Assembly: GCF_004102945.1 (NCBI RefSeq)
Contig: NZ_CP019384.1
Coordinates: 810,001 to 842,000, forward strand
Length of the DNA: 32,000 nucleotides
Source of the DNA: Candidatus Velamenicoccus archaeovorus
Lineage (GTDB): Bacteria > Omnitrophota > Gorgyraeia > Velamenicoccales > Velamenicoccaceae
Direction of reading: 5' to 3'
The position numbers and the translations under genes are program-made. Positions within the stretch are counted from its first letter, which is position 1, and the number at the start of each line of letters is the position of its first letter. Below, in pieces: positions 1 through 32,000 of the stretch. The notes under the pieces are model-generated. The model had not been told where the DNA came from and made no database searches. It worked only from the letters and a program-made list of their open reading frames with translations.

Positions 1-190
1 CCGCCAGGAGCACTCCGGGGACAGCGGCAAGAGTTCGAAGGACCTGTTTTGTTTTTGTCGGCAGGACGGCCTGCGGGGGTGTCGGCGCGATTGGGCTTAA
101 TGTCCCGTCATAATCCAGGCAGATGAGAAGCGGATGCTGCCGGATGCGCTGCCGGATGCGGTCCCAATCACGAAAGAGGCTCTTCATCAT
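1..190 (-). CDS. otsB: trehalose-6-phosphate phosphatase (HAD-IIB), N-terminal part; gene runs off the left edge
   Basis: Not in the ORF track (edge-truncated). Minus-strand translation from ATG 190..188: MMKSLFRDWDRIRQRIRQHPLLICLDYDGTLSPIAPTPPQAVLPTKTKQVLRTLAAVPGVLLA. It contains HAD motif I (DYDGTL) in the LDYDGTLxPI context typical of OtsB. Starts 10 nt after the otsA stop. Confidence 0.7.
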   Translation of the reverse strand, partial: MMKSLFRDWDRIRQRIRQHPLLICLDYDGTLSPIAPTPPQAVLPTKTKQVLRTLAAVPGVLLA

Positions 191-200
191 AGCAGCTGTT

Positions 201-1679
201 TTATTCCTTGAATTCAAATTTCAACAATTCGGAGATGATCTTTCCTGCCCAGCGGAAGATGTTGTTGTTTTGTACGATCTCCCGCATTTTTACCATGCGT
301 TTCTGTTCTTCGTCTTCCGGAAGATTCAAAGCCACATAGATGCCTTCCGAAATGTTTTCCCGGTCGTAGGGATTGACGAGGATGGCGTCTGTCAGCTCGC
401 GCGAGGCGCCGGTAAACTCGCTTAAAACGAGAGCGCCTTTGTTGTCGATGCGACTGGAAACAAATTCCTTGGCGACAAGATTCATTCCGTCGTGGAGGGA
501 ACTCACCAGGCAGACGCGGGCATGGCGATGCAGGGCCAGAAGCTCCTGGAAATTTAAGTGGCGGCGCACAAGGATGATGGGTCTCCAGTTATCCGTTGAA
601 TGTTTCCAGTTGATCTGTTCGACGAGGGCGTTGATTTCGTCGTTCAAGGCTTTATATCTGGGGATATGGAGACGGCTGATCTCGCCGACCTGGAAGAGCG
701 TGATTTTTTCTTTGAGGTCCGGCACTTTTTCCAGGAGGCGGTCAACGGCCAGCATCCTTTCGGGGATACCTTTTGTGTAATCAATGCGGTCGATGCCCAA
801 CAGCACCGTCTGGTTTTCCAGGTGGAACTCCTCGACCAGGGCTTCTTGTATTTTTTGGACGCTTTCGGATGCCGCAGCGGAACTAATACCTTCAAAATCG
901 ACGCTGATGGGATAGGGGCGGATAAGCGTTTCGTGCCCCCCCTTGATAACGGAGAAGCGCTCCCTGTCGATTTTGCTTTCTAATTCCCTGTCGACGGCTG
1001 TCAGGAAATTATCGCAATGGTAACGGATGTGGAAACCAAGCAGGTCATTGGCGAGGAGCCCTTCAAGGATCTCCTTTCTCTGGGGACAGATGCGAAAGAC
1101 TTCGTGTGACGGCCACGGGATATGCCAGAAGTGCGCAATGATGAGCTGGCTGCCTGCTTTTTCTTTGAGATAACGGGGCAGAAGACAAAGATGGTAATCT
1201 TGGATCCAGATGAAGGCCTTTTTATCCCCTATTTCGTTTAAGATCGCATCTGCGAATTTTTGGTTAACCCCTTCGTAATGTTTCCAGTCCTCTTCGCGGA
1301 ATACCGGCCGTTGGAATGTCAAGTGGCACATGGGCCAGATGGCCTCATTGGAATAGCCGAAATAGTAGCCATTTTCTTCTTCTTTGGTGAGCCAGACGCG
1401 CTTGAGCGTGTAGGATGGGTTGTCGGGAGGGACGCGGAGCTTGCCGTCTTTGTCCGTTACTTTCCTGTCGGCATCTCCGGATCCCTGAGCAACCCATAAG
1501 CCGTTTGAGGCCTGCATGACGGGGTCCAGCGCCGTGATAACACCGCCGGCGCCGCGGATGTATTCAACTTTTCCTTTTTTAAACTGATGAACGTAGGGTT
1601 CCCTGTTGGAGACGACGATAAAAAGATAATCGCCCAACTTTTCGCCGACGAGTTGATGGAGGGTTTCTTTTGTCCACAT
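201..1679 (-). CDS. otsA: alpha,alpha-trehalose-phosphate synthase (GT20)
   Basis: 492-aa ORF. N-terminal LFIVVSNREPY and overall GT20/OtsA-like sequence by eye. Immediately followed by otsB. Confidence 0.9.
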   Translation of the reverse strand: MWTKETLHQLVGEKLGDYLFIVVSNREPYVHQFKKGKVEYIRGAGGVITALDPVMQASNGLWVAQGSGDADRKVTDKDGKLRVPPDNPSYTLKRVWLTKEEENGYYFGYSNEAIWPMCHLTFQRPVFREEDWKHYEGVNQKFADAILNEIGDKKAFIWIQDYHLCLLPRYLKEKAGSQLIIAHFWHIPWPSHEVFRICPQRKEILEGLLANDLLGFHIRYHCDNFLTAVDRELESKIDRERFSVIKGGHETLIRPYPISVDFEGISSAAASESVQKIQEALVEEFHLENQTVLLGIDRIDYTKGIPERMLAVDRLLEKVPDLKEKITLFQVGEISRLHIPRYKALNDEINALVEQINWKHSTDNWRPIILVRRHLNFQELLALHRHARVCLVSSLHDGMNLVAKEFVSSRIDNKGALVLSEFTGASRELTDAILVNPYDRENISEGIYVALNLPEDEEQKRMVKMREIVQNNNIFRWAGKIISELLKFEFKE

Positions 1680-1682
1680 AGT

Positions 1683-2741
1683 TTATTTCTGTTTTTGGGC
1701 GTCTTCCTGCCTGTAGTTGATCGCCCGGATGGGATACGGGATATTGATATTTTCTTTTGCGTAGCGTTTATGGAGACGTTTGATGAATTCGTGTTTGACG
1801 AGATACTGGTCTGTGAATTCTTTTGCCCTCAAGATGACAGAGAAGTTGATGCTGGAATCGGCGAACGTATGGAAACGGATGAACGGTTCGAATCCGGGCA
1901 CCCCGCCGGGGACTTCTTTCATGACCTCTTTGGCGGCCTCGCAGGTGACGCGCTCGACCTTGTCGAGATCGCTGTCATAATGCACGCCGACCTCGACGAG
2001 GACGGACATCTCCCTGTCCGGCAGATAATAATTGATGATGACGGCCTGTGTGAGCTTGGCGTTCGGCACCAGGACGACATTGTTGGGAAGCATGCGGATT
2101 TTCGTCGTGCGCCAGTTGATGTCGGTGACGTATCCCTCCTCTCCTGTCTCCAGCTTGACGTAGTCCCCGACGCGCACCTGCCGGGCGATCGTCGTATGAA
2201 ATCCAGCAAAGAGATTGGACAGCGTATCCTGGAGGGCCAAGGCAACGGCCAGCCCTCCCACACCCAGGGTTGCCAGGATCGGTGTGATGGAGATGCCCAG
2301 GCTGTTCATGATGATCATGACGCCGATACCGAAGATGATGATCCTGCCGATATTCTGTGTCAGCGAGGTGACCGGCATGACGCCCTCGATCTTAGAGGCA
2401 TAGAGGTTGATGAGTTTTCCGACGATCGTGGCTATCGCCAATGTCGCCGAAAAGATGCCGAGGACTACGAGGATTTTTCCCGTAGCCTGCACCCAGTTTT
2501 CGGGGAGGCTGGTGACGCCGAGGGCCAGATAGAGCCCCAGCATAACGAACCAGATCATGATGGGTTGGCGGATGCTCTCAATGATGATGTCGTCGATCTG
2601 GTGTTTGGTGGCAAGGGCCCATTGGTTAAGACGGGCAAAGATGACCTTTTTGACGATCGCGCCGGCGAAGATGGTGACGAGGAACACCGATACTGGAAGC
2701 GCGGCGGTCTGAAACCAGAGGAAGAGCGGATGTGTCGTCAT
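1683..2741 (-). CDS. small-conductance mechanosensitive channel, MscS family
   Basis: 352-aa ORF. N-terminal TM helices followed by the MscS beta-domain pattern VGDYVKLETGEEGYVTDINWRTTKIRMLPNNVVLVPNAKL. Stop is 3 nt before the otsA start, giving an osmoprotection operon mscS-otsA-otsB. Confidence 0.85.
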   Translation of the reverse strand: MTTHPLFLWFQTAALPVSVFLVTIFAGAIVKKVIFARLNQWALATKHQIDDIIIESIRQPIMIWFVMLGLYLALGVTSLPENWVQATGKILVVLGIFSATLAIATIVGKLINLYASKIEGVMPVTSLTQNIGRIIIFGIGVMIIMNSLGISITPILATLGVGGLAVALALQDTLSNLFAGFHTTIARQVRVGDYVKLETGEEGYVTDINWRTTKIRMLPNNVVLVPNAKLTQAVIINYYLPDREMSVLVEVGVHYDSDLDKVERVTCEAAKEVMKEVPGGVPGFEPFIRFHTFADSSINFSVILRAKEFTDQYLVKHEFIKRLHKRYAKENINIPYPIRAINYRQEDAQKQK

Positions 2742-2838
2742 GTTTTAGTTTGGCTTGATTGAGTTAATAAACGCTGGGTTGAACAGGAAAAATCGGAATG
2801 ATAAAACGACTTCGAGATAAATAAGGGCCGTTAGGTTG

Positions 2839-2866
2839 ATTATATCGCCACATAAATGTTTGTAAA
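2839..2866 (-). promoter_or_regulatory. sigma70-type promoter for mscS-otsAB
   Basis: Minus strand reads TTTACA-16 nt-TATAAT (tttacaaacatttatgtggcgatataat). It lies in the 153-nt gap upstream of the mscS ATG at 2741. Confidence 0.5.
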
Positions 2867-2894
2867 GAGACGATTTGTGTTTTTTCGGATTTTT

Positions 2895-3647
2895 TCAGAT
2901 AGGACCACAGGCGCGGTGGTTTCTCAGCCATTTATTCTTGGTCCAGTAGTCGCCGATAAAGTTTCCGACGGTATCCCAGAAGGCGCGGCTGTGATTTTTG
3001 TGCGTCAGATGGGCCAGTTCATGGACGACGATATAATCGATGATGTCCTGAGGCAAGAAGGCGATGCGCCATGAAAAGCTCAGGGTGTCCCTGGAGGAAC
3101 AGGATCCCCATCGGCTTCGGGCTGAGGATATCCTGATGTTTTCGGGGACGACGCGCATCATGGCGCTGTAATGTTTTATGGCCGGCATCAGGAGGTTCGA
3201 GGCTGCTTTCTTGTACCAGCATAAAAATAGTCTTTCAGCGGTATCCTTGAGGCGCGCCGGCAGAAAGAATTTTTCTCCGGTAAAGACAAGTTGTCCGGCA
3301 CCGTCCTTCTCTTGTTGCGGAAGGTCCAGACACAGCGGGAAGAGCCTGCCAAGGTAAAGGATGGGTTTTCCTTCAAAGAAGCCTTTGGCCTCCTGTGTCT
3401 GTGAGGCCAGACGGAAAGCCGTGAGCTTTTTCTCCAGCCATTTCGTTTTTGAGCGGATGAAGCCTATGGCATGCCTGATGTCCATGCGCGCCGGGAAACG
3501 CAGGGCGACTCGTCCGTTATCGTGAATACGCAGGGATATCGTTTTGTGCCGGCCGCGGCTGGGAATCAAGGTGATTTCCGGCAAGCCTTCCAGGTTCAGC
3601 GTTGCGGGTTTCATGGTCTTCGTCGCCTGGGGGACGATGGAATGCAT
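2895..3647 (-). CDS. YgjP/DUF45-type (M48-like) zinc metallohydrolase
   Basis: 250-aa ORF. C-terminal motif HELAHLTHKNHSRAFW (HExxH followed by H..FW) is typical of DUF45/YgjP proteins. The start could also be the ATG at 3614. Confidence 0.8.
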   Translation of the reverse strand: MHSIVPQATKTMKPATLNLEGLPEITLIPSRGRHKTISLRIHDNGRVALRFPARMDIRHAIGFIRSKTKWLEKKLTAFRLASQTQEAKGFFEGKPILYLGRLFPLCLDLPQQEKDGAGQLVFTGEKFFLPARLKDTAERLFLCWYKKAASNLLMPAIKHYSAMMRVVPENIRISSARSRWGSCSSRDTLSFSWRIAFLPQDIIDYIVVHELAHLTHKNHSRAFWDTVGNFIGDYWTKNKWLRNHRACGPI

Positions 3648-3660
3648 CGGCGTCGAAAGT

Positions 3661-4512
3661 TCACGCCGCCAGCTCGTCTACGATTCCGGCGACGATGAAA
3701 TCGTTGTCCGTCAGCCCGCCGGAGGCGTGCGTGGTCAATGCGACCTTAAGCGTGTGATAGGTCCACGTCAATGTGGGATGGTGTCCCTCTTCTTCGCATG
3801 CCATCGCAATTTGGTCGACAAGGTCCTTGATCCCCATGAATGTTTTTCTTTTGAATATTTTTTCGATTCTTTTGGCGTCCGGAGATGCCCATCCCTGCTG
3901 TTTTGCCAGCCGTTGTCTCACTTCATCTTCTTTCAGCGGAGGCGTTCCTGCCTGACAGGGGACGCAATGAGGGGTTCTCTGCGTTGCGGCCGCGGGGACG
4001 GGGTGTTTCAGGATATCATCCAGCCTTTGGAGCGCGGCAACGTAGTCCGGAGGTTGCGTCGCCTCCGCGACGATCTGTGAGTAGCGCAGGATGTTATCTT
4101 TGTCGATGATCATGACGGCGCGCGCAAGTAAATTGAGTTCTTTGATGAGGAGGCCGTAGTGGAAGCCGAAGGAGCCGTAACGGTAATCGGACAGGACCTC
4201 TATTTGCGAGATTTCATGGGCCTGACAGAACCTTTTCTGGGCAAAGGGAAGGTCGTTGCTGATGGCTATGATGACGACATCTTCGGATAATTGCGATGCC
4301 TTCTTGTTGAATTCCTTGACCTGCATTTCGCAAACAGGCGTATCCAACGACAGAAAGGTCGTCAGGATTTTCGTTTTGTTCCCATATCTGGAAATATCGA
4401 CGTCTTCCAGGTTTTGATTTGTCAACTTGAAATCCGGGGCGGGTGAGCCTTCGCCGGGTATCCTGCCCTGCAAGAGCAATGGTTTTCCTTTGAACGTGAT
4501 CGTCTTTTTCAT
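3661..4512 (-). CDS. tpx: fusion protein: thiol peroxidase (Tpx) + pterin-4a-carbinolamine dehydratase (PCD/DCoH) domain
   Basis: ATG at 4512 ([12 protein letters not shown]...) is preferred over the ORF-track start at 4563. It has an upstream GGGGA and an ATGA overlap with the pncB stop. Residues 1-168 are Tpx (PAPDFKL, peroxidatic Cys in [21 protein letters not shown]). Residues 182-283 are PCD (CVPC...GW...[31 protein letters not shown]). Confidence 0.8.
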
Positions 4513-6128
4513 TGTGTCCCCTTTCTTGACGCTAACGAACGGCCTTTCCAGAGATCCGGACACCGTTTTTTTTCTTTCAGGGTTTTCGTTTTCTGCTGAT
4601 GGACAAGCTGTTGTTTGAGGTCCCAGAGTTTTTTGCTCAACGACACATGATATCGGTGAGGATTGATGAGACGTCTGACGCCTGGGTCGAGTCTGTCGAT
4701 GTCGTTCTGACGGAGCCGGCGCATCTCTTCAAGGGTCGCTTGGCGGCGGATCCGCCGGCCGTTCTTCAGGATACCGGTCAATAGAGGTTCTATCTTGGAG
4801 ATGTTGCAGGCGCGGATTGTTTCCTGGATCTGTTCTTCTGTCGGGTGGTGCAGCAAAAGGGTATCTTCTTTGCGCGGATTTTCGTCTTGAAGGGCCACGC
4901 AGTCCGCGAAAGCCTTGCCTCTTGCGTCATAGATGCGCCAGACGGATTTGCCTCCGGGATTGATGATTTTTTCCGGCGTTTCCGAAAGCTTGATGGCGGC
5001 CTTCCAGCGCCTGCCGTCTTTGATCGCCGCCAGTTTATAGACGCCGTCGAGGGCCGGGTCTCCATACGATGTGACAAGCCGCGTACCTACTCCGTAGTTC
5101 AGGCGTGCGATGAGACGTTCCGGGTTGACGCCATAGGCACCGGCTTCCTGTCGGATCTGCGCGATGATTTGCCAGACGACCAGCTCATCCAGCTGGTTGG
5201 AAAGGACGATTGTCGTATCCGGAAATCCGGCCTCATCGAGCATCCTGGCGGACCGGATAGCCAGATAAGCCAGGTCTCCCGAATCCAGTCTGACTCCGAC
5301 GGGTTTGTGACCCTTCTTTTTAAGCTCATCGAAGACCTTGATGGCATTTGGTATGCCGCTTTTTAGCGTGTCGATGGTGTCGACCAGCAACAGACAGTCG
5401 TCGGGATAGATGCCTGCGTAAGCGCGAAATGCAGCCAGTTCTCCTCCTCCGCCATCCAGGGCCATAAATGCCTGGACCATGCTGTGGGCGTGGGTTCCTT
5501 TGGGCGGATATCCGAGGAGACAGGACGCCCCGGTGTTCGAGGAAAAATCAGCCCCTCCAATGAGGGCGGCGCGCGTGGCGGCATTGGCCCCTTTTCCTTG
5601 AGCCCTGCGCATGCCGAAGTCTATCATCGTCTGCCGGCATCCGGATTCTTTGATGCGGCAGGCCTTGGTTGCGACCAGTGTCTGGAAATTAATATGGTTT
5701 AAAAGGGATGATTCCAGCATTTGCGCTGCGGCCAGAGGTCCCTTGACGATGACGAGCGGGACGCCTGGATGGATGACTCGGCCTTCGGGGACCGCCGCGA
5801 TCGAGATATCTTCAAAGCCGCTTTTGTTTTTCAACCATGTCAGAAAATCGTCTGCAAAGAGCCGATGTCCCGACTTCCCTTTTTGGGCGCGTAGATATTG
5901 TAATTCTTCTTCGCCAAAGCGGGATTTTTCCATCCATTCCAGGAAGCTTTCGAGGCCCGCATGGATACAGTATCCCGCCCGGTGTTCGCCGTAATCGGGG
6001 TAATGGCGAAAAGAGTAATCGAACTGGGCCGTTTTTTTGTGGAGCCCCGTGCGATAGTAAAGCTGGGCCATGGTGAGTTGGTAAAAATCAGCAAATAAGA
6101 TGCCGTCGGCCACATGTTCTTTCTTCAT
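4509..6128 (-). CDS. pncB: nicotinate phosphoribosyltransferase
   Basis: 539-aa ORF. N-terminal [11 protein letters not shown] and central [14 protein letters not shown] are typical of NAPRTase. It carries a basic C-terminal tail of about 45 aa beyond the usual domain. Its stop overlaps the next start (ATGA). Confidence 0.9.
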
Positions 6129-6338
6129 TTTTTGCCTTATGTCTCTTTTGACCGCTTGGATGATTATTTCTGGAGCTGTTGCGCTGTTAGGATGATCGTT
6201 CGCCTGTCGGGATAGGTCCTTCTGACCTTGCTGGAGATTTGTATCTCTTCCAGACTGGGCATTTTTTCATCCAAGAAGACGGCATCGATTTTGGATGAAT
6301 TCCATGGCGTGTCGGCCGTTGGCGGCCTTCCAGGATGA

Positions 6339-7277
6339 TCAGTTGGCAAGATATTCGCGCCAGGTCCTTTCGAGTCCATACAGATCTTGGAAATAGTCGC
6401 CATAGACAGACTGGATGGCTTTGTCTATGGATTTGCCGTCGCGCAATTCGCGGCAAAACCTGGTAAACCGGTCTTGGCCATAGCGCCTTCTCATGAAATC
6501 CACCAGAGATGCGGATTGCAGATAAAAGGTGTTGATGAGTTGTTCCGGTGTCAGGATGAGGATGGCTGGTTCGTTGTCTTTTGTCCGGACTTTTTCCACG
6601 TAGCGGAATTGCCGGATTTTCGGTATCTCGAAATTTGAAATGTCGTCGATCGACAAAATAGCGTCCCGCGCATAAAGTTGCTTGGCGACCACCTGGATGA
6701 TCCGGTTTTTGTTTCCTGATGTCCACCATTGGGCGATGCCTTCGTCCAGCCATAAAGGGATGTCGTTTTCGAAGCCGACAAAATCGCGAAAGATCAGGTG
6801 GGCGATTTCATGCGGCAGGACGTTTTCTGTGAAGCTCTCGCTTCCTACATAGCTGGCAATGCAGCGGTTCTTGTAGTCCGCCAGGCCTTCTGTCCATTCC
6901 GGGCTGCTGGTGTTTCTGAGGTAATCCGGCTTGTCCGGGTAGAGGTAAATCTTGACACGGTTTTCCCATATCCAGAATTTGGAATAACGGGGATAGCCTA
7001 TGTCGTAAGCGATCGATTGGTAATACCGTTCGGCTTTGTCGGCGACCTTTTGTGCGAAACATTCCCCTTCCTGATAGAAGACGACAAAGTGATCGCTTTT
7101 GACCGTATGCCAAACTTGCGCGAGCGCCGGTTTTGCCGGCATGAACATACAAAAGAAGAAAAACGCAAGCCACGCGGTCCTTGGGATGCGGGTTAGGATG
7201 CTTTCGATGGTTTTTGGGGTGTTTTTGAGGGGATAAGAAAGGCATTGGGACATAAAAATATTATAACACGGTGTCAT
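6339..7277 (-). CDS. secreted peptidase MA-like (gluzincin) protein
   Basis: 312-aa ORF. Hydrophobic signal-like stretch AWLAFFFFCMFMPAKPALAQ. HExxH (LPHEIAHLIF) is followed by WLDEGIAQWW, the third-ligand Glu pattern of the Peptidase_MA_2-like family. Confidence 0.6.
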   Translation of the reverse strand: MTPCYNIFMSQCLSYPLKNTPKTIESILTRIPRTAWLAFFFFCMFMPAKPALAQVWHTVKSDHFVVFYQEGECFAQKVADKAERYYQSIAYDIGYPRYSKFWIWENRVKIYLYPDKPDYLRNTSSPEWTEGLADYKNRCIASYVGSESFTENVLPHEIAHLIFRDFVGFENDIPLWLDEGIAQWWTSGNKNRIIQVVAKQLYARDAILSIDDISNFEIPKIRQFRYVEKVRTKDNEPAILILTPEQLINTFYLQSASLVDFMRRRYGQDRFTRFCRELRDGKSIDKAIQSVYGDYFQDLYGLERTWREYLAN

Positions 7278-7292
7278 GTTGGAATCTATGTC

Positions 7293-7760
7293 TCAGGAGG
7301 CCGTTGGGTTTTCGATGAATTCTGCGGCCCTAGTCAGGTCTTCGAATATGTTCAGGATGTCGTTTTTTGAAAGTTTCTCGCTTGGGCCGAATGATCTGGT
7401 AAAAGTCGTGGACAGGGCCGGATAACAAATATGATTTTGGTCTGCAGGGCCTTGCGTCGCCACGCGCAAGGGCTCGATGTGGCAATGGAGGCCGAGTTTA
7501 AAATTCCACCAGGAACGGGCCGCGATCCTGTTGATGCGGCAGATCATCGTACGGTCTTTATAACGGCCTTCGACAATAGCGTAGTCTGTCGGTCTTTCTT
7601 TACCGCTTTCGCCGCGCGTTTTTAGAATGTCCTGGAGCAGGTACGAAGCCTCCCTGATGGCTTTGTAGATGATCATTTCGGCATAGGCTGAGACAGCCCA
7701 GAAGACGATTGAGGCAAAGAACAGGACGCTCAATCCGTAAATAAGGCTGTCGGATGTCAT
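7293..7760 (-). CDS. hypothetical membrane-anchored protein
   Basis: ATG at 7760 (MTSDSLIYGLSVLFFASIVFWAVSAYA...) forms an ATGA overlap with the upstream radical SAM stop. One N-terminal TM helix. No recognisable domain. Confidence 0.5.
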   Translation of the reverse strand: MTSDSLIYGLSVLFFASIVFWAVSAYAEMIIYKAIREASYLLQDILKTRGESGKERPTDYAIVEGRYKDRTMICRINRIAARSWWNFKLGLHCHIEPLRVATQGPADQNHICYPALSTTFTRSFGPSEKLSKNDILNIFEDLTRAAEFIENPTAS

Positions 7761-8809
7761 GGGCGGGCCCATTCTTTACTTCCTAGTTTGTGAACGCAGT
7801 AAAAACAACTGTTGACGTCGACGTGGTTCGGGTCTTGCGTCTTTTGGAGTTCTTTGATACGGTCTTGTTCCAGCCTAGAGAGCCGCTGGGAACAAATCTC
7901 AAGCGCTTGCGCAAACGTCTTGTCTTTCATGGAGCAGACAAGGGTGGACTTGCGGATATTTTCATTATCGAAATTGGCCAATTCACAACATTGCACTATC
8001 TCGCCCCCGGCGTTGACGGTAATCTCGTTGAGGCTGAGCGATGCACACATCCGGATTGGATCCGCTGTACGGATATCTGCGCCTACGCCGATGGGTATGC
8101 CGGTGACCTTCGAGAGAGCGGCCGTGGTCAGAAATAGTTCTTCGCGCCGCTTGGCGTCCAGCACATACTGGTGGTCCTGCGCGCGCGGACAGGGCAAGAT
8201 CGTCGTCAGGACGAGCCGTTGAGCGCCCTTTTTACGGCTAAGAATAGCGATATCAAAGAGTTGTTCGAAGTTTGCCGTGCTGACAGCCGTGAGGATCGTG
8301 AAGGGGATGCCGGTCTTCCGGCAGAGAAAGAATGCCTCCATAAGCTTTTCATAGGAACCGTTTTGACGGACATGGTCGTGTTGGCGGGGATCGCTGCTTT
8401 CGAGGCTGAAGGCGATGGAAGACAAGTTCCTGCGGCAGGTCTTGATGGTATTCAAGTGTTCGGCGAAGAGGGAACCGTTGGAGACGATTGAAAAAGTATT
8501 ATGGTTTGCGCAGATGTATTCCAAAAGTTCCGGCAGGCGCGGATACAAGAACGGTTCGCCCCCCGTGATCGCCACATGCCGGAAGCCGAAACGGCAGGAT
8601 TCCTCGATGATCCCTTTGGCTAGTTCGAGGTCCAGGTCGTCTTTTTTGTCCGGGCCCCTGAGGCAATGGCGGCAGGAGAAATTGCAGCGGTCCGTGAGGA
8701 TAAAAACAAGATTTTTTTTCGTCCCGACAGTATTTTTATAAGTTTGCGTTGTCTGCCGCTTGAGTTCAACGGCCCGGCATCGGTCCCATAGGGTTTTGGA
8801 TATGCCCAT
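7757..8809 (-). CDS. radical SAM enzyme with C-terminal Cys-rich (SPASM/twitch-like) extension
   Basis: 350-aa ORF. CNFSCRHC is the CxxxCxxC motif and GGEPFL is the SAM-binding motif. C-terminal cysteines occur at MCASL, VQCCELANF, LVCSM and SCFYCVHK. Confidence 0.85.
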   Translation of the reverse strand: MGISKTLWDRCRAVELKRQTTQTYKNTVGTKKNLVFILTDRCNFSCRHCLRGPDKKDDLDLELAKGIIEESCRFGFRHVAITGGEPFLYPRLPELLEYICANHNTFSIVSNGSLFAEHLNTIKTCRRNLSSIAFSLESSDPRQHDHVRQNGSYEKLMEAFFLCRKTGIPFTILTAVSTANFEQLFDIAILSRKKGAQRLVLTTILPCPRAQDHQYVLDAKRREELFLTTAALSKVTGIPIGVGADIRTADPIRMCASLSLNEITVNAGGEIVQCCELANFDNENIRKSTLVCSMKDKTFAQALEICSQRLSRLEQDRIKELQKTQDPNHVDVNSCFYCVHKLGSKEWARP

Positions 8810-8823
8810 GCTGTTGAGATGGA

Positions 8824-8857
8824 TCTCCCCCGGGGAAGATCTCTTCCCCGGGGGAGA
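8824..8857. repeat. perfect 16-bp inverted repeat (hairpin/cruciform) between the OmpA-like gene and the radical SAM gene
   Basis: tCTCCCCCGGGGAAGA tc TCTTCCCCGGGGGAGa. The arms are exactly complementary. No adjacent T-run on either strand, so it is not a canonical intrinsic terminator. Confidence 0.6.
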
Positions 8858-8900
8858 CCTCGTGTTTTACCCCGCTAGAGAACGAAGCTCTCTAACGGGT

Positions 8901-9896
8901 TTACTCGATGGGGATAACGATCTTTGTGCCTACCTTCAGTTTGTTGGGATTCTTGATGCGGTCTTTGTTGATCTCGTAGAGGTATTTCCACCGGTGGCCG
9001 CTACCGAGTTCCGCCTTGGCGATAGACCACAGAGAGTCGTTTTTCTTGACGGTGTATTCTTTGGTCGCGACCTGGACGGCGCTTTCTACCGTTTCTTTCT
9101 CAACAACTTTGTTTTCTGGGGAGCTTTCTTCCGTCACAACCTGTTCCTGCGAGGCGGCTTCTCCCGGAGCCTCTCCTTGATAGGGGATCATGACCTCTTC
9201 GACCTCTGCGATCATGAATTGCGCATTGCGGTCTTTTTGCATCCCGACGATGTCTGTGACGGGCGCGACGGCATCCAGCTTGCCGCGGCTGATGATGCGT
9301 ATCCTCTCTTCATCCACGCCCTGGCCGACGAGAAAATTCTGCACGGCCTCCGCCCTCTTGCGGCCGAGTTTTTCATTATAGGCTTCGGAACCCCGCGTAT
9401 CGCAGTTTCCTGTCACGAGGATATCGGAATCGGGATTGCGCCGGAGAGTCTGTGCGGCGTCTTTCAGAATGACCGCTGCGTCCTCCCGGATCGTGCTCTT
9501 GTTGTAGTCAAAATAGATTTTGACATTTTTGATGATCTTTTTGATCACAAGAGAAGGTCTGAGTTCCTGCGGTTTGGGGGCAGGCAACTCATCCGATTTA
9601 TAATCGTAGATGATCTTGTAGACATACACATAACCACGGTTGCCCCATAGCGGTCCTTCCTGACCTGGCTGGGTTGGCCACCACCAATAGCCGCCGCGCT
9701 GGGCGTCTTTGACGGGTTCCGGCTTTGCGTCCGTTGGCCACCAGGAGAATTTTTCCTGGGTGTTCTGGATGTCTGTTTTTCTTTTTTCTTCCTTGGTGGA
9801 AGCTGCGGCTGTGCCGTAAACGGACAGAAGGGCGCAGCAGAGCATGGCAAAGCAGGTTTTTAGGCCGATCTTTTTAAGAAATGCGCGGGCGAACAT
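8901..9896 (-). CDS. OmpA-family peptidoglycan-associated protein with C-terminal LysM domain
   Basis: 331-aa ORF. Signal peptide, OmpA_C motif NCDTRGSEAYNEKLGRKRAEAV, and a LysM domain YTVKKNDSLWSIAKAEL...LKVGTKIVIP. Confidence 0.85.
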   Translation of the reverse strand: MFARAFLKKIGLKTCFAMLCCALLSVYGTAAASTKEEKRKTDIQNTQEKFSWWPTDAKPEPVKDAQRGGYWWWPTQPGQEGPLWGNRGYVYVYKIIYDYKSDELPAPKPQELRPSLVIKKIIKNVKIYFDYNKSTIREDAAVILKDAAQTLRRNPDSDILVTGNCDTRGSEAYNEKLGRKRAEAVQNFLVGQGVDEERIRIISRGKLDAVAPVTDIVGMQKDRNAQFMIAEVEEVMIPYQGEAPGEAASQEQVVTEESSPENKVVEKETVESAVQVATKEYTVKKNDSLWSIAKAELGSGHRWKYLYEINKDRIKNPNKLKVGTKIVIPIE

Positions 9897-9928
9897 AGCT
9901 ACTTCTCCTTTTGACTAAGCCGGGATGT

Positions 9929-10390
9929 TTACTGTTGCTGTGTTTCCGATGGCTGTGTTTCAGAATTAAGATATTTTTTCAAAAGATCCCAGGTTTGCGG
10001 CCCGACGACCCCATCGACGGACAGATTGTTGGCTGTCTGGAATTCCTCGACAGCCTTTTTCGTTTTTGGGCCGAATTTTCCATCGATGTCGCCTGCGTAA
10101 TAGCCTGCGTTCTTCAGGGCTGTTTGGATCTCTTTTTTTGTCGGTTTTTCCGGAACGACAACTGTCGGCACCGCCGCCGCCGGCGCTATGGCGGGGTTCT
10201 GAGAGCTGCCTCTCGGTATCTCCATCGTTAGAGAAGACGGGGCAGGCGAAGAGGAAGTGTCAGGAGGTGCGGGCGCAGGAGAAGCCGCCGGCACGGCTGC
10301 CTCGACGTTTTGTTCCGTGGGCTGCGCTTCCATGGTTTTGCAACCGACCAAGAAAAAAAGCATACCTGCGATCACCAGACCTGTTTTCAT
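9929..10390 (-). CDS. lipoprotein with peptidoglycan-binding (PG_binding_1) domain
   Basis: 153-aa ORF. Lipobox LFFLVGC, a Pro/Ala-rich linker, then LKNAGYYAGDIDGKFGPKTKKAVEEFQTANNLSVDGVVGPQTW. RBS is AGGGAGG. Confidence 0.8.
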   Translation of the reverse strand: MKTGLVIAGMLFFLVGCKTMEAQPTEQNVEAAVPAASPAPAPPDTSSSPAPSSLTMEIPRGSSQNPAIAPAAAVPTVVVPEKPTKKEIQTALKNAGYYAGDIDGKFGPKTKKAVEEFQTANNLSVDGVVGPQTWDLLKKYLNSETQPSETQQQ

Positions 10391-10487
10391 AACGCCTCCC
10401 TAGAAGTGTAAGATATTCTCAGCCGCCCCGGAGAACGCAGAGCGTCTTTTTCAGGGCAACAGCTTTATTTTCAGCGAGTTAAGGCTG

Positions 10488-10515
10488 ATTATAGCAATCC
10501 CCCATACCCTGTCAA
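10488..10515 (-). promoter_or_regulatory. consensus sigma70 promoter for the PG-binding lipoprotein/OmpA-LysM genes
   Basis: Minus strand reads TTGACA-16 nt-TATAAT (ttgacagggtatgggggattgctataat), about 95 nt upstream of the ATG at 10390. Confidence 0.6.
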
Positions 10516-10559
10516 GCGATACTTGGAATAGGTCTTTTGTTCCTTCGCGAGCGTTCTAT

Positions 10560-11282
10560 TTATTTTTCTGAAATGATCCTGGAAAGATTTTTTTCAATAA
10601 AATCCAGGAGTTTTTGCTGGTCGGATTGAGAGATCTTATGGAATTCTACGCCGACGCCTGGATAGAGATGCGGTTGAATGTGTTTATCGGGGAGCCAGAC
10701 GACTTTAACGTCGAGCACGAGAGGCGTTTCTTTTTGGGAGAGTTGCATCGTAAGGACGAATTCATCGCCCAGATTGAACTGCTGACATCCGAAGATGTAG
10801 GCGCCGATGCCGCTGAGGTTCACAATTTCAGCCTTCTGGCAGACCTGATTTTTTTGATGCTTGGGCCGCAGTTCGATCTTGATGTCGATGGGGAGGCGTT
10901 TGAAACGTCTGCGCAACTGGAGTTTTTGGATGTTTTCTATGATTTGGTCCTCGTTGAAGGCCGCTAATGCGATTTCTTCCGTCGGATGCATGTCGATCAC
11001 GCGGTCCAGCCCTGCGACAGATAGGACATTTTTGACGTGAACGGGGATTTGGCAGAATTTCATCCGGCCGTTGCTGTTAGTGACTTCCTTGTACGCCAAG
11101 ACGAGGGCGGAGATGCCCATGTAATCGATGGCATCGACTTCGTCAAAATTGCAGAGGATGTCCGTAAGGCCGTCGTGCAGGCATTGGCCGACGCATTCGA
11201 CAAAATGGGCCGCATTTACATCGATGCGGCCTATCAGGTCAAGAATGATGATGTTGTTTTTTTGGCGTGCGCGGATCTCCAT
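10560..11282 (-). CDS. STAS (anti-sigma-antagonist-like) + PilZ two-domain protein
   Basis: 240-aa ORF. The N-terminal ~110 aa are STAS-like (IIILDLIGRIDVNAAHF...AIDYMGISALVLAYKE...VKNVLSVAGLDRV). The C-terminal part has PilZ motifs RRRFKRLP (RxxxR) and IVNLSGIGAYIF (D/NxSxxG). Confidence 0.75.
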   Translation of the reverse strand: MEIRARQKNNIIILDLIGRIDVNAAHFVECVGQCLHDGLTDILCNFDEVDAIDYMGISALVLAYKEVTNSNGRMKFCQIPVHVKNVLSVAGLDRVIDMHPTEEIALAAFNEDQIIENIQKLQLRRRFKRLPIDIKIELRPKHQKNQVCQKAEIVNLSGIGAYIFGCQQFNLGDEFVLTMQLSQKETPLVLDVKVVWLPDKHIQPHLYPGVGVEFHKISQSDQQKLLDFIEKNLSRIISEK

Positions 11283-11302
11283 TTGGAGGCGGATGACGGA
11301 TC

Positions 11303-11689
11303 CTAGTGTAAATCTTTGTGCGTCCGGATCGATGCTTTGATGATGCGCCCCAGTTCTTCAAAACTGGATGTCTTCGGAAAGAAACCTGATACCCCCAGAG
11401 AAATGGCTTCGGTCATTCTTTCTTCTTTGGGGTATCCCGTGACCATCACGACGGGCAAGGAGGTATTAAAGCTGCGGATTTCTCTCAGAACGGCCATGCC
11501 ATCCATGCCGGGCATCTGGATGTCCAAAAAGACGATGTCCAGGGGTGTGTTCTTGATCAAAGTGAGCGCTTCTTCGCCGGAATAGCAGACATGCACGCGA
11601 TGGTGCTTGGTCTCCAGCCAATACGACATCGATTCGCAGAATTCCGCTTCGTTATCAACAAGCAATATGTCGAGAGATTTGTCTTCCAT
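11303..11689 (-). CDS. single-domain response regulator (CheY-like receiver)
   Basis: 128-aa ORF. ILLVDNE, phospho-acceptor context IVFLDIQMPGMDG, VVMVTGY and GFFPKT are the canonical REC landmarks. Confidence 0.85.
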   Translation of the reverse strand: MEDKSLDILLVDNEAEFCESMSYWLETKHHRVHVCYSGEEALTLIKNTPLDIVFLDIQMPGMDGMAVLREIRSFNTSLPVVMVTGYPKEERMTEAISLGVSGFFPKTSSFEELGRIIKASIRTHKDLH

Positions 11690-11731
11690 GTCTACAATTA
11701 TAACCTAAAACCGTTATTTTTCTATATCTTT

Positions 11732-12406
11732 TTAAGTTGTTTCCTGCGCCGGTTCTTCTCTCTTCTCCGGTTCAAAACGGCCTTTTTCAGCCTGCCAGAC
11801 ATATGTGTCTTTCTCCAGGATGATCTTTGGTTTTTCCGGTGTTGTCACGATGGCCACCTCGCCGCTGGTGCCGTGGTCGAATACCTGACGGTAGCCTCCC
11901 TCTTGCCACCGGTAGGCGGTAATATCTTTGTAGTGAGTCCCTCCGGGGTTCACAAAGATGATGACAGGCGATTTTGCTTTTTCCAGCGGCGCGACATAAA
12001 CCTGCCCGGGGCGGTCCATGCCTGTCAGGGTCCTGATGAGGTGGTAATTCTTGTCGGGACCCATGTCATAAATCTGGTAGAAGACGTAATTATAGACAGG
12101 CAGGAGTTCTTTTTCGGCCACGCTGAAAGGCTTTGGTTCTTCTTTGGATTTTTCGGGCTCCGTGACATGCATCGCCACAAAACTGATGATGATTTCGGGT
12201 TCCGGGTCGTCATCGAGGTTTGTCTCCAGGTAGGTTTCTTCGTTTTTCCATGACGGGTTATACGAAAGGAGCCAGCCGTCGTATTCGATTTTTTTTGGCG
12301 GCGTGACTTTGGGGTCCGCCTGACACGGCTGTGCCTGTGCCAAAAGAAAGACGAGGAGCGGCGTCCAGAAGAGAAAGATCGTTGTGTTTCGGCGTCTTTG
12401 GTTCAT
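11732..12406 (-). CDS. secreted hypothetical protein
   Basis: 224-aa ORF. Signal peptide IFLFWTPLLVFLLAQAQPCQA. No recognisable domain. Its ATG forms an ATGA overlap with the upstream gene's stop. Confidence 0.6.
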   Translation of the reverse strand: MNQRRRNTTIFLFWTPLLVFLLAQAQPCQADPKVTPPKKIEYDGWLLSYNPSWKNEETYLETNLDDDPEPEIIISFVAMHVTEPEKSKEEPKPFSVAEKELLPVYNYVFYQIYDMGPDKNYHLIRTLTGMDRPGQVYVAPLEKAKSPVIIFVNPGGTHYKDITAYRWQEGGYRQVFDHGTSGEVAIVTTPEKPKIILEKDTYVWQAEKGRFEPEKREEPAQETT

Positions 12407-13092
12407 TCTTTTTGCGGGGATTGTAGTTTTTCAATCAGCCGTTCTTTTTCTTTCAGGGCCGCCTCCACTCTTTCAAATTCGATGCGTGAGACCCATTGTC
12501 CTTCGTTCTTGTTGACATTATGTTCTTCGACAATTTTCTTTTGCTGTTCCAAAAGGATCTTCATATTTTTATTCTCTTCCCTGAGGCCCTCGATCGTCGT
12601 TTGGGCCTTGCGCAAGGCGTCTTCAGTCTCCGTTGTTTTTTTCTTCAAGGTTTCGTGTTCGAGGCGCAACTGGGTGAGTTCCGTGTTCTGCCGCCGTCTG
12701 ACGGAGATTTCGCTCTCAAGGGCCTCTTCCTTTGTCGTTAATTCTTTTTTCAGGGAGCTGTGCTCTTCTTTAAGTTTATCGAAGCTTTCGGAGTCAAAGG
12801 CCGCATTCGACCGCTCTTTCAACAATTCTTGTTCGCGGCCGCGTAACCGTTCGCTTTCTTCGCGCGAAGCCTCCAGTTCTTTTTCCAGGGTGGCAATGCG
12901 TTCTTCGTGGTGGAGTATTTTCTTTTGGAGCCCCAGAACGGGGTCGGCGGTCGCAGACTCGCCTTCGGCCGGTTTGGCGGCCAGCATGGTGCCGAGCATT
13001 TTCGAAGAAGCCGGCTCCCTGAGAAGAACGAACACACCGGCACCGATCAGCCCCAGAAATACAAGCCCCATGACGAAAATCAGAAGATCCAT
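12403..13092 (-). CDS. membrane-anchored coiled-coil protein
   Basis: ATG at 13092 (MDLLIFVMGLVFLGLIGAGVFVLL...) is preferred over the track's TTG at 13185. One TM helix, then about 190 aa of E/K/L-rich heptad-like sequence. The + strand ORF 12398..13141 is its shadow. Confidence 0.6.
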   Translation of the reverse strand: MDLLIFVMGLVFLGLIGAGVFVLLREPASSKMLGTMLAAKPAEGESATADPVLGLQKKILHHEERIATLEKELEASREESERLRGREQELLKERSNAAFDSESFDKLKEEHSSLKKELTTKEEALESEISVRRRQNTELTQLRLEHETLKKKTTETEDALRKAQTTIEGLREENKNMKILLEQQKKIVEEHNVNKNEGQWVSRIEFERVEAALKEKERLIEKLQSPQKE

Positions 13093-13102
13093 AATAACAA
13101 AT

Positions 13103-13131
13103 ATTGTACATAAAAAGTCCCCGGATGACAA
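13103..13131 (-). promoter_or_regulatory. sigma70 promoter with extended -10, only 10 nt upstream of the ATG (leaderless-type)
   Basis: Minus strand reads TTGTCA-17 nt (ending TG)-TACAAT, then atttgttatt ATG(13092). No Shine-Dalgarno sequence is possible. Confidence 0.45.
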
Positions 13132-13157
13132 TTCTTTATGAAAGAAGCGCAAGCCTG

Positions 13158-13166
13158 TGGTACAAT
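13158..13166 (+). promoter_or_regulatory. extended -10 element (TGGTACAAT) for the divergent + strand small membrane protein gene
   Basis: TGnTACAAT lies 34 nt upstream of the ATG at 13200, with an AAGGA RBS in between. The -35 is poor (atgaaa). Confidence 0.3.
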
Positions 13167-13199
13167 GCGTTCCATCAGGCGCCAACAGAAAAGGATGCG

Positions 13200-13499
13200 A
13201 TGCTCAAAGAATACAGAACGCAGACAATCTTGGGTGTGTGGGGAGGTTTTTTGTTCGGCGGCCTCGGCTATATCGTCTCCTGTCTCGGATTTTCTTATTT
13301 CTATTTTGGTTACACGATGATGGCGGGGGGCTATATCCTTTTGGCCTGCGGCGGGTATATGTATGGCCGCGGCAAAGGATATGGGTGGCTTGTGAGTTTT
13401 TTGGGAATATTGGGTCCTCTGGGGCTGCTTGTTCTTTATGTCCTGCGCGACAGGAGTGCGTGTGTTTTGAAGAAGCGCCGCAAAGAAGGATTGGTATAG
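13200..13499 (+). CDS. small Gly/aromatic-rich integral membrane protein
   Basis: The internal ATG at 13200 (MLKEYRTQTILGVWGGFLFGGLGYIV...) is preceded by AAGGA. 99 aa with 3 predicted TM segments. The competing minus-strand ORF 13080..13607 lacks any motif and overlaps lexA. Confidence 0.55.
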   Translation: MLKEYRTQTILGVWGGFLFGGLGYIVSCLGFSYFYFGYTMMAGGYILLACGGYMYGRGKGYGWLVSFLGILGPLGLLVLYVLRDRSACVLKKRRKEGLV

Positions 13500-13533
13500 T
13501 TTTTCTTTTGGAAAGGACGGGAAGCGTTTTTGG

Positions 13534-14139
13534 CTAGAATTTTTTGATGACCGCGACGACCCTGCCCAGGATGCTGAAAGGTTCGCGGATATCGGGACAA
13601 GAGACATTGGCCGGCTTCAGGTAGAAGCCGGCCTTGTCTTTTTCGATGGTTTTGATCGTGGCTTCATGGCCGACAAGCGCCGCAACGATCTGGCCGGCAT
13701 CGGCCATGCGTTGACGCCGCACGATAGCGATGTTTCCCGCAGTGATCCCATTGTCCTTCATGCTGTCGTCCTGAACCTTCAAGGCAAAAACCGGTTTTTC
13801 CGGACCCGGGATGAGTTCGTCGAGGTAAACGTATTCATCGACCTCCTCAAGGGAGATATCCGTCATTCCCGTCGCAATGCTGCCGATCACGGGGATCCGG
13901 AAGGCGACAGGCGTCTTGAGATTGATGGCACGCGACTGGCGAGGTGTCAGGGTAATAAACCCTTTGCGCGAGAGACTTTTGAGGTGGCCGCGCGTTGTCC
14001 CCGTGGATTTGAAACCGAAGTGTTTGCCGATTTCCCGGATAGTCGGAGGTCTTCCGGTGTGATTGACGGTTTTTTGGATAAAACCCAGGATGTTTGCCTG
14101 CCGGGCCGTTATGCCGCCGCAGACGCCTGCGCCCTTCAT
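13534..14139 (-). CDS. lexA: LexA repressor (S24 peptidase)
   Basis: 201-aa ORF. Winged-helix N-terminus (LTARQ-like ITARQANILGFI...PPTIREIG). Catalytic Ser in VQDDSMKDNGI and Lys in EATIKTIEK. The cleavage-site region reads IPVIGSIATGMT, i.e. Thr-Gly where Ala-Gly is expected. Confidence 0.9.
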   Translation of the reverse strand: MKGAGVCGGITARQANILGFIQKTVNHTGRPPTIREIGKHFGFKSTGTTRGHLKSLSRKGFITLTPRQSRAINLKTPVAFRIPVIGSIATGMTDISLEEVDEYVYLDELIPGPEKPVFALKVQDDSMKDNGITAGNIAIVRRQRMADAGQIVAALVGHEATIKTIEKDKAGFYLKPANVSCPDIREPFSILGRVVAVIKKF

Positions 14140-14456
14140 GATCTGGCTTTTGAACGCAGCTGTTTATTGACCTCCTGGATTTCGCTGTAAATTTTTAAAA
14201 TGGTTTTATTCTTGAGCTGGTCTGAGGACAAGAGCGGCGCCATGGCTTTCCCCAGTTCGTAGTAAAGTTCTTCGCGCTTGGCCTGCAGGATCAGTTGTTC
14301 GGTTTTTTTCTTTGTCTTGTCGTAGATCGCCAGGAGTTGTTTTTCGCTTTTTTTCAGGGTTTTGAGCGTTTTATGGCTGATCTTGGAAATATTTTTTTGG
14401 GCGTCTGGCCAGACCTCTTCGATTTTTTTCTGGATTGTTTTTTTAAGATCGTTCAT
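14136..14456 (-). CDS. small Lys-rich coiled-coil protein, translationally coupled to lexA
   Basis: ATG at 14456 (MNDLKKTIQKKIEEVW...) is preceded by AAAGGAGA. 106 aa. Its stop overlaps the lexA ATG (ATGA). No recognisable domain. Confidence 0.55.
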   Translation of the reverse strand: MNDLKKTIQKKIEEVWPDAQKNISKISHKTLKTLKKSEKQLLAIYDKTKKKTEQLILQAKREELYYELGKAMAPLLSSDQLKNKTILKIYSEIQEVNKQLRSKARS

Positions 14457-14475
14457 CTGTCTCCTTTCGCTCGGT

Positions 14476-14859
14476 TTAGAATTTAACGACGTAACCAACC
14501 TTTGCGCCTTCCTGGTCCTGGAGATCCGTCGTCCGGAAATCAGGACGGCTTCCTTTGATCTGGGCGGGAAACTGGTTTTGGATTATCTTGTCAAATTCCA
14601 TGTTGTTCTTGATCGAGTCGTAGGCCTGGGCGACCCTCAGGATGGGTTTTTCGCCGACAGCCAGATTGACGATACGGTTAGGGACGCTGCGGTAGAAGAA
14701 CAAGGGATTCGGTTCCGACAGCGAGAGCTGGATGACATTCAAAAGGAGGTATTCTCCGATGATGACAACAATACCCATCTGGAGGATTTTTTTTGATGTT
14801 TTGCGCAAGGCGTTTTTGGCCCGCGATTTTCTGTAATTCCTGCTTTTGATCTCTGTCAT
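14476..14859 (-). CDS. hypothetical protein with basic N-terminus and one TM helix
   Basis: Start is uncertain: ATG at 14859 (MTEIKSRNYRKSRAKN...) versus the track's TTG at 14913. First gene downstream of the promoter at 14956..14984. Confidence 0.45.
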   Translation of the reverse strand: MTEIKSRNYRKSRAKNALRKTSKKILQMGIVVIIGEYLLLNVIQLSLSEPNPLFFYRSVPNRIVNLAVGEKPILRVAQAYDSIKNNMEFDKIIQNQFPAQIKGSRPDFRTTDLQDQEGAKVGYVVKF

Positions 14860-14955
14860 GGCTTCTCGGTATCCCTGCCTCGCGGGAGGGTCATTCTTAG
14901 CCCGTGGGCCCAAAAAGATTTTAAAGAAATGAATAAACTCTTTCTTTTATATATT

Positions 14956-14984
14956 ATTATGGACTTGAACCCAGGGGGTGTCAA
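14956..14984 (-). promoter_or_regulatory. sigma70 promoter of the lexA-containing operon
   Basis: Minus strand reads TTGACA-17 nt-CATAAT (ttgacaccccctgggttcaagtccataat), in the 78-nt gap after the acyl-CoA ligase stop. Confidence 0.5.
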
Positions 14985-14991
14985 TAGAAAC

Positions 14992-16551
14992 TCATCCGGT
15001 TCTGTGCGGTGGAGCGATATTTTCTTCGATTAGGATGCGTTTAAGGATCTTGCCGGTTGAGTTTTTCGGGAGTTCCGTCCGGATCTCGATTTTTCTAGGG
15101 ATTTTATAGTCGGCCAGATGCCCGCGCAGGTAAGCGATAATGTCGTGTTCTGTCATTGATCCGGCTGTTTTGAGGACGACATATCCCTTGGGAACCTCCC
15201 CTTTGTGCGGATCGGGAACGCCGATGACCGCCGCTTCCTTGATGCGGGGGTCCCGGTAGAGGACTTCTTCGATCTCGCGCGGATAAACATTCAACCCCCG
15301 GACATTGACCATGTCTTTCTTGCGCCCCATGATGAAGATGTATCCATCCTTGTCGATTTTGGCCATGTCGCCCGTCAAGAGCCATCCTTCCCGGAGGGTC
15401 TGGCGGTTGTCTTCTTCTTTTTTATAGTAGCCGAGCATGACATTTGGTCCCTTCACGCACAATTCTCCTTCTTGTCCTGGGCCGAGAGCTTGTCCGTGTT
15501 CATCGATGATTTTGGCTTTTATGTCCGGGATGGGCAGGCCGATGGATCCGGGCTTGCGTGGTCCTTTGAGCGGATTAAGGGAGACGACAGGAGACGCCTC
15601 TGTCAACCCGTAACCCTCCAAAAGCGGCAGGCGGAATTTTTTTTCAAATCCCAGGAAGACTTCAACGGGAAGGGCCGCGGCCCCGGAAATGGCGAGCCTG
15701 ACGGGGTTTATAAATTTCAGAAGAAACGGCGGCAGGAACGGGGGCAACTTCATTTCTTTGAGGATGCCGTAGATGGACGGGATGCCGACGAATATCGTGA
15801 TGCGGTTTTTACGGATCGTTCTCAGGAGCTTTTTGATCGGCCGGGGCGATTTCATGATGATGGTTTTGGCTCCGGCATCCAGAGGCATCAGCATGCAAAC
15901 GGTCGCTGCGAAAGAGTGGAAGAGCGGTAAAAAAGAGATAAAGGTGTCTTTCGGCGTGACGCGGATGCACCGGGACGATGAGCGGATGTTGGATAACAGG
16001 TTGTTGTGCGTCAGCATGGCGGCCTTGGGATGACCTGTTGTGCCGGATGTGTAGAGGAAGACAGCCGGATCCGCAGGTCTTTTGGGGATGTCGGCGAACC
16101 GGGCCAGAGACGCCTCGACGGGCACTCCTTTTATTTGTGAAGTTTGAAGCACAAACGCCAGACTTGCCGCCATCGTTTTTAATTCATCGGCGACAAGCGT
16201 ATAGGCGGCGGAGGTGACTAATCCCTTTGCCCCTGAATCGTCGAGGATATATTTGACCTCTTCCCTTTTGAACATGTGGTTGATGGGAACGATAATATTG
16301 CGGTTCAGCAGGATTCCGAAGTAGGCATAGACGAATTCCGGAGAATTGTCCAGCAGGATAGCGATCCTCTCTCCTTCTTTTGCCCCCGTCTTCCTTACGG
16401 CGGATGCAACGCGGCAAGACTCCTGGAGGAGTTCTGCATAGCTGATCTCTTTGGAGCCGAAGATCAGCGCTGTCCTGTCCGGGTAATAGCGATGGGCACG
16501 CAGGAGGATATCGATGAGGCTGCCGGAGATATTTTGTTCTTGGAGCATCAT
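14992..16551 (-). CDS. long-chain fatty-acid--CoA ligase / AMP-dependent synthetase
   Basis: ATG at 16551 (MMLQEQN...) forms an ATGA overlap with the uppP stop. AMP-binding signature LYTSGTTGHPKAAMLTH, and later GWLLTGDMAKIDKDGYIFIMGRKKD. Confidence 0.9.
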   Translation of the reverse strand: MMLQEQNISGSLIDILLRAHRYYPDRTALIFGSKEISYAELLQESCRVASAVRKTGAKEGERIAILLDNSPEFVYAYFGILLNRNIIVPINHMFKREEVKYILDDSGAKGLVTSAAYTLVADELKTMAASLAFVLQTSQIKGVPVEASLARFADIPKRPADPAVFLYTSGTTGHPKAAMLTHNNLLSNIRSSSRCIRVTPKDTFISFLPLFHSFAATVCMLMPLDAGAKTIIMKSPRPIKKLLRTIRKNRITIFVGIPSIYGILKEMKLPPFLPPFLLKFINPVRLAISGAAALPVEVFLGFEKKFRLPLLEGYGLTEASPVVSLNPLKGPRKPGSIGLPIPDIKAKIIDEHGQALGPGQEGELCVKGPNVMLGYYKKEEDNRQTLREGWLLTGDMAKIDKDGYIFIMGRKKDMVNVRGLNVYPREIEEVLYRDPRIKEAAVIGVPDPHKGEVPKGYVVLKTAGSMTEHDIIAYLRGHLADYKIPRKIEIRTELPKNSTGKILKRILIEENIAPPHRTG

Positions 16552-17324
16552 TTCAGAAGGAGGAGAAAGGCCGCCCCCGCCAGGACGCAATAATATCCGA
16601 AAACGTGAAAGCGTCCGCCCAGCAGGGCCTTTTTTAGGATGAAGAGGGCCAGGAGGCCGCAAAGGTATGAGGTGATGATGCCCGCTGTCACATCTAGCGG
16701 CCGGTATTCGGCGATTTTCGTCCAGTCGGTATCTTTGGCTTCAAGCGCAAACGCCCCGGCGATCGCCGGGATGGATGCCAGAAAGGAAAAACGGAAGGCT
16801 TGTCCCGGCTCAACTTTTCTCATCAAAAGGGTGCCGATTGTTGAGCCGGATCTTGAGATGCCGGGCGTGATGGCGATACCCTGGCTTAATCCCATGAGAG
16901 CGCTGTCGGCGTAACCCGGCAGGCGGCCGCCTTTTTTGATGAAGCCCGTCGAAAGAATGAAGAGTCCGTTGAGGATCAACAAAGCGCTCACCGGCGCCGG
17001 TGCATTAAAAAAAGATTCAAATGTCTTCTTGAACGTCATTCCGATCATCCCCGTGATTGCGGTGACGATCAGGATGCGCAAGATGGCTTTTGTGTCTTTG
17101 CATGCGGCGACGATGTCTTTATAGAAGAATGTCGCCAGGGCCGCGAGCGTGCCGATATGGAGAGAGACGTCAAGGAAGACAAGATTCTCTTGCAGTCCCA
17201 GGAACCGTTGAATGATGACGAGGTGTCCGGAACTGCTGACCGGCAGGAATTCCGTTATTCCCTGGATGGCTCCGAGGAGGACGATCTTGAGCGTGATCAT
17301 ATAGCTATTTGCCGGATCATTCAT
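16548..17324 (-). CDS. uppP: undecaprenyl-diphosphate phosphatase
   Basis: BacA/UppP hallmark LGAIQGITEFLPVSSSGHL, and a polytopic membrane protein. Start is ambiguous: ATG at 17324 (overlaps the upstream stop) or ATG at 17300. Confidence 0.9.
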   Translation of the reverse strand: MNDPANSYMITLKIVLLGAIQGITEFLPVSSSGHLVIIQRFLGLQENLVFLDVSLHIGTLAALATFFYKDIVAACKDTKAILRILIVTAITGMIGMTFKKTFESFFNAPAPVSALLILNGLFILSTGFIKKGGRLPGYADSALMGLSQGIAITPGISRSGSTIGTLLMRKVEPGQAFRFSFLASIPAIAGAFALEAKDTDWTKIAEYRPLDVTAGIITSYLCGLLALFILKKALLGGRFHVFGYYCVLAGAAFLLLLK

Positions 17325-17946
17325 ATCGAATCTCGTCGAGATAGAATGTGCAGCCTTTCGGGTTGCCGTCCAGGTTGGCCGACCAGGCAAATCCGCCGAT
17401 GATATGGGACAGGTCTTTGCCCCGCAGGTCGATACTGTATTGTTTCCATTCCGGCGTTAAGACGACGGGTCCGATGCCGGCCGTATCGGAATCCGGGTAG
17501 GGACCCGAGATTCCTCCCATCTTGAATTCTTCGATCCTTTCGCCTCCCCTCTCTCCACGGGCCCAGAAGGTGAGGCGGGATACGCCTCGCAGGTCGACGC
17601 CGGCGTTTTCCTTGCTTCCCCAGTTGTTGGCCGGGTTTTGCCAGTATATCCCGGCCCAGCGGGCGCCGCTGGAGGCCCTGTTCGAATAGCTGATCTTGAT
17701 GCACGTGTCGCCGGCGTAGACATCATCGGACCAGCCGTTATCCAGCGTCAGGTCCGCATAATCCCCCATCCAGCCGGATGGAATGAAAAAGTTGCTGTTC
17801 GCGGCGCCTTTGTCGGAATAAACATAGAAGAGCTTGACGGCCGCCTTCTGTTCCTGTGCAGCGGATTGTGTCGCGACGCTTCCACAGAGAGTCACCGCCA
17901 CCAGCAGTCCGAAACAGAAACCGGAAATTATTTTTGGATTCATCAT
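17317..17946 (-). CDS. secreted beta-rich protein, possible carbohydrate-binding-module-like fold
   Basis: ATGATG at 17946 is preceded by GAGGGAGGA. Signal peptide ISGFCFGLLVAVTLCGSVATQSAAQ. W/Y/G-rich repeat-free domain (GWMGDYADLTLDNGW...IYWQNPANNWG). The fold assignment is tentative. Confidence 0.55.
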   Translation of the reverse strand: MMNPKIISGFCFGLLVAVTLCGSVATQSAAQEQKAAVKLFYVYSDKGAANSNFFIPSGWMGDYADLTLDNGWSDDVYAGDTCIKISYSNRASSGARWAGIYWQNPANNWGSKENAGVDLRGVSRLTFWARGERGGERIEEFKMGGISGPYPDSDTAGIGPVVLTPEWKQYSIDLRGKDLSHIIGGFAWSANLDGNPKGCTFYLDEIRYE

Positions 17947-17966
17947 ATCCTCCCTCGGTTCTCCAT

Positions 17967-18296
17967 TCAAATCTTCGCCTGCTTGATCAGTTGGCGGTAA
18001 TAGTCCATGCATTTCGGACAGGCGCCTTGTCCTTCTTTCCATTCCGGATGGTCCCGGCGGATCAGCTCGATGAGATATTCTTCCGTCTTGACGTGCGTTA
18101 ATGCCGTTTTTTCGTCGATCTGTCTGCTACAGATCGGGCAGACGTAAACGGAGGACGGCCCGGCGTCTGCACCCTTGGCGGCGCATTTGTTGCAGAGGTC
18201 GGAATCTTTAGCGCTTCGTTCCAGACGTAGGATGTTTTTGAGGATGCGGGCCCACCGGCCCTCCAGCGGAATGTTGCATACACGACAGCGTTTCAT
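17967..18296 (-). CDS. double zinc-ribbon protein (four CxxC pairs)
   Basis: 109-aa ORF with CRVC, CNKC, CPIC and CPKC. RBS is GGGAGGG. No known family recognised. Confidence 0.6.
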   Translation of the reverse strand: MKRCRVCNIPLEGRWARILKNILRLERSAKDSDLCNKCAAKGADAGPSSVYVCPICSRQIDEKTALTHVKTEEYLIELIRRDHPEWKEGQGACPKCMDYYRQLIKQAKI

Positions 18297-18317
18297 GAAC
18301 CCTCCCTGATTTTGCCT

Positions 18318-18345
18318 ATAGTAAGGTTTTTACCTTCAAAATCAA
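18318..18345 (-). promoter_or_regulatory. candidate sigma70 promoter for the zinc-ribbon gene
   Basis: Minus strand reads TTGATT-16 nt-TACTAT, about 22 nt upstream of the ATG at 18296. Confidence 0.35.
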
Positions 18346-18493
18346 CCCTGCCCGTCTCTTGGACGAACTCGCGAAGAAAATTTTTACCGAGCGGCCGGCT
18401 AGCAAAGCTGGTCAGGCCCTCATGGAAAAAATTTTCGAGTGTTTGAGCAAGAGATAAATGTTTATCCCTTGTTTGAATTTGTTTTCCAATAAA

Positions 18494-19699
18494 TTATTCC
18501 TTCGTATGGCGAAATGACGGTTGATGGTCGATAAGCCGTTTGACATCGGCCTCTTCCACAAAACCCATGGAAACAGCGGCTTCGCCCAGGCGTTGTCCTG
18601 TCGTCCAGTGATAGTGCAGCGTTTCATTGAGCTGCGTTTCGTTCAAAAGATGGGTTTCCAGCATGATCTGGCCGATCGGCTTGCAGGATTTAAGAAGGGG
18701 ATGATGTTTCCTGAGTTCCAGAGAATATTCTTCCTGAAGGTTTTTGCGTTCGTGCAATCCCGCATCTGTGACACGGCGGTTGACCAAATAGTTGCTTGTG
18801 CGGTGTTTTTTAAGGAAATTTTTGATTTCGAAAGCGACTTCGATGAGCTGGAAGATGGATGCGATTTTGAAATTGCGGTTATTGACGATGGCGATGGACA
18901 ACCCCATGAGCGAGATGTCCGTCAGCCGCCCCGTGCGGTCCTTGGCCTTGATGTGTCCGTTTTGCCTGTCTTGTGCCGAATAATGCAGCGGGATCAGGCG
19001 GTCGAACTCGCCGATGCACTCCTGGGCGACGATCTCTTCTCTCTGCGGTGTCGTCACATAAACGAAATCGTCGCCGCCGACATGACCGACAAAATCGTCG
19101 CTGTTGCCGAATTTCTTGACGGCCGATGTCAGGATTTTAGCTGTCTGGAGGATGACGCGGTCTCCTGCGATATATCCATATTTGTCATTGAAGGCCTTGA
19201 AATTATTGATGTCCACGTATGCAAAGGAGAATATTTTGTTGTTTTCAATGTGGTCCTTCACCAGTTTTTCGATGGATTTGTTCCCGGGGAGTTTCGTCAG
19301 CGCGTTGGCATGAAATTGGTGCGCAGCGCTGCGCAAGGACAGGGCGATGCGGATTTCGAGGTCGATAGGGTCAGGCGGTTTGATCAGGAAGTCGTCGACG
19401 CCCTGTTCGATCTCAAGAAGGTTGCGGCGCAATTGTTTTTTTTCGATCAGGATGATGATGGGAATGTAGGAGGTGACAAAGTCGTGCTTTAACATTTTGC
19501 AGAGCTTCAGGCCGTCGGCCGCTGTGAGATGGGCGTCGATCACGATCAAGTCGGGGCAGCGCTGGGCGGCGGTCGGCAAGGCCTGATTTCCGTCGGAACA
19601 GGCGAAGACGTCGTAGTTCCAGGCTTTCAGGAGATATGTGAGGATTTTTTCCAGCCCCTGGTCTTCAATGACGAGGAGGATTTTTTTATTTTTCGACAT
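18494..19699 (-). CDS. response regulator: REC + GGDEF-family domain (GGDDF variant) + C-terminal MshEN-like c-di-GMP-binding motif pair
   Basis: 401-aa ORF. REC: ILLVIEDQ, LIVIDAHLTAADG, IPIIILIE and FLIKP. GGDEF domain: FAYVDINNFKAFNDKYGYIAGDRVL...FVGHVGGDDFVYV. The C-terminal 55 aa are PIGQIMLETHLLNETQLNETLHYH-WTTGQ-RLGEAAVSMGFVEEADVKRLIDHQ. Confidence 0.85.
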   Translation of the reverse strand: MSKNKKILLVIEDQGLEKILTYLLKAWNYDVFACSDGNQALPTAAQRCPDLIVIDAHLTAADGLKLCKMLKHDFVTSYIPIIILIEKKQLRRNLLEIEQGVDDFLIKPPDPIDLEIRIALSLRSAAHQFHANALTKLPGNKSIEKLVKDHIENNKIFSFAYVDINNFKAFNDKYGYIAGDRVILQTAKILTSAVKKFGNSDDFVGHVGGDDFVYVTTPQREEIVAQECIGEFDRLIPLHYSAQDRQNGHIKAKDRTGRLTDISLMGLSIAIVNNRNFKIASIFQLIEVAFEIKNFLKKHRTSNYLVNRRVTDAGLHERKNLQEEYSLELRKHHPLLKSCKPIGQIMLETHLLNETQLNETLHYHWTTGQRLGEAAVSMGFVEEADVKRLIDHQPSFRHTKE

Positions 19700-19700
19700 A

Positions 19701-20027
19701 TCACTGTCTTATGGTCGCATAATACAGGAAGATGACACCTGCCGTGATGATGCTGACCGTGCGGAAGACGCCGATGCTGAAGCTCGAGGCCTCCTGCGAG
19801 AAAGTCGTCAAGAGCAGGTTGTCTATGCGGAGATAAAAGATGAAGAGCAAGGATATTGTCAGACAGAATGACAGGATTTTTTTAGGCATCCATTTGCGCA
19901 AGACAGCAAGATAAAAGACCAGGAGTACGCCGCCGGCGATATAGAGATTGACGCTTTTGCAAAAGGCGACGACAAGCACGGCGGTCTCATAGACCTGGTT
20001 CTTGAGTTCGAAGAAAATATTATCCAT
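19701..20027 (-). CDS. hypothetical integral membrane protein
   Basis: 108-aa ORF with 3 hydrophobic segments. Its stop is 1 nt before the REC-GGDEF start. Its ATG overlaps the upstream stop by 8 nt. Confidence 0.5.
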   Translation of the reverse strand: MDNIFFELKNQVYETAVLVVAFCKSVNLYIAGGVLLVFYLAVLRKWMPKKILSFCLTISLLFIFYLRIDNLLLTTFSQEASSFSIGVFRTVSIITAGVIFLYYATIRQ

Positions 20028-20274
20028 TTTTCCTCCGGAAGGCCCACATGAGAAGGCCGCAGATGGGGATGGCGAGGCCTTCGTATAAAAGGATTTTGTC
20101 CCAGTGGAGCCTGACGGCGCCGCGAGACCTTTCGTAGAGAGAGCTGGTTTGTTCGGTGATGATGTAATTGTCGCCGCCGATGGCGGTCACTTTGTAGCGG
20201 GGCGTGAACCAGGCGATGAGGATGAGGGCCAAAATTCCAGCGACTAAAACGATAAGCTGTTTTTTATTCATCAT
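20020..20274 (-). CDS. small bitopic membrane protein
   Basis: ATGATG at 20274 (MMNKKQLIVLVAGILALILIAWF...) is preceded by AGAGGAAAA. 84 aa. Confidence 0.5.
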   Translation of the reverse strand: MMNKKQLIVLVAGILALILIAWFTPRYKVTAIGGDNYIITEQTSSLYERSRGAVRLHWDKILLYEGLAIPICGLLMWAFRRKNG

Positions 20275-20290
20275 TTTTCCTCTTGTGATA

Positions 20291-20319
20291 AGTCTATCTA
20301 AAAGAATAAGATGTGTCAA
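20291..20319 (-). promoter_or_regulatory. candidate sigma70 promoter for the membrane-protein/REC-GGDEF operon
   Basis: Minus strand reads TTGACA-17 nt-TAGACT (ttgacacatcttattcttttagatagact), 16 nt upstream of the ATG at 20274. Confidence 0.4.
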
Positions 20320-20330
20320 TCATTCTTTAA

Positions 20331-20402
20331 TCGAGCCGCAGAATGCGGCGAAGATTAGACCCTTCCTTTATGTAGAATGAGGAAGGTCTACCCTTTCTGG
20401 GT
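20331..20402 (+). repeat. 72-nt direct repeat copy 1 (three hairpins), written on the + strand
   Basis: tcga GCCGCA-gaa-TGCGGC gaagat TAGACCcTTCC-14 nt-GGAAGGTCTA CCC-tttct-GGGT. Near-identical to 20537..20607, including an identical first 43 nt. Confidence 0.85.
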
Positions 20403-20403
20403 A

Positions 20404-20481
20404 ACCCCGCAGAGTATCGGAAAAATTTAGTGCCCGGCAGCCCTGGGCGAGAAATTTTTACGATATCTTACGATACGGGGT
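20404..20481 (+). repeat. long imperfect hairpin X1 (homologous to 24122..24234)
   Basis: ACCCCG(caga)GTATCG GAAAAATTT ag tGCCCGG-cagcc-CTGGGC gag AAATTTTTAC ... CGATAC CGGGGT. The arms pair along almost the whole length. Confidence 0.7.
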
Positions 20482-20536
20482 CATCCAGGAAAGAAACCCC
20501 TAAGCCCCGGACTTTAGTCCGGCGGAGAGATTCCAC

Positions 20537-20607
20537 TCGAGCCGCAGAATGCGGCGAAGATTAGACCCTTCCTTTATGTGGAATGCGGGGGTCTACCCTT
20601 TCCGGGT
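20537..20607 (+). repeat. direct repeat copy 2 (71 nt)
   Basis: Same as copy 1, except the distal stem is degraded (TAGACCC...GGGTCTA only) and the small-hairpin loop is tttcc instead of tttct. Confidence 0.85.
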
Positions 20608-20656
20608 TAGACCCTCCGTTTAGAGGAAGACGGAGGTCTACCCTTTCTGGGTTAGA
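20608..20656 (+). repeat. hairpin module with a different, complementary stem
   Basis: TAGACCcTCCGT-ttagaggaag-ACGGAGGTCTA CCC-tttct-GGGT TAGA. It has the same flanks as the other copies but stem TCCGT/ACGGA instead of TTCC/GGAA. Confidence 0.8.
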
Positions 20657-20712
20657 TCTTTCCTTGGCTCAGGTTTTTATGTTTTTGCGAGTATATTTTT
20701 GCGAGATGGAGA

Positions 20713-21858
20713 TCAGGCGGCAGCGAACACCTGTTTGATAAGCATCGTGGCGTAACAACCGCGCGGCAGCGTGAAGGCAAGCGTCAGATCCTCCCTCTCT
20801 TTTTCCGTTTCTCCGCGGCTGAAAGTATAGGTCATGTCTTCCGGAATGGCCTGGATGGTCCTATCGATGCTTTTAAAATAGGCCTGCCTGATTTTTGTCA
20901 GGTTGAAGATGGAGGTTTTCAGTCCTTTTTCTTGCAGGAGCTCATGGTACGTCTCTGCGGTTTTATTGTCTGCCATGAGCATTTTGGAAGATATCGTCGG
21001 GATGACGCCCGTTATTTCGGCTCCTTCTTCAGCAAAAAGATAGTCTCCTGCCAAGCCTGGATATCTGCTGGTGATCTTTGCTGTGCGGCGGATGAGCCGC
21101 CGCAGGACTTCATTCCAAAGGAAGGCCTGAAAGGAGGCAAAATGGAAAGCAAGCTCGCCGGCGGGGATCTTGCGTAAGAGCGCAAGGAAGTCTTTCGGGT
21201 GTTCAGAGAGGTGTGACAGCCATCCCTTTTCCGTGCGGCTGGCGGCTTCTTTGAGGCATAGCGTCCATTCCCCCCAATGTTCGAAGAAGAATGCCTTGCG
21301 CCGGACGTCCTCTTTTTTGTCTTCGGAAACCCTGTGGGTCAGGTAAAATTTCACGGCACCGTTGAAATGTTTTCTGATGATCTTTTCTGCTAGGAAGCCC
21401 TGGGCAGGATCAAAGGGGCCGAACCGCTGGTCGTCAAAATAATTGAAAAAGCCCTTGCGGGGAATTTCCTTGAGCCTCGGCACGGCCTTCTCTTTTTCGT
21501 GCCGGTTTACGTTGCGGACGACGATACGGAACTTGTTTGCCGCGATGAGGTCCGGTCCCATGGGGCGATCGAGATATCCTGCTGTCTCGAGGCGGAATTT
21601 CGGCGTCTTGGTGTGCAGGGACGCAACGGCCCCCTTGACCGTGATGAACTGGGTGGCGCAGGCGTGTTTGTCTTTGCGGCCGCCGTAGGAGATGTCTGCC
21701 AGGGGTTTGCGGAGGCGTGCAGCGATCTCTTGGACGGCATCAAGGGTGTTGCACTGGCGTTTGATGAGGCGTAGCAGCGTGTAGGGGCCGTTTTTTTTCG
21801 GCGCGCCAGCGAGTATTTCTTCGACGACAAAATCTTCCGGCCTAGCCTTGATTTTCAT
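20713..21858 (-). CDS. truD: tRNA pseudouridine(13) synthase
   Basis: 381-aa ORF. N-terminal KARPEDFVVEE and the catalytic-Asp motif YGGRKDKHA (GxKD) are typical of TruD. Confidence 0.9.
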   Translation of the reverse strand: MKIKARPEDFVVEEILAGAPKKNGPYTLLRLIKRQCNTLDAVQEIAARLRKPLADISYGGRKDKHACATQFITVKGAVASLHTKTPKFRLETAGYLDRPMGPDLIAANKFRIVVRNVNRHEKEKAVPRLKEIPRKGFFNYFDDQRFGPFDPAQGFLAEKIIRKHFNGAVKFYLTHRVSEDKKEDVRRKAFFFEHWGEWTLCLKEAASRTEKGWLSHLSEHPKDFLALLRKIPAGELAFHFASFQAFLWNEVLRRLIRRTAKITSRYPGLAGDYLFAEEGAEITGVIPTISSKMLMADNKTAETYHELLQEKGLKTSIFNLTKIRQAYFKSIDRTIQAIPEDMTYTFSRGETEKEREDLTLAFTLPRGCYATMLIKQVFAAA

Positions 21859-22032
21859 CTCAACAGACCTTTCGACGAGCGTTTTTATCCCGTTTCCAGA
21901 ATGCCCCGCCTGTAAAGGGAGAGATTGGCGGTGCTCGAAGACACCGCCATAGGCATCCGGGCGGGATTACCTGTCCGTCCTGGCCTCGACGGGATCCCGA
22001 AAACAGAGAGGTCCAGCGGGATTCATGGCACG

Positions 22033-22992
22033 TCAGGTATTTCTTTTGATGTGGGTTCCCGCAAAACGCTGGAGGCCGCCGGACTCTTGGATCCAGCCGT
22101 TGTTCAAACCAAATTTTTTGAGGTTTGCCGCTGCTTCTTCGAATTCTTCCAGACGCAGACGCCTGTCGAGAGGGGGATGTTTGTCTGCCAGATAGGCCGG
22201 AAAGTACTGGCTCATGAGACTTACATACGTTTCGCATGAGATTTCTTCGGCGATAAACCTGAGGATCTCTTCTGTCCCGCTTATATCTTCCGGCAGGACC
22301 AGATGCCTGATGATCATGCCCTTGCGGATGCTCCCGTCGTCGTTAAAAATGGCGGCACCGGCCTGTCTGTGCATTTCTTTTATGGCCTCGCGATTGACGG
22401 CAGGATAGTCGGCCGCGCCGGAAAATATCCGCGCCGCTTCTTCGTTTGAGTAACGCATGTCCGGCAAATAGATGTCCACGATGCCTTCGAGGATCTTGAG
22501 GGTTTCCGGGAGCTCATAGCCCGACGTGTTGTAGACGATGGGGATGTCCAGGCCGTCACCGACGGCCAAGAGGAGCGCTTCGAGGATCTGGGGCATGACA
22601 TGGGTGGGCGTGACCACGTTGATGTTGTGGCACCCTTCTTTTTGGAGTGAGAGCATGCCATCTGCCAATTCCCGCGCCTCCATGGGTCTCCCTTCGTCTT
22701 TCTGGCTGAACTGGTAGTTTTGACAATAGAGACAACGGAGATTACAGCGGGAAAAAAAGATGGTTCCTGAGCCGCGTTCACCTGAGATCGGCGGTTCTTC
22801 GCCGTGATGGGCGAAATAGCTGCAGGTAACGGCCAGCCGTCCTGTGCGGCAGAAACCTTGTTCGTCGCGCAGCCTGTTCGTTCCGCATCTCCTGGGGCAG
22901 ATCATGCAGTGTTCCAGCATCCGCAGGGCTTCCTTGGATTTTTGGGCCAGCACCCCCTGTTTATACGCATCGATATAACTGGGATACGCCAT
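22033..22992 (-). CDS. radical SAM protein, PflX/PflA-activase-like family
   Basis: 319-aa ORF. N-terminal CPRRCGTNR...GFC cysteine cluster plus CNLRCLYCQN (CxxxCxxC). Confidence 0.85.
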   Translation of the reverse strand: MAYPSYIDAYKQGVLAQKSKEALRMLEHCMICPRRCGTNRLRDEQGFCRTGRLAVTCSYFAHHGEEPPISGERGSGTIFFSRCNLRCLYCQNYQFSQKDEGRPMEARELADGMLSLQKEGCHNINVVTPTHVMPQILEALLLAVGDGLDIPIVYNTSGYELPETLKILEGIVDIYLPDMRYSNEEAARIFSGAADYPAVNREAIKEMHRQAGAAIFNDDGSIRKGMIIRHLVLPEDISGTEEILRFIAEEISCETYVSLMSQYFPAYLADKHPPLDRRLRLEEFEEAAANLKKFGLNNGWIQESGGLQRFAGTHIKRNT

Positions 22993-23521
22993 ATTTTTTT
23001 TCTATCTGTTGTTTGTATGTTTTTCTGACTTCGTTGAAAAAAGCGATATGGGATTCTTGGCGGTAATCGGGATATGTCCATTCCAGGGGTGCAAAGGTAT
23101 GGCCGCGGAAAACGAGAGTCACTTCTTCAAAGATGCCTTGGCGGAGATAGATGCGGTGGCTGTGGTTTTTTGTGGTCGCCAAAACGAGTTTTGCCAGGCT
23201 GATGTAACCGGGGTCGATGTTGACGGTTCTTTTCTGGGCTCCACGGAATGGCCTGATTTCCAGGCTGTTCGTCCATTGTTTGATCGCAGCCAATGTGTCC
23301 GCTGCGATGAGCCTTTCAAAAGACAGAAACTGCCGCCGTAAGCCTTCGCCTAGCTCCCTTTCGTAATAATGGGTCTGGTCGAAAGCAAAAACGGCCGATG
23401 TCCTATCGGCGCGCCCAAAACGCCTTTCAAGGAATTTGCGGGCGCATTCAAGCCGTTCGGTGTCTTTTGCGATCAGGCCTGTGATGAGCTTTGCGGGGAG
23501 GGACCTTAAAGGGGTGCCCAT
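22961..23521 (-). CDS. DUF4416-like protein
   Basis: 186-aa ORF. NIDPGYISLAKLVLATTKNHSHRIYLRQGIFEEVTL...WTYPDYR matches my memory of the DUF4416 family (unverified). Its 3' end overlaps the radical SAM start by 32 nt. Confidence 0.6.
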   Translation of the reverse strand: MGTPLRSLPAKLITGLIAKDTERLECARKFLERRFGRADRTSAVFAFDQTHYYERELGEGLRRQFLSFERLIAADTLAAIKQWTNSLEIRPFRGAQKRTVNIDPGYISLAKLVLATTKNHSHRIYLRQGIFEEVTLVFRGHTFAPLEWTYPDYRQESHIAFFNEVRKTYKQQIEKKYGVSQLYRCV

Positions 23522-23525
23522 GAGC

Positions 23526-23921
23526 CTACAGCTGGATCTTCGGGGACGTGCTGAGCGCTGCGTTCTCGACGCAGTGCTTGACGTAGCGGTCGACGAGTTT
23601 CATGTCCGACTTTGATATCTGGTTAAAGTAGATCGCAATGTTGTATTTATTGCTTTCTACCGGGTGAGATGATTTTTCGATGCGCACCACCGTCCCTTCG
23701 CAGGTGATGTGCTTGGAGTCTTTGAGATTCCTGGATTTCGGCAAAAGAAGCGTGACCCTTAATTTTGTCAGGACGGGGACGTAGCCGTCAATCTCACAAT
23801 AGGCGCCGATACAACTGACGTTTTTTGTTTCGGTGACAAAGTCGGCGTCCCTGTCCTTGATCTTAATGGCCAGGTTCTTGTCGGCCCTGGCGAAACGTCT
23901 TCTTTCCTGCGCAGAAGTCAT
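23526..23921 (-). CDS. PilZ domain protein
   Basis: 131-aa ORF with ERRRFARA (RxxxR) and TKNVSCIGAY (NxSxxG). Confidence 0.75.
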   Translation of the reverse strand: MTSAQERRRFARADKNLAIKIKDRDADFVTETKNVSCIGAYCEIDGYVPVLTKLRVTLLLPKSRNLKDSKHITCEGTVVRIEKSSHPVESNKYNIAIYFNQISKSDMKLVDRYVKHCVENAALSTSPKIQL

Positions 23922-23933
23922 GGTTATTTGGCG

Positions 23934-24086
23934 TTATGCCGCGGGTGCGGCGGCCTTCGCTTTGGAAGCGGTAAAGCATTTTCTGTTGCAATAGAATTTG
24001 CCGTTCCTGTAGTAACGTTTTATTCTTTTTAAGGGTTTATTGCATTTGGCGCAATTGACTTTTTTGGATTCTTTGCTGTCTGCCAC
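23934..24086 (-). CDS. small (50 aa) zinc-ribbon protein, GTG start; absent from the ORF track
   Basis: Minus strand reads TAAGGAGAACAATC-GTG. Translation: (M)ADSKESKKVNCAKCNKPLKRIKRYYRNGKFYCNRKCFTASKAKAAAPAA. It has CxxC...CxxxC and a strong SD. It fills the otherwise empty gap between two PilZ genes. Confidence 0.5.
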   Translation of the reverse strand: MADSKESKKVNCAKCNKPLKRIKRYYRNGKFYCNRKCFTASKAKAAAPAA

Positions 24087-24098
24087 GATTGTTCTCCT

Positions 24099-24121
24099 TA
24101 ACCCTGCCTCCGGCAGGGTTA
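24099..24121 (+). repeat. hairpin related to the ACCC-loop-GGGT modules
   Basis: TAACCCTGC-ctccg-GCAGGGTTA, directly followed by ACCCCG of X2. This is the same junction (GGGT(T)A-ACCCCG) seen at 20399..20409. Confidence 0.6.
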
Positions 24122-24234
24122 ACCCCGAAGCATAACTTGAAAATTTAGTTCTGCCCGTCTGAGCCTGGCCCGGGTTCCGGGCCGAGCGAAGACTGGGTGT
24201 AGAAGAAAATTTTCAAGTTGTCAATGCGAGGGGT
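24122..24234 (+). repeat. long imperfect hairpin X2 (about 50 bp rod)
   Basis: ACCCC gaa GCAT AACTTGAAAATTT ag TTCT GCCCGTCT gagcct GGCCCGG-gtt-CCGGGCC gagcga AGACtGGGT gt AGAA g AAATTTTCAAGTT gtca ATGC ga GGGGT. On the + strand it is followed by ccgTTTgTTTTTaTT. Confidence 0.7.
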
Positions 24235-24266
24235 CCGTTTGTTTTTATTGAGCCACAAAGTTATTC

Positions 24267-24617
24267 TTACCGCGCCATCGCGTCATTGATGACGACGTAT
24301 TCCTGGAGCCATTTTCTAAAATAGGGGTTCAATTCCGAAAAATGGAGCCCTGCCTGGTAGTGATCGGAGAACGCAATCCGTTGAGACCAGACGACTTTCG
24401 CGATTCCCTCGATGATCTTGTTGACTTCCGGAAAGTTAAGCTTGATGAGGAAGGAGCTTTCGCTCGGGAAAAAAGACGGCATGTTCATCCGCAGGCCCGT
24501 GGTGCTCAGGTCCTTGGAGACCGTCTTTCCTGAAAGTCTCTCAGTCCCAAGGAGTTCATAGGTAACGGGCAGGTTGACGCGGATGCGTTTGGCTTGTCGT
24601 TTTTCCTGAAAATTCAT
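24267..24617 (-). CDS. PilZ domain protein
   Basis: ATG at 24617 (MNFQEKRQAKRIRV...) is preceded by GGAG. RxxxR-like KRQAKR and DLSTTGLRM (DxSxxG). The track's start at 24650 would overlap the promoter. Confidence 0.75.
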   Translation of the reverse strand: MNFQEKRQAKRIRVNLPVTYELLGTERLSGKTVSKDLSTTGLRMNMPSFFPSESSFLIKLNFPEVNKIIEGIAKVVWSQRIAFSDHYQAGLHFSELNPYFRKWLQEYVVINDAMAR

Positions 24618-24640
24618 AGGTATCGCTCCAAGTCCAACTA

Positions 24641-24669
24641 AGAATATCACATAAGTTTTTTTGTGTCAA
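24641..24669 (-). promoter_or_regulatory. candidate sigma70 promoter for the PilZ gene
   Basis: Minus strand reads TTGACA-17 nt-TATTCT (ttgacacaaaaaaacttatgtgatattct), 23 nt upstream of the ATG at 24617. Confidence 0.45.
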
Positions 24670-24724
24670 ACAGTTTGTGGTCGGGTCTCCGGTCTTTCTT
24701 TGTGTTTTATCCGCCTTCGCGCAG

Positions 24725-25034
24725 CCGCCTTGGACGGGCCAGAGAGCCTCTGGCGGGAAAACCACGGGTGTGAACCTGTGGATGCCCGCCGGCTGTCAGC
24801 CGGCGAGGTCCCGCCGAAAACCGGACGAGATGCCGTTTGACCGCTGGAAGACAGACAGGCACCACGGCTCGCCTCTCGGCAAAGCCGAGGGCTGTAAAGC
24901 CGTGGGGCTCCATTTAGCGTTTTATCCCGTTAGAAAACCCTGCCCATGGGCGGGATGTTTTAAGGCGGAGGCACGGAGAAAAAGCCCTCTGTCAGCTTTT
25001 TCGTTAGAAAGGCTTGCAGTCCTTTTCTAACGGG
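24725..25034 (+). ncRNA. candidate structured RNA / riboswitch-like element (cobalamin-riboswitch-like core blocks); strand and identity unproven
   Basis: No credible ORF, and GC-rich relative to its flanks. Ordered + strand blocks are: hairpin GCCAGAG-agc-CTCTGGC (24738-54), GGGAA (24755-59), CCACGGG-TGTGAA-CCTGTGG (24762-81), CCCGCCGGCTGT (24785-96), CCGCTGG (24841-47), and GTTAGAAAACCCTGCC (24929-44). There are also many nested hairpins. Confidence 0.3.
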
Positions 25035-25035
25035 A

Positions 25036-25063
25036 TTGACAAAGAAAAAGCGAGTGTTATAAT
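25036..25063 (+). promoter_or_regulatory. near-consensus sigma70 promoter with extended -10, 12 nt upstream of the ATG (leaderless-type)
   Basis: TTGACA-16 nt (ending TGT)-TATAAT, then tttcttaattct ATG(25076). There is no SD. Confidence 0.6.
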
Positions 25064-25075
25064 TTTCTTAATTCT

Positions 25076-25576
25076 ATGGAGAATCCCGAACTGAAATCAG
25101 GACAAAAAGAAGAATTGTCTCTTCAGAAACAGGAGCCAGCCGCGGTCGCCAAGGGGTTGTTGCCCTGCTTCAAGACCGATAAGATGCTATGGTTTATTGT
25201 TGTTTTTGGCGTCTGTGGTTTTTTTCTGGCTGCCGCGCTCTTTGCGTTTTTTTCCGGACCTAAAAAGACCCAGAAGTTCCCCGAACTTCACCCCGCCCCG
25301 GCAGCTGTCCCTTCTTCCCCTGCGACCGCGGCGTCCGCGCCTGTTGTTGAAACGCCTCAGATTCAAACGCTACCGGCAGAATCAGCAGCCCCTTCGACCA
25401 TGCCCGCATTGTCTCTTTCGGGTATTCTTTACAGCGATGCGGAAAGCCTGGCCTTGATCAACGGCAAAGTTGTTCCTGAAGGCGGTACGGTGGATGGCGC
25501 GAAGGTTGAGAAGATCAGCTCTGATGAGGTGGAATTGAGCTTTGAGGGCCAGAAAATCGTCCTGCGGTCAAGATAA
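25076..25576 (+). CDS. bitopic membrane protein with GspB/PilP-like C-terminal domain
   Basis: 166-aa ORF. TM helix MLWFIVVFGVCGFFLAAALFAFF, a Pro/Ala/Ser linker, then the C-terminal LSLSGILYSDAESLALINGKVVPEGGTVDGAKVEKISSDEVELSFEGQKIVL. This resembles the T2SS GspB-type C-terminal pattern (from memory). Its 3' end overlaps convergent aroB by 9 nt. Confidence 0.55.
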   Translation: MENPELKSGQKEELSLQKQEPAAVAKGLLPCFKTDKMLWFIVVFGVCGFFLAAALFAFFSGPKKTQKFPELHPAPAAVPSSPATAASAPVVETPQIQTLPAESAAPSTMPALSLSGILYSDAESLALINGKVVPEGGTVDGAKVEKISSDEVELSFEGQKIVLRSR

Positions 25577-26647
25577 CCTTCCTAGCAAGACCTTCCGAAT
25601 GATGTCCGTCGGAATATTTTCGACGATCTGTGTTTCTCCGATGCGTTTGAGCAGGACAAAACGGTTCTTCCCTTCCCTGAATTTTTTGTCATGAGCCAGC
25701 GCCTGCATTGTCCTGCGCAGGATTTTTTTCGGGATATTTGTCGGTAAGCCGATGGTTGTCAGGAGGGTGACCACATCGTCCCTTTCTTTCTTGTCGAGCA
25801 ACCCCAGGGCCGCGGACATGTCGCAGGCACAGGCCATGCCGATGGCCACGGATAGGCCGTGCGACAAGGAAAAATCCGAGGCCGCTTCCACTGCATGGCC
25901 GATGGTGTGTCCGAAGTTAAGGATGATCCGGATATCTTTTGTGTCTCGTTCATCCCTGCCGACCACGCGGGCCTTGATGTCTGCGCAACGGCATACAAGA
26001 TGTTCCAGGCAGCCTGGATGCCGTTTCAAAAGTTTGCCGGCGTTGCGCGCGATCCATCTGTAAAGGTCCGGATCTTTGATCAGGCCGTATTTAACGGCTT
26101 CGGAGAGGCCGGCCATAAGTTCCTTTTTAGGCAAGGTTGTCAGAAGACCGGTGTCCGCAAGCACGAAACGCGGCTGGTAAAAAGCGCCGATGAGATTTTT
26201 GCCGCAGCGTGTGTCGACGGCTGTCTTGCCGCCGATAGACGAATCGACCTGCGCCAATAACGAGGTGGGGATCTGTATATAAGGGATTCCTCGCTTGTAG
26301 ATGGCGGCAACGAATCCCGTCAGATCTCCTGCGACCCCTCCCCCCAGCGCCGCCAGAAACACCCCCCTGCTTTTGTCAAAGGGCAAGATTTTTTCGATTA
26401 TCTTCAGCGCGAGGTTTGCATTTTTGCTTTTTTCTGTATCGGGAATGGCGAGAAAGCGCAGCAGGATGCCCCCCGAGGTTTTTTTGACTTTCTTTTCAAA
26501 AAGTTTCAGGATAGGGGGCGTTGAGATGATGACGCCGCGGCCGGGCAGACCGGCATTTTTGGCCAGGCGTTCCATGTGTTTGAGGATGTTTTTGCCGACG
26601 TAGATGTTGTAGGAACCGGAACCCAGGACGACCTTGATCGTTTTCAT
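25568..26647 (-). CDS. aroB: 3-dehydroquinate synthase
   Basis: ATG at 26647 (MKTIKVVLGSGSYNI...) forms an ATGA overlap with the upstream stop. GGGVAGDLTGFVAAIYKRGIPYIQIPTSLLAQVDSSIGGKTAV and HTIGHAVE are DHQS signatures. Confidence 0.9.
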   Translation of the reverse strand: MKTIKVVLGSGSYNIYVGKNILKHMERLAKNAGLPGRGVIISTPPILKLFEKKVKKTSGGILLRFLAIPDTEKSKNANLALKIIEKILPFDKSRGVFLAALGGGVAGDLTGFVAAIYKRGIPYIQIPTSLLAQVDSSIGGKTAVDTRCGKNLIGAFYQPRFVLADTGLLTTLPKKELMAGLSEAVKYGLIKDPDLYRWIARNAGKLLKRHPGCLEHLVCRCADIKARVVGRDERDTKDIRIILNFGHTIGHAVEAASDFSLSHGLSVAIGMACACDMSAALGLLDKKERDDVVTLLTTIGLPTNIPKKILRRTMQALAHDKKFREGKNRFVLLKRIGETQIVENIPTDIIRKVLLGRLS

Positions 26648-27249
26648 ATGAGACCGAGGATATGAATGACCCAACCGACGATGGGCCAGACGATGATATT
26701 GAAGAGTCCTAAATATAATAACGCAAAGAGGATGATAAATCCATAGGGTTCTATCGCGGCGTAACGGATGGCGAGCGGCAGGGGCAATAACCCCATGACG
26801 ATGCGGGATCCGTCTAGGGGCGGAATGGGGACTAGATTGAAGACGGCGAGGATGACATTGACGAGGATGACATATCCGGCGATCTGCGCCGGGATCGTTT
26901 CGGAAACAACCCCTGATTTGACGACGAGCGTTGCCGCGAGCGCCAACAGGAGGTTGGCTGCGGGTCCGGCGAGGCCGACCCAGATGATATCTTTTTTCGG
27001 GTTTTTCAGCGCGGAAAAATCGATAGGGACTGGTTTGGCCCAGCCGAAAAGGACGGGCGACTTGACAGCGATCAAAAAGATGGGCAGGAGGATTGTGCCG
27101 AAAGGGTCGATATGGGCCAGCGGGTTGAGCGTCAGCCGTCCGCTCCTGGCAGCCGTCATGTCGCCGCGTTTATAGGCGACAAAGGCATGACTGAATTCAT
27201 GCACGACAATGGCTGAAAAAAAGACCAAAAGGGATATCAGGATACCCAT
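26644..27249 (-). CDS. site-2 protease family (M50) membrane metalloprotease
   Basis: HEFSHAF (HExxH) in the first TM segment, and a polytopic protein. ATG at 27249 (MGILISLL...) is preferred over the track's TTG at 27279. Confidence 0.75.
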   Translation of the reverse strand: MGILISLLVFFSAIVVHEFSHAFVAYKRGDMTAARSGRLTLNPLAHIDPFGTILLPIFLIAVKSPVLFGWAKPVPIDFSALKNPKKDIIWVGLAGPAANLLLALAATLVVKSGVVSETIPAQIAGYVILVNVILAVFNLVPIPPLDGSRIVMGLLPLPLAIRYAAIEPYGFIILFALLYLGLFNIIVWPIVGWVIHILGLI

Positions 27250-27309
27250 GTTATGGTGCTGGATTCTCTTGCGGGGCAAACAAGCCGGCGTGGCGCGTAT
27301 CCGGTCGTT

Positions 27310-27585
27310 TTACTTCTTCGCAGGGGCTTTTGCCTTCTGATCCGGAGCCGGGGTGGCGGCAGGCGCACCAGCTGCTGCAACGGCGCCTTCTTCGGCCGGT
27401 TTTTCAGCAGCTTTCTCTTTTTTGATCTTGATGCGAACGGCCTTGATCTTGGGCAGACCAAAAACTTTGCTGTCCTCTTTCCAGAGACCCTTGTTCATCA
27501 GGTACTTGATGCGTTCGGTCCTCTTGAGGACTGATTTAGCCTGTTTGCCTTTGACGGCCGCTCCCAGAGATGGATGGATAGACAT
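27310..27585 (-). CDS. small basic protein with Ala/Pro/Lys-rich tail
   Basis: 91-aa ORF. MSIHPSLGAAVKGKQAKSVLKRTERIKYLMNKGLW resembles the 'small basic protein' family of PVC-group bacteria (from memory, unverified). The tail is KEKAAEKPAEE...KAKAPAKK. RBS is AAGGAA. Confidence 0.65.
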   Translation of the reverse strand: MSIHPSLGAAVKGKQAKSVLKRTERIKYLMNKGLWKEDSKVFGLPKIKAVRIKIKKEKAAEKPAEEGAVAAAGAPAATPAPDQKAKAPAKK

Positions 27586-27602
27586 GTGATTTGGTTCCTT
27601 TA

Positions 27603-27693
27603 TAGACCCTGCGCTTATTCGGTATTACCTGGCTCAATCGGATGAGCCAGTATGCCACTTTCTGCGGCATGCGCAGGTCTGTCCTTTCTGGAC
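27603..27693 (+). repeat. hairpin module (long-loop variant) + small hairpin
   Basis: TAGACCcTGCGC-56 nt-GCGCAGGTCT GTCC-tttct-GGAC. The 56-nt insert contains CTGGCTCA-atcgga-TGAGCCAG and ATGCCaC-tttct-GcGGCAT. Confidence 0.8.
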
Positions 27694-27744
27694 TAGGCCC
27701 TGCGCTTATTCGGAATTGCGCAGGTCTGCCCCTTCTGGGCTAGA
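27694..27744 (+). repeat. hairpin module (short-loop variant) + small hairpin
   Basis: TAGGCCcTGCGC-ttattcggaatt-GCGCAGGTCT GCCC-cttct-GGGC TAGA. The final CTA (27740-42) is the TAG stop of the SPOR gene. On the + strand the module is followed by TTTTTTT. Confidence 0.8.
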
Positions 27745-28369
27745 TTTTTTTAATGAAACAATCAGAATATGTTTTCTTCAGTTCCTTTATCTTTCCCTGG
27801 GCCTCTTCCCTGCTGGAATAATTTCCCGCCAAGACGACGAGGTAGTTTCCCGACGGCCTGACAAAAGCCGTGAACCCTTTCTTTGCGAGTGTCTCCGACA
27901 GTCCCTTAGCAGCGCTCTCGTTCTTTAAAGACGCAACCTGGATGGCGTAGCCGCCTGTCGGCGCCTGTGTTTCTTTAACCGGTGCCGGCGCGGAAGCTAC
28001 AGCGGCTGCGGCGATCTGAATCTTTTGAGGTTCAGCGGCCGCATTCTCCGCTATGTTGCGATTCTCGCCTGTTGCCGGCAGGGCGACTTTTTCCGGGGCA
28101 GCAGGCAGCTGCGGTTCTTTGATTTCCCCTACAGCTTTTGCCGTGATCAGCTTGCCTTTTTCAACACCCAGCGTGAAACTGGCAATCAAAAGCATCAATA
28201 CGCAGATAAAAAGGATAATGATGCTCTGTGAGGAGAGCACAACATTGACCGATGAAGAATTTCTTGCCCCATCTTCTTTAATTCCAGAGAGATACGAATA
28301 ATCCGATTTGTCCTGTTTAGGAAAAACTTCGAATTCGATCTGCTCGCCCCTGGAATTTGTGTTTATCAT
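27740..28369 (-). CDS. SPOR domain (septal peptidoglycan-binding) membrane protein
   Basis: 209-aa ORF. One TM helix, an Ala/Pro linker, then the C-terminal SPOR pattern GGYAIQVASLKNESAAKGLSETLAKKGFTAFV...YLVVLAGNYSSREEAQ. Confidence 0.8.
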   Translation of the reverse strand: MINTNSRGEQIEFEVFPKQDKSDYSYLSGIKEDGARNSSSVNVVLSSQSIIILFICVLMLLIASFTLGVEKGKLITAKAVGEIKEPQLPAAPEKVALPATGENRNIAENAAAEPQKIQIAAAAVASAPAPVKETQAPTGGYAIQVASLKNESAAKGLSETLAKKGFTAFVRPSGNYLVVLAGNYSSREEAQGKIKELKKTYSDCFIKKI

Positions 28370-28388
28370 GTTGGGACTATTATAGTTA

Positions 28389-29471
28389 CTATTGAGTCAA
28401 ATTCAAGTACTTTTTTAACTTTTTATTATGAAAAACCTTGATAAGGCACTTGACGATCGAAGGATCGAATTGTGTGCCGCTGTACTGTCTGATTTCATCC
28501 AGGGCATCTTTGACAGAAACGCGTTCCCTATAGGGGCGGCCGTACACCATGGCGTCAAAGGCGTCGGCAACGGACATGATCCTGGCGCCGATGGGGATTT
28601 GGCTCTTTTTGAGACGCGAAGGATAGCCTGAACCGTCGAATTTTTCGTGATGGTGAAGGATGATGGGCAGGACGGGCTTGAGGATCTGGACGTGCTTGAT
28701 GATTTCCGCGCTCTTGATGGGATGGCGTTTGACGATGTCATATTCCTCTCCCGTGAGGTGAGAGGTTTTTGTCAGGATTTCAGTCGGGATGTTGACCTTG
28801 CCGGCGTCGTGGAGCATGCTGGCATATTTGAGACTGTCGACTTCTTTTTTGTTCAGATGCATTTCTTCCGCCAAGGCCTTGACGAGACGCGAAAAATACG
28901 GCGTATGGGCATAGGCCGGCGGGACCTTGGAATCAAGAACTGTGACCAGGGATTTGATGGTGCCCATTACCATTTTTTCCTGCTCTAGGTAAAGCTGGAT
29001 GTTTTTGATCGCCATGACGATCTGTCCGGCCAACGTCATCAGGGTCTCGAGGTCGAAATAGTCGAATCCTCCCTCTTTTTTGATGGTTTTTTTGTTGCGC
29101 CGGACGATGATGTAGCCGATGATGTCGTCGCTGATCAAGGGAACGGCCAGAATGTCGTCTTTTTTGATGGCGGAACTTGTGGCGACCAGTTTGCTTTCTA
29201 GGCTGCTCTTGACAGGGACCTTTTTGTTGGATAACAAGCGCTTGTTGTTTTCTATGAAGCAGCGCGTTGCGATCTTTTTGTTGTTTTTGGAGGATGTCAG
29301 GAGGACAAAGGTGCTGTTATCGGCTTTGAAAATCTGGGACAGGAGTTTTGTGAGGCGGGATGCCAGATCGGTCAGATCGTAGGTTGTGTTGATCAGTCGG
29401 TAGATCGAATGCAGGGCCGAGACTAGGGCCTTATACTTTTTTGTAAGGATTGAATAATTTTTCGTGCTCAT
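28389..29471 (-). CDS. GAF + HD-GYP c-di-GMP phosphodiesterase
   Basis: ATG at 29471 (MSTKNY...). An N-terminal GAF-like region, then HD-GYP signatures MLHDAGKVNIP and HHHEKFDGSGYP. Its 5' end overlaps the dGTPase gene by 41 nt. Confidence 0.85.
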   Translation of the reverse strand: MSTKNYSILTKKYKALVSALHSIYRLINTTYDLTDLASRLTKLLSQIFKADNSTFVLLTSSKNNKKIATRCFIENNKRLLSNKKVPVKSSLESKLVATSSAIKKDDILAVPLISDDIIGYIIVRRNKKTIKKEGGFDYFDLETLMTLAGQIVMAIKNIQLYLEQEKMVMGTIKSLVTVLDSKVPPAYAHTPYFSRLVKALAEEMHLNKKEVDSLKYASMLHDAGKVNIPTEILTKTSHLTGEEYDIVKRHPIKSAEIIKHVQILKPVLPIILHHHEKFDGSGYPSRLKKSQIPIGARIMSVADAFDAMVYGRPYRERVSVKDALDEIRQYSGTQFDPSIVKCLIKVFHNKKLKKYLNLTQ

Positions 29472-30657
29472 CGAGAGCAAAGCGGTCTGTCATACCTGCG
29501 ATATAGTCGCAGACGACTTCGTAGGCGTCTTTTTTTGTCTTGATCTTTTGTTGATGTTCGGCGGGAAGCATGGCCGTATTATGAATGTAGGCACGGAAAA
29601 TCTCTTCGATGAATCTTCTGGCTTTGTCGGACATCCGGTTGACCCGGTAATGGCTGTAGAGCTCCTTTTTCAGGAACGCGCGCAGGGGTTGTCTCTGTTG
29701 TTTCAGGGCGTCGCTGAAATCCACCAAGCGTCCCGGGTGTTTCCTGACGTCATCGATATTCCCGATCTTGTATTGTTTCAAGCGGCGGCTCGATTCCTCG
29801 ATGGCGTCGTCCACGAGGATGGCGATCAGGTTGCGAATGATCTGGTGTTTTTTCTTTGATGCCTCGATGCCAGGAAAGCGCCGCTCGATCTTTTCTTTGG
29901 TGTTACGCCAGAAAGCGACGCTCTCCAGGGCCGATTCGGAGATCAACCCCGACGTGAGTCCATCATCGAGATCATGATTATCATAAGCGATTTCGTCGGC
30001 GATGTCAACAATTTGTGCTTCAAGTGAAGGCATTAAATGGGGTTCTAGCTCTCTGGGGATGCGCGCCTTGTCGTAGGAAGTGGTGTGTTTGACGATCCCC
30101 TCGCGCGTTTCCCATGTCAGATTGAGGCCCGGGAATTCCGGATAACGCTCCTCGAGTTTATCGACGATCTTTAAGGTGTGGAGATTGTGGTTGAAGCCGC
30201 CGTAGTCCTTCATGAGCTTGTTGAGGATCTCTTCTCCTGCGTGGCCGAAAGGCGTGTGGCCGAGATCATGCGCCAGCGAAAGCGCTTCCGTAAGTTCTTC
30301 ATTGAGCCTCAGGGCCTTGGCCAGGGTTCGTGCGATCTGCGAGACTTCCAGGGAGTGGGTCAGGCGGGTGCGGTAGTAATCGCCCTCGTGGTTGACAAAG
30401 ACCTGGGTTTTGTATTCCAGCCTTCTGAAGGCGGCGCTGTGGATGATGCGGTCGCGGTCGCGTTGATAGAGGCTGCGATAGGCGTGTTCCGGTTCTTTGT
30501 AGCGGCGGCCGCGGGAATCTTTCGACTTGGCCGCGTAAGATGCCAGATACCGGTCTTCCAGTTCGTGGATGTTGACTCCTCCAGGAAAGACCGGAACTTT
30601 TTCTGTCGATGAGGTTTGAGCGGCGGCTTTCCTGACGGCCTTGACGGGAGAATTCAT
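29431..30657 (-). CDS. dgt: dGTPase-family deoxynucleoside triphosphate triphosphohydrolase
   Basis: ATG at 30657 (MNSPVKAV...) forms an ATGA overlap with the HIT stop. YQRDRDRIIHSAAFRRLEYKTQVF, RLTHSLEVSQIAR and AHDLGHTPFGHAGE are Dgt-type HD-domain signatures. Confidence 0.9.
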   Translation of the reverse strand: MNSPVKAVRKAAAQTSSTEKVPVFPGGVNIHELEDRYLASYAAKSKDSRGRRYKEPEHAYRSLYQRDRDRIIHSAAFRRLEYKTQVFVNHEGDYYRTRLTHSLEVSQIARTLAKALRLNEELTEALSLAHDLGHTPFGHAGEEILNKLMKDYGGFNHNLHTLKIVDKLEERYPEFPGLNLTWETREGIVKHTTSYDKARIPRELEPHLMPSLEAQIVDIADEIAYDNHDLDDGLTSGLISESALESVAFWRNTKEKIERRFPGIEASKKKHQIIRNLIAILVDDAIEESSRRLKQYKIGNIDDVRKHPGRLVDFSDALKQQRQPLRAFLKKELYSHYRVNRMSDKARRFIEEIFRAYIHNTAMLPAEHQQKIKTKKDAYEVVCDYIAGMTDRFALDEHEKLFNPYKKV

Positions 30658-31124
30658 CGCGTCAGTTCCTTGTATAAAGATTGCAGAGATTGAGAAATTA
30701 CTTTCGTATCGGCGATGACGGGCATAAAGTTCGAATCTCCCCGCCATCGCGGCACGACATGGATGTGAAGATGGCCTTCAATGCCGGCGCCGGCCACGCG
30801 TCCCTCGTTGATCCCGATATTGAATCCTTCGGGTTTCAGGATCTTCCGCAGGAGCGCCTGGGATTTTTTGAGGCAGTCCATCAGATCCGACATTTCCTCC
30901 CTGCTTAGCCTGTCCAAGGAGGCAACATGGCGCGAGGGCGCCACCATGATATGGCCGTTGTTATAAGGGTAAATGTTGAGCATGGCCAAGGAAGTGCGGG
31001 TGCGCAGGAAGACATAATGCCTGCAGTCGTTTTTCTTCAGGCGGGCATGGCAGAAAAGGCATCCCTTTTCTTTTTTGATCTTTTTGATGTAGCCGATCCT
31101 CCACGGAGCCCAGAGTTTATTCAT
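30654..31124 (-). CDS. HIT-family nucleotide hydrolase/transferase
   Basis: ATG at 31124 (MNKLWAPWRIGYI...) is preferred. Histidine triad GHLHIHVVPR. In-frame starts further upstream, up to 31223, are possible. Confidence 0.8.
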   Translation of the reverse strand: MNKLWAPWRIGYIKKIKKEKGCLFCHARLKKNDCRHYVFLRTRTSLAMLNIYPYNNGHIMVAPSRHVASLDRLSREEMSDLMDCLKKSQALLRKILKPEGFNIGINEGRVAGAGIEGHLHIHVVPRWRGDSNFMPVIADTKVISQSLQSLYKELTR

Positions 31125-31229
31125 TCCGCCAGACCCCCCTCTTCTTGTGGATTTCACGCCATAAGACGCCGGTGTCATCGTAAAACACAAGTTTCCCGGG
31201 AGATGTTTCATCGTAAGATGCAACGGGAT

Positions 31230-31718
31230 TCATGGCCCTATCCTTTCGATCTTTGCGCGCAAGTCTCCGTTGATCTCGACGATCCCGAAGGTATTATATG
31301 GAGCAAAGATCTTGTCGGTGGGGCTTCCCGGATTGAGATAGGTCGTCTTGCCGGATTTTTCCTGGAAAGGCGTGTGCGAATGTCCGAAAACGACGAGGTC
31401 GAAGGAATTATCGAAATTTTCCTTGATTGTTTGCAGCATCATCGCGGGGTTGCCGTAACCATGCATGATGCCGATTTTGAAATTTTTGACGGTGAATGTT
31501 TCTTTTTCTTTCAGATGCTCGCGTAACTCCGGGGTATCCATGTTGCCGAGGACCGCCTTGAGCGGTTTGAGATGCCTGATCTGCTGATAGAGATCATAAG
31601 ATGTAAAGTCGCCCGCATGAATGACGAGATCCGATTGTTTTATTTCTGAGACGAGCTGGACTGGGAGTTCTTCATATCTGTCCGGTATATGGGTATCGGA
31701 AATGATGCAGATGCGCAT
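31230..31718 (-). CDS. YfcE/MJ0936-family metallophosphoesterase
   Basis: 162-aa ORF with the calcineurin-like motifs ISDTH, HAGD, GNMD, MHGY and GHSH. Confidence 0.85.
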   Translation of the reverse strand: MRICIISDTHIPDRYEELPVQLVSEIKQSDLVIHAGDFTSYDLYQQIRHLKPLKAVLGNMDTPELREHLKEKETFTVKNFKIGIMHGYGNPAMMLQTIKENFDNSFDLVVFGHSHTPFQEKSGKTTYLNPGSPTDKIFAPYNTFGIVEINGDLRAKIERIGP

Positions 31719-32000
31719 TATTTTATGATCCCCGGTTTGCCGTAGAGTTCCAAGAGGTCATTGATGTTTTCGATACCCCAGGTGGCGATACGGGATTCTT
31801 TGGCCAGGAGTTTTGCATTGCGGTCGATCTCTCCCAGTCCGATGATGATCTTGTGTACCTTTTTCTGTTTGAAGGATTTGACCATGGCAATGAATTCCGT
31901 GACGTCGTGTTCGTTGATGCCGTCTTCTTTGATGGCGGCGATCCAGAGGTTGTCCTGGGTTTTACCGAAGATGCCGACGCGCAGATTGGAATTTTCGAAC
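31718..32000 (-). CDS. C-terminal fragment of a restriction-endonuclease-like (Mrr-cat-like) protein; gene continues beyond the right edge
   Basis: My translation: FENSNLRVGIFGKTQDNLWIAAIKEDGINEHDVTEFIAMVKSFKQKKVHKIIIGLGEIDRNAKLLAKESRIATWGIENINDLLELYGKPGIIK*. The layout resembles Mrr-type nuclease C-termini (xxCKxx..V..f......kgifit.s.ft..A...a....i.l.d...L..L). The TAA stop overlaps the next ATG by 1 nt. Tentative. Confidence 0.4.
   Translation of the reverse strand, partial: FENSNLRVGIFGKTQDNLWIAAIKEDGINEHDVTEFIAMVKSFKQKKVHKIIIGLGEIDRNAKLLAKESRIATWGIENINDLLELYGKPGIIK

Follow-up and report, generated by a model that had tools for sequence, protein, structure and literature searches.

Results

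The truD gap

Within the window, by which we mean the whole 32,000-nucleotide stretch of the Candidatus Velamenicoccus archaeovorus genome analysed here, inspection of the sequence places the truD stop codon at position 20713 and the ATG start codon of the next gene at 20274, both on the minus strand, with a gap of 438 nt as first described. Because the flanking genes lie on the minus strand, the repeat motif as it was first written appears in the mRNA as its reverse complement; the features below are given on the plus strand unless marked otherwise. The 72-nt direct repeat of the preliminary description (20331-20402 and 20537-20607, with the first 43 nt identical) is present, and its copies remain similar over 92 nt, with 77% identity. 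The three hairpin-bearing units are present as well, with boundaries now refined to 20356-20402, 20562-20607, and 20608-20652. With a covariance model they score 56-66 bits (E about 1e-14 to 1e-17), and the core sequence GGTCTACCCTTTCYGGGT has three exact occurrences, compared with 0.01 expected by chance.

The gap can be read as an ordered series of modules. The 72-nt repeat starts with hp1 (20333-20349), GAGCCGCAGAATGCGGC, a 6-bp GC hairpin whose DNA fold is predicted at −7.5 kcal/mol (z −4.1); an exact second copy lies at 20539-20555, making two exact copies with 0 expected. Unit A (20356-20402; 65.2 bits by the covariance model) reads TAGACC-C-TTCCT-loop-AGGAA-GGTCTA-CCC-TTTCT-GGG-T, and DNA folding predicts both of its hairpins, P1 and P2, on both strands. 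It is followed by a long imperfect hairpin, the LH module (20403-20482), with the outline AACCCCG...CGGGGTC, arms AAAAATTT and AAATTTTT, a GC-rich apex, and a predicted DNA fold of −19.7 kcal/mol (z −5.1); inspection by eye gave no consistent −35/−10 promoter pair inside it. A composite tail (20483-20536) then consists of CATCCAGGAAAGAAACC, the hairpin CCGGAC-TTTA-GTCCGG (20507-20522), and GGAGAGATTC. Beyond the second hp1 come Unit B (20562-20607; 56.2 bits), Unit C (20608-20652; 66.3 bits), with the inner stem TCCGT/ACGGA, and the truncated start of a fourth unit (20653-20665), TAGATCTTTCCTT, which supplies the TAGA that usually flanks arrays on the right. The small gene downstream has a sigma-70-type promoter (20291-20319, minus strand; TTGACA-17-TAGACT) that lies outside the repeat and, in the sense of this gene, marks the insertion's right edge. 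Both strands of the gap fold far better than shuffled sequences, and equally well (z −6.2 and −6.9).

The same modules recur at unrelated sites in related DNA, where loci are numbered with the prefix L. The hp1, unit, and LH composite is found at L011, L133, L134, L152, and L162; the LH is nearly identical in L011, L133, and L152 and shortened in L134 and L162, and the order and end sequences of the composite tail are kept in L011, L134, L152, and L162. Identical copies of the Unit C type stand within the tandem arrays of L003 and L152.

Architecture and covariation of the unit

Across the family the unit is 45-47 nt long, has the layout TAGACC-C-stem-loop-stem'-GGTCTA-CCC-TTTCT-GGG-T, and ends in TAGRCC/GGYCTA. 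P1 is a 9-10-bp hairpin with one extrahelical C, and P2, directly after it, is a 4-bp mini-hairpin with a TTTCT loop. The retention of the bulged C, noted before from the window, extends to the family, in which its column is at least 90% conserved. In an alignment of 62 distinct units, 97% of the stem cells pair and 77 cells contain double changes, compared with 23±3 in shuffles; with 89 distinct copies the values are 96.4% and 135, compared with 37±4.5. Compensatory double changes are seen in 7 of the 13 pairs in the smaller set and in 10 of the 13 in the larger, controls with slid stems pair at 25-54% only, and RNAalifold independently recovers the same fold. The complementarity that had been claimed for the variable stems of the truD cluster holds for TTCC/GGAA and TCCGT/ACGGA, but in Unit B the inner stem TTCC/GGGG includes two G·T pairs.

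It had also been proposed that the conserved parts of neighbouring units could refold into a 9-bp hairpin, giving mutually exclusive or cloverleaf-like pairings. Such a hairpin can form, but at the junctions of differing neighbours the covariation favours pairing within the unit by 9 to 2. On this basis the bridging hairpin is rejected, and the mutually exclusive and cloverleaf pairings are unsupported. Mismatches within the stems are symmetric: G·T and A·C are equally rare (10/10, 8/6, and 2/4 in the three parts of the helix), and there is no G·U excess on either strand, also after the units are split by gene orientation. The stems therefore bear no RNA-strand signature. Nor does folding energy serve as a strand indicator, both strands folding equally well.

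Other copies in the window

The truD gap is not the sole site in the window; the preliminary description missed further copies. Besides the three units of the gap, two more lie at 27603-27740, which makes five in total, all intergenic and in one orientation, and modules without a unit lie at 24100-24235 and 18308-18453. Unit D (27603-27693) reads TAGACC-C-TGCGC...GCGCA-GGTCTG-TCC-TTTCT-GGA-C and has in its loop a further module, X (27627-27670), which is 44 nt long and made of two hairpins, of which the second has a TTTCT loop; the covariance model matches Unit D partially, at 27651-27693. Elsewhere, X lies inside the loops of units at L117, L128, L136, L175, and L176. Unit E (27694-27740; 57.0 bits) reads TAGGCC-C-TGCGC-loop-GCGCA-GGTCTG-CCC-CTTCT-GGG-C, and its last base and TA flank are overlapped by the TAG stop codon (27740-27742) of the upstream SPOR-domain gene.

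At 24100-24235, a variant of hp1 (AACCCTGCC-TCC-GGCAGGGTT, 24100-24120) is joined directly to an LH (24121-24235); in the sense of the gene, this element is directly upstream of the Shine-Dalgarno sequence and GTG of a 50-aa zinc-ribbon-like ORF (23934-24086, minus strand). Its ortholog in L179 is 96.9% identical, compared with 67% at fourfold-degenerate sites, an indication that this module, at least, is under purifying selection. In L120 the element is replaced by a larger mosaic, and in L182 it is absent. The element at 18308-18453 combines a different hairpin, hp2 (GATTTTG...CAAAATC, 18308-18343), with an LH at about 18344-18453 whose ends are approximate, and is again directly upstream, in the gene's sense, of a Shine-Dalgarno sequence (GGGAGGG) and ATG (18296). 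The combination is also present in L056 at 4601-4720; the L179 ortholog is 85.7% identical, and L182 is without the element.

Spread, position, and orientation of the family

Further copies, which the structural reading of the preliminary description called for, are numerous: four GTDB MAGs together with 63 metagenome stretches, 440 kb of related DNA in all, contain 128 units, which have complementary stems and are almost all intergenic. A GTDB scan with a degenerate pattern gave mostly chance matches and 6 true loci; exact look-ups of two window proteins gave no record, and relatives were reached via TruD homologs. Clusters are clearly intergenic in 68 of 77 cases, and the other 9 overlap doubtful ORF calls only. 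A scan of viral contigs gave no unit matches, and literature searches with the motif strings and for repeats of Omnitrophota or Velamenicoccus found nothing relevant. The family, which Candidatus Velamenicoccus archaeovorus shares with related Omnitrophota, is apparently undescribed.

Units occur singly or in head-to-tail arrays of 2-3, one contig has a run of five, and all multi-unit arrays (n = 19) are strictly head-to-tail, with none inverted. The flanks follow the pattern T|unit|TA, with T at −1 in 66 of 68 non-redundant arrays and TA at +1 and +2 in 62-63 of the 68, often as TAGA. Units can also be nested inside the loops of other units (L118, L130, L154, and L177). They co-occur with the other palindromic modules, hp1, hp2, LH, and X, and the arrangement hp1-unit(n)-LH is seen repeatedly, n ranging from 0 to at least 3. 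Many loci have the stereotyped arrangement unit-hp1-TTAAGGAG-N7-ATG, and the elements often abut a Shine-Dalgarno sequence, with a constant spacing of 58-61 nt. Of the 47 cases in which the flanking genes are co-directional, 36 have the unit in the mRNA as its reverse complement and 11 have the opposite orientation; all four loci in the window share one orientation relative to the minus-strand genes, and some clusters lie between divergent or convergent genes. The genes next to units are housekeeping genes. As a separate observation, the ORFs lying between inverted units at L160 and L163 look by sequence like ordinary genes and not like transposases.

Comparison with relatives

Orthologous sites differ in their content of units. 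The gap between truD and the next gene measures 90 nt in L179, 85 nt in L182, and 56 nt in L184, and in L185 contains about 330 nt of unrelated sequence; none of these four gaps holds a unit, and all four relatives keep the downstream promoter along with TATCACAAGAGGA. At another site, L056 and L120 have the empty sequence GGCGGAAT|TAACTCC, which precisely matches the filled form, GGCGGAAT-[unit]-TAACTCC. Copy number also varies at one orthologous site, with one unit in L011 and two in L152. At the 27.6-kb locus, 16% of unit positions differ between the window and L120, a close relative, compared with 10% of fourfold-degenerate sites, and the stems are re-paired.

In one relative, represented by three independent assemblies (L179, L180, and L181), a 45-nt unit lies in frame inside truD itself, adding 15 aa, QKGRISAFHLKEGPA, that are absent from 8 other TruD orthologs; this is the single documented intragenic case. 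Its insertion site mimics a junction between units at 9 of 10 positions (GAC|TGGCCCC compared with GAC|TGGACCC). In the rare variants that start with TGG (L154 and L179), matching changes are found at the internal partner base as well as in the 3′ flank. The TA flanks and the precise empty sites fit a duplication of TA, although TA also forms the first two bases of the unit, which are paired in P1, and the TA flank could reflect the periodicity of the units rather than a target-site duplication.

An enzyme for such movement was sought in several ways. Comparison of Escherichia coli RayT with 2,989 ORF segments from 70 related loci found no RayT-like protein (best E 2.7), a Pfam search found no transposase or recombinase among the 40 window ORFs scanned, and an all-against-all search of the related loci gave no recurrent family of neighbouring genes.

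Discussion

Considered together, these observations suggest that the cluster at truD is probably a local pile-up of a lineage-specific, non-autonomous mobile repeat family whose spread depends on structure and which is passively transcribed with the operons in which it sits. Under this proposal, units would multiply and move at the level of DNA, with new units added beside sequences that resemble a unit's end or a junction (T|TA, often T|TAGA). Addition of this kind would build head-to-tail arrays, place units within the loops of other units, and on rare occasions put a unit into a gene in the single open frame. Copies that cannot fold would presumably not be propagated, or would be repaired from other copies, so that the stems stay complementary while the sequence drifts. 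The units and the hp1, hp2, LH, and X modules would share intergenic “safe sites” extending from a stop codon to the next promoter or Shine-Dalgarno sequence, a location that would cause units to be transcribed passively within operon mRNAs, and once transcribed they may affect the processing or stability of the mRNA secondarily. We infer that the hairpin is a requirement of the propagation machinery, which could be a hairpin-recognising enzyme, for example an HUH/Y1 transposase; propagation could equally be enzyme-free, by microhomology-mediated template switching at stalled forks. In the preliminary description, conserved flanks with covarying stems were taken to argue for selected structure as opposed to a copied repeat. 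The first part of that argument stands, in that pairing is kept by compensatory change, but the opposition is a false one: the family is copied, mobile, and foldable.

It is worth considering whether the units are instead cis-acting RNA modules of the operon mRNA (3′ stabilisers, RNase III or RNase E sites, or spacers for the downstream Shine-Dalgarno sequence), with their spread being secondary. We regard this as a possibility of some weight, if clearly the less favoured one. The 36-to-11 orientation bias between co-directional genes, the shared orientation of the four window loci, and the stereotyped placement ahead of the start codon at a fixed distance from the Shine-Dalgarno sequence could reflect such a role, and the LH/hp1 conservation between the window and L179 far exceeds the neutral level; processing by RNase III and RNase E is known for Correia and ERIC elements (PMC10969869). 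Against it, G·U pairs are not in excess over A·C on either strand, even with the units split by gene orientation, and four relatives that keep the genes and the promoter have the same truD gap without the elements. In addition, 11 of the 47 clusters have the opposite orientation and some stand between divergent or convergent genes, one unit is within coding sequence, and the unit sequences drift at or above the neutral rate.

A more speculative version of DNA-level movement is that the unit is a self-templating or guide-directed mini-element in which the P1 arm picks the insertion site by complementarity or similarity. The 9-of-10 match of the truD site to a junction and the matched TGG variants point toward this reading, which we nonetheless consider doubtful. 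Were it true and an enzyme involved, it would constitute a new, very small, reprogrammable system of hairpin-guided DNA insertion; were it true without an enzyme, hairpin-driven template switching would be spreading a 45-nt module through a genome and into genes.

Double-stranded or cruciform sites that are bound by a host protein (a regulator, or a nucleoid-associated or gyrase-like protein) and serve chromosome organisation or regulation would account for the equal treatment of both strands, for the invariant and asymmetric combination of an extrahelical C with a TTTCT-loop mini-hairpin, which resembles a recognition determinant, and for hp1, a 21-bp perfect palindrome of the type bound by dimeric proteins. 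We think this improbable: unlike sequence-specific sites in duplex DNA, the stems vary freely as long as they pair, the presence and copy number of the elements differ among close relatives, and no candidate protein was found. Slightly less probable still are the sequence-specific, U-less terminators or insulators between transcription units that were among the roles first proposed. The truD cluster does fall precisely in the interval that separates the truD stop from the next gene's conserved promoter, and on the plus strand TAGATTTTTTT follows Unit E; however, units in general are not followed by a T/U tract (their 3′ flanks are TA(G/A)(A/C)), many sit inside gene pairs coupled through a Shine-Dalgarno sequence, in which termination would abolish downstream expression, relatives have no units at the same site, and the gap contains 3 terminator-like matches compared with 1.4 expected. 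The least probable reading, a single structured ncRNA gene with the hairpins as its domains, could draw on the unusual length of the gap, on the better-than-shuffled folding of both strands, and on the composite of about 200 nt (hp1, unit, LH, and tail) that keeps its module order in other genomes, but Rfam 15 gave no match at the gathering threshold in the window and only noise in the gap at E up to 10, the gap is bracketed by neither a promoter nor a terminator, the orthologous gaps of relatives are without the composite, which itself occurs at non-orthologous sites in both orientations, and its modules are shuffled, repeated, and nested. A search for tRNA and tmRNA genes found none. Over 95 kb of related loci, Rfam returned only a tRNA. 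The absence from four relatives, the missing U tract, the lack of an Rfam match, and the lack of G·U enrichment thus lead away from both of these originally proposed roles, a terminator and a locus-specific ncRNA.

It is informative to set the favoured reading, a structure-dependent mobile repeat, beside the known families of small bacterial repeats. Of the roles first proposed, that of REP/BIME-like elements fits best. Such elements, including REPINs, occur in Enterobacteria and Pseudomonas and are moved by RAYT (HUH/Y1) transposases. Like these elements, the units are short, imperfect, GC-containing palindromes in many copies, extragenic within or between operons, forming mosaics with other motifs, and keeping the hairpin rather than the sequence. 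In work on REPs and RAYTs, a GTAG stands at the foot of the REP hairpin, and the reverse strand of most units, GGGTAGACC, has GTAG in this place. Here, however, there are two hairpins with a fixed extrahelical C, the arrays are head-to-tail direct repeats with no inverted doublets (REPINs), and no RAYT gene was found among the 2,989 ORF segments or the 40 window ORFs. Moreover, the T of the “GTAG” is paired and covaries (A-T to G-C; A-U 66, G-C 13), unlike an invariant recognition base.

In the ends of IS200/IS605 elements and in attC sites, the recognised object is a folded single strand with one or more conserved extrahelical bases and a variable stem. The bulged C of the units, and a target that resembles the unit's own arm, are reminiscent of these systems. 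The units differ from attC in lacking RYYYAAC/GTTRRRY core sites, cassettes, and an integrase, in ending with TAGRCC/GGYCTA, and in being contiguous; they differ from IS200/IS605 in that there is no TnpA or TnpB nearby. No strand asymmetry is seen. A CRISPR array was also considered and rejected, as units abut without spacers and the sole Rfam CRISPR-DR match is elsewhere in the window and far below threshold.

Likeness to the pneumococcal BOX (boxA-boxB(n)-boxC) elements, with RUP and SPRITE, lies in the modular make-up, with a middle module of about 45 nt in variable tandem number, in the intergenic location, in strong predicted folding, and in the lack of a transposase of their own; clusters of differing repeats and mutual insertion have been described for that group (PMC10969869). 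The present family probably has no sequence similarity to BOX, and its host phylum, Omnitrophota, is unrelated to the Firmicutes; each tandem module is here a self-contained double hairpin with covarying stems, and the flanking hp1 and LH are themselves independent palindromes. Rickettsia palindromic elements (RPEs) are known to insert in frame in genes (PMC10969869), and the truD case, an in-frame palindromic repeat that adds an extra peptide of 15 aa to a housekeeping protein of a relative, is similar, as is the host, a genome-reduced, host-dependent bacterium. RPEs, however, measure about 100-150 bp and are often intragenic, whereas the units are 45 nt long and overwhelmingly intergenic. 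Correia/NEMIS, ERIC, and other MITEs share small size and a non-autonomous nature, with TA flanks in Correia, and Correia/NEMIS and ERIC elements are adjacent to genes, co-transcribed, processed by RNase III/E, and able to affect promoters (PMC10969869). In contrast to these, the present family grows as a rule in tandem and by nesting, and there are no terminal inverted repeats: the 5′ TAGACC pairs with an internal GGTCTA, the second hairpin comes after it, and nothing at the 5′ end forms an inverted partner for the 3′ terminal 12 nt of the unit (CCCTTTCTGGGT).

The strict structure with its extrahelical base, the head-to-tail and nested growth, the junction-like targets, and the truD insertion together make this family a clean natural system in which to study the spread of hairpin repeats without an evident transposase. 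It also provides a well-defined repeat family and a covariance model for the Omnitrophota, a phylum known almost only from MAGs. Metatranscriptomes exist for the enrichment culture that contains Candidatus Velamenicoccus archaeovorus (PMC12583861, PMC13153191), and they make the choice between an RNA and a DNA function directly testable. On a practical level, most of the larger intergenic gaps examined in this very compact 1.97-Mb predator genome are occupied by the repeats, which are likely to break short-read assemblies. They can also mislead gene callers, since ORFs that run through units yield peptides of the NPERVDPPIHLKEGSK type.

Results

The 438-nt gap between the stop codon of the TruD gene (20713–21858, minus strand; Pfam TruD, E 1.9e-63) and the ATG of a small minus-strand gene at 20274 holds a series of palindromic modules. 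On the plus strand these are, in order, the module hp1 (GAGCCGCAGAATGCGGC), a two-hairpin repeat unit of 45–47 nt (20356–20402), a long hairpin of 80 nt (LH), a tail that includes a small hairpin, a second hp1, two further units in tandem (20562–20607 and 20608–20652), and a truncated unit start. The preliminary description of a hairpin cluster in this gap is correct, and the 72-nt repeat that it reported, with the first 43 nt identical, corresponds to hp1, a linker and one unit. The core GGTCTACCCTTTCYGGGT occurs exactly three times, against an expectation of 0.01. At this locus, a search for tRNA and tmRNA found none, and Rfam gave no family at any threshold. Just 3′ of the truD stop in the gene sense, outside the unit array, lies a 14-nt tandem direct repeat (TATGTTTTTGCGAG/TATATTTTTGCGAG, 20678–20705) that is missing in the related locus L179.

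A relaxed search of the window revealed two more units at 27603–27740, between two other minus-strand genes, with a different stem that is again complementary (TGCGC/GCGCA); a 44-nt insert with two hairpins (X) sits in the loop of one of them. Scanning the window with R1, a covariance model constructed from the repeat family, returns exactly these five units, all intergenic and all on the plus strand. Companion modules are also found in gaps that hold no unit, specifically hp1 with LH at 24100–24235 and another palindromic module, hp2, with LH at 18308–18453, such that, among the larger gaps that separate co-directional genes in the window, four are occupied by the modular system. The hairpin-repeat finding is real, statistically solid, and much broader than was visible at first.

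The fold we tested comprises a hairpin, P1, in which TAGACC/GGTCTA continues into an inner stem of 4–5 bp and the 5′ arm carries one additional C, followed by a mini-hairpin, P2 (ACCC-TTTCT-GGGT). Across 62 distinct simple units, 97% of cells are paired under this fold versus 25–50% with slid partners, and 77 cells show double changes, compared with 23±3 in shuffles. RNAalifold independently gives the same fold, placing the A of GGTCTA in P2 (A-U 54, G-C 4). Likewise, among 89 distinct model-aligned copies, 96.4% of cells are paired and double changes affect 10 of 13 pairs. The outer stem appears as TAGGCC/GGCCTA, TAGGTC/GACCTA, AAGTCC/GGACTA and TGGGCC/GGCCCA, and P2 as ATCC/GGAT, AGCC/GGCT and GCCC/GGGC, among other variants, while the extra-C column is at least 90% conserved. 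The alternative hairpin proposed earlier, spanning two neighboring units, fares poorly: where neighbors differ, the 5′ arm fits its own 3′ arm at 9 of 11 junctions.

Candidatus Velamenicoccus archaeovorus is a predatory ultramicrobacterium of the Omnitrophota (OP3) (PMC13153191, PMC10066038). An exact 20-mer of the core is present in 63 metagenome stretches and in four GTDB MAGs labeled Omnitrophota/Omnitrophica or ‘Planctomycetia’, and it is absent from the viral contigs searched; an R1 scan of the 63 stretches and the four MAGs’ loci (440 kb) yields 128 units. Genes were called with a codon-usage gene caller trained on these loci, whose calls in the window largely match Pfam-supported genes. 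On this basis, the 77 non-redundant clusters are intergenic, the exceptions being nine that overlap ORF calls of doubtful validity. Where the flanking genes are co-directional, 36 clusters are oriented as in the window (reverse complement in the mRNA) and 11 the other way round; divergent gene pairs hold six clusters and convergent pairs two. A very common layout, read in the gene sense, is LH, unit(s), hp1, TTAAGGAG, N7 and ATG. In six cases, including the TAG at 27740–27742, the last base of the unit and its TA flank form the stop codon of the upstream gene.

Several observations bear on movement. The base preceding the array is T in 66 of 68 non-redundant arrays and the following two are TA in 62–63 of them, often as TAGA, which is the unit start. 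These arrays contain one unit (49), two units (16) or three units (3), and one contig (L003) has five consecutive units. An empty site, in which hp1 abuts LH as GGCGGAAT|TAACTCC, is present in L056 and L120; elsewhere it is filled, with the unit exactly between the two halves. Furthermore, an entire unit can be nested at T|TA in the loop of another (L118, L130, L154, L177), and one orthologous site holds one unit in L011 versus two in L152.

The truD gap itself can be compared with syntenic relatives, found through TruD homologs 62–75% identical. It measures 90 nt in L179, 85 nt in L182 and 56 nt in L184, and in L185 it contains ~330 nt of unrelated sequence without units; all four keep the small gene’s promoter (TTGACA-17-TAGACT) and leader. 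Because the relatives’ gaps are without units and the promoter and leader are conserved, the ~345 nt of modules in the window are a lineage-specific insertion between the truD stop and the small-gene promoter. In L185 (4001–5463), truD (P0004, 343 aa) is apparently frameshifted near its 3′ end, with the rest of the C-terminal TruD sequence (…LAFTLPRGSYATMLIKQAFATA) continuing in another frame; it is either a pseudogene or an assembly error.

A unit also lies within truD itself, antisense (R1, 35.7 bits), in three independent assemblies (L179, L180, L181). It is 45 nt long and in frame, extending TruD by QKGRISAFHLKEGPA, an insert missing from the other eight aligned TruD orthologs. When compared codon by codon with three empty sites, the target, GAC|TGGCCCC in plus orientation, is seen to resemble the two-unit junction of that subtype, GAC|TGGACCC. 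In the TGG-starting units at L154 2904–2998 and L179 4232–4276, the internal partner is altered to match (G2-C37) and the 3′ flank is also TGG; this hints at a link between flank, unit start and internal arm, as would occur if the target were chosen in a guide-like way, but n = 2 and seven other variant starts have no such match. Some ORFs read through units in the only open frame, giving recurring peptides such as NPERVDPPIHLKEGSK and NPERVDLRIPHSGGSN (L139 140–2500, L166 655–1491, L141 1246–2781, L160 1529–1900). Most look like start-codon over-extension by the caller; L139, with two tandem units in a Lys-rich N-terminal region, could be a second true in-frame insertion.

In L120, which is closely related and syntenic, 90% of fourfold-degenerate sites match the window and proteins are 84–99% identical. 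At 27.6 kb L120 and the window both have two units, which differ at 16% of aligned positions and by a 44-nt indel, with altered but restored pairing in the stems (TAGGCC/GGTCTG in the window versus TAGGTC/GACCTG). At 24.1 kb L120 has a larger, different mosaic (hp1-LH-hp1-unit-unit/X-LH) with a different LH subtype and compensated changes in hp1 (AACCCTGCC/GGCAGGGTT versus AATTCCGCC/GGCGGAATT). In contrast, the more distant L179 (fourfold sites 67% identical) matches the window at 96.9% over hp1 and LH (24100–24235 versus L179 1671–1831) and at 85.7% over hp2 and LH (18297–18493 versus L179 7070–7252), and L182 is without both pairs at 24.1 and 18.3 kb. The high identity with L179 means either that LH is under strong purifying selection or that the elements have recently been exchanged or converted between lineages. 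Hence, the units are labile. At a given site, LH/hp modules can show strong conservation or pass between lineages, and can then be replaced as a whole; this pattern is more suggestive of copy-and-replace within the family than of slow vertical change. Beside the 24.1-kb modules, at 23934–24086 (minus), is a 50-aa ORF (VADSKESKKVNCAKCNKPLKRIKRYYRNGKFYCNRKCF...) that starts with GTG behind a good Shine-Dalgarno sequence and shows a zinc-ribbon-like CxxC...CxxxC pattern; it is conserved in L120, L179 and L182 (where it is called as a 50-aa gene), and a length-based ORF list would miss it.

Discussion

The best-supported interpretation is that the repeats form a non-autonomous family and that their propagation either requires the ability to fold or restores it. 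When a structure is selected in one RNA strand, G·U is normally far better tolerated than A·C. Here, G·T and A·C mismatches are equally rare in three parts of the helix (10/10, 8/6 and 2/4), splitting the units by orientation of the flanking genes revealed no hidden asymmetry, and plus and minus strands fold equally well, both as RNA and as DNA. This symmetric, nearly pure Watson-Crick pairing therefore points to constraint or copying at the DNA level. The repeats would occupy intergenic safe sites and be passively transcribed. Propagation might involve a hairpin-recognizing enzyme, which could readily use the conserved extrahelical C and the TTTCT loop as recognition features, or enzyme-free, microhomology-mediated template switching in which exactly one period is copied; the latter is consistent with the truD target, which resembles a junction, and with the T|TA(GA) flanks.

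No mobilizing enzyme was found in the window or the related loci. Specifically, a Pfam scan of 40 window ORFs gave no transposase or recombinase, only housekeeping, signaling and envelope families or no match; the 2,989 ORF segments of the related loci include no homolog of E. coli RayT; and no recurrent gene family adjoins the repeats. ORFs between oppositely oriented units were considered as transposases and rejected, as they resemble ordinary genes.

The main rival is that the units act primarily in RNA, affecting how the mRNA is processed, how stable it is or how translation starts. It is kept viable by their biased orientation, by their constant distance from the Shine-Dalgarno sequence and by the fact that LH/hp1 is strongly conserved at one locus. 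The turnover pattern also allows LH/hp1 a real function. As the main account of the units, we consider an RNA-level role unlikely. Hairpin-templated correction of quasi-palindromes could also generate ‘compensatory’ changes without selection, although it is expected to erase the bulge, which is retained.

The units are familiar in kind, being interspersed palindromic repeats, and distinctive in anatomy. They resemble REP/BIME elements as extragenic hairpins in mosaics, but are without inverted REPIN doublets, and the T of their GTAG-like motif is a covarying paired base. As in pneumococcal BOX, the modules are ordered, the middle one (~45 nt) varies in its number of tandem copies, and repeats insert into each other, while in-frame residence inside a housekeeping gene recalls Rickettsia palindromic elements; the modularity and mutual insertion of BOX and the in-frame residence of the Rickettsia elements have been described (PMC10969869). 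Membership in any of these families is not demonstrated, and the units have neither terminal inverted repeats nor attC cores. The literature searched contained no paper with the motif or mention of such repeats in Omnitrophota, and within it the family appears to be undescribed so far.

Other features of the window

The divergent intergenic region at 24651–25075 (425 nt) is GC-rich and has many hairpins, GCCGGCTGTCAGCCGGC and CTCGGCAAAGCCGAG among them. It includes a perfect inverted repeat of 14 nt (ATCCCGTTAGAAAA/TTTTCTAACGGGAT, 24924–24937 and 25023–25036) and a near-consensus promoter (TTGACA ~25036, TATAAT ~25058) for a plus-strand T2SSB-like gene. Rfam gave no family for this region (best E 0.36–0.54), which may be an unrecognized ncRNA or regulatory region. 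GC skew is positive on the plus strand throughout 1–32000 (cumulative +2.76) and nearly all genes are on the minus strand, so the coding strand is C- and A-rich, which is unusual for leading-strand gene bias. Finally, two minus-strand genes are separated by a 91-nt gap that contains a perfect 16-nt palindrome pair (TCTCCCCCGGGGAAGA/TCTTCCCCGGGGGAGA, 8822–8857). This pair could be a terminator-like hairpin and bears no sequence relationship to the units.

Follow-up and report, generated by a model that had tools for sequence, protein, structure and literature searches.

The window, by which we mean the whole 32,000-nt stretch of DNA analysed here, contains two neighbouring minus-strand genes: a SPOR-domain gene (27740-28369; Pfam SPOR match, E = 6.8e-17) and sbp (27310-27585; TIGR04137 'small basic protein', E = 2e-18), whose protein places the window in the Omnitrophota. 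Between them, two head-to-tail units of 91 nt and 47 nt can be read from the sequence (27603-27743), and this array occupies the gap from the SPOR stop codon to the Shine-Dalgarno region of sbp. The minus-strand TAG stop codon of the SPOR gene (complement of 27740-27742 in the ORF list) overlaps the last base of the terminal small hairpin and the CTAG at the module border. At the other end, the start codon of sbp (27583-27585) is followed on the map by a 17-nt spacer, the two together covering 27583-27602 on the minus strand; this spacer holds an AAGGAA Shine-Dalgarno-like motif and is the sole DNA separating the array from sbp. A plus-strand T7 run (27745-27751; AAAAAAA on the minus strand) lies just beyond the array and corresponds to the Lys-Lys codons of the SPOR C-terminus (FIKKI*). 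The original prediction had placed two tandem units between these genes, with the SPOR stop inside the last one, and both statements agree with the sequence and the ORF list. It was also right that no plus-strand gene is present, but the T7 run is not free sequence: it is coding and is kept in relatives devoid of modules.

Unit 1 is a long module (27603-27693, plus strand; covariance-model match, 52.3 bits). After an initial T, its outer stem is formed by AGACC (27604-27608), a bulged C and TGCGC (27610-27614), which pair with GCGCA (27671-27675) and GGTCT (27676-27680); the loop following TGCGC reads TTATTCGGTATTACC. The outer stem encloses an inserted 44-nt sub-module made of two hairpins, TGGCTCA-ATCGGA-TGAGCCA (27630-27649) and ATGCCAC-TTTCT-GCGGCAT (27652-27670), and the unit ends with a small hairpin, GTCC-TTTCT-GGAC (27681-27693). 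An insertion carrying two hairpins, one of them with a TTTCT loop, had been correctly recognised; its length is however 44 nt and not the 46 nt first given, whether unit 1 is compared with unit 2 or with the short module that a strain of 98% identity has at this position. Unit 2 is a short module (27694-27740, plus strand, with its closing TAG at 27741-27743; 62.8 bits) and reads T-AGGCC-c-TGCGC-TTATTCGGAATT-GCGCA-GGTCT-GCCC-CTTCT-GGGC, then TAG. Both units are the module seen three times at 20.3 kb, as had been proposed: the window holds five plus-strand and no minus-strand occurrences of the core pattern GGTCTNNCCYTTCYGG, versus 0.03 expected by chance; three of the five are at 20.3 kb, and the covariance model finds precisely those five copies. 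The 27.6-kb region folds far better than shuffled sequences on either strand (z = -5.1 for the plus strand; z = -8.2 for the minus strand, with a folding energy of -71.5 kcal/mol).

Anatomy of a modular element

The module measures 45-48 nt. A TAG comes first, then an imperfect palindrome of about 35 nt in which a C is bulged, and last a 4-bp hairpin whose loop is TTTCT. Within the palindrome, A-N-C-C and the bulged C lead into a variable stem of 5 bp, a loop of about 12 nt, the complementary stem and G-G-N'-C-T; the loop of the 4-bp terminal hairpin has the general form YTTCY. At least 90% of the module copies keep the TAG, which is preceded by T, C or A, not by G. The flanking half-sites TAGACC/GGTCTA are conserved as well, and the main loop carries a nearly invariant GG (at least 90% conserved), usually followed by A. 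This conservation of loop and bulge bases across genomes (main-loop GG, TTTCT, bulged C) fits what is expected for a specific binding partner and sits ill with a purely passive repeat.

The stems hold their pairing through double substitutions, and the hairpins are thus maintained. In the alignment of 29 short modules from which the covariance model R1 was built (alignment A1), pairing is kept in 97.8% of the cells, 9 of the 14 pairs are substituted on both sides and none of 500 shuffles is as good; the seed was picked with a pairing filter, which biases these figures towards structure, and the exact-pattern matches, for which pairing is not required, give the same result on stem pairing. The compensatory stems described at the outset for the window are present in the sequence. 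Even the apparently constant flank covaries (AGACC/GGTCT, AGGTC/GACCT, AGTCC/GGACT, AGCCC/GGGCT, AGGCC/GGCCT). The modules belong to a few shared types joined in varying orders. The 44-nt sub-module recurs in seven other loci (L112, L008, L049, L060, L117, L121 and L126) with compensatory changes of its own, for instance GGCTC/GAGCC versus GACTC/GAGTC; it is found outside modules as well and is an optional part of the module loop.

The modules are themselves parts of a larger element, the build of which is modular: a leader hairpin, n modules (n = 0-5) and a long trailer hairpin. The leader takes the form GCCGCA-GAA-TGCGGC or CCGCC-TCT-GGCGG, and the trailer the form TTAACYCCGCAG..AAATTT..AAATTT..GGGGT. 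These pieces combine variously; a trailer may precede a leader, and a sub-module may nest in the loop of a module. At 20.3 kb, a leader hairpin GCCGCA-GAA-TGCGGC (20335-20349) and module M1 (20356-20402) form a first block (20335-20402, plus strand; R1 70.1 bits). It is followed by a trailer, a long imperfect hairpin read from the sequence as AACCCCGCAG..AAATTT..AAATTT..GGGGT (20403-20481, plus strand), and then by a second leader hairpin with modules M2 (20562-20607) and M3 (20608-20652), together spanning 20541-20652 on the plus strand (R1 56.7 and 66.7 bits). A module-less copy, belonging to repeat family D14, lies at 24102-24234 on the plus strand, where a leader CCCTGCC-TCC-GGCAGGG (24102-24118) is directly followed by a trailer (24120-24234). 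Leaders of the type found at 20335-20349 also precede the arrays in L081, L004 and L110. Homologous trailers were found in nine loci (L058, L076, L110, L083, L014, L064, L114, L112 and L008), and trailers come after the arrays in many loci. A good minus-strand promoter-like site, TTGACA-17-TAGACT (20319-20291), is located outside the repeat, between the 20.3-kb element and the downstream gene.

The conserved half-sites, the symmetric pairing free of strand-specific wobble bias and the tandem, intergenic arrangement of the copies would suit an array of protein-binding sites acting at the DNA level, with a topological or nucleoid-organising role between transcription units; in this it would resemble BIMEs, to which gyrase, IHF or DNA polymerase I bind. 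However, no binding protein is known for the module, the compensatory stem changes point to intrastrand pairing and not to a fixed duplex recognition sequence, and one copy is coding and in frame (see below). We give this reading a slim chance.

A multi-copy repeat family and its gene context

When 185,579 species genomes were scanned with the exact pattern, 114 loci matched, which is about the number expected by chance, and most of them are individually at chance level, but they are clustered. Twelve are found in CAYYFL01, a MAG labelled Planctomycetia, six in the Omnitrophota genome DeMMO3_19, three each in UBA6210 and UBA1562, and one each in four further Omnitrophota MAGs. With R1 at E <= 1e-6, we retrieved 68 copies from about 27 loci or sources, almost all intergenic; they come from at least eight MAGs labelled Omnitrophota or Omnitrophica, plus CAYYFL01. 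On 96 control loci (674 kb), which include all the non-Omnitrophota pattern matches and eight viral contigs, R1 had no match except two orthologues of the 20.3-kb site. A phage origin was considered and dismissed, as the eight viral-contig pattern matches gave no covariance-model match. Each array contains one to five units, all head-to-tail and on one strand, and the density of copies, which is an extrapolation only, would be about one locus per 20-40 kb of genome. At least seven contig ends of CAYYFL01 fall within arrays, which is attributable to the behaviour of assemblers at multi-copy repeats. The module at 27.6 kb thus belongs to a multi-copy, lineage-restricted repeat family.

Known classes of RNA or repeat did not account for it. 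There was no match at gathering score to Rfam 15 in the window; over 27500-27850 nothing appeared at E <= 10, and the 20.3-kb locus had chance-level matches only. No tRNA or tmRNA was found. An integron attC array was also set aside: attC arrays consist of R''/L''-L'/R' sites with a GTTRRRY core, cassettes between them and an adjoining integrase gene. GTTAGAC does occur at some module borders, but the units abut without cassettes and there is no integrase gene nearby. CRISPR arrays have identical repeats with unique spacers between them, whereas the would-be 'spacers' here are self-complementary and of a few shared types. Neither the architecture nor the context fits antitoxin repeats of the ToxI type.

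About 19 arrays run antisense to the ORFs that flank them and 11 run sense; if CAYYFL01 is set aside, the figures are about 17 versus 2. Whatever their orientation, the arrays typically fit the gap from stop codon to Shine-Dalgarno motif exactly, and a TAG or CTA at a module border acts as a stop codon in the window and in L006, L093, L084 and L082. Arrays occupy the pth|rpsF and ssb|rpsR junctions of CAYYFL01 and of DeMMO3_19 alike, although between these genomes S6 is only 74% identical and SSB only 70%. Together with the orientation bias, this shared occupancy could reflect a host function under selection rather than passive spread. On the gene strand, the leaders at these two junctions include a Shine-Dalgarno-containing 5' region and a weak promoter-like box; promoter scans were inconsistent. 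A promoter belonging to the module itself was likewise not retained: a TATAAT box is present in DeMMO3_19 leaders, yet the scans gave no consistent module-strand promoter.

One array lies within a gene. In L044, from the Omnitrophica genome UBA1562, a two-module array is in frame inside the gene for formate-tetrahydrofolate ligase (FTHFS), where it adds about 30 codons (PNPTGVGLPTPLKEGPNPERIDLPKPLKEGS) between residues that are adjacent in solved structures. The family occurs in both orientations and includes one in-frame coding copy. Module-derived peptides searched against the protein database revealed no further coding insertions, which suggests that such insertions are rare; translation of the modules as a general behaviour, in the manner of the Rickettsia palindromic elements, was rejected on the same search.

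The GG of the main loop, usually followed by A, also calls to mind CsrB or RsmZ, and an array of this kind might act as a sponge whose loop GGA motifs (UGUGGAAU, UUCGGAAU, AUCGGAUG) titrate a CsrA-type regulator; the hairpin inserted in unit 1 has a AUCGGAUG loop too. Yet the copies are dispersed by the dozen, mostly antisense to genes and without promoters, no Rfam match to CsrB, RsmY or RsmZ was obtained, and the composition of the arrays is unstable between strains. A sponge function is barely credible.

History of the SPOR-sbp junction

The synteny of the SPOR gene and sbp is kept across Omnitrophota, and the history of the junction could therefore be followed in relatives. About 17 distant relatives have only 3-6 nt between the two genes and no module; read on the module strand, these junctions have the form CAT-N(3-6)-TTAGATTTTTTT, which corresponds to a stop codon TAA and then the Lys-Lys codons. 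L128 has an 18-nt gap with a 12-nt module remnant, TAGACCCTTCCG. Among the 84 loci with an sbp relative, only the closest carry modules: all relatives with at least 83% nucleotide identity to the window (83-98%) are occupied, and no others. Conservation in relatives had been put forward as a test of the locus, and its outcome is divided: every close relative has a filled junction, every distant one an empty one. The tight spacing in distant relatives, with modules restricted to close ones, indicates that the array was inserted into a tight junction. It entered an ancestrally empty site beside TTAGA, and TAG(A) is now found on both borders. A conserved leader of sbp was discarded as an explanation, the junction being empty in distant relatives.

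Unit number and type have changed rapidly since this insertion. Strains that are 98% identical to the window (L001 and L002) already differ from it, with three short units. At 93-94% identity, the spacer holds one long unit in L117, L118 and L125 and two short units in L131. At 83-87% identity, it holds two short units in L127, a long and a short unit in L121 and L126, and one degenerate short unit in L122 (the same spacer is found in L123 and L124). At the orthologous position, the stem is TGCGC/GCGCA in the window and TCCGC/GCGGA in L121, i.e. a double substitution. The other two sites of the window are polymorphic between relatives of 93-97% identity. The 20.3-kb site, which is the spacer between TruD and an 84-aa gene, has three modules and a trailer in the window, whereas relatives with an identical neighbouring protein have one module and a leader hairpin split by an unrelated insertion of 80 nt. 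At 24.1 kb, the leader and trailer of L131 enclose two modules, and those of the window none.

The empty junctions also bear on the proposal of an independent or antisense plus-strand small RNA of about 150 nt, the promoter of which would lie within sbp in antisense and the end of which would be the last hairpin with the T7 run. The original prediction was correct in that the last unit, read on the plus strand, is a hairpin followed by TTTTTTT; that this is a terminator shape by design is contradicted by the ancestral, Lys-Lys-encoding nature of the run. Relatives without any module keep TTAGATTTTTTT right beside the sbp start; the T7 run therefore predates the insertion, and the 'hairpin + T7 terminator' is a chance juxtaposition. 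The last stem has 4 bp, then a bulge and 3 more bp, which falls short of the GC-rich stem of at least 5 bp, directly ahead of a U tract, that defines an intrinsic terminator on the plus strand, and the combination was not called by a simple terminator rule; arrays at other loci have no T run behind them. No sigma-70-like site was detected on either strand from 27200 to 28000. The plus strand does fold well (z = -5.1), and two G-U pairs in units M2 and M5 of the window fit the plus strand only. However, over 61 distinct copies the stem mismatches comprise 10 G-U versus 8 A-C, a balance that favours neither strand as RNA and does not bear out the plus-strand RNA suggested by the wobble pairs of M2 and M5. 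Considering in addition that modules occur in both orientations and within an ORF, a plus-strand small RNA is very improbable at this locus.

A role on the other strand is somewhat more probable. The array may be a selected cis-acting RNA element of the minus-strand SPOR-sbp mRNA, be it a stabiliser, an RNase site or a translational uncoupler, that sets the expression ratio of SPOR to sbp, and this would be compatible with an origin as a repeat, since repeats can be co-opted for functions of this sort. The minus-strand fold is very stable (-71.5 kcal/mol, z = -8.2), the array lies exactly between stop codon and Shine-Dalgarno motif with no promoter-like site between the genes, the site is filled in every relative of at least 83% identity, the orthologous stems of the window and L121 differ by a double substitution, and most arrays outside CAYYFL01 are antisense, so that usually the same strand is transcribed. 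Against this, none of the more distant Omnitrophota has the array at this junction, the two genes there being almost contiguous; strains as close as 98% identity differ in how many units they carry and of which type; and modules are also found in the opposite orientation and beside unrelated genes. Moreover, there is no A-C excess over G-U, as selection on the complementary RNA would give, and the stem swap in L121 is equally explicable by gene conversion from the common TCCGC-type copies. We consider such an element possible but unlikely. The earlier suggestion of a 5'-UTR or intercistronic structure on the minus-strand mRNA accordingly holds for its position, as the array fills the gap with no promoter-like site between the genes, and fails for a locus-specific regulatory structure, as the repeat is dispersed and its content varies.

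Spread of the element and comparison with known repeats

We thus interpret the 27.6-kb feature as a single insertion of a mosaic repeat that occurs in many copies in Omnitrophota genomes and is lineage-restricted, with a probability of roughly 0.78, and not as a dedicated small-RNA gene or a regulator of the SPOR/sbp pair. The array is most likely a passive passenger of the minus-strand mRNA, in which it would form intercistronic hairpins. Changes in unit number would arise by slippage or unequal recombination between tandem units, whereas spread to new sites would need a nuclease or transposase acting in trans. By analogy with RAYT enzymes and REP sequences, such a putative enzyme may read, on single-stranded DNA, the hairpin and its conserved features (TAG, bulge and loops); a scan of 19 window ORFs gave no transposase or RAYT-like gene. 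The reverse complement of the array would be co-transcribed with the SPOR gene and sbp to give very stable intercistronic hairpins. These hairpins would uncouple the formerly overlapping translation signals of the two genes and may shield the upstream message from 3' exonucleases. In a more speculative extension, the modules would be the recognition hairpins of a putative lineage-specific enzyme or binding protein (for instance a domesticated HUH/RAYT-like nuclease or an RNA-binding protein) and would form, with the promoter- or Shine-Dalgarno-like leaders, a portable 'punctuation' cassette that separates and re-drives cistrons such as pth|rpsF|ssb|rpsR and SPOR|sbp; we see only a small chance for this.

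The best-supported classification is a previously undescribed family of the interspersed mosaic kind exemplified by REP/BIME, BOX, RIME and MIRU. REP/BIME sequences are known from enterobacteria and pseudomonads, where they are associated with RAYT, a Y1 HUH transposase. The Omnitrophota repeat resembles them in its imperfect, GC-rich palindrome of about 35 nt with an extrahelical base (within the 20-40 nt of REP, and likewise in many copies), in an NTAG just 5' of the stem (GTAG in REP, YTAG here), in the many copies placed in short intergenic gaps, often within one operon, and in mosaic arrays with other motifs in which compensatory change keeps the hairpins. It departs from them in several respects: its units are head-to-tail and not alternating or inverted as in REPINs and BIMEs, each unit has a second small hairpin with a TTTCT loop, GTAG is lacking, no RAYT gene is linked to the repeat among the 19 window ORFs scanned, and the host belongs to a different phylum with no sequence similarity between the repeats. 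With no GTAG and with direct instead of inverted units, we file it as a new family of this general kind and not as REP.

In its build the element also resembles BOX of Streptococcus pneumoniae (boxA-boxBn-boxC), which has three parts and a central unit of about 45 nt in zero to several copies, varies in unit number by strain at one locus, is intergenic and has stable predicted folds. The leader, the strain-variable number of units (n = 0 at 24.1 kb, 1-5 elsewhere) and the trailer all have their counterpart here; nevertheless, the hosts are unrelated and the Omnitrophota pieces combine in more orders. MIRU of Mycobacterium and RIME of Sinorhizobium share with the repeat the tandem units of 40-100 nt in intercistronic operon gaps, an upstream stop codon inside the repeat and a strain-variable copy number, and RIME is in addition a mosaic of palindromes. 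However, the small ORFs of MIRU overlap both stop and start, whereas the Omnitrophota array overlaps the stop only, 17 nt of unique spacer separating it from the sbp ATG, and MIRU has one orientation to transcription where the Omnitrophota repeat has both. Lastly, Rickettsia palindromic elements are also palindromic repeats able to sit in frame within a gene, as in the FTHFS of L044 (+30 codons), but coding insertions are the rule for RPE-1 and seemingly exceptional here (one case).

What is known of interspersed mosaic repeats comes almost entirely from cultivated Proteobacteria, Firmicutes and Actinobacteria. The Omnitrophota are a phylum known almost wholly from metagenomes, and a full-text search of the literature library found no paper that connects Omnitrophota or Omnitrophica to REP or hairpin repeats; the present family appears to be the first of its kind described for the phylum. 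Its copies break assemblies, several contigs terminating in arrays, and are liable to be taken for small-RNA genes or riboswitch-like leaders. The active turnover of the repeat in these small genomes implies a putative mobilising enzyme, and the variable unit number offers potential loci for strain typing. At the locus studied here, the repeat has separated the SPOR gene from sbp; elsewhere in the phylum, the translation signals of this pair overlap.

Probable translational coupling at the SPOR-sbp junction

Across Omnitrophota, the gene for the SPOR-domain protein neighbours the one for the TIGR04137 small basic protein (sbp), as seen in the regions upstream of the sbp match in loci L125-L204 from other genomes. 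The distance between them is usually 3-6 nt, and the Shine-Dalgarno sequence falls within the terminal part of SPOR. Such an arrangement implies, from sequence, that the pair would be translationally coupled in this phylum. In one relative, an 18-nt gap between the two genes (L128:1295-1314) holds TAGACCCTTCCG, the initial 12 nt of a module, which may have been left behind by a deletion or may stem from an insertion that was aborted. The reverse complement of TAGACCCTTCCG gives sbp a GGAAGGG Shine-Dalgarno-like motif in this locus.

Other mosaic copies in the window and its relatives

At window positions 24102-24234, a mosaic copy without modules, in which the leader hairpin is followed directly by the trailer, lies just upstream of (and antisense to) a small minus-strand gene; the matching site in the relative L131 carries two modules where the window has none. 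Between the 20.3-kb repeat and the gene of an 84-aa membrane protein is a good sigma-70-like site on the minus strand (TTGACA-17 nt-TAGACT, 20291-20319; 10/12 matches), which does not belong to the repeated sequence and is kept in the relatives L205 and L206. In these same two loci, an 80-nt GC-rich segment (ATCCCCGGCCCTGGCCGTAGGCC...GGGCGGAA; L205:2100-2185 and the equivalent in L206) splits the TruD-side element within its leader hairpin. The window lacks this segment, which may be a further small insertion element.

Arrays within and between genes of other genomes

In modules of exactly 45 nt, such as that at window 20608-20652, one frame of the complementary strand is free of stop codons (NPERVDLRLPLNGGS and similar) and runs on across tandem copies; the 47-nt modules have no such frame. 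The formate-tetrahydrofolate ligase gene of Omnitrophica UBA1562 (DCOU01000136.1; L044 5291-7075, minus strand) holds an in-frame two-module array (L044:5668-5757), a likeness to the Rickettsia palindromic elements. The array adds ~30 residues, and the positions flanking it are adjacent in PDB 4ioj.

Arrays fill both the pth-rpsF and the ssb-rpsR junctions in two genomes (L076:3365-3700 and 4560-4880; L064:1931-3618), between which the S6 and SSB proteins share 70-74% identity. The rpsF-ssb junction is also filled in L064, and the two ~330-nt composites of L076 are near-identical copies of each other. L076 belongs to CAYYFL01 (with L004, L008, L049, L058, L081-L083, L091, L110 and L112), a MAG labelled 'uncultured Planctomycetia bacterium' that has leaders and module types, some of them identical, in common with the Omnitrophota window. 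This taxonomic label is probably wrong, or else the bin is mixed.

A near-identical stretch of ~190 nt, common to two contigs of the Deltaproteobacteria MAG CP_BE_BS_27 (L063:7700-7830 and L109:5830-5960), contains the search pattern. It has no full module and scores ~21 bits with the covariance model, being either a repeat of another kind, unrelated to this one, or the duplicated end of a gene.
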